Assembly (NCBI GenBank): GCA_951406725.2
Contig: OX597831.1
Location: 47,058,001 to 47,122,000 of the forward strand
Length of the DNA stretch: 64,000 nucleotides
Source: Octopus vulgaris
Lineage: Eukaryota
Direction: 5' to 3'
Part shown: positions 1 to 64,000 of the stretch, in pieces
Position numbering within the stretch: position 1 is the first letter of the stretch
How the letters are laid out: each line of letters starts with the position of its first letter
The notes under the pieces: generated by a model
Told to the model about the DNA's origin: nothing
The model's database searches: none
What the model saw: only the letters and a program-made list of their open reading frames with translations
Program-made: the position numbers and the translations under genes

Positions 1-255
1 ATCAGTGCTTGACAACCAGTGTTGGTGTGTTTACAACCCTACGATTTAGTAGTTCAGCAAAAGAGACTGAAAGAATAAGTACCAGCAGGCTTAAAAAAAA
101 AAAGTACTGGAGTCAATTCATTCGACTGAAAATTCTTCAAGGCGTTGCTCCAGCATGGCTACAGTCAAATGTCTGAAACAAGCATAAAAAAAACAAAAAA
201 AAAACTCAAGAATGTATAATGTACATAGAAGTGAAAACAAGAGATATCAACAGAC

Positions 256-367
256 CTTTACGATAGTGGGATTGGTTACACAGAAACAATCATCAAGGTA
301 TAATTGCTCAAGATCATGTTGATTTTCTGCTATCAGTTGAATGGTTGAATCAGGAAGAGAACAGCAT
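256..367 (-). CDS. FBXL17: F-box/LRR protein exon 3 (LRR: CCSLPDSTIQLIAENQHDLEQLYLDDCFCVTNPTIVK); gene continues beyond the window start
   Basis: Acceptor ctgttctctag|A completes the phase-2 Gly codon. Then 37 open codons with a cysteine-containing LRR pattern (LEQLYLDDC..VT) and donor AAG|gtctgt. It is absent from the ORF track because it is short. Confidence 0.85.
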
Positions 368-2133
368 CTAGAGAACAGGGCATCAATAACGACAAATCAA
401 AAATCCACCTTGTCACCAAATGTAACCAATCACAAACATTCCAATCAAATCATTATGAATAAAAGCTGATAATTACTGATTATCCAGTTGTAATTACCAA
501 CATAAACATATCATTTAATGGCAATCACATGAATATACTGATTACTATATTTTCCCCTTTTATTTAAATAACTCAAAGTGCAGACATGATTGTATGATTA
601 AGAAGCTCTGTGGTTAATCCCATTGTACAGCACCTTAACCCTTTAGCATTTAATCTGATCATATCCAGCCTAACTATTCTCTCTGATTTATGTTGAAACC
701 AACCAGATCCAACCTCTCGTGCCTACCCGAAAATGTTGTTCTTAAAATAAACAATTACATCTTTGAAATCTCAAAGCTACAAGATAAAGCAGGAGTAATT
801 CAGAACAATGTGAATAAGTAAGCATTATATTTGACAGAGTAATCTGAATTGTAGAGGGGTGAGCGAATGTCTTCTGTAGCTTTGGACAAACAGTGCAGAG
901 GTATCTAGAACTGTACCTATATTTTGGTGACAGACTTAATCCATTGCTCAGTTTAACATTACAGTTTGATTCTTGATTTGCATTTAGTAGAGTCCACTCA
1001 GTCTGAGGATGACTCTTGAGTCATGGTTTCTAATCTCAGATGCCTTGCAAAAAGGCCATAGGTACTGCCCTTCTCCCTCTGACCAAGACATAAAAATATT
1101 AAAACATCAAAAACATTCGAACCATTCAACCCTACGACTGTCTATATGTAAATTCATTTAATGTCAGATAATTCCATCTTGACATTACAACCCACCAAAA
1201 ATACTTGTGAGTGTGGGGACCACTAGCAGTGGAGAACACAAGTGGACCTGGTCGGCTCTACGCATGGCGACATCTCTGCGACCACTAACCAGGGATGACC
1301 CCCAGCCTAATCAAGCAAGTGCACAAAGTACTAAGTGAAGCGATTGTCCTTCTCTTAACTGCTCTTCAGCCAAGTAAATGGGAGAGGAGAAATCAAGTAC
1401 TTTATGCAAGACAAAGTAATGCTGGAATATGAGCTAATAGCTCTCCTACAAAGAGAACAATAGCTTATCCAATCAGCCACTAGTGTATGCAATCTCAATC
1501 TCACTTGATTCACTCACTTTTGAACCCCTATGAAACTGCATTCTTAACATATCTTTACTTTTGGGGGCTTGGAAAAGCCATGGGTACTGCTTCGTCTTCC
1601 TCAGACAATCAAATAAAAACAAAAAGTTATTTTTGATAGACACTTTTCTATACTTACACTGAAACCCCAAAACCAAAAGATTACTAATATAAAGTTTACA
1701 ATATCTATTATTATAATAATTTCTTTCAAATTTTGGAATGAGGCCAGCAATTCTGAGAGGTGGACATCAATTTATGAAAATATGTGGCCTAGTGGTTCGG
1801 GGTGTTACTCATGATTGCAAGACAGTGGTTTTGATTCCTAGACTGGGCAGTACATTGTATTCTTGAGTAAATCACTTCATTTCACATTACTCCTATCCAC
1901 TAAACTTTAAATGAGTAGCCCTGCAGTGTACTGGCATCCCTTTCATGGGGAGTGTTGTTATCTTGGTCACTTATATACCATGGAAACGAGTTAACAGGCT
2001 CTATGACTCCTAGGGCTTGATAATGATGAAGTGAATTACATCAGCCCAAGTGTTCAATAGCTACTTGTTTTATCTATCTCAAAGGGATAAAAGGCAAAGT
2101 TGACATGTAACATGACTTTGGTTTTATCTATTA

Positions 2134-2516
2134 CTAGCAGTATCGCCCGGCGTTGCTCGGGTTTGTTTCAACCCTTTAGAATTGGAATTTTTGAAAAGTT
2201 TTGCATTATGTGGCTTGTTATTCTCTTTAAGTGAACATTTTTCTGGTTGAAATACACCGAAAAATAGCGACACAGTAGTCAAAAAATCGTAAAAAATAGG
2301 GATTTTCATAGAAAAAAAGAACCTTTTTATGTAAATAATTTTTGATGTTAACATGGTCCAATTTGAATTTTTTCTTCTACGGAAGGAAGAGCAAGCCTTC
2401 TTCTATCATACTCTCAATTTTGGTCAACTTGTGCTGCAAGGTCTTGGAGGAGATAGTGTTAATTGAAGGCTACCAAACCTGCCATACAGACAACTTCAGC
2501 TTTATATATATAAAGA
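2134..2516 (-). mobile_element. Non-autonomous Helitron
   Basis: Minus strand starts TC(ttta..) after an A and ends with the hairpin cccgagcaacgccggg + cgatactg + CTAG before a T. There is no TSD. The same 3' end recurs at 16251, 21680, 39350 and 58453. Confidence 0.75.
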
Positions 2517-3182
2517 TTACAGTGATAGACAATATTTCAAAATTTTAAACAAAATATTTTAAAACATCGTTAACATCAACTCAATGATTACCTCAAAACA
2601 TTGTTTAAAAACAAACAAAATTAAAGATGAGCTGAGTAAAGATGTGGAGCTCACAAATAAACATTACAACATGCAAAACAACTCGGAAGACTATGTGGTC
2701 TTTGACTAACTAGAAAGGGCAACCAAGTCTCTCTCAAGTCATATTCCACAACATTATTAGATCATGCGATCCTAGGTAAATGTTACATGAGAAAATGAGG
2801 GGATGTCACAGCTAGGTTGTCTTTGATCGTAGATTTGCTTAATCAGGACTCAATTATTTTAAATAATAATACCATCATCATTTTAACATCCATTTTCAAA
2901 GGCTTGTATGAGTTAGAGTTTATTGATGCAAATTTTCTAAAGCCAGATGCCCTTCTTGTCACCAACCTTTACTTGTTACTGTTGTAATGAAAATGGTATT
3001 TCTTCCTTTTCACATGACAAAGTGGTATGAGGAGCCACAGTCATTGTAGGAGTTCTCAGAGTCAATGTCAGTTACGTGATATATAGGAGTTTGAGTTACC
3101 ATCAAGGAAGACGTTTCAAAGTCATTGTCTTGTGGAGCTATCAGCGATAGCACGACGAGTCAAAGATAATAAGACGCAGAAT

Positions 3183-3417
3183 ACCTATTTCTTTACTACC
3201 TACAAGGGGCTAAACACAGAAGGGACAAACAAGGACAGACAAAGGGATTAAGTCGATTACATCGACCCCAGTGCGTAACTGGTACTTAATTTATCGACCC
3301 TGAAAGGATGAAAGGCAAAGTCGACCTCGGCGGAATTTGAACTCAGAACGCAGCGGCGGACGAAATACCACAAAGCATTTCGCCCGGCGTGCTAACGTTT
3401 CTGCCAGCTCATTGCCT
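3183..3417 (-). mobile_element. SINE family B (head ggcggcgagctggcagaaacgttagc...; body gtcgactttgcctttcatcctttcggggtcgataaattaagtaccag)
   Basis: Dispersed repeat with a B-box-like gagttcaaattcc. About 12 copies in the window, e.g. 29464, 32270, 33908, 36002, 41300, 44799, 48213, 48608, 52996, 62782. Confidence 0.75.
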
Positions 3418-3629
3418 AAGATGCAGAATACCGCCACAACATAATAGTGGCAACAGAAATATTACAGTGCAGATAACAACATACAAGTGGATGAGGATCC
3501 ATATTATAACAGTTACCAAGTGAGGTAATGTTTTTCTATGGCCAGATATGTTTTTACATAATATTGGAAATGAATAATATTCATTTACAACAATTATGCA
3601 ATGTCAAGACAAAAACACATACACATATA

Positions 3630-3955
3630 TACTCTTTTACTTGTTTCAGTCATTTGACTGCGGCCATGCTGGAGCACCACCTTTTAGTCGAGCAAATCGA
3701 TCCCAGGACTTATTCTTTGTAAGCCTAGTACTTATTCTGTCAGTCTCTTTTGCTGAACTGCTAAGTTACGGGGACATAAACACACCACCATCGGCTGTCA
3801 AGTGATGTTGTGGGAGACAAACACAAATGCAGACACACACATACATATATATATACACATATATATGACGGGCTTCTTTCAGTTTCCGTCTACCAAATCC
3901 ACTCACAAGTGGGAATGAACCTGGAACCATGTGGTTGGTAAGCTAGCTACTTACC
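3630..3955 (-). mobile_element. SINE family A copy in intron 2
   Basis: Reverse complement of the family A consensus: tRNA-like head, CORE-like ggcaccttgggcaagtg, internal (TA)n(TG)n, tail gactgaaacaagtaaaagag. Confidence 0.8.
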
Positions 3956-4388
3956 ATCCACCAAACCCACTCATGAGGCTTTGGTCAGCTTGGGCTCCAG
4001 TAGTCTCACACAGTCGGACTGAACTCAGACATGTGTAGTTCAGAAGCAAGCTTCTTAACCGCCATAGCCACACTGGGTTATAGCTAAATAAATTTCTCAA
4101 GAGTTCAAAATGATTTTTTAAGAGTTGCTACCCTCCTAAACCCAGTCAGGGACTATGTTCGTCACAGAGGTTATTTTTCAATTATTTTTTTTAACAGCTA
4201 AAATATGAGCAAAACGTGATTCTCTGATCTATCTAAAAAAGCAGTGACTGTAGATCAGAACTCACTTGGATTATTTGCAACCAGTCCTGCTTCTACCAGC
4301 CTGGAAAGTGGATGTAAAATGATGATAATGATGGTGATGATTTGTGGTTTTACGATGGGAGGCAAAAGTAAAGGAAACAGTTTCATAC

Positions 4389-5213
4389 CCTTTCAGAGAT
4401 AAAAATGATAACCATCGACATTTTTTAAGAACACTTGAGATCCCTTCAGGGGAAAATCCCATTGTATTTGAGATATCTAAATGAACCACATGATTGCTGT
4501 AGGAGGTGATTTTGTCAAGAATTTCATCTGACAGAGTCTTGTGACCAAAGTCCTGAAAATTGATATGTCTCCACAATGATGGATCTTTAGCTAGTTCATA
4601 CCATTTTTTACAAACTAATTCAACCGAATGTATTCGTTCAGGAATAGTGAGGTACTTAAAGATTTCTAGAAGGATACTGCTTGGTAAATTAAGAATGTGT
4701 AACGAATCCTCTGGAGATGGTACTCCATTTGTATGTTCTGAATGAACTTCAGAGTCCTGCTTTTGTTCTGATGTGTCTTGAGTAAGACTAATGACTTTAC
4801 TTGCTACAATTACTTCTGGTTCCTGTTGAGAAAACACTGTCCTACTAGGAGAGATTTTGTAGTTTGTTGACTCAGCCGAACAATGGTATTTAGAAGAATG
4901 ACATTTTGACAAAACTAAGTTACTGCAATCAGTAGAAGTTGTTTCCTGAGTCTGTGGGAGAGAAGTTAAGTGTTTGTCATGTTCATTGCTAACATTACTT
5001 TCATCTTTAGAGTTCTGTAAAGAAATTGAGACTGTATTTACACCCTTTACATTCATTGAACAAGAGTCTGAAATAGTTCTAACTGACAACTCGCCAGTCT
5101 CTACTCCTACATTGATCATCTTGTTGTTGTTTCCTCGACGTACTTTGCAAAGTTGTTCGTTATCACGAGTAGGTGACGCTGGGCATCTTTTCAGTGTTCT
5201 TGTGTGAAGTTTC
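4389..5213 (-). CDS. FBXL17: F-box/LRR protein (FBXL17-like), exon 2: low-complexity N-terminus, F-box and first LRRs
   Basis: Acceptor poly(T)-cacatgtag|G AAA CTT and donor AAA GG|gtatga. The frame is open and contains an F-box (LNLPSSILLEIFKYLTIPERIHSVELVCKKWYELAKDPSLWRHINF) followed by LRR-like SDEILDKITSYSNHVVHLDIS. It resembles FBXL17 from memory; orthology is not tested. Confidence 0.85.
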
Positions 5214-5675
5214 CTACATGTGAAAAAAAAACAAAAAAAAAAAACAGTTCATTTCATAATTTGAAATATACGTTATAAAATAGACTGTACTAGTATAAAT
5301 GAATAAAAAGAAAACTGAGATAAAAGTGTCTCTGATTAAAAATAAATAATAATCATAATAGTAACTTAAAATAAAACTCAAGATGCTTCTACCTTAATTC
5401 TGTATTTTGAATGCAAGCAACCAAAGTCAGATACATTTTTTCATTCAAAATCCTAATGTAAAACCTTTTTGTAGCTAATGCTATTGAAAACAATGTAAAA
5501 CAAGATATGCGATGAAGTAATTTCCTTCATGGATTCAGCCGATCTCACTGTGGCTCCATGGGCTAGTGTCTTTTAATTGTACTGAAGAGTAATTATTGGA
5601 CCTAACAAAAGGGAACTTTCTCCTTCAAAAATGTACTATCAGAATACAGAAGATAAACATGTGTGCTTACGAATT

Positions 5676-5925
5676 TCATCATCATCATTCAGTTTTTGCT
5701 TTCCATGCTGGCATGGTTTAGATGGTTTGATTGAAACTGGTAAGCTGGAGAGCTGCACCAGGTTCCAGTCTGATTTGGCATGGTCTCTAATGGCTGGATG
5801 CCTTACCTAACACCAACCACTTTACAGAGGGTAATAGGTGCTTTTTACGTACCATCGGCATGGGTGCCTGTTATGTGACACCAGCTTCAGCCATGACTAC
5901 AATTTCATTTGGCTTGATAGGTCTT
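5676..5925 (-). mobile_element. 3' end of an RTE-like LINE with (GAT)n tail
   Basis: catcatcatcat...ttccatgctggcatgg...ggctggatgcc motif shared with 36886, 42400, 53195 and 60879. Confidence 0.55.
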
Positions 5926-7068
5926 TGGAAATCAATATGTATATACATTTATGTATTTGTTTTGCAAGATTCCTGTTGTGAAATCGTGTGTTGAAACAGA
6001 TATTGTTATATTTGGGGATGGTCATTAAAAAAATTTTTTTTTTAAAGTTTGTTTTTTGGCTAATTAACCACACGCACTATATAATTGTTCTTCACTGCAA
6101 CCTTAATTATTATTCTTATTTCAGTGACCATTGCCTGAAATCTTTCAGACAACAAACACTAAAAGAATAATAATAAAGCTGCAGTAAAGAATAAGTATAC
6201 AGTGTGTGTGGTTAATTAGCCGAAAAGAAAAAAGTTACCACTCCCAAATATAACAATAAAAATATGTATACATCTATGCAAAAACAAACACAAAAGTGTA
6301 TTGTGTCTGTGTTGTTTGTTTTTGTTTTTTTATTCCTAGATGTTTACATTAAATATCTTAAAATTGTCACTCCTGAGAACAAAGCTTCTGAAATGGATAG
6401 AGAAAATTCAAAGTGTTGCTCTGGAACAATGGTTATGACATTTGTCAAGTTCACAGATGTGGGTTCAAGTCCCATGGTCAACCATCATATTTTACCCATC
6501 CATGATTTTTTTTTTTTAACTCAATATTCTAGGAGCTACTATACATAGCTTTATCTACTTCAAACTCTACCATAAAAGAAAAAAGAAGTTCACTTCTTTT
6601 GCACAGATCCTGCATTCTTGCTCTTTAAATTGGATGAAAAATAGCAGTGATATACTACCTATACATAGTCGCCTAGCCCAGCTCACCATCAAAGTGACAC
6701 CAGCAGAAGTCTGACAAAATGGAAGTAGACTCCTATATTCAAAAGTTGCTAAAGTTAGCTTACTGTTGCTCTTGTGTTGATTTCTAAGTGCCAAATCAAG
6801 AATCTGAAGAAAATGGTAAAAAGTCCATGCCGACAACATTGATAAAAGTAAATCCAGGAGAATTTCTTGATTGTTAATAAGTTTGGTTAATGCAAGTAAT
6901 GTGAAGAGCTGAAGGTTCAGATTAAAGCTTTTCAATGATGGCTGGCCTCCACGGCTGAAATGGAATGGCATGCCATCCTCAAAGGCAATGCCTACTCCAT
7001 TTTATCTGCCAGGGCCATGCAGCAGACTGACAAGTCTTTTTAGCTACAGCTGTTGTATCTATTAAAAA

Positions 7069-7441
7069 GCTGAGTGGTAAGTAGCTTGCTTACCAACCAC
7101 ATAGTTCCAGGTTCAGTCCCACTGCATAGCACCTTGGGCAAGTGTCTTCTACTATAGCCTCGGGCCAACCAAAGCCTTGCGAGTGGATTTGGTAGATGGA
7201 AACTGAAAAGAAGTCCGTTGTATATATGTATATATAAGTGTGTGTGTCTGTGTTTGTCCCCCTAACATCGCTTGACAACCGATGCTGGTGCGTTTACATC
7301 CCTATAACTTAATGGTTCGGTAAAAGAGACTGATAGAATAAGTACTAGGCTTCCAAAGACTAAGTCCTGGGCTCGATTTGCTTAACTAAAGGCGGTGCTC
7401 CAGCATGGCTGCAGTCAAATGACTGAAACAAGTAAAAGAGT
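7069..7441 (+). mobile_element. SINE family A (tRNA-derived, CORE-like), intron 1
   Basis: A-box-like ggctgtgtggtaag and B-box-like ggttcagtccc, CORE-like segment, internal microsatellite and (gtaaaaga)n tail. About 20 copies in the window, e.g. 1-185, 11623, 17245, 22040, 38409, 42411, 44049, 45854, 46467, 50260, 50975, 55783, 63315. Confidence 0.8.
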
Positions 7442-7729
7442 AATTCTTATTTGATTTAGTTGCCTGAACACAAACTGTCACCTATTTCCTTTCAGTTGTC
7501 CATTTCTCTCTCCATCCACATACATCTCACACCCTCTCAACTAAACTGAATGACCCTCAACAAACTCTCATAGATCAATAATCGTAAACTAGTTGATTAT
7601 ATTAAAAAAAAAAAAATTGGCGCTCCGTTGGTTGTGGCAAGGGTTCCAGTTGACCTGATCAACAGAACTGCCTGCTCATGAAATTAACATGCAAGTGACT
7701 GAGCACTCCACAGATGTTCTCTTTCTCTT

Positions 7730-8140
7730 TTTCTCTTATGCTTGTTTCAGTCATTTGACTGTCGCCATGCTGGAGCACCACCTTTAGTCGAGCAAATCGA
7801 CCCCAGGACTTATTCTTTGGAAGCCTAGTACTTATTCTATTGGACTCTTTTGCCGAACTGCTAAGTTACGGGGACATAAACACACCACCATCGGTTGTCA
7901 AGAAATGTCGGGGGGGGACAAACACAGACACACAAACATATAGACACACATACATATATATATATATACATATATACAACAGGCTTCTTTCAGTTTCCAT
8001 CTACCAAATCCACTCACAAGGCTTTGGTCGGCCCGAGGCTATAGTAGAAGACACTTGCCCAAGGTGCAACGCAGTGGGACTGAACCCGGAACCATGTGGT
8101 TGGTAAGCAAGCTACTTACAACACAGTCACTCCTGTGCCT
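7730..8140 (-). mobile_element. SINE family A, intron 1, inverted relative to 7069-7441
   Basis: Full-length reverse-complement copy. Confidence 0.8.
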
Positions 8141-9917
8141 CCTTATCATAGTTCTCAAGGAGATTCAGCGTAACACAGAATGTGACTAAGCTGGCCTTCT
8201 GAATTACATGTACAACTCACTTTTGTCAGCTGAGTGGACTGGAGAAACGTAAAATAAAGTGTCTTGCTCAAGAACACAACATGCCTTTGGGAATCGAACT
8301 CACAACCATACGATCGCGAGCCAAAATATCCAAACCACTAAGCCATGCAACCTTCATTCAGTTCATTGTATATAATACAAAGTACCGAGAAAACAGATGT
8401 TAACAAGTATCGATTGTGAATCTGATGATTTTCAAAATTTTCACACGGTTACATAGTTTTTTTGTGCTAATTACGAAAATCGTAACCAATTTTTTAACAT
8501 GAAAAACTACAAGTGTAAAACATCGAATTAACCGAAAAGATTTATGGTCGCTGATAATAAAAAAATGTAATATTTCTTTAAATAAAGAAGAAAAAAACCT
8601 GGTTGAAGACAAATTTTCGTAAAATATTCAAAGTTATCATATCTCTGGAGAGTTTTGTTGTAATAATAAATTTCAACCCAAAGGATCCATGTTCTTTTCA
8701 ACCTTTATTAGTGAAAGACATTTTTCTCTTAATCTAACGGAATAAACGAAAAGCAAAAGCATTGAACTCGGCTAAAAATTAACATTAATAAAACTGAATT
8801 ATTCTTAAAAGCAAAAACATTACATTATCTTGACAGACAAAATACGGTCCAACAAACGATGAAGATTAGAGAAGGCATTGGAACCAGCAACATAGGCTGT
8901 GTGGACAATCGAACAGCTAAAAATTGCAATAAAATTTCCCTCAAATCACAGACTAACATCTTAGATAAACCAGTCATCTTAGAAAAGTAGGCGTAAACTC
9001 AGGGTCGCCAAGGACGGTGAGCATAGGAAAATGGTGGGGTGGTTACATCTGGAATAGCTCAGATTAGTGGTGTGCCTCCTCAGTCGGTACAGACAAGGCA
9101 CTAAACAATAAGAATTAGAGATGACAATGCGAGTTCAATCTTAGTTTATCTTTGACTCCTGTTGACCAACTGCTTGATACGGAAATGAAAAAAAAATTGT
9201 CAAAAACAAGACACTTAGAAATAGCTTCGAGTTCAATTTGGTCCGCAAGTAATATCATCATCTATAAATTTGGTGTTACATAGCAAACATCAATGCAAAA
9301 GTCTTATAACGGGAAATAAGTGAGATTATGTAACATTCATGCCTCTTTCAAGGGCATTTAGCAGGATGACAACAATTGGATATCGAACTAAGTTCTTCAA
9401 AAGCTGCTTTCTTTCTATACCTAAGTATAAATATACAGAAAAAAAAAAAGTGAAGAAATTCACAAGTATATATTTAAATCCGTTCCTAAAACAATGCAAA
9501 GGAAAACACTTCAAATTGTGTTTTTTAATAAGACTTTTTTTGTTTTTGTTTAAAGCAGGAACAATTATTTATAAGAGTTATTTTCCCCGAGTTCTTTGTT
9601 TATGAGGATGTAAACAAATATAGAATTGGTAATTTTGAATGAGAAAACATAAGTTGTAAACATTAACCAAACATATTCCTTTATTTTTTTCGCTTAGAAT
9701 AATTTTTGTGTATCGATTCCCAAAGCGATAACAAAATAATATAATTTATACAACCATAATAAGCCGAATAAAATACTGCTCACAAAAATCTAATGAGTGG
9801 ATCCTAAGCATTGGTGAAGTTATTATACAAGTTGTAACTCGAAGAAGTAAACTGGAACAGTTTACAATGAACAGAGAAAGAAATATTTTGACAACCGGCG
9901 ATTCACACTTAACTTAC

Positions 9918-9955
9918 CCGCTGTCGTCCGCCATCATATTTGTATACACTGCCAT
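9918..9955 (-). CDS. F-box/LRR gene (FBXL17-like), putative first coding exon (MAVYTNMMADDSG; start could be ATG at 9955, 9937 or 9934)
   Basis: Minus strand reads ATG GCA GTG TAT ACA AAT ATG ATG GCG GAC GAC AGC GG|gtaagt. This is a consensus donor in phase 2, matching the phase-2 acceptor of the 4389-5213 exon. It lies in a locally CpG-containing unique region. Confidence 0.7.
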
Positions 9956-10070
9956 CTGGTTTTATTAAAATAAATTAACTGAATTATCTCCCTTCTATTT
10001 AATAGCCGTCCGCCTATTCATTATCTCATTCCCAAATCTTACTATTAGTTGTCTTCGTCGGGCTCCGTCC
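9926..10070 (-). promoter_or_regulatory. Putative promoter/5' region of the F-box gene
   Basis: Unique, CpG-containing stretch around the first exon. Minus strand has accagatggcagtg (CTCF-like core) and atgatggcgg (YY1-like) overlapping the start codons. Confidence 0.35.
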
Positions 10071-10249
10071 GTTTTAAGGATGTGATGGAAATTTCTTCTT
10101 TTCCTTTCGTTGTTTTTATTTCCTTACCACGCCCTTATTATGCTGGCACATGGTATACTGCAATTGGGTAAGCCTATTCGAATGTGGCAAGCTTTATTGT
10201 AGTGACCACAAATAAAAACCGAGTCGTTTTGCTAGCTTCTACATTTACT

Positions 10250-10850
10250 GTTTAAATGTCCGATGCTGATTTCGATCGGTCTTTGCTTTTATTTTCACCT
10301 TTGCTTTTATTTTCACCTTTGCCTTCGTCGCATGTCTCAAGGGTAGATGATTGGACACTATGCTCTTTTGATGATTTTATTTCAATGCATATTGAACAAA
10401 AGTTCTTTTGCACATCTCTTATTCTTAGGTATGGACAGTGCGTTGGACGCAATTCGTATTGAAGTTAGTCATATAGATCCTTTAGGAAATGGCCCTCGTC
10501 CATTCAACACCTTGACCGACCAAACCTTCGCAGGAAACGGTTCACTGAGTATTACAGATATATTCTTAGATTCTGTTCTGCCTAGGACCTGAGAGTTGGT
10601 GACGTCTTCCCATGAGAGAACATCTGAGATTTTGCGAAGACATGTCATGTGAAAAAGCATTTCACTTCTTCCCTTGTCTGAGATACGTTGCCTCTGTTTC
10701 GGTACGATGTAAGAAAGTGCCGAGGACGCTAGCTTAATACATTTTCAGTTTGGTGTTCATTGTCAGGTTTTTGTTCTAAATTGTTGGTGGGTCTAATCGT
10801 CATAATAGCTTCGTTCAGACACTTCAATGTCTATCACGTTGAGTGTGGAG
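10250..10850 (-). mobile_element. Decayed RTE-clade LINE, C-terminal part of the RT ORF
   Basis: Frameshifted translations LFHMTCLRKISDVLSWEDVTNSQVL and RPTHCPYLRIRDVQK resemble the RTE C-terminal motifs (FH..CLR.I..I.W.D.V.N..VL; GRP..R..D). Confidence 0.6.
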
Positions 10851-12794
10851 CCCTTAATAAAAACTGAAGGATGATACGGTTAAAGAAAACTCTCTGAGTA
10901 TGTTGGAGTGTAAAACTAACACTTCCTTTTTCCGAGCTGAGATTCGAAACCGAATCTAAGGATTCTCGCTCGTCTGATGTAACACAGACCAAACAGACGC
11001 GATAGAAATTTCTTTGTCCTGATAAAAAATGATGGATGGTTTCCCTTCGACCTCAGTCGTGTCATTTAAGGTTCAAGTGGACAGAAGGCGACCTATATAT
11101 GTAGGAATTTCCCCTCTGGTATGTCTGTCCTTCTACCTGTCACGACCATTATAAATACAGTAATCCGTCAAAGGACGGCAGAGAGATATAGCCAGAGGCG
11201 AGACGGCCAACAAGTAACTTCGCCAGTTTAGCAGGCAACACAGATCCGTATATTCGACATGAACGATCTAACAACCGCAGAACATAAACAGACACCACCG
11301 AATGACCAATGCATAAACAGACACAAAACATGTCCGACTCTACCTCATCATATCGACACAATATTTACCCTGTTAATTTCTTCTTAGCCAGCTCGAAGTA
11401 AAGTTGGTAAGGTCATGTAGTGAGATTTTTGGTATATACAAGTAAATGCTATTGGCGTTTAAATAAATTATTTAAACTACAATCTGATGCTTTCCCATTG
11501 TTTTACTTTGAAGTCGTCCACATGCCTATTTTATCTGCAACCCCAACATATTTTGCTACACCTTTCCAACTACAGGAGAATTGATTTATGATGCTCTGAG
11601 GACCGCCATGTGTATAACATATAGGCGTAGAGTGGCTGTGTGGTAAGTAGCTTGCTTACCAACCACATGGTTCCAGGTTCAGTCCCACAGCGTGGCACCT
11701 TAGGCAAGTGTCTTCTACTATAGCCTCGGGTCGACCAAAGCCTTTTGAGTGGATTTGGTAGACGGAAACTGAAAGAAGCCCGTTGTATATATGTATATAC
11801 ATAAGTATGTGTGTGTATATATTTGTGTGTCTGTGTTTGTCTCCCTAACATCGCTTGACAACCGATGCTGGTGTGTTTATGTCCCCGTAACTTAGCGATT
11901 CGGCGAAAGAGACCGATAGAATAAGTACTAGGCTTATAGTGTGTGAGTCGTAGAGCGCGCGCGCGTGTCTGTGACGTCTTATAACTGTTTGTCTCTCTAC
12001 TTCCCTAGAGTCTTATCTATTGCTGTCACATATTGTGAAATTTTAAAATTTGGTATATTGAAATAATTTTCCACGTTAAACCCGATTTTGTTATTTATTT
12101 GTTCCAGAAAAACTGCAGAAAAATGTTCTAGTGGTTTAAAGTTTAATCAATTCTATCTAATCAGAAATCAGGAATTGGAAGCTAGCATTTTCTACATGAT
12201 AGCTGTCTATCACAGAATGAAAGCAAAATCATTACGAGGAGGAATTTTTATTAAACAAAACGAAAGCAAAGCATTACGAAGACCAAATTTGTAAGAACTT
12301 CTGAAATTTTAATAAGTTTTAATAAATAAAATCACGCAAAACGGTCGAACAGACATGTAAATAATTTAAAAAGGGAAAAATCATCGACGATGTTCTGTGG
12401 CGAAGAATTGCACAAATCTGTCTTGATCAAGAGGTCTATCTGTCGGGTAAGGCATGATCTGACATGGAAAAAACAAAAATTTATGTAAGACATTCTATTT
12501 TTAAAAATTGTCCGACAACAATGGGCTATTCAGTTAAAAACTGTCATGGTGGGGTGGGCTATTTTTGGATAAAATGAGAAGGGTGCAAGGGTGTTAGTGT
12601 GAGAGAAATGAGGTGACATAGGGAGAGTGACTGATATCAGGAAAGGGGAGAACAGATTTGCGTAAGCAACAAATATGGAGTGGTATTGGGTAGTTAACGT
12701 TAATACAGCTGTTATTCAGGGATACACACACGAGCGCTTTTAATTAGTTTACGAAGTCAAGTCGTAGCAGACAGATGACAGCTAATGAAAACAG

Positions 12795-12843
<49 letters not shown>

Positions 12844-12878
12844 ATGCATACATGTATGTATGTAGGTATGTATGTACG

Positions 12879-13051
12879 TAAAGTTAATCCAAATATGAAA
12901 ACACAAAGAGAAAACACAACAACGCGAGGACGTGGAACAAATATAGTATTATTGGACGCTCAGGAAGGAAGGAAAGAAGGAGGGTTTAACGTTTCGAGCG
13001 GAGCTCTTCGTCAGAAACATAGGAAAAGGAAAGATCCAAAGAAGGGAAGAC
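12879..13051 (-). mobile_element. Short hammerhead-bearing repeat inserted in a (TATG)n microsatellite (Penelope-like/retrozyme-type fragment)
   Basis: Homologous to 61653-61863 in the opposite orientation. Both copies are flanked by (TATG)n. It contains a hammerhead-like motif. Confidence 0.6.
12984..13018 (-). ncRNA. Minimal type I hammerhead ribozyme motif
   Basis: Minus strand: GUUU-CUGACGA-A-GAGC ucc GCUC-GAAA-CG-UU-AAAC. Stem I is GUUU/AAAC, stem II is GAGC/GCUC, and stem III is reduced to the palindrome AACGUU. Confidence 0.65.
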
Positions 13052-13164
13052 ATGCATGTATGTATGTATGCATGTCACATGCTGTCATCTTTATGGCATT
13101 ACGCACACGAATGAAAGTAACTTAACCCTACAACAACTATATTCGTGACTAAACCAAATCCATG

Positions 13165-13177
13165 CTTTTTCTTGTCT

Positions 13178-13216
<39 letters not shown>

Positions 13217-13635
13217 TTTCTCTCTCTACTCTCTCCACACACACACACACACGTCTTTCATATCACGTTCTTTCTCGCTGAGGCCTCTTTGTCTTTCTCT
13301 TGCTCGCTCTTTCTCACTCTCTCCCTCTCTCTCTCTTTACACACACACACACGCACACACGTCTTTCATAGCATACTCTTTCTTGCTCCTCTCTCTTTGA
13401 TTCTCTCCCCCCTCTCTCTCTCTCTCTCTCTCTCCACACACGTCTTTCATATCACGTTCTTTCTCGCTGAGGCCTCTTTGTCTTTCTCTTGCTCGCTCTT
13501 TCTCCCTCTCTCTCCCTCTCTCTCTCTTTACACACACACGTCTTTCATAGCATACTCTTTCTTGCTCCTCTCTCTTTGTCTCTCTCTTTCTCTTTCTCTC
13601 CACACACGTCTTTCATATTACGCTCTTTCTCGCTC
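13165..13635. repeat. CT/CA-rich compound tandem repeat (~190-bp unit, about 2.5 copies)
   Basis: Repeated blocks cacacacgtctttcatatcacgttctttctcgctgaggcc and cacgtctttcatagcatactctttcttgctcc separated by (CT)n. A Helitron-like 3' end (cggacaacgccggg...gctagt) follows at ~14340-14365. Confidence 0.7.
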
Positions 13636-13897
13636 CGCCTTTTACGTTAGGGTTTCATGTTTGCACTTTCGAGTTAGGATAAAGATTACGTTTAAGCAGA
13701 AACTGAGGAGGGATTTTAAATATTTGAATTTGTGTGCAATTTGCTACAGAATTGAACTTGCATATGTTTGAAATTTGGATATCAAACAAAAATATATTCT
13801 TAAAAGATGAAAAATAAAAAGATCAACAAAGTGTTCTTAGTCCGAAGTGTCGCTGAGTGCTTTTTTTCTTTTTTCTAAACGATTTACTATAAGTTAG

Positions 13898-14281
13898 TGG
13901 AGGCGCAATGGCCCAGTGGTTAGGGCAGCGGACTTGCGGTCATAAGATCGCGGTTTCGATTCCCAGACCAGGCGTTGTGAGTTTTTATTGAGCGAAAACA
14001 CCTAAAAGCTCCAGGAGGCTCCGGCAGGGGATGGTGGTGATCCCTGCTGTACACTTTCACCACAACTTTCTCTCACTCTTACTTCCTGTTTCTGTTGTAC
14101 CTGTATTTCAAAGGGCCGGCCTTGTCACTCTCTGTGTCACGCTGAATATCCCCGAGAACTACGTTAAGGGTACACGTGTCTGTGGAGTGCTCAGCCACTT
14201 ACACGTTAATTTCACGAGCAGGCTGTTCCGTTGATTCGGATCAACCGGAACCCTCATCGTCGTAACCGACGGAGTGCTTCC
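13898..14281 (+). mobile_element. SINE family C (tRNA-derived), full length with 12-bp TSD
   Basis: Head tggcccagtggttagg...ggtttcgattccc. TSD actataagttag at 13886-13897 and 14282-14293. Confidence 0.85.
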
Positions 14282-16250
14282 ACTATAAGTTAGATAAAGA
14301 GCTTTGCGATGTTACAGTTAATTCTCTGAGTCATTAACTCGGACAACGCCGGGTATTTCAGCTAGTTATAGGATATACTTTTTACTTACAGGGACGAGAG
14401 GATGAGGTAGTTCCCATGGCCTTCACATGTCCTCCTCAGTCATGTCATTAATATTTCCCTTGAACCATTTTAAGTCAACGCCTACCAGAAAGACATGAAC
14501 CGGGAGAAAAATTTTAGAGGCTTGATGTTCTGTGTAGAAAGGACGACGTATAGTGGCTAGACTCAAGGGTTCTGAGAAGAGGGGAAACGAGCGGGTGAGG
14601 AGTACTTGAGTGGTGGTGGTGGTATAAACCGAGTTAGCTCCGATAAGCAGAAGCCATTATACTAACGGTGGAAAAGTTAAGAGTGGAAACAACGACCCTG
14701 TGAGCCAGAGACTAGAGCATGTTTGTGAGTGACTTGATGCTAATCGGCCAGGTTGCTATTTTGGGGGTATGCGGTCGGACATACGTGTGTGCAGTAGCAG
14801 CAGAACTGTTCCATATATGAGATTTATATTCATTTGTGGACTATCAATGATTGTTGGGGACCAAAATACCTGCTGGTCCTGAAGAGAAGCCAGTCGTTAG
14901 AATGTGGTCTAGCTACGTTAATTGAAGTCTCTAGGTAGAGGAGGCACAAGGCCCGTCAACTCCGAAAAACCGAGGCCATTGTAGCAGCAATAGAAAAGAT
15001 AAAAAGAGGATACAGTACAACCCTGAGTCAAGAACTGGAGTGTGTTTGTGAGTGGGCTTATGGCAGTCAACTGACCAGTCTTTCAAGGAGCGGACCGAAT
15101 GTATTAAGAGCCCTCGGGCATAACTTTTCACCGGGCCCCTTGGCATTGGTAACAAAGAGAGTTAACATGTAGAGTGCGGGCCCCTCAGAGCTCCGGACTC
15201 TTGGGCAGTGCCCGATTGACCGACGGCTGAGTCCGCCCCTAAGTCTTTCTATGGATGTGGTACGGAATGTTAGTGTGTGTAGCAATAACACCGTCCCAAA
15301 TGTGGTTGTAATACTCCATCGTGGGTCTCATTTAAGCTTTGTAATGTAAGCAGTTGTTGAGAGTTGTTAATAATCTGGCCTTGAAGAGAAGAGCTAAGCT
15401 TTTGTGTTGTGATCCCAGCGATAAACAAATATATTCATGTTGACAACTTCAATTTGAAATATGACTAAGACATTAAAATTATCTAAACCAGATTAAAAAA
15501 AACAAAATTGCAGTTCAAGGGAGGTAACCTTTACTCTTCGCCATGTTACAATGAATATTTAACACTTAAAGAGAGCGGTAAAAAAATAGGTGGATTTATC
15601 CCTTACCCTTTCTACTATTCTTTTTTCTCTTCTCTTGCTATGTACGAGTTTTCTTTTTATGAGGATAGGGAAGAAGTATTTGCAGCATTAGTCTTGAACG
15701 CATGCAGATTCTCCTGACCATGAATTAGTTAGCAGAGTTATTTCCCTTGTTCACTGACACACCACAACATTGTAAGCCTCAGAAAGAGATTTCATCGTAT
15801 GTCTATGTGGTCAACATTCCGATGCCTTGACTGAACCACAATTATACGAATAAATAAATGTTTACCCATTAGAATTTATAAATGTTATTATTAATAGACG
15901 TAGTGAATACAAAAGAACTAGCCTTCAGGATGCAGTAGCGTAATTAACAATGATCCCTTCCAACTAAACCCAAGGCCAATTTACTCTATTTTAACTCTAG
16001 GATGCATAATGGAAAAATAAATCGCATCTAGTAGTTCATACGTGCGTTGTTTTATCGACCTTAGAAAGAGGAAAAGCAAATTTGACTTTGAATTTGATAT
16101 CAAATGTTGCCCGAAGCTCTAACAATTCGCTCAGCCCACTTAAGAATTTAAAAATTCATTTGAAGATACAGTAATCCATCGCCATATCGCGGTTTATTAT
16201 TTAAGCTTGCGTCGATTCCTCCGTGATGTTGTTTTGCCTTTATAATAAAA

Positions 16251-16763
16251 CTAGCAGTATCGCCCGGCGTTGCTCGGGTTTGTAAGGGAAATAACTATAT
16301 AAGCATTTTTAGAGAGTTACTTCCCTTATAGATGCCAATTCGGGCTTTCTTAGCCATTTCTGTTTTGGTGTCTTCAAGCCATGAAGTCGTTGTTCTAAAA
16401 GAACGCTGGTCTCCTTGACAACGCTTTACGACGTTGATTTCCTTACACTCCCTTCCCCACAGCTTCACGAGGGAGGGAAGAAGGGGGAGAAGCAAACAGG
16501 TGCAGGTGTGACCATGGACGCCAACTCCGCCGCCATCGACACACGAAAAATTATGCATTAAAATGGAATAAAAAATTATGTTAAATTATTTTAAAAATCG
16601 TAGACTCATCGTAGACGCGCGCTAATACTCAGACGGGCTCGATATGAATCACGACTATAAGATCCCCGAATTTGGTTAAACTGCACCGCAAAATGTGGGA
16701 GTAGTTAGGAATCTAAATCGAAGGGGACAGACACTCACACAACTACAGTTTTATATATATAGA
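16251..16763 (-). mobile_element. Non-autonomous Helitron
   Basis: TC...hairpin-CTAG termini, inserted at A|T. Internal sequence is shared with 58065-58453. Confidence 0.75.
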
Positions 16764-16768
16764 TAGAT

Positions 16769-17190
16769 GGATCTTTTCTGTTTGAACGGCAGTTTTTAAC
16801 ATAATTTCTGGGTAACTAAAAAATTTTAAACTTCGTATACTGGTAGAATGTGTTTATAAATCATCTTTTTCTCTTGACTTTATTGAGAAAATTCTATAGT
16901 TTGTAAGATATTTGTTGTTGTTTTTTTCTTCAATTTCTGCAATTTCAACCAATCAAATACGTCTATTGAGGTAAAAAAAAACATTCTGTGCCGTATGAAT
17001 ATGTCCCTCGTTTAAGAAACAGATTGGGTTTATTTACATTTGTGAAGAAAAAAAGATACCCTTCCTCCCACCCCTAACCCTAACCCTAAAACAGATTGAA
17101 ATGCAATAGATCGATACTAGGGTCATAATTATGGGTGACAATTTCATATGACATCGCTAGAAAAAACTGCCGTTCAAACCGAAAAGATCC
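16769..17190. mobile_element. MITE with ~30-bp TIRs and an 8-bp TSD (hAT-like)
   Basis: TIRs ggatcttttctgtttgaacggcagttttt / aaaaactgccgttcaaaccgaaaagatcc (one mismatch). TSD aaatagat is recovered once the Helitron is removed. There is an internal (CCCTAA)3. Confidence 0.75.
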
Positions 17191-18480
17191 AAATAGATAT
17201 ATACAAATTATAAAAATGATTTTAAAAAATACGGTACAGTACTGGAGTGGCTGTGTGGTAAGTAGCTTGCTAACCATCCACTTGGTTCCGGGTTCAGTCC
17301 CACTGAGTGACATCTTGAGCAAGTGTCTTCTGCTATAGCCCCGGGCCGACCAATGCCTTGTGAGTGGATTTGATAGGCGGAAACTGAAAGAAGCCTGTCG
17401 TATATATGTATATATGTATATATATATGTGTGTATGTTTGTCCCCCTAGCATTGCTTGACAACCGATGCTGGTGTGTTTACGTCCTCGTCACTTAGCGGT
17501 TCGGCAAAAGAGACCGATAGAATAAGTACTGGGCTTACAAAGAATAAGTCCCGGGGTCGATTTGCTCGACTAAAGGCGGTGCTCCAGCATGGCCGCAGTC
17601 AAATGACTGAAACAAGTAAAAGAGAGAGAGTACTGTTTCTACTTCGCAGATTTCACCCGCGATAGTCGGGGGGTTACTGTATACATTTTTAAAGCCATAG
17701 AATTTGTAAATATTGGTTTCAAATTTTGACACAAGGTCAACAATTTCGGGGGAGAGGCTAAGTCGATTACATCGAACCTCACGGATCAAATTTTCATTCT
17801 TTCGAGGTCAATAAAATAACCAAAACTCGGCGAAGGTAAAGAATACACAGACCCAATGTTTAGAGTTAGGGTTGAGGGCTAGTTTTAGGGTTAGGTTAGG
17901 ATTTTTGTTACGCTGAAATCAGGTGGTGTACGTATTCTTTACCTCCGCTACAAAACTCTTCCCGCTATTTCCGAAAATCTTTTTCATTTCAAAATCCGAT
18001 ATAATCAGAATTTACTCCACCTGAAAGGAATTTGTAGAAAAAAATTTTGTTTTTTAAATTTATTTTATTCTGAAAGTTATGAGAAAACAATGTAGGTGGA
18101 GGCATTGCACTCGTGTAAGTATGCACTTTTTAAGACAAAGGTTGTGATTTGAGGGGGATTTGACTACTATCTATAAAAGATGGAACAACATAAAGGCTTT
18201 TTCGTTGGCCCTTTGTTAAATCAGATGTTGATACATTCGTTTCAGCATGATTTTTTAACCCTGCGTTTAACACTTTTTTATTTTGCTTGTTTTTATTTTA
18301 ATTTTTCTGAAGTAGCTTTTTATAATAACGGAAATTCTAGATCGTGCCATGGGGGAGTGCGAAGTGTTTTAATTAATTATTATTATTATTTTTATTTTTT
18401 TATTTTAACGAGACACTAATTAGAATGAGGGGATTTACAAGTGCAGTATACACACATACCCCTCCACACACACAATCTTA

Positions 18481-18955
18481 TTTGGCGAGCCGCTAAGTTA
18501 TTTTATCGATCGAGTTTGCCGAACCGCTATATCATTTTATCGATCTCGTTTGGCGGACCGATAAGTCGATCACGTTTCTAGAAACGCTAAGTCATTTTAT
18601 CGATCATATTTGGCGAACTGCTAAGTCATTTTATCGATCTCGTTTGTCGAACCCCTATTCATTTTCTCGATCTCGTTTGGCGAACCGCTAGATCATTTTA
18701 TCGATTATGTTTGGCGAAACGCTAAGTCATTTTATCGATCTGTTTTGGCTAACCGCTAGAACATTTTATCGTTTTTGTTTAGCGAAATGCTAAGTCATTT
18801 TATCGATCGTGTTTGGCAAAACGCTAAGTGATTTTATCGATCATGATTGGCGAAACGCTAAGTAATTTTATGCTTCATTTTTGGCGAACCGCTAACTCAT
18901 TTTATCGATCTTGTTTAGCGAAACGCTAAGTCATTTTATCAATCTCGTTTGGCGA
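18481..18955. repeat. 34-bp minisatellite, about 14 degenerate copies
   Basis: Unit approximately gtttggcgaaccgctaagtcattttatcgatctc. Confidence 0.85.
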
Positions 18956-21124
18956 AAAAAAAATTTTTTTCTTACACACACGGCTTCGTTTTTTTCACTA
19001 TTGCTTATATTCCACAAATTTCTATCATCGTAATCTATACCGTTTGAAAGGCCATGGAGAGTTTTCCTTGAAATCTATCATTCGTTTCATTTTCAATATC
19101 GTCACATTTGAAAACTAGTGTTCGAGAATGGAGAATTTCAATATTCGTGAAAATTGAAATTTTGATTATTACGAATGCATCAACACTTCCCATTGTAACA
19201 ATCAAAAGTCAGTTGAGTTTCTTCGTTCACACGGAGTATTACTAAACGTAGTGATATGCCCACATTGAAACAACGATGGAAAAATGCCTCCCTTTAATAA
19301 TTTTGAAGATAGCACGCATAGAAATATATACACATAGAAACATTGAAAGACTTTGGAGAGACCATAAAAGAATCGATCCAAAAGCCAGGAATTTGATCAA
19401 AATATCTGCAACAATATCTTGCAAGATATTGATTTATAACTTCTCAACATGAAGGAAGTTTGTTGCACAAGTTCTTCATGGAGGCAACTAAGTTATACCT
19501 TCCTCTCTCGAATCGTTGCCGTCAAATAATTACAAACCAAGACGAAGGTATGTATCTGTATGTTTGCGCAAATTTTTGTTTTCATATTCATTCGTTTTCC
19601 ACACATTTTTTTTACACATATTAGACCTTTTTTTTTCTTTTTTTGCTTGTTTTGACGACTGGGTGCTAAACTAGATCCTGAAAATTATGAAGGAAAAAAA
19701 CGGATCGTGTGAATTTTTCAACAGTCTTCTCCCCACAAATTTCTTTTTAATCGTAATTTATGTTGTTTGAAAGGTGTTTCTGTAAAATTTCATTAAAAGT
19801 TATCCATTTTCCTGAAAGTTATGGGGGGAAAAAAATCGGATCGTGTGAATTTTCCGACAGTCCTCTCCCCACCCTTTCAGTAAACACTTTCCCCACAAAT
19901 TTCTTTATAATCGTAATCTATGCCATTTGAGCGGTATTTCTATACAATTTCACTAATACATATCCATTTTCCTGAAAGTTATGAGGGAAAAATTGGATCT
20001 TGTGAATTTTCCGAAAGTCCTCTCCCCACCTCACCCCCGTTCGTTTGCGATAATTTTTGTTTTCATATTCGCTTTCTACACATTTTTTTTTACACCTATT
20101 AGACTTGGGGTTTTTTGTTGTTTTTTTTTTTGCTTTTGTGACCGGGAGTTAAACTATATATTAACCTTTTTGCCTCGCCTCGTAGAGCTTTTGTACTTTG
20201 TTAGCAGCAGTTGATTTCAAATGATCCGTTGTTAAGGAGTAAGTTAGAGTCGCCAGATAAGCAATAGTTAACTGGTTTAACTATTTAAGAGATTTATATA
20301 GTATGTCGACCATCCTGTACAGATTGGCGGAAATGGTTCCCTCAATTCGTTAAATACCTTCGACAGTATTATCCAGGCTAAGTCTTATATTTTAGTTTAT
20401 TATTAAACAAATTATAATAAAATAAAACAAAAGCTTTCTTTAAAAAATCGGATTTTACAGTCACCATTTAGGCGAGTTTCCAGCAGTTGACGAGTTCTGT
20501 CATCTGGTTCACAAAACGAAATATCGCTTCATAACCATTCCACTAAAGTACAGCAGTTGTAAATACGCAAACAATAATCAGTTTGCAGATTCTAAATTGC
20601 TTATGCCCGTATATACAAATCTGGAGACCGTTCAATTTATTTGATCTCACGTTATTCAATTTCATTTTATTTTAATTTAATTTTTAAGGCGTAAAAAAGA
20701 ATAAAGCACAAACCGGGCGGAAAAAAAAGAAGATTCATGTTGTAACGAATAAGTGTTCCGTTGTTTATACAACTGATAACTAGTATGAAGTGATTAACGA
20801 TAGGAAGAGCTGAAAGTTCTACTATTAACCACTTAACCGTAAATTAGGAGTGGAATATAATTTTAAGCAATTAGACAAACCGCGGCAATCTGTCACACAA
20901 AACAATGGTTGTAGTAAGATTTGAATTTAATCTGGTATTTTGGCTTCCCAAGATGTATAATTGAAGGAGTCTGCCTGTCTTTAATTTTACTTATTTATTT
21001 ACTGATTTCTTGTTTTGTTTTTTTTTTTCTTATATTTTTTTCTCAATTTTCTTAGTTTACTTTTGTATATTGTTCTTTTGCACTGAATTATTGTCAAGAA
21101 ATCTACTTTATTAATAGGTGCAAT

Positions 21125-21290
21125 TTTAGAAGCTAAGAAGCCTTTTCAACTACTGAGACAAATGAGAGAATTAGTGAAGGATAACCCACTCGAAGAGTCA
21201 ATGTTACGATAGCACTTTTTCTCGCGCTTCCCTTCAAATACACTAGCCATTTTAACATTTATAAGTGGGTAGTGTTGGCTAACTTGGCAG
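21125..21290 (+). mobile_element. Gypsy-type LTR retrotransposon gag remnant
   Basis: Translates LEAKKPFQLLRQMRELVKDNPLEESMLR*HFFSRFPSNTLAILT, resembling the KPSQLLR.MR.L...LR..F..RLP....IL motif of invertebrate Gypsy gag. It has an in-frame stop. Confidence 0.55.
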
Positions 21291-21296
21291 ATGGTA

Positions 21297-21680
21297 TCTC
21301 TCTCTATATAAACGGCAGTTTGTCTGTGTGTGTGTCTGTGTGTCTGTTAGGTTGTACCCTCACCCTGACCACGGCTTTCAACCGATTCTGATGAAACTTG
21401 ACACACACATAGCACAATGTCATAATTCAAAACTAACGCAGCGAAAATTTTGAAAAGTTCCCCCAGTTCTGAAAAAAATCGATAAATTCGACATGGGGTC
21501 GAGAATCAGAAACACAAACCACAGACTGTCTAGGGGACGCAACTCCACCTTTTTAACTCTCAAAAAAAATTTACCATCATTTTTTTTCCATTTGTTTGCT
21601 ATTTTTTGGCTATAACTCTCTAAAAATGCTTTATAGTTATTTCCCTTACAAACCCGAGCAACGCCGGGCGATACTGCTAG
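21297..21680 (+). mobile_element. Non-autonomous Helitron
   Basis: A|TCtctctctatataaa ... cccgagcaacgccgggcgatactgCTAG|T. Confidence 0.75.
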
Positions 21681-22901
21681 TTATGGATATTTCCTCTTCA
21701 AATACTTATTCCCCTATGTTTGTCTCTTCTATTTCCTCTAAGTTGGCGATATTTCGTAAGACAACAGAAAACAGCATTCAGGCTTTAACAGATAAGCTCA
21801 AACACTTGCAATTCTCCAGATATTTTTACACGCTCGAATTCTCATAGCTGAAGGACTTCTAAAAGGCGTTCTTTCAGTCCTCGTAACAGACCTACGGTGT
21901 TTTGTTGGTATCATAATTGTTTTGGTTTTAATGCACATAAGCCTGTTCAACCATGTCCCTTCAAGTCAACGGTTCAACCACGGGAAAGCGGCATCACCAG
22001 GGATTAAGAGCGACTACATCCCTGAGTGACCTTTCGACATACTCTTTTTACTCTTTTTACTTGTTTCAGTCATTTGACTGCGGCCATGCTGGAGCACCGC
22101 CTTTAGTCGAGCAAATCGACCCCGGGACTTATTCTTTGTAAGCCCAGTACTTATTCTATCGGACCCTTTTGCCGAACCGCTAGGTAACGGGGACGTAAAC
22201 ACACCAGCATCGGTTGTCAAGCAATGCTAGGGGAACAAACACAGACACACAAACATATTCACACACACTTATATATATATAAGTGTGTACGACAGGCTTC
22301 TTTCAGTTTCCGTCTACCAAATCCACTCACAAGGCATTGGTCGGCCCGGGGCTATAGCAGAAGACACGTGCCCAAGATGCCACGCAGTGGGACTGAACCC
22401 GGAACCATGTGGTTGGTTAGCAAGCTACTTACCAAACAGCCACTCCTGCGCCTATTAATGCATGTCGCAGGATTTTTTTTTCTTTTTTGACACCATTTTT
22501 AAGTGTCGAATCCTAATAGATATAGGAGCAGCTTGTATCATTTGGCCAGGGAAATTCATATGCGATTCATAGAGACCATCAACTAATACATTACAAGCTG
22601 TTAACCATCCTTCTATTTCCACTTACAATGAGACATCTATGACCTTGTATCTTAATTTGGAGAGTCAGTTCAAGTGGATCTTTACAATTGTGGATTTTCC
22701 ATATTCTATTTTCTGTGCGGAATCTGGTAATGTTGGAGCTTATTCTTCTATGTTCCTCTCTTCTACTTCTTCTAAGTCGGCGATATTTCGTAAGAACAGA
22801 AAACAGCATTCAGGCTTTAACAGATACGCTCAAACACTTGCAATTCTCCAGATATTCTACACGTTCGAATTCTCGTGGCTGGAGTACTTCTCAAATGTGT
22901 T

Positions 22902-23424
22902 TGTAGTGAGTCAAGGAAGCCATATTTCGTTATCGCGGATTAGTGCATTTGTACTTAGGCAACAGCAGCCGATCAGAGCTGGTGGTGTACCTATAAAATC
23001 AGCAGTCATAAGCCCTGCAAAGGGATGTGCCTTTTTTGGCAGTAAGTTAGTAGAAGACTTCGATGCCACAACCGTAGAGGAACAGATCTACATGACCGTC
23101 AGCGAACAGATCCTACGGCCATCAGCGAACAACATTGCACAACCGTCAGCGAACAGATCTCCACAACCATCAGCAGACAGATCTTGACATTTCACGCCAG
23201 CTTTCGCGCCACCGGTTGTTGCCTGTCCGTTTTTTTTACATCCTTAGCACTGCAAACTTCTATCCTATTTGTGCAATTGTATGTTTTCATAGCTTCCCTC
23301 TGACTCCTACATATATACGCTCACTTTGCTCAGCGCTTGTTTACACTTCCAAATAAATTAATATGCCATCTGACATTTATTTCTACATACACTTATTTCC
23401 ACGTCATACTGGGACATTGTTACA
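22902..23424 (+). mobile_element. Possible solo LTR
   Basis: Begins tgtag and ends ttaca, with tataaaa at ~22992, AATAAA at ~23352 and internal short tandem repeats (cagcgaacagatc). No clear TSD. Confidence 0.35.
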
Positions 23425-24609
23425 TTCAAATACGCGACAACCAGCATCGTTACAAACATTTAAAATTATTAAATTGATGACAACTCTAAAACCGTTACAC
23501 TGGTGAACAGTTTCTCTACGAATTATTACACGGTCTTTCAGTCCGCGTAGCAGATTTACGTTTTGATGTTAATGCACGTAAGTCTGTTCAACCATGTCCT
23601 TTCAAGTCGTCTGTTCAACCGCGAGAAAACGGCATCGCCAGGGATTAAGTGCGACTGTATCCCTGAGTGATCTTTCGATATATCGCGGACATCATTTCAA
23701 AGCGTCGAACCTTGATAGATGTAGGAGCAGCATGCAGCATTTGGCCAGGGACATTCTTATGCGATTCGCAGAGAACATCAGCTATTACATTATAAGCTGT
23801 TAACCATTCTCCTATTTCCACTTACAATGAGATATCTATGACTTTGTATCTTAATTTGGAGTGTCAGTTCAAGTGGATACAATTGCGGGTTTTCCATATC
23901 CTCTTCTCCGACTCTGTCCTGCATAATTTTGGTCTTCTTGGAAATTTTAGACACTGGCAATTGATAGATTTGGAAACAGTTTTGTCTGTACAGGATGTGT
24001 ACAATAAAACTGTTACGGTCATTCCCCTTTTCTTTGCATCCTCAGCATACGACCCTTAAGAAATTTTCAGGCATCACTCGCATTGTTATTAATAACGAAA
24101 GTCCAGTACACTCTGTTACATCACTGAGGGACCTCCTGTTTCATTGTCACCTAGGCGACTCACCGCTGACAAACTAAAATTAGGTAAGGTGGAAGGAACC
24201 CGGTAAAGAATGTATAAAACAAAAGGCGGTAACTTTAACACTTTATTGTGGTCACACGCATATACACAATGGAATGATGAATAGAATGGTTGAACTTTTA
24301 TATAAATATATATATATCTACAGGCATCTGCGTGATTTGTATGTAAGCTGTTAACCTTGGTGAGAAACTCACAAACAGCGATGTAGGAACCAGAGCAGAT
24401 TTTTGGTGCTGTGTAGACGTTGACGACGTTGGTGAGAGACATCTGGTGTGGAGACGAAGATGGAGGTCGCTGCAAGGTGGTCAGTGGTTAGACATTAGAA
24501 ACTCTAGAATCAACTGAGATTCTTTATTGTCTACTAGAGATCAGACAAGTGACTGGACTTCAATTTGTTCATCGTCTTGATAACTAACTATAGCGCATCA
24601 TTCAATCTG

Positions 24610-25476
24610 CTGTTCATATTTTTGCCACTAAGTGCTGCCGGTGTGTCAAGCAATGAACAGTTAGTATCTGGTGGGAAATTTCACGCATTAGGAGAGATGA
24701 AAAACCTCTGTATCTTCCTATCATTGAAGGGGTTCCATCTGATGCACAGGCAAGAATATTACTGAGTAGGATATTATGTTCAAAAAGGAAAGACTTGAGA
24801 GTGTGAAAAATAGTTGGACCTTTTGAATCAAGCGACAATTTCTCTGTGAACAGCATTTCCTCACAAGGTTGAAGGTCATCACTGAAATATCGAACTTATA
24901 CCATCATCAAACATTGATTGTCCATAACAGTTGATTCATCCATTTGTATAGAAAATTCAGAATGCCGGAGAATATTAATGAGCTGATGTTTGACACTGTT
25001 GGCCATTTCATCGATGCGTTAAGAAATTGTGTTATTATTAAGTGGGATCTTCTTCATGATGTTATCAGGTTTTTCGCGCATAACGGTTGACAAAACCTCT
25101 TCGATAACCGGGCGAAGTAATGTTTCTCCAATTGTGTGAGACTTCCCAAACTTAGCAACAAGCAATGCAATGTTGTACGATGCAATCAACCCATCATTCT
25201 CCAGTTTACTAGTTTCCTGGAATAGCGTGCTGAATGTTTGTATATGCTTTTTAAAGAGGAGCTCGGTCGCAAAAAGTATGATAAGGGCTTGTCCTTCTTA
25301 TCAGAATGCTTTGCATCAAAGTGATACTTCAAGCATGAAGGTTTCATTGCTTCGTTGGTCAATGTTTGATGGCAAAAAAGGCACATTGGTAACTGACAGT
25401 TCTGAGGAGAGGGAATAAATCCAAACGATAAATAATCACTACTGTACTGGCGACAAATTTTCTTGACTTGAGGCAT
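24610..25476 (-). mobile_element. hAT (Buster/ZBED5/SCAND3-like) transposase pseudogene
   Basis: RQYSSDYLSFGFI...PMCLFCHQTLTNEAMKPSCLKYHFDAKH (BED finger) and ACASDGTPSMIG...VHCLTHRQHLVAK (catalytic D, CxxH). It is frameshifted and truncated. Confidence 0.85.
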
Positions 25477-26199
25477 CAGTAAAGTGAAAATGTGAAAACA
25501 AATTTCTACAGACGGCGTCAGAAAGGCAGTATGGTATTCCCAAAGAGAAGAAGTCAACAGAGCAGAGTCAGATGACACGTTTTTACTGGAGCAAATACGG
25601 ATCTAGTTCGTTTGGCTGTCAGCATTTCAAAAATTAAAGTTTATTGAACATTTTTTTAATTTGGCTCATTAATGTACCTTTCCAAGCTAAATTGCTGGAG
25701 TTATTCAACTTTTTCCAGAAAAATGTTTTTAAAAAGTTATAGAGGTTTAAAGTTTGATCATTTTCACCCAGTCAAGAAACACGATTTCAAAGCTGTCATT
25801 TTGTGCGCGACTGCACATTTTGTCAACATTTCGAAAAGAGCACTTGTGTGTTTTGATATGAAACAGCAGAATTACGCACGATATATAACTTTAAAAATTT
25901 TTTTGAGTTTTCAGAAAATGTTTGCGAATTTGAATTCTATACGCGTGACTTCATACGATTATGCACAAAAAAAAATTGTGGTGGAGTGTGATTTAAGGTT
26001 AGGCCTATTTGGGTGCTATTTTTAGCACACATGACAACCATCTCATTGACTGTGACAAAAAAATTCGATCGGCAAACAAGTCTGCTTTTTTAATACAAAG
26101 TGATGTCTCATGCGAGTAGTCAAATCGATAAAAGCGCATCCTTATTCTAGACATGCCTAGATATCAGCAAAGGCAGACTTAATTTCTAAAAACTTATGC

Positions 26200-27413
26200 C
26201 TAGATATCAGTAAAGGCAGACTTAATTTCTAAAAATTCGTCACCCAGAAAATGTTCATATTGCCCTAGAAATTCGTCCATCGCCCACCTGTAAGTTGAAA
26301 TCGCCCACTTTGGGAAGCTATGGTCTATATACTTTGGTACTTGACTGGTGTCCATTATTTTCTCCCAGTATTCAAAGTCTTCATTGTATTTAATTATTTT
26401 TGACATTTGATCCTGGGTTACCAGTACACAATTATAACGCCATGGTATCCCAGTATAAGTTGCCATATTTACGGTTATTACGTCTTCCCGAGTGTCTATC
26501 TCATTGCAGAGTTCTGTATTTGTATCATCGTATAATACTACGTATTTTCTTTTTTCACAGGCCGGGAGAGGAGAAGTGTTGGGGTTGTTGTGTGTGCCCG
26601 TTTTTCTCTGTGTCGGAGGGGAGTGGAGAGGTTTGGCGTCTGTAGGGGGGAGGGTGGGGCAAAGTGGGTGTAGGTGTGTGTTGGGTGGATGTGGGGTTGG
26701 GGTCTGCATCCACATGATGTACTTTTTTCCTATTTTTTCTTTTTCTCTTTCCAACCGTTTCCCTCTAATTCCGTTCTTTGTTTGCTTCTTCTTCCATAGT
26801 ACTTGGGTTTTCTTTTGTTGTTGTTGGAGATGCGACTTCCTCCCTGCTTACGGCTTTTTCTTGGGTTTTTTTGGGCGACTGAGGACAGCCCGTTCTAATG
26901 TGGCCTTTTAGACCACACTTGTAGCAACGCGGGGTCCTGCCCTCCACTCTGACCTTGATTATCACGTCATCTATACCGACAGCTTCTACTTCCGGGGACG
27001 CTTGGATAATCATATCCAGGATCTGTCCTTGCCAATTCTTATGAGCTGTTCTTGTGACCTGGAGGACCACTATCTTATCTTAATTGCCTAGCAGTATGGC
27101 AGCTACTAGCCAGGCTACGTCAATCTCGGGTGGTATATCTTCTACCCTAACCCTGGAAGCACGTCTCCCAAGGTATATGGGTAGAAGCACCGCTTCTGTT
27201 TTTAAGAGAGGTGCCGAGTATAACCTGGCAGTAGCTAGCTCTCGGAAACGCACCTCCAGTGTTCCGTACCTCTTTCCTCTGGCAAGGTATGAAATTCCTT
27301 GCCAGATTGCTATCAAGGCTTTTTCAAGGCTCGTCCATTATTTAGACAGATTTCATTAGTTCCTCCTCGGAAGACATAAGCTCCTCGGAGGTGAGGTTTT
27401 CGTATTCCATCAT
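26200..27413 (-). mobile_element. Disrupted gag/ORF1-like gene of a non-LTR (L1/Tx1-like) element with a CCHC zinc knuckle
   Basis: Consecutive broken frames: MMEYENLTSEE..., RYGTLEVRF...RVRVEDIPPEI, KVRVEGRTPRCYKCGLKGHIRTGCP (CX2CX4HX4C), then a basic/Pro-rich tail. No ORF2 follows. Confidence 0.65.
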
Positions 27414-28260
27414 TAATACTTGGGCTAACCCTCTTCTTCGAAGGGGGAAAGCGTCAACAGACTGCCGCAAGGCAGTAAAACAAGTGTAACAAAGTGTTTA
27501 AAAAACACGAAACAATTTTAACGATAAACGATAACACACACATACGTCAATGCTGTGCAGAAAAAGAACAATTTGATAGATGGTCTAGAACCAACCGATG
27601 CCGAGCCTAGGAAGAGGTGAGCTTTTATAGCTGACAGGCAGGCTCAAATGCTTGTTTGGAACAGACTGTCTCACATGACTTATTTGAAAGCTGCGATTGG
27701 TTGGGTTGCATATTGGCGCACGATAGAGTGAGAGACAAATTGCACCAGTATCAACCAATCGGAGTGGTAGACACAAAGGGTTCCAAAACATCGCCAAAGG
27801 TTAGCTGTTACCTGCAACGTTCGTATGTACTTAATATAAAAGAGGAAGCTCACTAGAGTTCGCCACACATACATATGAAGTTTCCATTTATCAAATATCA
27901 CTCACAGGCTGTTGACTAAACTGAGATTGTGGTAGAAGACACTTGTTCAAAGTGTCATGCAGTGGGAATAAATGGTAAACAACATGGTTGCAAAGTGAAC
28001 TTCTTGAACTACACAGCGTGTTGTTGATGATATGTGTGCATACATATATTGAACTATACATTCACACATACATAAACACATGCGCATGCACATACGCACA
28101 GACACAAATATATATATATGTATGTAATCATATCAAAGGGAAATGGAATTTAATTAAAATTAAAAACATTTAATCAAAATTTACATTTCCAGTGGTCTAA
28201 CGTGTAAAAAAAATTAAGTCAAAAAGACTAAATTATGTGTTTAAATATACACTATATCGT

Positions 28261-28273
28261 ATGTATGTATATG

Positions 28274-28362
<89 letters not shown>

Positions 28363-28420
28363 ATGTATATATATACATATATATATATATCTATATGTAC
28401 ACGCACACGCACACACACAC
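28261..28420. repeat. (TA)n/(CA)n microsatellite
   Basis: Seen directly; it explains the YIYI ORFs. Confidence 0.95.
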
Positions 28421-29175
28421 AGAACCAACCAATAGTGTTTCTCGTACGAGTGGAAACTAGATGGTAATTTGCTTATAGAAACTTTAACCTGTTTCAACTA
28501 TTGTCATCAACTTACCATAGCTAGCTTCTTGCTTTTAAACTGCAACTTCTTTTTAATGATGTTTATTCGCCATAGAAATCTGTAAACTGCCTGTGGAAGG
28601 CTAAAATCTCTTTCTGTTAATGAGCGCGCGCGCGTGTGTGCATGTGCGTGCGCGCTGACTAATGGTTCCCTTGTTTATTTGCCTTTTGTTCGTAAGCCTT
28701 TTGCTATTACACTTCATAAGTTACACCCACCATTAGAGAGAAAGGAATAAACCAAAAGTGGAAGAACTGGTGGGGAGTAGATTACGTGGGTGGTACGTGG
28801 GTGAAGTGCAAAGCACTTCTGAGATGTTATTTAATTTTTCTGCGTACTTATAGATATATAATATTCTTGTATAACCAATTTCTAGAAACGTAAGTGTTTA
28901 CATCCCACGTGTGTGTGAGTTGTAGTTGAGTGTAAAAAAATCCTTGTATGACACAATATAATCATGCTGGGTGGTAGATCTTCTGAGCGCCAGGCCGAAC
29001 ATGCCACCCATTTTAAAACCAACACATTCCTCTCTTGCAAGCATTCAGACCAGACCTTTAATCCCCAACTAGTTCCTTCTACGTCCATATTTTGCCAGCT
29101 GACATTTATTTACCTGAAGAGAAACTCTTTAGTTGGACATTGGGCCAGATTGATTTCACCATTCAAATTTGATAT

Positions 29176-29350
29176 GGCAGTAGTGGTGGTGGCGGCGATG
29201 GCTGCGGCGGCGGCGGCGGCGGTGGTCGTGGTGGTCGTGGTGGTGGTCGTGGCGGTGGTGGTGGTCGTGGTGGCGGTGGTGGTCGTGGTGGTGGTCGTGG
29301 TCGTGGTGGTCGTGGTCGTGGTGGTCGTGGTCGTGGTTGTGGTCGTGGAG
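29176..29350. repeat. GC-rich (GGT/GGC/CGT)n compound trinucleotide repeat
   Basis: ggcggcggc...ggtggtcgtggtggtcgt run. Confidence 0.9.
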
Positions 29351-31319
29351 TTGTGACGATCAGGAACATTGTTACACCTTCTTCGATTAACTTATAATAA
29401 AAAAAAAAAAGCATGAATAATTAGGTGTAAGAGACACAGGTTCAATATTTTAAAACAAATTAAGGCGGCGAGCTGGCAGAAACGTTAGCACGCCGGGCGA
29501 AATGCTTGGCGGTATTCCGTCTGCCGTTACGTTCTGAGTTCAAATTCCGCCGAGGTCGACTTTGCCATTCATCCTCTCGGGGTCGATAAATTAAATACCA
29601 GTTACGCACTGGGGTCGATATAATCGACTTAATCCGTTTGTCTGTCCTTGTTTGTTCTCTCTGTGTTTAGCCCCTTGTGGGTAATAAAGAAATAGGTATT
29701 TCGTCTGTCTTTACGTTCTGAGTTCAAATTCTGCCAAGGTCGACTTTGCCTTTCATCTTTTTAGAGTCAATAAATTAAATACCAGTTGCGTACTGGGGTC
29801 GACCTAACCGACTGGCCTCCCTCAAAATTTCGGGCCTATTGCCTTGAGTAGAAAAGAATATTTTTAAGTAAATTATTCTGAATTCTTCAAACCGAACCAA
29901 CTGCAAAAGACCTAAAGACAGACCAAGTGTGAGATGACTGAATGATATCCATCGTCTCAGTTGGCCATATTAAGGAATCTAGCAAGAAAATTTCATGATG
30001 GTTGCTTCTAATAGAGAAATTGACTGAAGACTTTATCCCCACAACCCTTCTAGGAATAGTGGGTGGCAAAAATGGACAGATGAAATACCACTGTAGTATT
30101 TCATGTACTATATAAACACAAATTGGTGAAGTAGTAAGCGATGGTAAAGAAGGGGGCAATATATCTTACATTAATTAATAATATTGTTCCTGTGTTTGTA
30201 AGAACAAGATAAAGGAGGAAATTTATGAACATATTTCTTCCTTTTCTGTTCTTGCTACTCAATGCAGTGGTGATTTTGTTGATCATTACAATTTGGAAGA
30301 CTTCCACATCCTAATAGATAATGAAGACCAATTAATGAAATTGATGTTATTGGCAGAGACACACAACATGAAATTGAGGATCTACCAAAACTAATGGGGA
30401 AAAGAGATTTCTGGTGTGATGTGGTGAAGTGCATCTCAGTTGTAGGTGCTTGATGAAGAATATCATTGTTCTGAAGAACTAAGTTTATATTTCACTGGAT
30501 TCAATCTTTGCCGTTCATCTCTCCATATTTGTGTGTTTGTATATGTCTTAAGGCTGTATCATGCGCGGAGACATAGAAATAATCGGACTGAATACCCAAT
30601 TGCGCGGTTAAACCATTGGGAGTGAAGGACTCGTAGCCTTTGTTAGGGCATCCTTCTAGGAGAAGGTAACTCAGGTATCTGGGATAACTCCGACATAAAA
30701 CCTGTGGCTCAGTGGTTACCGATGATGCTAACTAGTTCTTCTTTTCAGAGTATGGCTACTGTTGCTTAGTGAGTGAGATTGACTCGGTGCACAGCCTTTC
30801 CTCACTTTAAAAAAATCTTCTTGCACAGGCATTGCATGATAACAACATTGATTAAGCTTCGTGCAATGGCCATACTCGATAACGAGGGGGCAGCTACCAT
30901 GTATGTATGTATGTATGTATGTATAGATATAATTAACAGTGTGTCCATCTACTTGTGTGTGTATTTGTATGAATATATATATCTGCCAACATCACCTTGT
31001 TCTCTCCCTCTCTCTCTGTCTACACACATGCTGTTAACTGCAACATGTCTCACAGTATTATTCTCTCCTCTCCTCCCTACCCTTTCAGCTTGATAATTAC
31101 AAGTGATTAATCTGGCTATGATCTCTTTGTATTAAAGTACACATTTTTGTTTCTCTTTCTCTTTTCGTTCTATTTTTGCTCTCTTTCTTATTCTCTTTCT
31201 CTCATTGTCTTGGACCCTGTCTCTTGGTAATCTATCTCTATTCTTATGACACACTCGTCTTTTTTACAACTCTTTCACTTCTTTTCATAGGAGTTCTTCA
31301 CATACCTATCCTTATATGC

Positions 31320-31350
<31 letters not shown>

Positions 31351-31698
31351 GTGGTCGTATACTGTCAACTCAATGTGACAGTCCCGTAAAGGAATTACAC
31401 CACCGCCATTTAGCCCTAGGAAACATCGATGTCTCCTGTCGGCTTTGACACATTTTCTGTGTCCTTATATTTGCAAAGAGGAGGCAATCACCCCCGCAAG
31501 CCGGGACAAGGCACCTGAAGACATATATATATATATATTAATAAAATTATCTTATTCTACATGTGAGAGGGGTTTCTCCCCCTTAAACTTCTGGATTCAT
31601 TTCCTACATAAGTTGATGCTTTTTATTGATAACGCTTTTCTGTGTATTTATATATAAATGTAAATGTCTTCCTAAATAAAAATGCACTTCATGTTTGA

Positions 31699-31779
31699 AG
31701 CTCTGATGGAGCTATAGGCTGATATACAAACATTCAACTATGAGTGCATTGCATCTTATAGCAGAAACAACAGTAAGCT
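31699..31779 (+). ncRNA. Hammerhead-like motif with extended stem II (one core deviation)
   Basis: AGCU-CUGAUGG-A-GCUAUAGG...CUUAUAGC-A-GAAAC aaca GUA-AGCU. Stem I is AGCU/AGCU, stem II is 8 bp, and the cleavage triplet is GUA. Confidence 0.45.
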
Positions 31780-33318
31780 AATGGGGATCATAACATAATT
31801 TCTTATTCCTTCGACATTGTAATTTCTTATTACTGCTCTTTAAGTGTCTGAAGCTTTGATCACAAGTCTACTCAATTTAAGACTAACTTGCAACAACAAC
31901 AGCAAATGTGTATCTAATCATGAGTCAGTGAAATAACCCCTATAGGATTAATCATTCTGCTAGAACAAGCAGACAATTCTCCCTCAAAATACACTCCCTT
32001 TTTTAAAAAGTTTTTCACTGATTTTGCAGATTCCAGTGATTCTCTGTCACCATCCATTTCTATTATTATGAATTTGAATCGAGAACTTGAGTCATAGAGA
32101 AGCTTTCATTGGCTGGTTACACAACCATGGATGCTGCTCCCTATGGATGTGTTCAGTTACCCTTTCGATCCAAACCCTTAATCTTCTAGGATTTCTCAGC
32201 TCAGCATCAATGTAAGAAGCACTATTGCTCAGTCAAGCTCTTCCACTACCTCTCCACAATCTTATTTCTTTCCTGCCCACATGGGACTAAACATAGAGGG
32301 GATAAACCAGGACAGACAAAGGGATTAAAGTCGATTACATCGTTCCCTGTGAGTAACTGGTACTTAATTTATCGACCCCGAAAGGATGATAGGCAAAGTC
32401 AACCTCGGCAGAATTTGAACTCAGAACGTAAAGACAGACGAAATGCTACGAAGCATTTCACCCGGTGTGCCAACGTTTCTACCAGCTGCTACCTCATCAC
32501 AATCTGCCATGCTGCAGTCCCATGACTTCACCATAGGGAGGCTGAATGGGTGTGGTACCTTGTCAAAGGGCAGTCTGTAACTATACTGAGACATGGTCAT
32601 CTCTCCAAGAAGTATTTTCAAAATATCCTTGCATACCCACCAATTATATCATGCTCTACTATCGTATACTTTATCAGTAATATAGAAATAGAAAAAAAAG
32701 TGCAATAATAGCAGAAATAATACAAGAAAGTGTAACATGAACAGCTGTTATTCATAACATTCTGAACAAAATTTAAGTGTCCTCATCAAATAACCACATG
32801 CTCTGTCAATTATATTCGTCAGTAAACCATCTTGTTAAACTATATAATTATTGTAACTGAATTTTTTACTTATTTATTTATTTACTATTTGTTTGCTTGT
32901 TTATTATTTGTTTGTTTATTATTTATTTATTGTTCTTATTTAGCCATATAGTCTTTATTTTCCATTTCAAGTACCAATGTAAAAACTTCTTGGTGAGCAG
33001 GTAATTTTTTTTTCTTTTTTATGTCGCTGCTACTTAACCCCAGGTCAGCTCTGATTGATCAGGAAACCACTAATGAAAGGCATTCCAACTAAGACCATTC
33101 CCTCTTATTTTTAGACATTGTGCACCTAAAAATTACAGTATTAAATAGGGCTGCCTTTTTTTGGGGGGGGGGGGTGTTTTGAAGAAAAATTTGCAACTGT
33201 TTCTAGCCTGTCAAGCAACCCATCCTTCCCTAAAGAAGCTAAATTGTTGACTTGGATTATGTCAGCTTGTAAGTTTAAGTAACAATCACGTGACCATGCA
33301 AATCAGTAAATGAGCCTC

Positions 33319-33556
33319 TATGTATGTATGTATGTATGTATGTATGTATGTATGTATGTATGTATGTATGTATGTATGCAATATGCATGTATGCAATATG
33401 CATGTATGCATGTATGTATGCAAGTATGTATGTATGCATGCATGTATGCAAGTATGTATGTATGTATGTATGTATGCATGCATGTATGCAAGTATGTATG
33501 TATGTATGTATGTATGTATGTATGTTGTATGTATCCAATATGTATGTATGTATGTA
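33319..33556. repeat. (TATG)n microsatellite with TGCA variants
   Basis: Seen directly. Confidence 0.95.
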
Positions 33557-33732
33557 CCAAACTTGGGCACCAAACTGTTAATCGTTAATTAACGAAGTTA
33601 GCATTTTCAATAATGATTTAACTTTTAAGTTAACTTTGGAAATCATTATTGGGCTAATTAACTTCTGTTACATTTAACTTCTATTAACTCGAGTCCACTT
33701 GAGTTAACTTCTGCTGACTCAAGTTGCTGCAA

Positions 33733-33879
33733 CAATCTTTAAGCTCAAGGACTTGAAATTCAAGGGCCTCGTCTACTGCAGCCCCTTAGTTGATGCAATT
33801 TTGGCAGGCATTGACAAAAAGTTTAGGACCCTCCTGAAGGATGAGGAATGCCAGGTGGCTGCTGCCTTCCACCCCAAGT
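33733..33879 (+). mobile_element. hAT transposase C-terminal fragment
   Basis: IFKLKDLKFKGLVYCSPLVDAILAGIDKKFRTLLKDEECQVAAAFHPK resembles the hAT (Ac/ZBED-like) ...RF.....AA..HP.K region. Confidence 0.55.
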
Positions 33880-34845
33880 GATTTTGTTATCATTTAGCTG
33901 AGGTAAGATGGCAAGCTGGCAGAAGCGTTAGCACGCCAGGCAAAATGCTTTGCGGTATTTTGTCCATCTTCTGAGTTCAAATTCCACAGAGGTCGACTTT
34001 GCTTTTTATCCTTTTGGAGTTGATTAAATAAGTACCAGTTACGCACTGGGGGCGATGAAGAAGACTACCTCCGCAAAAAATTTCAGGCTTTGTGCCTATA
34101 GTAGAAAGGATTATTAAGCTGAGGTGAAATTTGACTGTTACCCACCTAGGGGGTCAATAAAGTAAAGTACTTGTCAAATTGTCATTGTCATCATCTATCC
34201 TGGGCTTTGACAGTCCATTGATGACACTTCTCTTGTGCCACCAATTACTACCCACCCCCCACGCACAACTTCCATCCCTCATTCTCATCATCATCCCTTT
34301 TCACACTATTTTCACTGATTACTTCCTTTCTCAGCCTCCACTCATCTCCTCTCTTCCTCCACCGTACCCCATCTTAATACCTCTTATACCTGTTGCTGTG
34401 CCACACTCACTGTAGCCACCCTTATCTCCCTCAACATTTCCTGCTCCACTCTCCCTAAGCCTTGGTCATCTTTCCCTACTTCCTTACCTCTCATCCCTGA
34501 GTAACCTCTTTCTTTCTCTCGCTTTAACCACCCACCCTCACCCATATTGATATCTCCCACCATGCTGCACCTCCACCCATTTCATCACTCACTACACTCA
34601 TCTCTACCTCCACCTCTAACCCTCTGTTACTCCTCCCTTCACATTCTTATAACCACACACCCTTTCCCTTTACCCTCCTCATTCACTGATCATGTCCTCT
34701 CTTGTGCTCACTTCCTTGCTCCTGGACAGTTTACTCTGGTACTCTTTCACTACCCTGTTTATTTTCTTCTTCTCAGTTACTCCCACCCACCCTTATGAAA
34801 TGCAGAGTGACCATCTCCTCTATAGCATCTTTAGATGTTATAGAC

Positions 34846-35535
34846 CAGTATTTCTCAACCATTTTACCCTTGCATAACCCTTAAAATAAATTACATGTCT
34901 CAAGGAACCCTTGCACAAAAATATCTTTTACATATTTTTTTCATCGCAGCTCACGTGGTAAATATCATATATATATATATATATATATATATGGTTGTTA
35001 TATATTTTTGACAGCATAATAGGTTAGGTAGGATGATATCTATATTACAATATTATAATAACCAATAATATGTTGTATATCTATAGTAATATTGTTTGTT
35101 TGTTGTTTGTTCCTTCTTGAGCCATGCCCAGTTTCATTGGCATATAGGTTCCCCACCTGGACGGGACGCTTGTCTGTTGCAGGCGAGCTGCTAAATGCAG
35201 GCGAGCTGCTAAATGCAGGCGAGCTGCTAAATGCAGGAGTGAGTGAGAGAAAGTGGTGGCGAAAGAGTCAGCAGAAGTTTGCCATTACCTTCTGCTGGAG
35301 TTGCGTGAAGCTTAGGTGTTTCACTCATAAACACACACATCACCTGGTCTGAGATTCGAACCTGTGATCCCTCGATTGCAAATCTGCTGCTCTAACCACT
35401 AGACCATGTGCCTCCATGTATAGAAATATTACAATCATGAAATTAGCATTAGCTTATCTTACTTTTTCTTGGGGAACCCCCTAGGAACCTTTTGTGTAAC
35501 CCTAGGGTTCCGGGGACCCCAGTTGAGAAACACTG
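34846..35535. mobile_element. hAT (Charlie/Buster-like) MITE with a nested SINE (~35090-35417, minus)
   Basis: TIRs cagtatttctcaac / gttgagaaacactg. Degenerate 8-bp TSD ttaTAgac / ctaTAaac. The nested tRNA-headed SINE has a family-C-like head and three 18-bp repeats gcaggcgagctgctaaat. Confidence 0.7.
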
Positions 35536-36885
35536 CTATAAACCATCTCCTTTATAGCATCATACCTGCTCTTGTCCCTCTATCACACTTTAATCTCCCC
35601 ACACCTGGCATAAAACCAACACCCCTTTCCTTAAAATAGTGCCCCCACCACTAAGTCAAGGGGCCTTTTTCCTTTCTTTGTTCTGCTCCTGTCTTGCAAG
35701 TTATTTGGTTGCCTCACTAGTGCTGGTGGCATGAAACAAAGCACCCAGTACATGCTGTAAAGGGGTTTGCGTTAGAAAGGGCATAGAGGTGGAGAACGCA
35801 TGACAAAGCAGATGCTGGAGCTTGATGCAGCCCTGCTGTTTGCTGGGTCCTGTCAAATCAACCCAACCACGGGGCCAGGATGGAAAATGGATGTTTAAAC
35901 AACGAGGAGAAGGAATGATCACACACACACACACATTAGGAGGAGCATCCAGCCGTAAAAGCCCTGCCAAAACAGACACAGTAGCCTGGGGTGGTCTTCT
36001 ACCTATTTCATTATTACCCACAAGGAGCTAAACACAGAGAAGACAAACAAGGACAGACAAACAGATTAAGTCGATTATATCGACCCCAGTGCATAACTGG
36101 TACTTATTTAATCGACCCCGAGAGGATGAAAGGCAAAGTCGACCTTGGCGGAATTTGAACTCAGAACGTAACAGCAGACAAAATACGGCTACGCATTTCA
36201 CCCGGCGTGCTAACGTTTCTGCCAGCTCGTCACCTTATTGGGGTGGTCTTCTACCGTCCTACACCTGCATGCATGGAAAACAGATGTTAAACAATGATGA
36301 TGATGATGATGATGACAACGATGAGAGACATACATGCACACACCCACATACACATAGATGCACACATACACATATATAGATGCACACATGCACACATATA
36401 TAGATGCACGTGTGCGCTCACACACACACACACACACACATGTATATATCTATAATATAAATTGGACACGGGTGATCATTGTATTCTTTCTTGTCTTGAG
36501 GTTCACAGCCAAACGGCTGGGTGGATTTGCGTGAAAAATGGCACACATGTGGAGACGGGTGCATAGATTGGAATGCAATTTGTATTTTTTTCCTAGCATC
36601 CATACTTACCAAAAAAATCGATTAAAACTTTTTCTAATGGAATTCTCCTCTTTCTTCCGCCATTAAAACAACCAGTTGCTTAAAAGGTGTTTTCTGATGG
36701 GGTGGGGTCAGGAAATTTTCATATAGCGGGAGGCTCCAATTGAAACTGGGACCCGAAATGATAAGGTTGAGAAACGCTGATATAGATTATGCCTGACCGA
36801 AAACGATCACAGCCACATCATCCAAACAGACCAGGTGAAACCGGGCTTAGCTGCTAGTATATATATATACACACACACACTATAT

Positions 36886-38245
36886 CATCATCATCATCAT
36901 CATCGTTTAACGTCCGCTTTCCGCGCTAGCACGGGTTGGACGGTTCGACCGGGTCTGGGAAGCCAGGGGCCGCTCCAGGCTCCAGTCTGAATCTGGCAGA
37001 GTTTCTACGGCTGGATGCCCTTCCTAACGCCAACCACTCCGTGAGTGGATTGGGTGCTTTTTACGTGCCACCTGCACAGGGGCCGGAGGGTCCTGCATCG
37101 GTCACGATCGGTTCGAGCTTTTAACGTGTCAGCGGCACGGGGGCAACGAGGTCCGGGGTACTTTGGGGATCGGGGTACTTTGGGGATCCAGGGTACTTTG
37201 GGGATCCGGGGTACTTAGAATGGGTAGGGGGTATGTGGAATTGCTGCAGAAAGCAGCCCGGGTCTTTGTAGTCACAGCATATCTCCAGAGATCTCGGTCC
37301 TTCGCCATTGCCTCAGTGAGGCCCAATGCTCTGAGGTCATGCTTGACTACCTCATCCCATGTCTTCCTGGGTCTAGTGTCAGGAGAAAGCGTAAGATCGG
37401 TGGGCAGTTGATGAGCTATGGCGCTAGCAGCTTGTCTTTTCACAGTGAAAGCATATGAGGAGAAGGGGTAGTGGGGGGAGGAGGAGGGAGTAGGGCGTAT
37501 CCGGTGTAGATGAGTAGGGCGTATCCGGTGTAGATGGTGAGAACAGGGTATACTGGTATTGGTGGTGGGGGTGAGAACAGTGTTCACCGGTATTGGTGGT
37601 GGCGGTGAGAACAGTGTTCACCGGTATTGGTGGCGGGGGTGAGAACAGTGTTCACCGGTATTGGTGGTGGGGGTGGGGGGCGGGCGCACCGCCGATGGCG
37701 GAAAGATGGGGAAAGATGGGATTACGGCTTGAGGTAGCCTAAGGTTAAATTTCGTAGAGAGAGAGATAGGAAAGATAAATCAAGTTATGGCGAAGGCTTG
37801 AAAGTAGCCTAAAAGGTTAAATTTTCGTAGTGAGAGAGATGGGTAAGACGAATCAAGTTATCAATGTATGAATAAATGTAGTAACAACGAATGAATGTAT
37901 GTCGCGCTATGTATGGAAAAATAAAAATAGTAAGATAAATTTTTAAGAACTTGCTGCGGGCATCGACCGGGAGTTGAAATTGAAGAAGAAAGTAAGTTGA
38001 ATTGGGAATTTAAATTGTAGAATCGTAATGGTAATGGCGATTTTCAAGTTTTAGCATAAGAAGAAGAAGAGGAGGAAAGACCGCCGATGGCGGAAAGATG
38101 GGGAAAGATGGGATTACGGCTTGAGGTAGCCTAAGGTTAAATTTCGTAGAGAGAGAGATAGGAAAGATAAATCAAGTTATGGCGAAGGCTTGAAAGTAGC
38201 CTAAAAGGTTAAATTTTCGTAGTGAGAGAGATGGGTAAGACGAAT

Positions 38246-38248
<3 letters not shown>
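36886..38248 (-). mobile_element. Internally deleted RTE-like retroelement with a repeat-rich 5' region
   Basis: 3' (GAT)n tail, RTE C-terminus RPRKTWDEVVKHDLRALGLTEAMAKDRDLWRYAV, joined to unrelated sequence carrying 24-, 34- and 169-bp repeats. Confidence 0.55.
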
Positions 38249-38276
<28 letters not shown>

Positions 38277-39117
38277 CGACAGGCTTCTTTCAGCTTCTGT
38301 CTACCAAATCCACTCATGAGGTTTTGGTTGGCCCAAGGCTATAGTAGAAGACACTTGCCCAAGGTGCCATGCAGTGGGACTGAACCCAGAACCATGTGGT
38401 TAGGAACCAGGAGTGGCTGTGTGGTAAATAGCTTGCTTACCAGCCTCATGGTTCCCAGTTCAGTCTCACTGCTTGGCACCTTGGGCAAGTGCCTTCTACT
38501 ATAGCCTTGGGCTGACCAAAGCCTTGTGAGTGGATTTGGCAGATAGAAACTATAAGAAACCTATCATATATATATATGTATGTATGTGTGTGTATATGTC
38601 CCCCCCCCCAATATCGCTTGACAACCGATGCTGGCGTGTTTACATCACCATAACTTAGCAGTTCAGCAAAACAGACCGATAGAATAAGTACTAGTCTTAC
38701 AAAGAATAAGTCCTGGGGTTGATTTGTTTGACTAAAGGCGGTGCTCCAGCATGGCTGCAGTCAAATGACTGAAACAAGTAAAAGAAAAAAAGAATAAAAT
38801 CATATATGTATAAATATATACACATCCTTGAAAGTAGCACCTCAGAATGACCACTGTCCAGCAATTCAATATTTTATGTGTTTATCTTAATCTTATGTAC
38901 TTCGTTTTAAATAAACTAGTTTAGAACAAATAGTTGTTTGATTTTTTTCCTCCAATGTGATATTTTTATACTTGTTTACATATCTGTATGTAGCGTTTAC
39001 TGCTCTATGTAATTTGAAGGCCCCTCAACCGGACAAGAGCCATTCCTAAAACTAATTAACAAAGAGCCTTTGTTTACATTTAGATATTCTGTGAATGGGT
39101 GTGTGTATTTGTGTGTT

Positions 39118-39182
<65 letters not shown>

Positions 39183-39349
39183 ATTTGAGTTTTTGTGTGT
39201 ATGTTTGTGTGCACGTATGAATGTGTGGGTATGTATGTATATGGTAGGTAGTTATATATGCGTATATGTACTTTAATGCTTGTATGTGATTATGAGACAA
39301 TCCTTAATACATCAGGGATTCCCAGCTCTTCATTCTTCTTTAAATTAAA

Positions 39350-39678
39350 CTAGCAGTATCGCCCGGCGTTGCTCGGGTTTGTAAGGGAAATAACTATACA
39401 GCATTTTTAGAGAGTTATAGCCAAAAAATAGCAAAAAAATGCATTAAAAATGGAAAAAATATGATGGTAAATTTTTTTTTAAATCGACCCCAGTACTTAT
39501 TCTTTGTAAGCCTAGTACTTATTCTATCGGTCTCTTTTTGCCGAACCGCTAAGTAACAGGGATATAATCACACCAGCATCGGTTGTCAAGCGATGTTGGT
39601 GGGGACAAACACAGACACACAAACACACACACACATATATATACATATATATATACATATATATACGACGGGCTTCTC
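39350..39678 (-). mobile_element. Helitron 3' fragment fused to a SINE A fragment
   Basis: Helitron end at 39350. The sequence switches to SINE A at the shared aaatcg (~39481-39486). Confidence 0.65.
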
Positions 39679-40084
39679 AAATTAAGAAACACCAGCCAAC
39701 ACTACAATCATTAGAGCATAAAGGAAATTCTTGGTCTCTCCTATCTTTGTTACTGAGTAGACAAAATACGAGTTTACATCAATATAATTCTTCTTTCTTT
39801 GCCATGATGTTGCACAAGTTTAACAGTTTAAAACCAGATTAATTTTACTAAAACTTGTAATTTGCCTGCCTCTTTTCCCTCTTTCAGAGAGACTGGTTCC
39901 TTAGCTATGAGAAATATTGAGTGGCCAATGCTTAAGAGTTAATTATTCATGAAGTACATGCAGAACAACGAAAATCCAAACAATGATGTATCTATTCATT
40001 CTCAATACATACATATCTAACCAAATACCCACTTACATTGTTTAAAATAAGCTGATATCTTCTGATGACGAAAATCAACAATAA

Positions 40085-40735
40085 TAATGAAATTATTGTA
40101 TACAGTGCTCAGGTGCACCACAACTTGTAAAAAGTGCATATAAAGCATATGCAGTAATGTACAAATGTCTGGAAAGTGAACAGTAACAGTGTATGAGTCA
40201 GATATATGCTTGCATGTGTATGGAGGGGAGAAAATCAGGTGTAGTGTTGGCGAATCTCAGGAAGCATGGAAATTTTGAAGGACGCAGTGCTCCGGCAACT
40301 AACAACTGATGCCGGCAGTCTGTTCCATGTTTCAGCAACTCTTAGCGTGAAAAAATGTTTCCAAAAGTCATGGGAGCTGTGTTGTTTTCTGACTTTGTAA
40401 ACATGTCCATGGGTGTTAGACAGGTGGAGTTTGAAAAGGGGCTCAGAGTTATTGTTAGTAAGATGGTTAATAATTTTATGGGTGTCTGCCAAGTCAGCTG
40501 CCAAATGTTGGAGTTTCAATGTATCCATTCCCAGGGAAGTAAGGCATTCAGAATATAGCAAATGCCTGATGGAGGGTATTCTCTTGGTTGCACATCACTG
40601 AATGGTTTCCAGGCGATTAATATTCTGGGCAAAATAGGGGTTCCAGACTGGTGATGCAAATTCCAGGTGAGGCCGCATCATAGCTATATAAAGCCTCAGA
40701 TAGATAATTGGAGAACGGTTCACTAAGGACTTGGC
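40085..40735 (-). mobile_element. CR1/L2-clade LINE 3' remnant
   Basis: DLADTHKIINHL...THGHVYKVRKQHSSHDFWKHFFTLRVAETWNRLPASVV...ASFK is a typical CR1 ORF2 C-terminus. Confidence 0.8.
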
Positions 40736-41677
40736 AATGATAATATATATTCGAATTACCTAGGAATGTATTGAGAGTGAAATACATTATTATATAAGAA
40801 TTATTTCCATTTAATATCATTACTAGATTTGTTTTTATAGTTTACTCTTAATAAATAAAACAACTTGCCTTTTTGCGTTGACTTATGATTTGTCAGTTTG
40901 AATTTCTTACAAGTAATTTGTTGTTGTTGGCATTTTGTTCATCATTATGTTCTGAGTTCAAAATTTTGCCGACACAGACTTTACCTTTCATCCTTTTGGA
41001 GTCGATAAGTACTGGAGTTGATGTAATCTAATCGACTTACCCACTCCCCCGAAATTGCTGACCTAGTGCCAAAATTTGAAACCATTATTATTATTATTAT
41101 TATTATTATCATCATCATCATCATTATTATTTACTTTTAGTCTGCATGTTTGTTACAGTCACTCACTGAGACACACCCAGTGTCCTAGGGCAAGTGAAGG
41201 ATAAGAGATGATGGGGAGGGATTATTATTATTATTATTATTATCTTTATTATTATCATCATTATTATTTTTATTATTATCATTGTCATTATTATTTAATT
41301 GGTGAGCTGGCAGAATCATTAGCACACCCGGCAAAATGCTTTGTTTAATTTCATCCAACCTTACATTCTGAGTTCAAATTCTGCTGAGGTCGACTTTGTT
41401 TTTCATCCTTTCAGGATCAATAAATTAAGTACCAGTCAAATACTGGGGTCAATGTAATCGACTAGTCCTCTCCCCCAAAATTTCAAGCCTTGTGCCTTTA
41501 TTAGAAAGGATTATTATTGTTATTATTCTGTCTTTACATTCTGAGTTCAAATCCTGCCATGGTCGACTTAGCTTTTCATGCTTTTGTGATGGATAAAATA
41601 ACTTGAACATTGGAGTTGATGTAATCGACTTAACCTCTTCCTTGAAACTGCTGGCCAAAATGTGAAATCATTATCAG

Positions 41678-42402
41678 GAACCTGTCGAAGAGGTAGACCC
41701 AGGAAGACATGGGATGAGGTGGTGAAGCATGGCCTTCAAATATGGGCTTCACAGAGACAATGACAGGAGACCAAGACCTTTAGAGATATGCTGTGACTGA
41801 GAAGACTTGGCAACTAAAGTGAGATCGCAGCCACACATGTCTGGCCAAGTTAAGAGTACCCCTGATGAGTCGGGCAATATGATATACTCAAGAAAACCTG
41901 TTGAGTCAAGTAAAACCAATATCGTAGCTGTGGCCAGTGCCCCATGACTGGCTCCTGTACCGATGGAACATAAAAAGCACCATCAAAATGAGGTCGATGT
42001 CAGGTCCACCTGACTGGCTCCTATGCCAGTGGCACATAAAAAGTACCATCAAAGGTGGCTGATACCAGTACCCCCTACTAGCTCTCGTGCCAGTGGCACG
42101 TAAAAAGCACTATCTGAACGTGGCCAATACCAGTACCCACTGACTGGCCCCTGTGCTGGTAGCACATAAAAAGCACTATCTGAACGTGATTGATGCCAAG
42201 CCTGCTTGACTGGCTCCTGTGCCGGTGGCACATAAAAAGCACCCACTACACTCTTGGAGTGGTTGGCATTAGGAAGGGTATCCAGCTGTAGAAACATTGC
42301 TGGATCAGACTGGAGCCTGGTGCAGCCGCTGGTTCTCCAGACCTCAGTCGAACCATCCAACCCATGCCAGCATGGAAAACGAACGTTAAACGATGATGAT
42401 CA
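41678..42402 (+). mobile_element. RTE-like LINE 3' end with ~65-bp tandem repeats in the 3' UTR and a (GAT)n tail
   Basis: RGRPRKTWDEVVKH... followed by repeated tgactggctcctgtgccggtggcacataaaaagcac units, ending gttaaacgatgatgat. Related copies at 53195-53600, 56700-57006 and 60879-61340. Confidence 0.7.
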
Positions 42403-42600
42403 TGATATAAGTGCAGGAGTGGCTGTGTGATAAGTTGCTTGCATCCCAACCACATTGTTCTGGGTTCAATCCCATTGCGTGGCACCTTGGACAAGTCTCT
42501 TCTATAGCCTTGGGCCGACCAAAGCCTTGTGAGTGGATTTGGTAGACAGAAACTGAAAGAAACCCCATTGTGTGCGTGTGTGTGTGTGTGTGTGAGTGTG

Positions 42601-42641
<41 letters not shown>

Positions 42642-44211
42642 ATGTGCGTGTGCGTGTGTGTGTGTGTGTCTGTATCTGTGTTTGTCCCACCATCATTGCT
42701 TGACAACCAATGGTGGTGTGTTTACATCTCCCATAACTTAGCAGTTCGGCAAAAGAAACCGATAGGATAAGTATTAGGCTTGCAAAGAATAAGTCCTGGG
42801 GGCAATTTGTTCGACTAAAGGCGGTGCTCCAGTATGGCCGCAGTCAAATGACTGAAACAAATAAAAGAATAGTGTAACTAAGGACGAATATCTACCCTCT
42901 AGGCCAAAGTATATCAGTTTTATTTGGTTATTAATTAGGCTTTTTTTGGCTGTTGGCTTGTGTTTCACCCTGTGTATTATATATGCACTTTTGACTATCA
43001 TTGCTACCTTTTTTCAATTGATTTTTGCTGCTTTTTGTCTCCTCTTTTACCCTTTTCCCGACTAGTTGTAGTGCACCTGAGTACTGTATACATACAATAA
43101 GCTCATATTGTATTGGTAAACACCATTTTCACAAGAAGCATTTCAAGTTATGTTATTTAGTCCCAAGTCAACAACGATCAAACAGACATATGAACAAAGG
43201 TATTCCAGCCATAGCTATCCTATGTTTATATGCAAATAGTGGATCTAAGATTATATTACCTGACGTGTCCTATATTTTTAAAACACTTGGATGTGATTTG
43301 AAAGAGATTTGGCTGCGATTTCTAGCAGATTGAACGACCACATTGAGGTTCCTTCATTGGAGGAAGGGAGAAAAGAGTGGAAGCGGTAGTAGGAGGAGAC
43401 TACTACAATAGTCAATGTCCTCTGCTTGTCAAAGAAAAAGAAAACAAAAAGTAGAGCAAGGACATAAAAAAAGGAAAGCAAAGCAGAAACATCACCAGCA
43501 ATAACAACTATGAACCAGTAAACAAGATGGGATGGTCCCATCTGGAATGCCTTTGATCATTGTCCTGCTCGATCAGAGCTGATCTAGGGTTCATCAATAG
43601 TATCAATCACAAAATAGTTAGGGAGTCTTTACGCAGTCATTTGATCTGCTAGAAACAACAGCGAAATTCCTTCAAATCACACGTCAGCTAATGTGAACCC
43701 TAGGTTCCTTGTACACGAAAAAGGCAGGATGGTCATGGCAGTATTAATTTTGATTAGAGGTTTGCTCAATCAACGTTGACCAGGGGCTAAACAACACCAA
43801 CAACTGTAAGCTAGAAGGGAAGATTCTATACGTGGTTACTCAATCTGCTAGAAACAGAAGCTAAATCTCCCACAAATTGCTGGCTTTGGAAAAGAAAGGA
43901 CTCATTGGATAATGTAGACATGGACATACTTATATAAAAAAAAATAAGATGAAATAAAATAGAATAAAAGGGGAGGGCTATGGTTGGATGCTCATTCATG
44001 GCTGAACTGGAAATAAACAACACAAGAGAAAAAAAACACTCATCATATAGGCGCAGGAGTGGCTGTGTGGTAAGTAGCTTGCTTAACCACATGGTTTCGG
44101 GTTCCTTCCCACTGTGTGGCACCTTGGGCAAATGTCTTCTACTATAGCCTCAGGCCAACCAAAGCTTTGTGAGTGGATTTGGTAGACGGAAACTGAAAGA
44201 AGCCTGTCGTA

Positions 44212-44300
<89 letters not shown>

Positions 44301-45980
44301 ATATGTTTGTGTGTCTGTGTTTGTCCCCCACAACATTGCTTGACAACCGATGGTGGTGTGTTTACGTCCCCGTAACTTAGCGGTTCGGCAAAAGAGACTG
44401 ATAGGATAAGTACTAGGCTTCCAAAGAATAAGTTCTGGGGTCGATTTGCTCGACTAAAAGGCGATGCTCCAGTATGGCCACTGTCAAATGACTGAAACAA
44501 GTAAAAGAGTAAAGAGTAAAGAGGGTATACACAGAAAAAAAAAACACTCAACATACACAAAAGCAGCAGCAATAACAGCAACATCAACAAAAATGGGAGC
44601 ATCAGTGTTACTAATGACAACGAAGTAGACGGAGCAAACATTATCATCATTAAGAATATATCTATGTATCTCTGACCTGGTTACACAATAATAGCAACTG
44701 CTGCAAATTGCACTGTTATTACCACCATCACAACCACCACCACCACCACCTGATTGACCTGCTAGAAATAGCAGCCAAATCTTGAAATCATTACTGAAGG
44801 TGGAAAATTGGCAGAAACATTAGCACGCCAGGCGAAATGCTTAGCGATATTTCGTCTGCCGCTACGTTCTGAGTTCAAGTTCCGCCGAGGTCAACTTTGC
44901 CTTTCATCCTTTCAGGGTCGATTAAATAAGTACCAGTTATGCACTGGGGTCGATATAATCGACTTAATCCGTTTGTCTGTCCTTGTTTGTCCCTCTGTGT
45001 TTAGCCCCTTGTGGGTAGTAAAAAAATAGGTATTCCATCCGTCTTTACTTACGTTCTGAGGTCAAATTCCGCCGAGGTCGACTTTGCCTTTCATCCTTTC
45101 GGGGTCGATAAATTAAGTACCATTTACACACTGGCGTCGATGTAATCAACCTAATCCCTTTGTCTGTCCTTGTTTGTCCCCTCTATGTTTAACCCATTGT
45201 GGGCAATAAAGAAATAAGAATTGTCACAACGTTGGACAAAATGCTTGGTGGTATTTGTTCTGGGTTTATGTTTTAAGTTCAAATTATGCTGAGATAGATT
45301 CTTTCAAAGCTGATAAAGTAAGTAGCAGCCAAGTAAAGGAGTTGATGTAAATGACTTGCTCCTCAAAATTGCTGGTCTTGGGCCAAAACTAGAAAGAATT
45401 ATTATTAGTTGTTAGCACACTGGGCAAAATACCTAGCAGTATTTTATCCATCTTTACATTCTGAGTTCAAATTCCAACTTTGCCTTTCATTGAACACTGG
45501 GGTTGAAGTAATTGACTTAACCCCTGCCCTGAACTTGCTGGGCTTGCACCAAAATTTGAAGCCATGATTATTATCATCACTATCCTTAAGGCAGCAATCT
45601 GACAGAACCATTAGCACACCAGATGAAATGCCCAGCAGCATTATTGTCTGTCTGTAAGTTCTAAGTTCAAATTCCACCAGGGTTGGCTTTGCCTTTCATC
45701 CTTTTGGGGTTGATAAAATAAGTACTAGTTGAACACTGAGGTCAATGTAATTGACTTAGAACCCATCCCACCCAAACCTGCTGCCCTTGTGCCAAAATTT
45801 GGAACCCATCATTATTATTATTCATTAGTTAATTTTATCACAGTGAATAGATTTAGCTTGCTTACGAACCACATGGTTCTGGGTTTAGTCCCACTGCATG
45901 GCACCCTGGGCAAGTGTTTTCTACTATAGCCTCGGTCTGACCAAAGCCTTGTGTTGTATATATGTATGTATATATATATT

Positions 45981-46029
<49 letters not shown>

Positions 46030-46052
46030 GTATATATATATATATGTGTATG

Positions 46053-46084
<32 letters not shown>

Positions 46085-47677
46085 CGTGTGTGTATATATG
46101 TTTGTGTGTCTGTGTTTGTCCCCCCAACATTGCTTGACAACCAATGCTGGTGTGTTTACGTCCCCGTAACTTAGCGGTTCTGCAAAAGGAGACCAATAGA
46201 ATAAATACTAGGCATCCAAAGAATAAGTCCTGGGGTCAATTTGCTCGACTAAAGGCGGTGCTCCAGCATGGCCACAGTCAAATGACTAAAACAAGTAAAA
46301 GAGTAAAGAGTAAAAGAGAGTAAATTATTCTCTAATTGAAATATTAAGTACTTGCATACAACAGCAGAAGTTAAAAAAAGTAAAATGTCTCCAAAACTGA
46401 CCATAGTGTGACAGAAGCCCAGAAATAATGGGGCCAGAAAAGACAAATAATAATTATAAATAAATAGGAGTGGCTGTGTGGTAAGTAGCTTGCTTACCAG
46501 CCACATGGTTCCGGGTTCAGTCCCACTGCGTGGCACCTTGGGCAAGTGTCTTCTACTATAGCCTCGGGCCAACTAAAGCCTTGTGAGTGGATTTGGTAGA
46601 CGGAAACTGAAAGACGCCCGTCGTATATATGTATATATATCTGTGTGTGCGTGTGTGTTTGTGTGTCTGTGTTTGTCCCCCTAGCATTGCTTGACAACCG
46701 ATGCTGGTGTGTTTACGTCCCCGTCACTTAGCGGTTCGGCAAAACATACTGATAGAATAAGTACTGGGCTTAAAAAAGTATAAGTCCCGGGGTCGATTTG
46801 CTCGACTAAAAGGCGGTGCTCCAGCATGGCCGCAGTCAAATGACTGAAACAAGTAAAAGAGTAAAGAGTAAAGAGTAAATAAAAATATAGTGGAAGACAG
46901 ACAAACAAATGGTACTAAGTGAAAAAAAAAAAAAAGGGTAGACTATTGAACTGTTTTGGTAGACAGTACCAACTTTCTTCGAAAAGTTCCAGCAACTTGT
47001 ATGCATTTCTGGAATTTGAAAAATTGTTTCTGCTGAAACAGTTTGCCAGCAGTTCTGTTTTAAAGCTTAAAGAATTGAAAGCGGAATCAGAGTCTCTTCA
47101 TTGCCTCAATGAAAAGGTCAAGCTTGATCCACTTCTTTTTAAGCACAGGAAGTACTTTAGCATCGCAAAATCTGGGCCATCGTGTTTTGAATGTGATCAG
47201 GAAGGAAAGTTAGATAAAGAAGAAAACAAAACATGTATTTCATTTATTATTTTAAAAATTTGTTTTGTTCTTTTTTCTTTTTTCGCTTATTTTCTCAATG
47301 TAAGTTGTGTCAAGCTCAATGTTGGATGTGCCATAATGGTACTATCAAAGTGAATGTCTTGATTATGATTGTAGTGAAAGACATGGAACACCACAGACAG
47401 AATCATTGCAAATGACGTCAGCATCGCCTTATGGAGAGTATACATTCATACACATATTTCTGCTCTTACTACTCTGAGTTCTTCCATCATTTCAAAATCT
47501 TGCTTATAATCTGTGTGTGTGATGTCCATATATAATTTAATTTATATATATATATATATGTATGTATATACACACATATATATAAAAATAAAGATAAGAT
47601 CATTATTTAAATATCAAACATATCAAGTGGCAAGCATGGAAATAAAAACCTTCAAAGGTAATAATTATTATTAATTA

Positions 47678-47838
47678 AAATTATAATTTAGGGTATCTAA
47701 GAGATACCACCATGCTTTAAATAGCAGCCAAAATTTGACTCTAAAACCGCTTTAAAAATTTTAATGCGGTTTTAGAGTCAAATTTTGGCTGCTATTTAAA
47801 GCATGGTGGTATCTCTTAGATACCCTAAATTATAATTT
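47678..47838. repeat. 161-bp near-perfect palindrome (80-bp arms, one mismatch)
   Basis: aaattataatttagggtatctaagagatacc...ccgctttaaaa-a-ttttaatgcgg...ggtatctcttagataccctaaattataattt, between (TA)/(CA) microsatellites. Confidence 0.9.
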
Positions 47839-47892
47839 ACACACATATATATATATATATGTTATGTGTACACACACAGACACACACATATA

Positions 47893-47959
<67 letters not shown>

Positions 47960-49262
47960 TATTTGTACACACTCACACACACACATATCTTCTGGTGATG
48001 TACTTATCTGGCAAGTGATTCGACTTGAGATAATGTGGTGAAACTAAAGCAATTACATTGTGGGAAACACATATTAGTAGTTCAAAAACATACAAAAACT
48101 GGTTACTTCACATTATTATTTATTATTTGTTCTCAAGGTTTTGCAGTGCATTAACAGCAACCTGATCACTGACTCAATGTGATGTAAAGTTTAACACCAA
48201 ATAATGTTTAACGAGCTGGCAGAAACGTTAGAATGTCAGGCGAAATGCTTAGCAGTATTTCGTCTGTCTTTATGTTCTGAGTTCAAATTCCGCCGAGGTT
48301 GACTTTGCCTTTCATTCTTTCGGGGTTGATAAATTAAGTACCAGTTGCATATTGAAGTCGATCTAATTGACTGGCCCCTTCCTTCAAAATTTCAGGCCTT
48401 GTGCCTAGAGTAGACGCTGAGGTTAACTTTGCCTTTCATCCTTTCGGGGTTGATAAATTAAGTACCAGTTGCATACTGAAGTCGATCTAATCGACTGGGC
48501 CCTTCCTCCAAAATTTTAGGCCTTGTGCCTAGAGTAGAAAAGAATAACTGTTTAAATGAGGTTAAAAGTTTCTGTGTTCTTCTGAATAGCTAATATGTCT
48601 CCCACAGGGTGGTGAGCTGGCAGAATTGTTAGCACGCTGGGCAAAATGCTTGGTAGTATTACATCCATCTTAAAATTCTGAGTTCAAATGTTGCCTAGGT
48701 CAACTTTGCCTTTCATCCTTTCAGGGTTGATAAAATAAGTACCAGATGAGTACTGGGGGTCAATGTGCTAGGTTTACTCCCCTTCGAGATCACTAAAATA
48801 AGTACCAGCTGAGCACTGGGGTCAGAGTAATTGACTCACTCTCTCCCTTCCATAAAATTACTGGCCTCATACCAAAATTTGAAACCAATATGTCTTTTAC
48901 ACTGTAATTGTGTGTGTGTGTGTGCGTGCGTGTATGAGATTGCTCATTGATATTGGTAACCTGTATTCCAGTACAACCTGTCGCATGGTCAGGCTGTCTG
49001 TGGTTGAACCAGCAATCCTGTCAACACTGCTTGGTAAGAAATGTGATTTTGATTCAGCACTCTGCAAGATGGAAAACAAACACTCACAACAGATGGATGA
49101 ATTCAATAGAGTCAATAGCCATCCATCAACTGGGAATGAAAGGCCACTGGTCATTGTTTAGACATCTCTATAGGAAAAGGAAAACTCAGATGTAACACTA
49201 ATGACTTCATTTGTATCCAATGGTGTACATTTCTTCATTTTCTGGGAACAAAAGTGTACATA

Positions 49263-49614
49263 ATTTACATTATTTACATTTGATAGATATTTGTCCTCAT
49301 CTTGTTTGCTGATATACCCTCCAGCCTTCATCAGGTGTCTTGGGGAAATTTCGAAACTGGGTTTTCATTCCTATTCTCATTCGAAGTTATTATTATTATT
49401 CTCATTCTCATTCGATGTTGTTGTTGTTATTATTATTATTATTGTTATCATTATTATTATCATTATTATTATTTAAGGTCATTGCCTGGAATCGAACTCA
49501 GAATCTTGGGGTTAGTAGCCCGCGCTCTTAACCACTACGCCATATGCCCGTAGACATATGGCATAGTGGTACATAATTATGTACATAATTCCTCATCTCT
49601 AAAATATAGAAGTG
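49263..49614 (-). mobile_element. TSD-flanked element: tRNA-like head, (TAA)n, hammerhead remnant and a local inversion
   Basis: 13-bp direct repeat aaaagtgtacata at 49250-49262 and 49615-49627. tRNA-like head at 49477-49549 (minus: GGGCATATGGCGTAGTGGTTAAGAGC...GAGTTCGATTCC). CUGAUGA-A-G-GCUG...CAGC-AAAC at 49304-49334. Confidence 0.6.
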
Positions 49615-50199
49615 AAAAGTGTACATAGTTTAGAAAGTGTAATTGGTGCTGTGCAAGGACTTTCCTTACTTTAACCCATTAGCATTCAGACTCCTTTTAT
49701 CAAATGTAATACTTATATATTTATATTTTATCAAATTAATCCTCAATTATCTTGTAGCTTTGAGATTTTGAAGATGTGATTGTGTAGTTTTTTAATGACA
49801 TTGTTGTGTAGGTGTGAGAAGCCAGATCTTGTCAGTTTGAACATAAAACAGATAGAATATTTCAGGTGGATATGGCCAGTTTAAATGCTACAGGGTTACA
49901 AAGCTTCAGGTACAAATCAAATATCACTTGATTTTTAATGTCTATATTATGTTGCATTCTATGGCTGGCCATAGTATAAAAAAGACAAAACACTCAATGA
50001 GAGATTCTATGATAGAATGAAGGCTTGTTGTTGTCAGTGTGGGTGTCCATCTTTGCCACATCTGAGCAAAACAGTGTTGGTCCTTAGCAAAGTGAAAAGC
50101 CACTTCTATGGTGGTTTAAGAGAACATTGAGGTGAGAGCATTGCTTGAGATTAAGTTGCAGCTATCATATACATGTGAACATGCATGCACACATACACG

Positions 50200-50234
<35 letters not shown>

Positions 50235-51652
50235 TATATTATATGTAAATATATCTCCTTTACTCTTTTACTTGTTTCAGTCATGTGACTGTGGCCATAC
50301 TGGAGCACCGCCTTTAGTCGAGCAAATCAACCCCAGGACTTATTCTTTGTAAGCCTAGTACTTATTCTATTGGTATCTTTTGCCGAACCGCTAAGTTGTG
50401 GGGATGTAAACACACCAGCATTGGTTGTCAAGCGATGTTGAGGGGATACACAAACATACACACACACATACATATATATATATGTATGTATATACGATGG
50501 GCATCTTTCAGTTTCCGTCTACCAAACCCACTCACAAGGCTTCGTAAGCAAGCTACTTACCACACAGCCACTCTTATGCCTATAAATATATATAAAGAGA
50601 ACACAAATGGTGTTTAAAATTTATGATAGCTGTTTCAGTAGAATTTTATAGATGTAGTCATAAATTACCTCATCTATAATAATAAATGTGAAATTCTGTC
50701 TGTCCGGGACCTCTCTATCTCTATCTCTATCTCTATCTCTATCAGTCTATATTTGCTCTACAAAGACACATTATACCTTCTTGAAATCAGGATGATCCTG
50801 AGATTGAAAATCTGTCTTTCATTTGGATCTTGAACATCCAGCATTAGGATCTGATTTAAAAGCATTTGGGTTGCTATTTCTAGCAGGTAAAGCTTGGCTG
50901 ATTCACACCATCTTGGTTGGCATTTGTCAGATGATATCCAAGATCAAGGGACAGATAAATGACATTCACTTCTCTTTTATTCTTTTACTTGTTTCAGTCA
51001 TTTGACTGCAGCCATGCTGGAGCACCGCTTTTAGTCAAGCAAATTGACCCCAGGACTTATTCTTTGGAAGTCTAGTACTTATTCTATCGGTCTCTTTTGC
51101 CGAACCACTAAGTTATGGGGACATAAACACACCACTATCGATTGTCAAGTGATGATGGTGGGGACAAACACAGACAAACAAACATATACACACACATACA
51201 TATGTATATATATATATACATATATACAACTGGCTTCTTTCAGTTTCCATCTACCAAATTCACTCATAAGGCTTTGGTTGGCCTGAGGCTATAGTAGAAG
51301 ACACTTGCCCAAGGTGCCACAGAGTGGGAATGAACCTGGAACCATATGGTTGGTAAGCAAGCTACTTACCACACAGCCATTCCTGTGCCTAACTTTGTTA
51401 ATTTTATGTCAAGATAAGAACTTTGGTACAAATTGGCCAACAGTTGGAACTCAAATTCAGGCTGGAACCATAGAATGATTGCATTACAGAATTAATTCTC
51501 ATCCATCCTTAACCTCTGATCAAGCGCCATTGAGATATATAGTCATTATAGACGTATTATAGTCATGCTATTTAGCCCTCTTCAGTTTGAAGAACTAACT
51601 TAAAAGTCCACACCAAGTGCAGCTTTTAAGTTAGTCTATTATAATTCCATTC

Positions 51653-52014
51653 GTGGAGGCACAATGGCCCAGTGGTTAGGGCAGCGGACTCGTGGTCATA
51701 GGATCGCGGTTTCGATTCCCAGACCGGGCGTTGTGAGTGTTTATTGAGCGATAACACCTAAAGCTCCACGAGGCTCCGGCAGGGGATGGTGGTGATCACT
51801 GCTGTACTCTTTCACCACAACTTTCTCTCACTCTTACTTCCTGTTTCTGTTGTACCTGTATTTCAAAGGGCCGGCCTTGTCACTCTCTGTGTCACGCTGA
51901 ATATCCCCAAGAACTACGTTAAGGGTACACGAGTCTGTGGAGTGCTCAGCCACTTACACGTTAATTTCACGAGCAGGCTGTTCCGTTGATTCGTAACCAA
52001 CGGAGTGCTTCCAC
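51653..52014 (+). mobile_element. SINE family C with 10-bp TSD
   Basis: Near-identical to 13898-14281 except for a short deletion near the 3' end. TSD aattccattc at 51643-51652 and 52015-52024. Confidence 0.85.
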
Positions 52015-55000
52015 AATTCCATTCACATCTTTCTCTCTCTCTCTCTGCTGTTTATCTTTCATAGTCATTTGAGCACCACCCACTAACCATCCTTCTTATG
52101 AAATATGGCTGTCTATGACACTGAAATCTACATCAGGTATATTTCAATATTTTCGGTTTATCTTTATGTTAATTTTTATAGTGCAGGTGAGTTTGATTAT
52201 GTTTCGTTCATACCTACATGTAGTTGTGAGTACAAGATCTGCATGGTAAATTCTTTGAGATGACATTAAGGTGACATACATTGTTGGATATAAGTTCTTC
52301 CTGTTGAGGTAAGCTCTTGTACATGACGACACCTTTTGTTTCAATATCTCTCACAGTTAGTTTCGGTGATTCATAGCAGGTGTTGGTAAAGCAGTCACTA
52401 TCGACCTCTAATAATCTATGGTGCTATGCAAGGGGTTCATAAATACCTGTGATGATTTTGTGTATTAGGGTATTGAATTATTAACAAATCGAACCTGAAA
52501 GAATTTAGTAATTCAAGATTAAAAACTCATTAATTTCTAGCCAAATATCAATGAAATATTTCTCATTAAAAAGTATTAATGAAACAAAACAACAAAAGTA
52601 TTATTGCTTTTAAGTCATGAAATTTCTTTATTAATTATACATTATCAATTAGGCTTTAATTTATAAATTTATATGTCAGGGTCAATGAGTTATCATCAAT
52701 TCCATGAAGTGTTCGGTGAAATTTTGCATATAATGCCTGGTTTATATGCATATTAAATTGTCTCTAGTAACATATAATTTACCATCTTCAGGTAAAATTT
52801 TAATTAGGTAAGATGTCAAACATGAAATTTCATATGCTGAACATGATGAATCTAAATTTCTAAAGCTTGCTTCCCAACAACATGGTTCCGGGTTCAGACT
52901 CACAGCGTGGTACCTTAGGCAAGTGTCTTTTGCTACTGCCTCGGACTGATCAAAGCCTTGTGAGTGGATTTGGTAGACAGAAACTGAAAGAATAAGGCGG
53001 TGAGCAAACAGAAATGTTAGCATGCTGGGCGAAATGCTTAGCGGTATTTCGTCTGCGGCTACGTTCTGAGTTCAAATTCCGCCAAGGTTGACTTTGCTTT
53101 TCATCCATTTGGGGTCAATTGAATATGTACCGGTTACGCACTGAGGTTGATATCTATGTCTGTGTGTGTTTATGTATACGTGTGTGTGTATATATCATCA
53201 TCATCATCATCATCGTTTAATGTCCACTTTCCATGCTAGCATGAGTTGGACGATTTGACTGAGGGCTGGCGAACCAGATGGCTGCACTGGGCTCCAGTCT
53301 TGATCTGGCAGAGTTTCTACAGCTGGATTCCCTTCCTAGCGCCAACTACTCTGAGAGTGTAGTGGGTGCTTTTACATGCCACCGGCATGGGGGCCAGTCA
53401 GGCGGTACTGGCAATGACCTCGCTCGAATCTTTTTACGCATGCTACCGGCACAGGTTCCAGTGGTAAGGCGACACTAGTAATGATCACACTCGAATGGTG
53501 CCTTTTACGTGCCTCTGGCTCAGAAGCCAGTTAGCCGCTCTGGCAACGATCACGCTCGGATGGTGCTCTTAGCACCCTACTAACACAGGGCACAAGTGCC
53601 ATATATATATATATATAGATCAAAGGTGAAAAACAACAAATGGAAATCATCCAAACATAACAAGCAGGAAAAGGATGATAGCACAGCAACAGCAAACAAG
53701 ACAAAACAAGATACATGGATCATTCGCAACCAATTACTTCTTCAGTCGGAGTCTAGAATGTCTACATAGTTTTGCTCATTTTTCTCAGATACTACTCGAA
53801 ACCAGTTGGGCCTATGAGTTAAGCTGAGGGCATTAAGCCTCTGAGCAAGGCAAACGAATGTACATATACAAACACAAGGAAATAACAAACAGAAAGTGTC
53901 TTTCAAATATTGGATGAACGTAACATAAGAAATAGAATTATACGTATACAATGGACAAAAGCCTTTCGGCTATACAACAAAAATACAACAAAACAAAACA
54001 GAGTCTTTCGACTATCAGACAGTGTAGTATGTGAGCACAAAGGAGCAAAACAGTGGGAAAGTCTTACTGACTGGGTGGCAAGACAGAACAAGACAGCGTA
54101 GTAAGCTAGCACAGGGAAAAAGGAAATGAAAAAAAATCTTACTGACTGGGTGGTGAGACAAAAACAGAATAGATGCGACTGACCTCAAAGGTGGTCAGCC
54201 GAAATAGGACAACAATGCATAAAACGGACAGCGATCATGTGGTAGAGGAGGGGAGGAGTTGAAGAAAGCCAAGGGGTAAATTTTTGTGTAAACACCCGCA
54301 TGATTTTCACTAAGAAAAAACAAAAACTTGGATTTTTTGCGGAATCAAGTACCATCAACCCTTGATTTCATGCAAAAAATCTGAATATATACACATGTAT
54401 ACATAAACACACACACATACACACGCACACACACACACACACTCACACATACATGTAATAATGTTTTATTTAAAGTAGTAAGGTTGATGGCGACAATAGG
54501 AGTAATAATAAGAGAGATAGTGGGTAAGAGAAAGGGGAGATAATGTACAACTTTCCTGGACAGAAATTCCTGTGGCCAGCATACTGAACCAACTACTGAA
54601 CACTATCATTTTTGGTTCAGTTTTTGCTTTCTTTAATACATACACATGCATACACACATATATATGAAATACACTTTAATTGAAGTACAGTTTCCCCAAA
54701 ATTAAACATCTAATAAAATAAATACAGAAACTAATTTCTGTGTCAGTGTATCACACTTAGGGCCCCTCTCCAATTATTCAATGATACTCCTACTATTCCT
54801 CATGATGGGGTGAGAGTAATAGTAGGCATAGAGACAGTGAGGGCGGTGGTCAAGACAGAGAGAGAAAGAGAGAGAGAGAGACGGAGAGAAAGAGAGAGTG
54901 AGAAATGGAGAGAAAGATAGTCAAAGAAATTTAGGGAGAGTTGATGTTTTATTAAAAGTAGTAGTATTGATGGTGGCAGTGGGAGTCATAATAAAAGAGG

Positions 55001-55299
55001 GAAAGAGTGGGTAAGAGAAAGAGGGTGATGATGTGACATGTCTCTTTGACAAAAATTGCTGTCACCAACATACTGAATTCTATCATTTTAGTGATGACCT
55101 CTCCCCATCCTAAAAGAGGTCATCATCATTGAACTCATATTTCATACAATGGTAAAAAACTAAATGAATAAATAAGTGGTAAAAAACATTCCAAATGGAA
55201 AAGAAATCCCTCCCCCTCCCTCTCTACCTATCTATCTGTCTGTCTCTCTATCTGTCTAACTATCTATCAATCATCTACCTACCTACCTACCTACTTACA

Positions 55300-55368
<69 letters not shown>

Positions 55369-55389
55369 GCCTGTCTGTCTATCTATCTA

Positions 55390-55452
<63 letters not shown>

Positions 55453-55464
55453 TTATCTATCATC

Positions 55465-56298
55465 GGTAGTTTTTGGTTATCTCACCCCCATTAAAAAATT
55501 GGGTTATCTCCACAAGTTTTATGAGAAATATTGGTACTTTTGGTTATCTCCCACATCTTAAAACAATGCTTAACTCTCAATAAAACAAACAAAAAAACAA
55601 AAAACAAAAACAAAAGTGAAATGATGAAACGTGTTATTGAATCTGATAATATTTTTATAACAAATCATACAAAACTGATAAAGATTAATAAACATGAAAA
55701 CTGGAAGAATTAAATATCTTATTGAATCTGATAATATTTTTATAACAAATCATACTATGCCTTGGTTAACAAATCATACCATGCCATGGTTCCGGGTTCA
55801 GTCCCACTGCATGGCACCTTGGGCAAGTGTCTTCTACTATAGCCTCGGACCTTGTGAGTGGATTTGGTAGACAGAAACTGAAAGAAGCCCATCATATGTA
55901 TATATATATATAATTATACATATATATGTATGTGTGTATATGTTTGTGTGTGTGTGTGTGTTTGTTTCCCCAACATCGCTTGACAACCGATGCTGGTGTG
56001 TTTACGTCCCTGTAACTTAGCGGTTCGGCAAAAGAGACCGATAAAATAAGTACTAGGCTTACAAAGAAAAAGTCCTGGGGTCGATGTGCTCGACTAAAGG
56101 TGGTGCTCCAGCATGGCCACAGTCAAAATGACTGAAACAAGTAAAAGAATATGACTATTGAGGAGGCCAAACATCACCAATGTGTTAAAGTATTGAATCA
56201 AAAGGATCTAATTCTTTTAATCCAATCTCTCGTGGCCACATTAACTCAATTTTTTCAATGGCAATTTTTTAATGGGGGTGAGATAACCAAAAAGTACC
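55465..56298. mobile_element. MITE with 37-bp TIRs inserted in a (TCTA)n/(TCTG)n microsatellite; contains a nested SINE A
   Basis: ggtagtttttggttatctcacccccattaaaaaattg versus the reverse complement of caattttttaatgggggtgagataaccaaaaagtacc (one mismatch). The microsatellite continues on both sides. Confidence 0.75.
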
Positions 56299-56428
<130 letters not shown>

Positions 56429-56501
56429 GTCTGTCTCCTCCTCTATCTTTTCTCTCGTCAAAGACAATATTCCTTTCCTTCAGTGCTCGCTACCTTACTT
56501 C

Positions 56502-56701
56502 ATCTCAGAAAATAATTAAAAATTCACATTTTTTATCAAATTATTTTGTTATATTTGTCTATCTATCCAACTGTAAACATTCGGGGCATTTTGTTGTTTT
56601 TGTAAAATCTCAGAAAATAATTAAAAATTAAAAATTCACATTTTTTATCAAATTATTTTGTTATATTTGTCTATCTATCCAACTGTAAACAGTCGGGGCA
56701 T
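56502..56701. repeat. Tandem duplication (~90-bp units)
   Basis: atctcagaaaataattaaaaatt...ccaactgtaaaca(t/g)tcggggcat occurs twice. Confidence 0.8.
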
Positions 56702-58064
56702 GCTGGCATCGGCCACGTTCGGATAGTGCTTTTTATATGCCACTGGCACAGGCATCATAACTACTATTTCCATTGATATTTATTTCGACGTTCATGTTCA
56801 TGTTCATGTACTTGACTCAACAGGTCTCCTCAAGCACAGCGGGACGTTCTGGGATCCGGGGTACTTTGAATGGGCAGGGGCTATGTGGAACTGATGTAGG
56901 AAGCAGCCTGGGTCTTTGCAGTCACAGCATATCTCCAGAGATCTTGGTCCTTCGCCATTGCCCCAGTGAGGCCCAACGCTCTGAGGTCATGCTTGACTAC
57001 CTCATCCCCCTGATACCTTCAACTGTTTGGGAGTGGCACTTCTTCACATATATATATATATATATATATATCACCATGAGTCAAACAAGATATATTTTAT
57101 CTGAAGGCATATACATATATGTATGTTTATATACATGGGCTTTGTAGAACAAACAGAAGAACAGAACTCCATACATTAGTATACATATATACACACAACC
57201 CATGTAAATATACACACTTGTATGGGCATCTGTAAGTGTATATTTGTCCTTGTGTATGTGTGTGTGTACATATCATCATCATCATCCACTTCTCCATGTT
57301 TTGTATGGATCAGACAAAATTTGTCAAAGCAGATTATCTATGGTTGGAAGTTCTTCCTGTCCTCAACCTTCACCAGTTTCGAAGCAAGATGATATTTTCC
57401 CATAGCTAGACATGCTTTCCACAGAAGACTGGAAGCAAACAACCTCTCTTGTAAAACAATGATGATCATTTACAACCATCACATGCATACACACATACAT
57501 GAATGCACACACGCACACACACACACACACACGCACACACACACATACAAGCACACACATGCACACATGCCCACACACACATATACATGCACACGCCTTT
57601 ATACATACACACACGCACACATACACCCACAGAAACACACCCACCCACACATGCACGTATATGATGGACTTTCAGTTTCTGCCCACCAAATTCATTCACA
57701 ATGCCTTGGCTGGCCTGGAATCAGAGTAGAAAATACTTGCCCAAGGTGTTGTGCAGTGGGACTGAACCCAAACCCCTTATCCACAACAAAAAAACCCATG
57801 TTATCACATGACTTCAAATAAGCCAGTTTGAGAAGTACACGTACGTCTACACTATCGTGATACAATAGAATTACAAAAGCCTATAAGTGCTTTAATGATT
57901 TCAAGTACATCGAGTGCTTGAGTTAAGTATAACAGGCATAGCTTGACAATTGCATCTCATATGCCATCAACATTATTTGTAGCATATTCTAACAAGTCCT
58001 TGCTGTGTGGTTTAAAACTATCTTAGATGTTACATTTAAACCAGGATATATATAAACGTATATA

Positions 58065-58453
58065 TCTTTATATATAAAAGTAAGGTTGTGTGTCTGTCTC
58101 CTACGATTTAGATTCCTAACTACTCCCACATTTTGCGGTGCAGTTTAACCAAAACCAGGTATCTTATAGTCGTGATTCATATCAAGCCCTTCTGGGTATT
58201 AGCACGTGTCTACGATGAGTCTACGATTTAAAAAAAAATTTACCATAATTTTTTTTCCATTTTAATGCATTTTTTTCGCTATTATATAAGGGAAGTAACT
58301 CTCTAAAAATGTCTACGATGAGTCAATGATTTAAAAAAAAATTTACCATCATTTTTTTTCCATTTTTAATGCATTTTTTTGCTATAACTCTCTAAAAATG
58401 CTTATATAGTTATTTCCCTTACAAACCCGAGCAACGCCGGGCGATACTGCTAG
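58065..58453 (+). mobile_element. Non-autonomous Helitron
   Basis: A|TCtttatatataaaag ... cccgagcaacgccgggcgatactgCTAG|T, with an internal ~85-bp duplication. Confidence 0.75.
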
Positions 58454-58619
58454 TATATATATAAATATAAATATATATCTATATGTACGCATGTATGTAT
58501 GTATGTTATGTTTGCTGGCCACTTTATTATTATTTTTTCAAAGATAATGATAAGTTATTTGAATTCTGAATATATACATACGTACATACATACATACATA
58601 TATATATATACTAATAGTA

Positions 58620-58881
58620 ATGGTATGACAACAAAAAAATGAATGAGACCTCGATATTATGTAAATAGAGGAATGTATCTGTAATATAATATGTGACAAT
58701 TATTTGGTTGCCATAATAAAACTCCAAGTTTCGGATGTTGGGGTGGAAATCTGCTCCGGCATCTCGTCAGTTATCGAGGCAGGCAACTGACGAGATGCCA
58801 GAGCAGATTTCCGCCCCAACATCTGAAACTCAGAGTTTTATTATGGCAACCAAATAACTGTCACATATTATATTACAGATA
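58620..58881. mobile_element. Foldback element (inverted arms 58676-58881) with a hammerhead-like core in each arm
   Basis: ~97-bp imperfect arms with loop atcgaggcaggc. Minus strand has gataa-CUGACGA-gaug...cauc-c-GAAAC uugga GUU-uuauu. Flanked by (TA)n/(TACA)n. Confidence 0.65.
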
Positions 58882-59190
58882 TATATATATAAAAGAGTGT
58901 ATAAAGATTTATGCACAGTGAGGAGACCCTTGATTGGACTCCTTACATGCTAAAAAGGGCAGTCAAAGCTCAAACCACGAGAAAAAGAATTCATAAGGCA
59001 CACTGTTCATGACATAGTGTGAACAAAAAATGAATTAGTTAATCCTGTACTCAAGTTTCACTTTTAATAGCCAAATAAATTAATTTTAATTTATTACCCT
59101 CATATTTGGGTAAGTGTGTTCTACTATAGCCTCAGGCCAACCAAAGCTTTGTGAGTGGATTTGATAGATGGAAAATGAAAGAAGCCCGTC

Positions 59191-59230
<40 letters not shown>

Positions 59231-59309
59231 CCATTGATGTGGATGTATATGTATACTCTAGTATATATATTTGATTATCTGTAACCTTATGTGCATGTAT
59301 ATTATTATA

Positions 59310-59367
<58 letters not shown>

Positions 59368-59368
<1 letters not shown>

Positions 59369-59827
59369 ACAATATGTTACATTACTCGGTAGTCAAGATA
59401 AAACTCTGAGTTTCAGATGCCGAAGTGGAAATCCACAACACTATCTCTTCGGTTATCTGGCTATTTGAAAACGTTATGAAAAAATACCGTTAAAAATGAA
59501 GGGAAATTACTCTGTTATAACTCTGCTTTGCCTGCGTACTTATACATCGCTCGCATTTTTCGTCATAAAAATGCGAGCGATGTATAAGTACGCAGGCAAA
59601 GCAGAGTTATAACAGAGTAATTTCCCTTCATTTTTAACGGTATTTTTTCATAACGTTTTCAAATAGCCAGATAACCGAAGAGATGGTGTTGTGGATTTCC
59701 ACTTCGGCATCTGAAACTCAGAGTTTTATCTTGACTACCGAGTAATGTAACATATTGTATAGATAAATTTCCTCTATTTACATAATATTGAGGTCTCTTT
59801 CTTTCTTTTGTTATCTTACCGTTTTAT

Positions 59828-59829
<2 letters not shown>
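59368..59829. mobile_element. Foldback element: 193-bp arms (59368-59560, 59567-59759), 6-nt loop, plus a unique tail; same family as 58620-58881
   Basis: One arm mismatch seen. Tail 59761-59820 is the reverse-complement homologue of 58623-58680. Embedded in (TA)n on both sides. Confidence 0.8.
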
Positions 59830-59878
<49 letters not shown>

Positions 59879-60264
59879 CACTTATATATATATATATTCT
59901 TGTGTATGTGTATTTTGTTTCATATTTATATTTTTATAATTGTAACTCAATACATCTGACTAATATAGGCACAATGAGAAACCTTTATCCACAGGCTGAA
60001 ACACTGAAACAGTTGTAAGATCCATTTTATATGTATTATTTTTATGGTATTATCTTACTTATTGATGTATATTGTTTTATTCTGTTGGATTTGGATGTTT
60101 CTATTTAAGTAGTTAATAAATAATATGAATTGGTATTATCTGTAAGTCGATGATTGAAAGGAATCTGTTCCTCCATTTTCTTATTTGTATATATATATAT
60201 ATATATACTTACTTACTTGGAAATGGATGTGTGACATTCAATTAAATAATAATAATAAATAATA

Positions 60265-60314
<50 letters not shown>

Positions 60315-61652
60315 TAGATAGATAGATAGGTAGATAAATAGATATAGATATATATGTATGTATATATATATATAAATATATATACATACATACATACATA
60401 CACATATATTATTTATTAATGTATTATATATATATGCATGTATGTATATATTTGCGTGTCTGTGTTTGTCCCCCCACCATCACTTGACAACAGTTGTTGG
60501 TGAGTTTACATACACATAACTTAGCAGTTTAGCAAAAGAGACTGACAGAATAAGTACTAAGCTTACAAAGAATGAGTCCTGGGGTCGATTTGTTTGACTA
60601 AAGGTGGTGCTCCAGCATGGCCGCTGTCTAATGACAGAAAGAAATAAAAGAATAAGAGAATATGTAATATATATGAGAAGTACATGTATTTCTATGCTAT
60701 CATAATACAGCAGTTTTACAAAAGCCTTAATGTGTCTCTATGATTTCTAGTGCTACATCTAGTACTTGGTATAAGTAAGATAGTTATAATTTGTCAATTG
60801 CATCTTAGCTGCAATTAACATAATTTGTAATCCTAAAATTTACTTGTTGTATGGTTTAAAAACATTTAAACAAAGATATCATCATCATCATCATCATCAT
60901 CATCGTTTAACGTCCGCTTTCCACGCTAGCATGGGTTGGACAATTTGACTGAGGTCTGGCGAACCAGATGGCTGCACCAGACTCCAATCTGATCTGGCAG
61001 AGTTTCTCCAGCTGGATGCCCTTCCTAATGCCAACCACTCCAAGAGTGTAGTGGGTGCTTTTACATGCCAACAGCACGAGGGTCAGTCAGGCGGTACTGG
61101 CAACGGCCACGCTCAAATGGTGTTTTTCACATGCCACCTGCACAGGAGTCAGTCTAGCGGCACTGGCAACGACCTCGCTTGAATGTTTTCTCACGGGCCA
61201 CCAGCACAAGTGCTAGTAAGGCGACGCAGGTAATGATCACACTCAAATGGTGTTTTTAATGTGCCATCGGCACAGCGGCCAGCTTGTTGCTCTGGCAATG
61301 ATATCACTGGTATGATACTCTTAGCGCTCCACTAGCACGGATGTATGTATGTAAGCATGTCTCTTCTATTTTTTAATAATAAATCTTTCACTGAGGAGGG
61401 AGCTGATTTCCAACAAAGATACAAGGCTCTATCTTTGGGATGTAATTAACACAGACAAATTCACATTTGGGACTTGAGAAAAGCCTTGCATATTTTTACT
61501 GTTCCACTTGCAGATTGCACTTGTAATGTACAAATCAGCCAGTCAGTTTCTCTTTCTGAAAATCCCTGTCTATCCAGATTCTCCTTTAAGCATTTACTAA
61601 TAACATAGTTTGGATATAAAAGCTGTATGTATGTATGTATGTATGTATGTAT

Positions 61653-61863
61653 GTGACTGCGTATGTACCGTTGGCCATTTTTTTTTCCTCCGTCTTCCCT
61701 TCTTTGGATCTTTCCTTTTCCTATGAATCTGATGAAGATCTCCGCTCGAAACTTTAAACCCTCCTTCTTTTCTTCTTTCCTGAGTGTCCAATAATACTAT
61801 ACTTGTTCCACGTCCTCACGTTGTTGTGTTTTCTCTTTGTGTTTTCATGTTTGGATTAACTTT
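61653..61863 (+). mobile_element. Second copy of the (TATG)n-associated hammerhead repeat, with a degenerate ribozyme
   Basis: CUGAUGA-A-GAUC ucc GCUC-GAAAC-UUU-AAAC at ~61729-61759. Homologous to 12879-13051. Confidence 0.6.
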
Positions 61864-61901
61864 ATGTATGTATGTACATACATATGTATGTATGTACATA
61901 C

Positions 61902-61932
<31 letters not shown>

Positions 61933-62329
61933 TGTATGTATACATGCATGCATTCATGTAATATAATGTAATGTTTTTGCTGTAGATTGCTCTCCTGGGG
62001 TATATGTGAAATACTGATATTCAGGGTCGGTGTTAGGAAGAGCAGGGTCCAGTTAGAGAATTGTCAGTGGGACCCTCTACACTATGAAAGTTGAGGATTG
62101 ATGTTTTATGCTTCTTGTAGTATGCCTGTCCCAGCCAAAAAGTGTTGAGGGCTTGAGGCTCCACCATTTAACCACAATGATATACTAAAGATTCATCTTA
62201 GCATCCTCCATTTGAGCATGTGTGCAGGGCCCTCACATGGCATAAGGGCCCAAATTTGAACAAATCTGTCTAATTGGCTTAAAATCGGCCCTGCCAATAT
62301 TTTGGTCATCTCTTCAACTTGCCTCAATT

Positions 62330-62630
62330 TGCTACCTTTTCAAAATCTTTGCAGTCTCCTATTTGTGACCGCCTTTATTCTGATGCTTATGACTTAGTTG
62401 CTCATATAGATGAAGATACGCAAACTCTCATGGATCTTATTTTTGCATCTTGGAAGGCATTTGGACTCAGCATTAGCCTGGAGAAGACTTGTAATATCCC
62501 AGGCGACACCAGAAAATCCATTTGTGAAATCATCTATGTTGGTTGAAGGAACAGTACTGAAAGTTGTAGACAAGCTTGTCTGTCCCTTGTAACAATGCAC
62601 TCAGGCAGTATTGCTCTTTGGATGATAAAA
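62330..62630 (+). mobile_element. Decayed RTE-clade reverse transcriptase fragment
   Basis: ICDRLYSDAYDLVAHIDEDTQTLMDLIFASWKAFGLSISLEKT resembles the RTE LLYADD...LQ.LMD.F...C..FGL.ISLKKT region. Confidence 0.7.
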
Positions 62631-64000
62631 TATCTTTAACCCCTTAACATTCAGATTTTGTCTGTCAAATGTAATGCTTATTTATTCACATTAATATGAG
62701 CTGGTCATGCATTACCTTGTAGCTTTGAGATTCCAGTGATGAGATTGTTTATTTTTAGAATAATATTGTAGGGTATGTAAAGTGGTGAGCTGGCAGAAAC
62801 GTTAGCACGCAGGGCGAAATGCTTAGTGGTATTTCGTCTGCCGTTATGCTCCGAGTTCAAATTCCGCCAAGGTCAACTTTGCCTTTCATCCTTTCGGGGT
62901 CGATAAATTAAGTACCAGTTACACACTGGGGTCGATGTAATCGACTTAATCCCTTTGTCTGTCCTTGTTTGTCCCCTCTATGTTTAGCCCCTTGTGGGCA
63001 ATAAAGAAATAAGAAACGTTAACAGACCAGGCAAAATGCTTAGTGGTATTTTGTCTGTCTTTACGTTCTGAGTTCAAATTCTGCCAAGGTTGACTTTGTC
63101 TTTCATCCTTTCAGGGTCGATAAATTAAGTACCAGTTGCATGCTGGGGTCAATGTATTCAACTGGCTCCACTCCCCCAAAATTTCAGGCCTTGTACCTAG
63201 AGTAGAAAAGAATATTGTAGGGCATGTGTGAGAGGCCGAATCTGGCTAGTTTGAAGACAAAAAATATATATATATATATACATATGTATATATATATATT
63301 ATTTATGTTATATATACTCTTTTACTTGTTTCAGTTATTTGACTGCGGCCATGCTGGAGCACCGCCTCTAGTCGAGCAAATCGACCCTGGGACTTATTCC
63401 TTGTAAGCCCAGTACTTATTCTATCGGACTCTTTTGCCGAACCGCTAAGTGACGGCGACGTAAACACACTAGCATCGGTTGTCAAGCAATGTTAGGGGGA
63501 CAAACACAGACACACACACATATATATATATATATACGACAGGCTTCTTTCAGTTTCCATCTACCAAATCTACTCACAAGGCTTTGGTTGGCCTGAGGCT
63601 ATAGTAGAAGACACTTGCTCAAGATGCCGGGACTGAACCCGGAACCATGTGGTTGGTAAGCAAGCTACTTACCACACGGCCACTCCTGCGCCTATATATA
63701 TATATATATATATACATACATACATATACAGTCCACAAATGAGATTCAGAGATTCTCTATATAGAAGACACTGGAGTAGTGTTCAAAAGATTCTAACTTA
63801 CACTCCTATGTCTTTACAGGGCATTGATTTCACAAAGTAACGAAATGCTATAAGCGGGATCGTCCATATACACTATAGGTGTCTTTTCAGTTTCTGTCTT
63901 TGAAACTGATCCCACAATTCATTAGTCAACTCCAGGTTACAGTAGGGCATTCAGTGGGGAGGGGAGATGCAGAAAGAAATGACTGAAGTGAACATTTTAA

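Follow-up and report, generated by a model that had tools for sequence, protein, structure and literature searches.

Two inverted, hammerhead-bearing fold-backs in octopus TA repeats as likely truncated ends of a Penelope-like retroelement

What kind of element leaves a near-perfect hairpin inside a TA microsatellite, with a hammerhead-like motif in its arms and a tail on one side? The question is raised by two fold-backs, E1 and E2, that lie 480 nt apart in the same stretch of Octopus vulgaris DNA (64,000 nucleotides, here called the window). An earlier note, made from the sequence letters, had described two related elements in opposite orientation within (TA)n, with long inverted repeats and one-sided tails, and this description was borne out. 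An inverted-repeat alignment resolved E1 into two 97-bp arms (58676-58772 and 58785-58881) around a 12-nt loop (58773-58784); the arms differ at 6 of 97 bp, all by transitions, three of them at CpG. E2 has 193-bp arms (59368-59560 and 59567-59759) with one mismatch in 193 bp, at 59442/59685, and a 6-nt loop (59561-59566) closed by T5/A5. Each element bears one tail, and the two run in opposite directions: 65 nt on the left side only in E1 (58611-58675, minus strand) and 64 nt on the right side only in E2 (59766-59829, plus strand). The flanks of E1 are (TACA)n(TA)5 and (TA)6, and those of E2 exceed 20 TA units on either side; both ends of each element thus sit inside TA repeats, which would hide any target-site duplication. 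Such duplications are also hard to recognise in the microsatellite targets of published Penelope-like elements, or PLEs (PMC8557442). BLAST across the window found no third copy of E1 or E2.

Read in the sense of the hammerhead, each element consists of a tail-bearing arm and a short arm placed head to head, with both 3' ends directed outward into (TA)n. The tail-bearing arm of E1 (58676-58772, minus strand) is a 5'-truncated end with a type I hammerhead-like motif, its core CUGACGA at 58770-58764 and its predicted cleavage site, H17, at 58720; its tail is followed by (TA)5(TACA)n. The short arm (58785-58881, plus strand) has its CUGACGA core at 58787 and stops at the tail boundary, followed by (TA)6. 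In E2, the tail-bearing arm (59567-59765, plus strand) begins with about 100 nt of upstream sequence, probably 3' UTR, and continues through the motif at 59664-59737 to the tail and (TA)n, while the short arm (59364-59560, minus strand; core CCGAAGA at 59452) stops at the tail boundary with one TA unit missing and then enters (TA)n. Both short arms terminate at an identical AGATA, 40 nt 3' of H17, and the tail of E2 ends 104 nt past H17, with that of E1 ending at the matching place. The 5' ends are unlike: the fold point lies at the 5' edge of stem I in E1 and about 100 nt farther upstream in E2. The two tails are about 78% alike over aligned 20-column blocks (16/20, 16/20 and 15/20), and their folds compared with shuffles revealed no significant structure (z -0.51 and +1.57).

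Contigs from four public sequencing runs, belonging to four studies, were mapped to one E2 arm with its tail (59564-59829, 266 nt). Three DNA runs (X1, X4 and X12) yielded 4521, 3108 and 1821 contigs, respectively, and the fourth (X6, possibly an RNA run) yielded 2. Words of E2 were present at 70-90% in 20 of the 24 listed runs, which cover 12 coded organism labels and 15 studies, or 14 without the best-matching run, a possible source of the window DNA. RNA runs were absent from the listed carriers, which is neutral with respect to expression. Exact family words gave no match in metagenome, genome and viral contig collections. X1, X4 and X12 contain 52, 55 and 38 contigs, respectively, in which TA repeats follow the tail end. 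TA repeats likewise follow the short end in two X12 contigs (at 59765) and in the consensus built from 39 E1-like loose ends in X1. These contig numbers and recurrent ends point to an abundant family whose 3' end is fixed at two places. Summed contig depth climbs from the 5' end to the hammerhead and tail, as 5' truncation predicts, but contig depth cannot rank parts or give copy number.

The near perfection of the E2 arms might raise the suspicion that the palindromes are assembly or library artefacts (fold-back chimeras), and no contig spans a whole palindrome, as the reference held a single arm and Logan contigs cannot resolve hairpins. We regard this explanation as very improbable: the E1 arms differ at six places in a pattern of CpG decay, the short arms of both elements end at a common site followed by (TA)n, and two other runs contain opposite-strand joints between the 5' edge of the hammerhead and the tail boundary, at 59656/59765 in X12 and 59669/59761 in X4 (one contig each).

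The architecture points to PLEs. In this group, insertions are described as highly 5' truncated, with an adjacent inverted and likewise 5'-truncated copy and a 30-40-bp tail at one end, and (TA)n is the target of almost all Hydra-clade families (Craig et al. 2021, PMC8557442); pLTRs in inverted arrangement, tailed and joined at palindromes, have also been described in PLEs (Arkhipova et al. 2013, PMC3846280). E1 and E2 share with the insertion unit of EN+ PLEs the head-to-head inverted 5'-truncated copies, the one-sided tail, the hammerhead near the 3' end and the microsatellite target, and differ from it in having no ORF and in a tail of 64-65 nt rather than the published 30-40 bp (PMC8557442, PMC11167929). 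Since this is the published unit, there is nothing new in the architecture itself. We therefore consider it likely that E1 and E2 represent the 3' end of a Penelope-like retroelement of octopus, probably a Hydra-clade one, and that each insertion placed two 5'-truncated copies head to head in (TA)n with their 3' ends outward. The earlier suggestion of a Penelope-like link, with microsatellite targeting and hairpins formed during integration, accordingly gains support from the published insertion unit, the TA flanks and a match in stem III described below.

The hammerhead layout, which the earlier note had placed in both arms, stood in large part. The CYGANGA...GAAA core and the base of stem II are present in all four arms and the full type I layout in three; the E1 short arm is left with 2 bp of stem I because the fold point falls within that stem. 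A loose scan for core plus stem II returned five matches in the window, four of which are the four arms. A fuller type I descriptor returned four, namely three of the arms and an unrelated motif at 13014 on the minus strand, against a chance mean of 0.04 per 64-kb window in 200 Markov simulations; the arms are not independent, so these matches amount to evidence from two elements. The model scan that had been proposed came out negative, with no hammerhead model among the 91 Rfam matches at E<=10 in 56000-62000, and the Rfam miRNA matches were hairpin or microsatellite noise below gathering scores.

In E2, stem I comprises 6 bp, a bulged U and a further helix (about 11 bp, extended and bulged), the core occupies 59675-59681 of the tail-bearing arm, and stem II is GAUG/CAUC lengthened by an interrupted hairpin. 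An extra pyrimidine at 59712 precedes the GAAA box (59713-59716), which is followed by a palindromic stem III of 3 bp with a 1-nt loop and by the site GUU, with predicted H17 at 59725. The stem III palindrome, the GUU site and the GAAAC layout had been pointed out before; the palindrome and GUU were recovered, but the palindrome carries two changes in the E1 tail arm, and the extra pyrimidine, which lies between CAUC and GAAA in all four arms, had gone unmentioned. This base is T or C (C in 109, 100 and 89 contigs) and is located 3' of stem II, not between A9 and G10.1; in an alternative register, C59711 is bulged and G10.1 pairs with the pyrimidine. E1 has the consensus core C3 U4 G5 A6 N7 G8 A9 / G12 A13 A14 A15.1 / U16.1 H17; in E2, both arms carry U4C. 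At 59676, C>T stays below the 5% needed for a row in any of the three DNA runs, though an absent row is no proof. U4C is a natural hammerhead variant with lower activity in vitro (PMC3088659). The palindromic stem III would allow dimers, with computed self-duplexes of -11.8 and -11.2 kcal/mol. The hammerhead regions fold slightly better than shuffles (z -1.77 and -1.56), and the minimum-free-energy structure is not the hammerhead.

Variation within the family bears on whether the stems are kept. Among ten substitutions at a frequency of at least 5% in the DNA runs, counted after exclusion of two variant rows (59745 and 59749) from a single X6 contig, none falls in the core and none breaks a stem pair. 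A stem I pair is retained as G-U by one of them, and three convert stem I mismatches to pairs; of the others, one lies in the internal loop of stem II, one is the T/C position preceding GAAA, and four lie outside the motif. Two of the three created pairs fall in distal stem I positions that were added after the variants had been inspected, and the variants are unphased. Compared by eye, two pairs of the distal stem I differ between E1 and E2, one by a double change (A-U against U-A) and the other as G-C against G-U. Taken at the level of sequence, these are signs of stem conservation in the hammerhead layout, including an extended stem I that would be preserved by common variants. The earlier note had stated that the stem-closing bases were kept between the two copies while the stem II loop diverged; in the E2 short arm, a G>A change cuts the stem II base to 3 bp.

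The two strands of stem II fold unequally. In E1 (58733-58763 and 58794-58824), the antisense strand forms a 13-bp hairpin of -17 kcal/mol and the hammerhead strand reaches only -2.8/-3.9; in E2 the order is reversed, with -13.7 for the hammerhead strand and -6.8 for the antisense strand. Either G/U bias or a signal for the antisense template may underlie this asymmetry.

An ordinary MITE or foldback DNA transposon with a TA target-site duplication, resembling a hammerhead by chance, would likewise present long inverted repeats in a TA context with no coding sequence and with Rfam silent. The earlier note had named fixed terminal inverted repeats with TA duplications as the mark of such an element; the locus instead displays a one-sided tail and unequal arms of 97 and 193 bp with differing fold points, and so neither fixed terminal repeats nor a uniform length. 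Chance resemblance also fits poorly with three descriptor matches in the arms of the two (non-independent) elements at the simulated rate, with variants that preserve the stems and with a stem III that exactly matches a Hydra-clade hammerhead. We find a MITE scarcely credible.

The PLE reading was compared with published hammerheads. File S2 of Craig et al. 2021 (PMC8557442) has 26 rows for hammerheads of the Hydra clade, and the short stem III begins with 'ac' in every one; actc-N-gagt occurs in five of the 26, and tgaa stands in the core column of 14. Penelope-3_HM agrees letter for letter with the E1/E2 family over stem III and the cleavage site (tgaa actc a gagt t), and Penelope-13_HM likewise has an inverted 5'-truncated copy with a hammerhead on both strands (PMC8557442). 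The clade occurs in Octopus, as Hydra-1_Obim of O. bimaculoides (PMC8557442), which like the present family has G-AUG after the core. Identity of the family with Hydra-1_Obim was considered and rejected, as the hammerhead and 3' end differ by eye, and a word search with eight family words gave no match in the Craig et al. 2021 supplement. Relative to Hydra-clade hammerheads, E1 and E2 have a longer stem II, U4C in the E2 type, and an extra pyrimidine on the 3' side only, a feature of none of the 26 Hydra rows in File S2. The Hydra-like traits of the family, insertion into (TA)n and a hammerhead with a short palindromic stem III, are supportive of that clade but not exclusive to it. The placement of the hammerhead within a short 3' region is a further point in common with Hydra-clade PLEs. 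Among the PLE families of O. vulgaris, 31 are given as recently active in a 2026 annotation (PMC13282606).

The minimal PLE hammerheads of Cervera and De la Pena (2014, PMC4209133) share with E1 and E2 the type I topology, the core boxes, a G10.1-C11.1 pair (in one register), the palindromic stem III and GUU. E1 and E2 differ from them in having no extra base after A9, in having one before G12, and in a bulged stem I of about 11 bp; AGAAA occurs in one of the 56 motifs of Fig. S3 of that paper. Dual minimal hammerheads on opposite strands, 100-700 bp apart, are reported there, with activity that is low and dimer-dependent. The points that appear new are small: the long tail, the extended stem I, the pyrimidine added directly 5' of GAAA and the U4C of E2-type elements. 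Our literature search found no paper on an octopus or cephalopod hammerhead of this family; earlier work on PLE hammerhead variants or O. vulgaris repeat libraries may cover it, and novelty of the variant is unproven. If the predicted variant cleaves, the core consensus would widen and the miss by the Rfam models would be explained.

How such a hairpin forms is a separate question, and the origin of inverted PLE insertions with a one-sided tail has been called unresolved (Craig et al. 2021, PMC8557442). In vitro, the protein of an Anolis PLE nicks and extends both strands and initiates reverse transcription at two internal positions, between which the tail lies; it also assists the ribozyme (Frangieh et al. 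2024, PMC11167929). This Poseidon element (PAc) resembles E1 and E2 in its two fixed 3' ends around a tail, its AT-rich target and an ATG at the start of stem II (PMC11167929), and E1 and E2 differ from it in their longer tail and in the early stop of the ATG frame. Twin priming is the most economical model for the two fold-backs, and we infer all of its steps. The GIY-YIG/RT protein of the element would nick both strands of a TA-rich target. Each nicked strand would then serve as primer for copying the element RNA: the cDNA begun at the far start site would include the tail, and that begun at the near site, which lies 64-65 nt further in, would lack it. Both cDNAs would end early, anneal through a few bases of inverted microhomology and be filled in, so that the outcome would be a palindrome with a small loop and a tail on one side. 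The hammerhead would travel as the usual 3' passenger of PLEs, of a type thought to act as a dimer. Twin priming would account for the outward 3' ends, the one-sided tail and the small loop, and it permits a loop that is native to either arm.

The junctions bear on this last point. In E1, the minus strand of the loop provides the 5' strand of stem I to the tail-bearing arm, as judged by homology to E2 59664-59672 and by pairing with the 3' strand, which makes the loop native to that arm; a microhomology of 2-3 bp at this junction is possible. In E2, record 25 of X6 (one contig, depth 5, from the possible source of the window DNA) is identical to 59567-59829 and carries 17 loose 5' letters, in which the E2 loop appears in short-arm orientation behind a T5 run, with farther letters that differ from the arm in the window. 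If these loose letters are native upstream sequence, the record suggests that the E2 junction is a 5-bp microhomology with a loop native to the short arm. A loop apparently native to the tail-bearing arm in E1 and to the short arm in E2 would favour the joining of two cDNAs over snap-back.

The rival from the same PLE origin is snap-back, by which one cDNA folds at a short inverted repeat and copies itself, or self-priming takes place on an antisense template, as already proposed by Arkhipova et al. 2013 (PMC3846280). It would leave arms near-identical at insertion, as seen in E2 (one mismatch in 193 bp) and in the E1 transitions, half of them at CpG, and small loops closed by short inverted matches. 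The E2 arms also have the identical letter at all nine polymorphic sites inside the arm, which fits snap-back as well as two cDNAs from one source. It gives, however, no account of a copied arm that stops at a fixed site 64-65 nt before the tail end and is joined there to (TA)n, in E1, in E2 and in public contigs, and, going by one contig, the loop of E2 seems to belong to the short arm. We therefore think snap-back rather unlikely.

Returning to the origin of the elements as truncated PLE ends, the parent itself would be expected to encode protein. Pfam found no RT or GIY-YIG domain in 122 window ORFs (120 from a set of at least 198 that were of high complexity and 55 aa or longer, plus two others), so the linked GIY-YIG and RT reading frame for which the earlier note had proposed to look did not turn up in this set. 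In the Anolis PLE, the ORF begins at stem II (PMC11167929). The ATG at the start of stem II in E1 (58762-58700, minus strand) and E2 (59683-59745, plus strand) opens a frame of 20 codons that ends at the same stop place in both, and we set it aside as probably not the ORF start. That E1 and E2 are 5'-truncated ends of a coding PLE is a simpler reading than a non-coding family.

A dedicated non-autonomous family of about 300 nt, SINE- or retrozyme-like, might nevertheless have its own transcript, be mobilised in trans by a PLE and use the variant hammerhead to define its RNA end. Its great abundance in public runs would fit, as would two diverged subfamilies that share tail and motif and differ inside stem II. 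The fold-back of E1 lies at the 5' edge of stem I, and heterogeneous loose letters begin before 59666, the same edge, in 19 contigs of X1 and 13 of X4; such loose ends could equally reflect subfamily divergence. Animal retrozymes have been argued to derive from PLEs, and non-LTR retrozymes are defined by two or more hammerhead-bearing units in head-to-tail succession (bioRxiv 10.64898/2026.07.22.740005). E1 and E2 resemble these retrozymes in being short, non-coding and PLE-related with a type I hammerhead, but they form inverted pairs, not tandems: no head-to-tail direct-repeat units were detected in 57000-61500 or by window BLAST, which does not sustain the label 'retrozyme-type' given earlier. 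The 5' ends also vary, E2 extending about 100 nt farther 5' than E1. We judge a dedicated family decidedly unlikely.

Other features of the window are recorded here in their own right. An unrelated PLE-like 3' end at 12881-13060 (minus strand; core at 13014) has a textbook minimal hammerhead with an extra A after A9, G10.1-C11.1, no stem III and a GUU site, and is flanked by (TACA)n with no inverted copy. A third fold-back, at 47583-47838, adjoins (TA)n; its 73-bp arms enclose a loop of about 13 nt, an extension of about 95 nt is present on one side, and there is no hammerhead core. It may represent the 3' end of a PLE that lacks a hammerhead, for example a Naiad, and four of its short words gave no match in the Craig et al. 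2021 supplement. Older imperfect fold-backs lie at 6053-6226 and 38258-38585 (79% alike), the latter apparently assembled from fragments, in inverted orientation, of a repeat with further copies in the window, for example near 7070-7443. Direct repeats at 57829-58017 and 60674-60861, about 76% alike and 2.85 kb apart, bracket both E1 and E2. Overlapping ORFs of 215 and 104 aa at 26203-27079 (minus strand), one with a weak zinc-knuckle match (E 0.006), are perhaps a LINE ORF1 remnant. Three minus-strand exons (9955-9917, 5212-4388 and 366-253) of an F-box/LRR-repeat protein 17-like gene are 97-100% identical to O. sinensis and O. vulgaris proteins, with a 100% match to both in exon 4388-5212, which identifies the host genus as Octopus; E1 and E2 lie about 49 kb upstream of its first coding exon.

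What would a transcript of such a hairpin do? Either strand would contain the ribozyme and its antisense, as the earlier note had remarked, but the computed arm-arm duplex of E2 (-351 and -347 kcal/mol) dwarfs the hammerhead fold (-15.4 kcal/mol), so the ribozyme would be sequestered. On these folding models, the hammerhead in the genomic copies of E1 and E2 is probably inert. Octopus has an exceptional load of near-perfect dsRNA and of hyper-editing (PMC5625713), and an siRNA or ADAR role of E1/E2-type hairpins is plausible there.

A far more ambitious reading joins these strands. A very abundant and still-selected octopus family would carry a new hammerhead core variant, with an extra pyrimidine before G12, U4C in one subfamily and a bulged stem I of about 11 bp. 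Cleavage would be carried out by a dimer with the help of a protein. The fold-backs of the family, in their thousands, would record twin-primed integration, readable from loop polarity and microhomology, and would be a major source of the near-perfect dsRNA behind the very high level of A-to-I hyper-editing in octopus. We hold this to be unlikely.

As two loci, E1 and E2 matter little and are retroelement scars. The family to which they belong provides a large natural data set for how PLEs form inverted insertions with a one-sided tail, and a count of loop polarity and of microhomology at the junctions across its thousands of copies would tell the joining of two cDNAs from snap-back. For the octopus, self-contained hairpins of this type would be candidate editing substrates, like the palindromic Harbinger repeat in frog.
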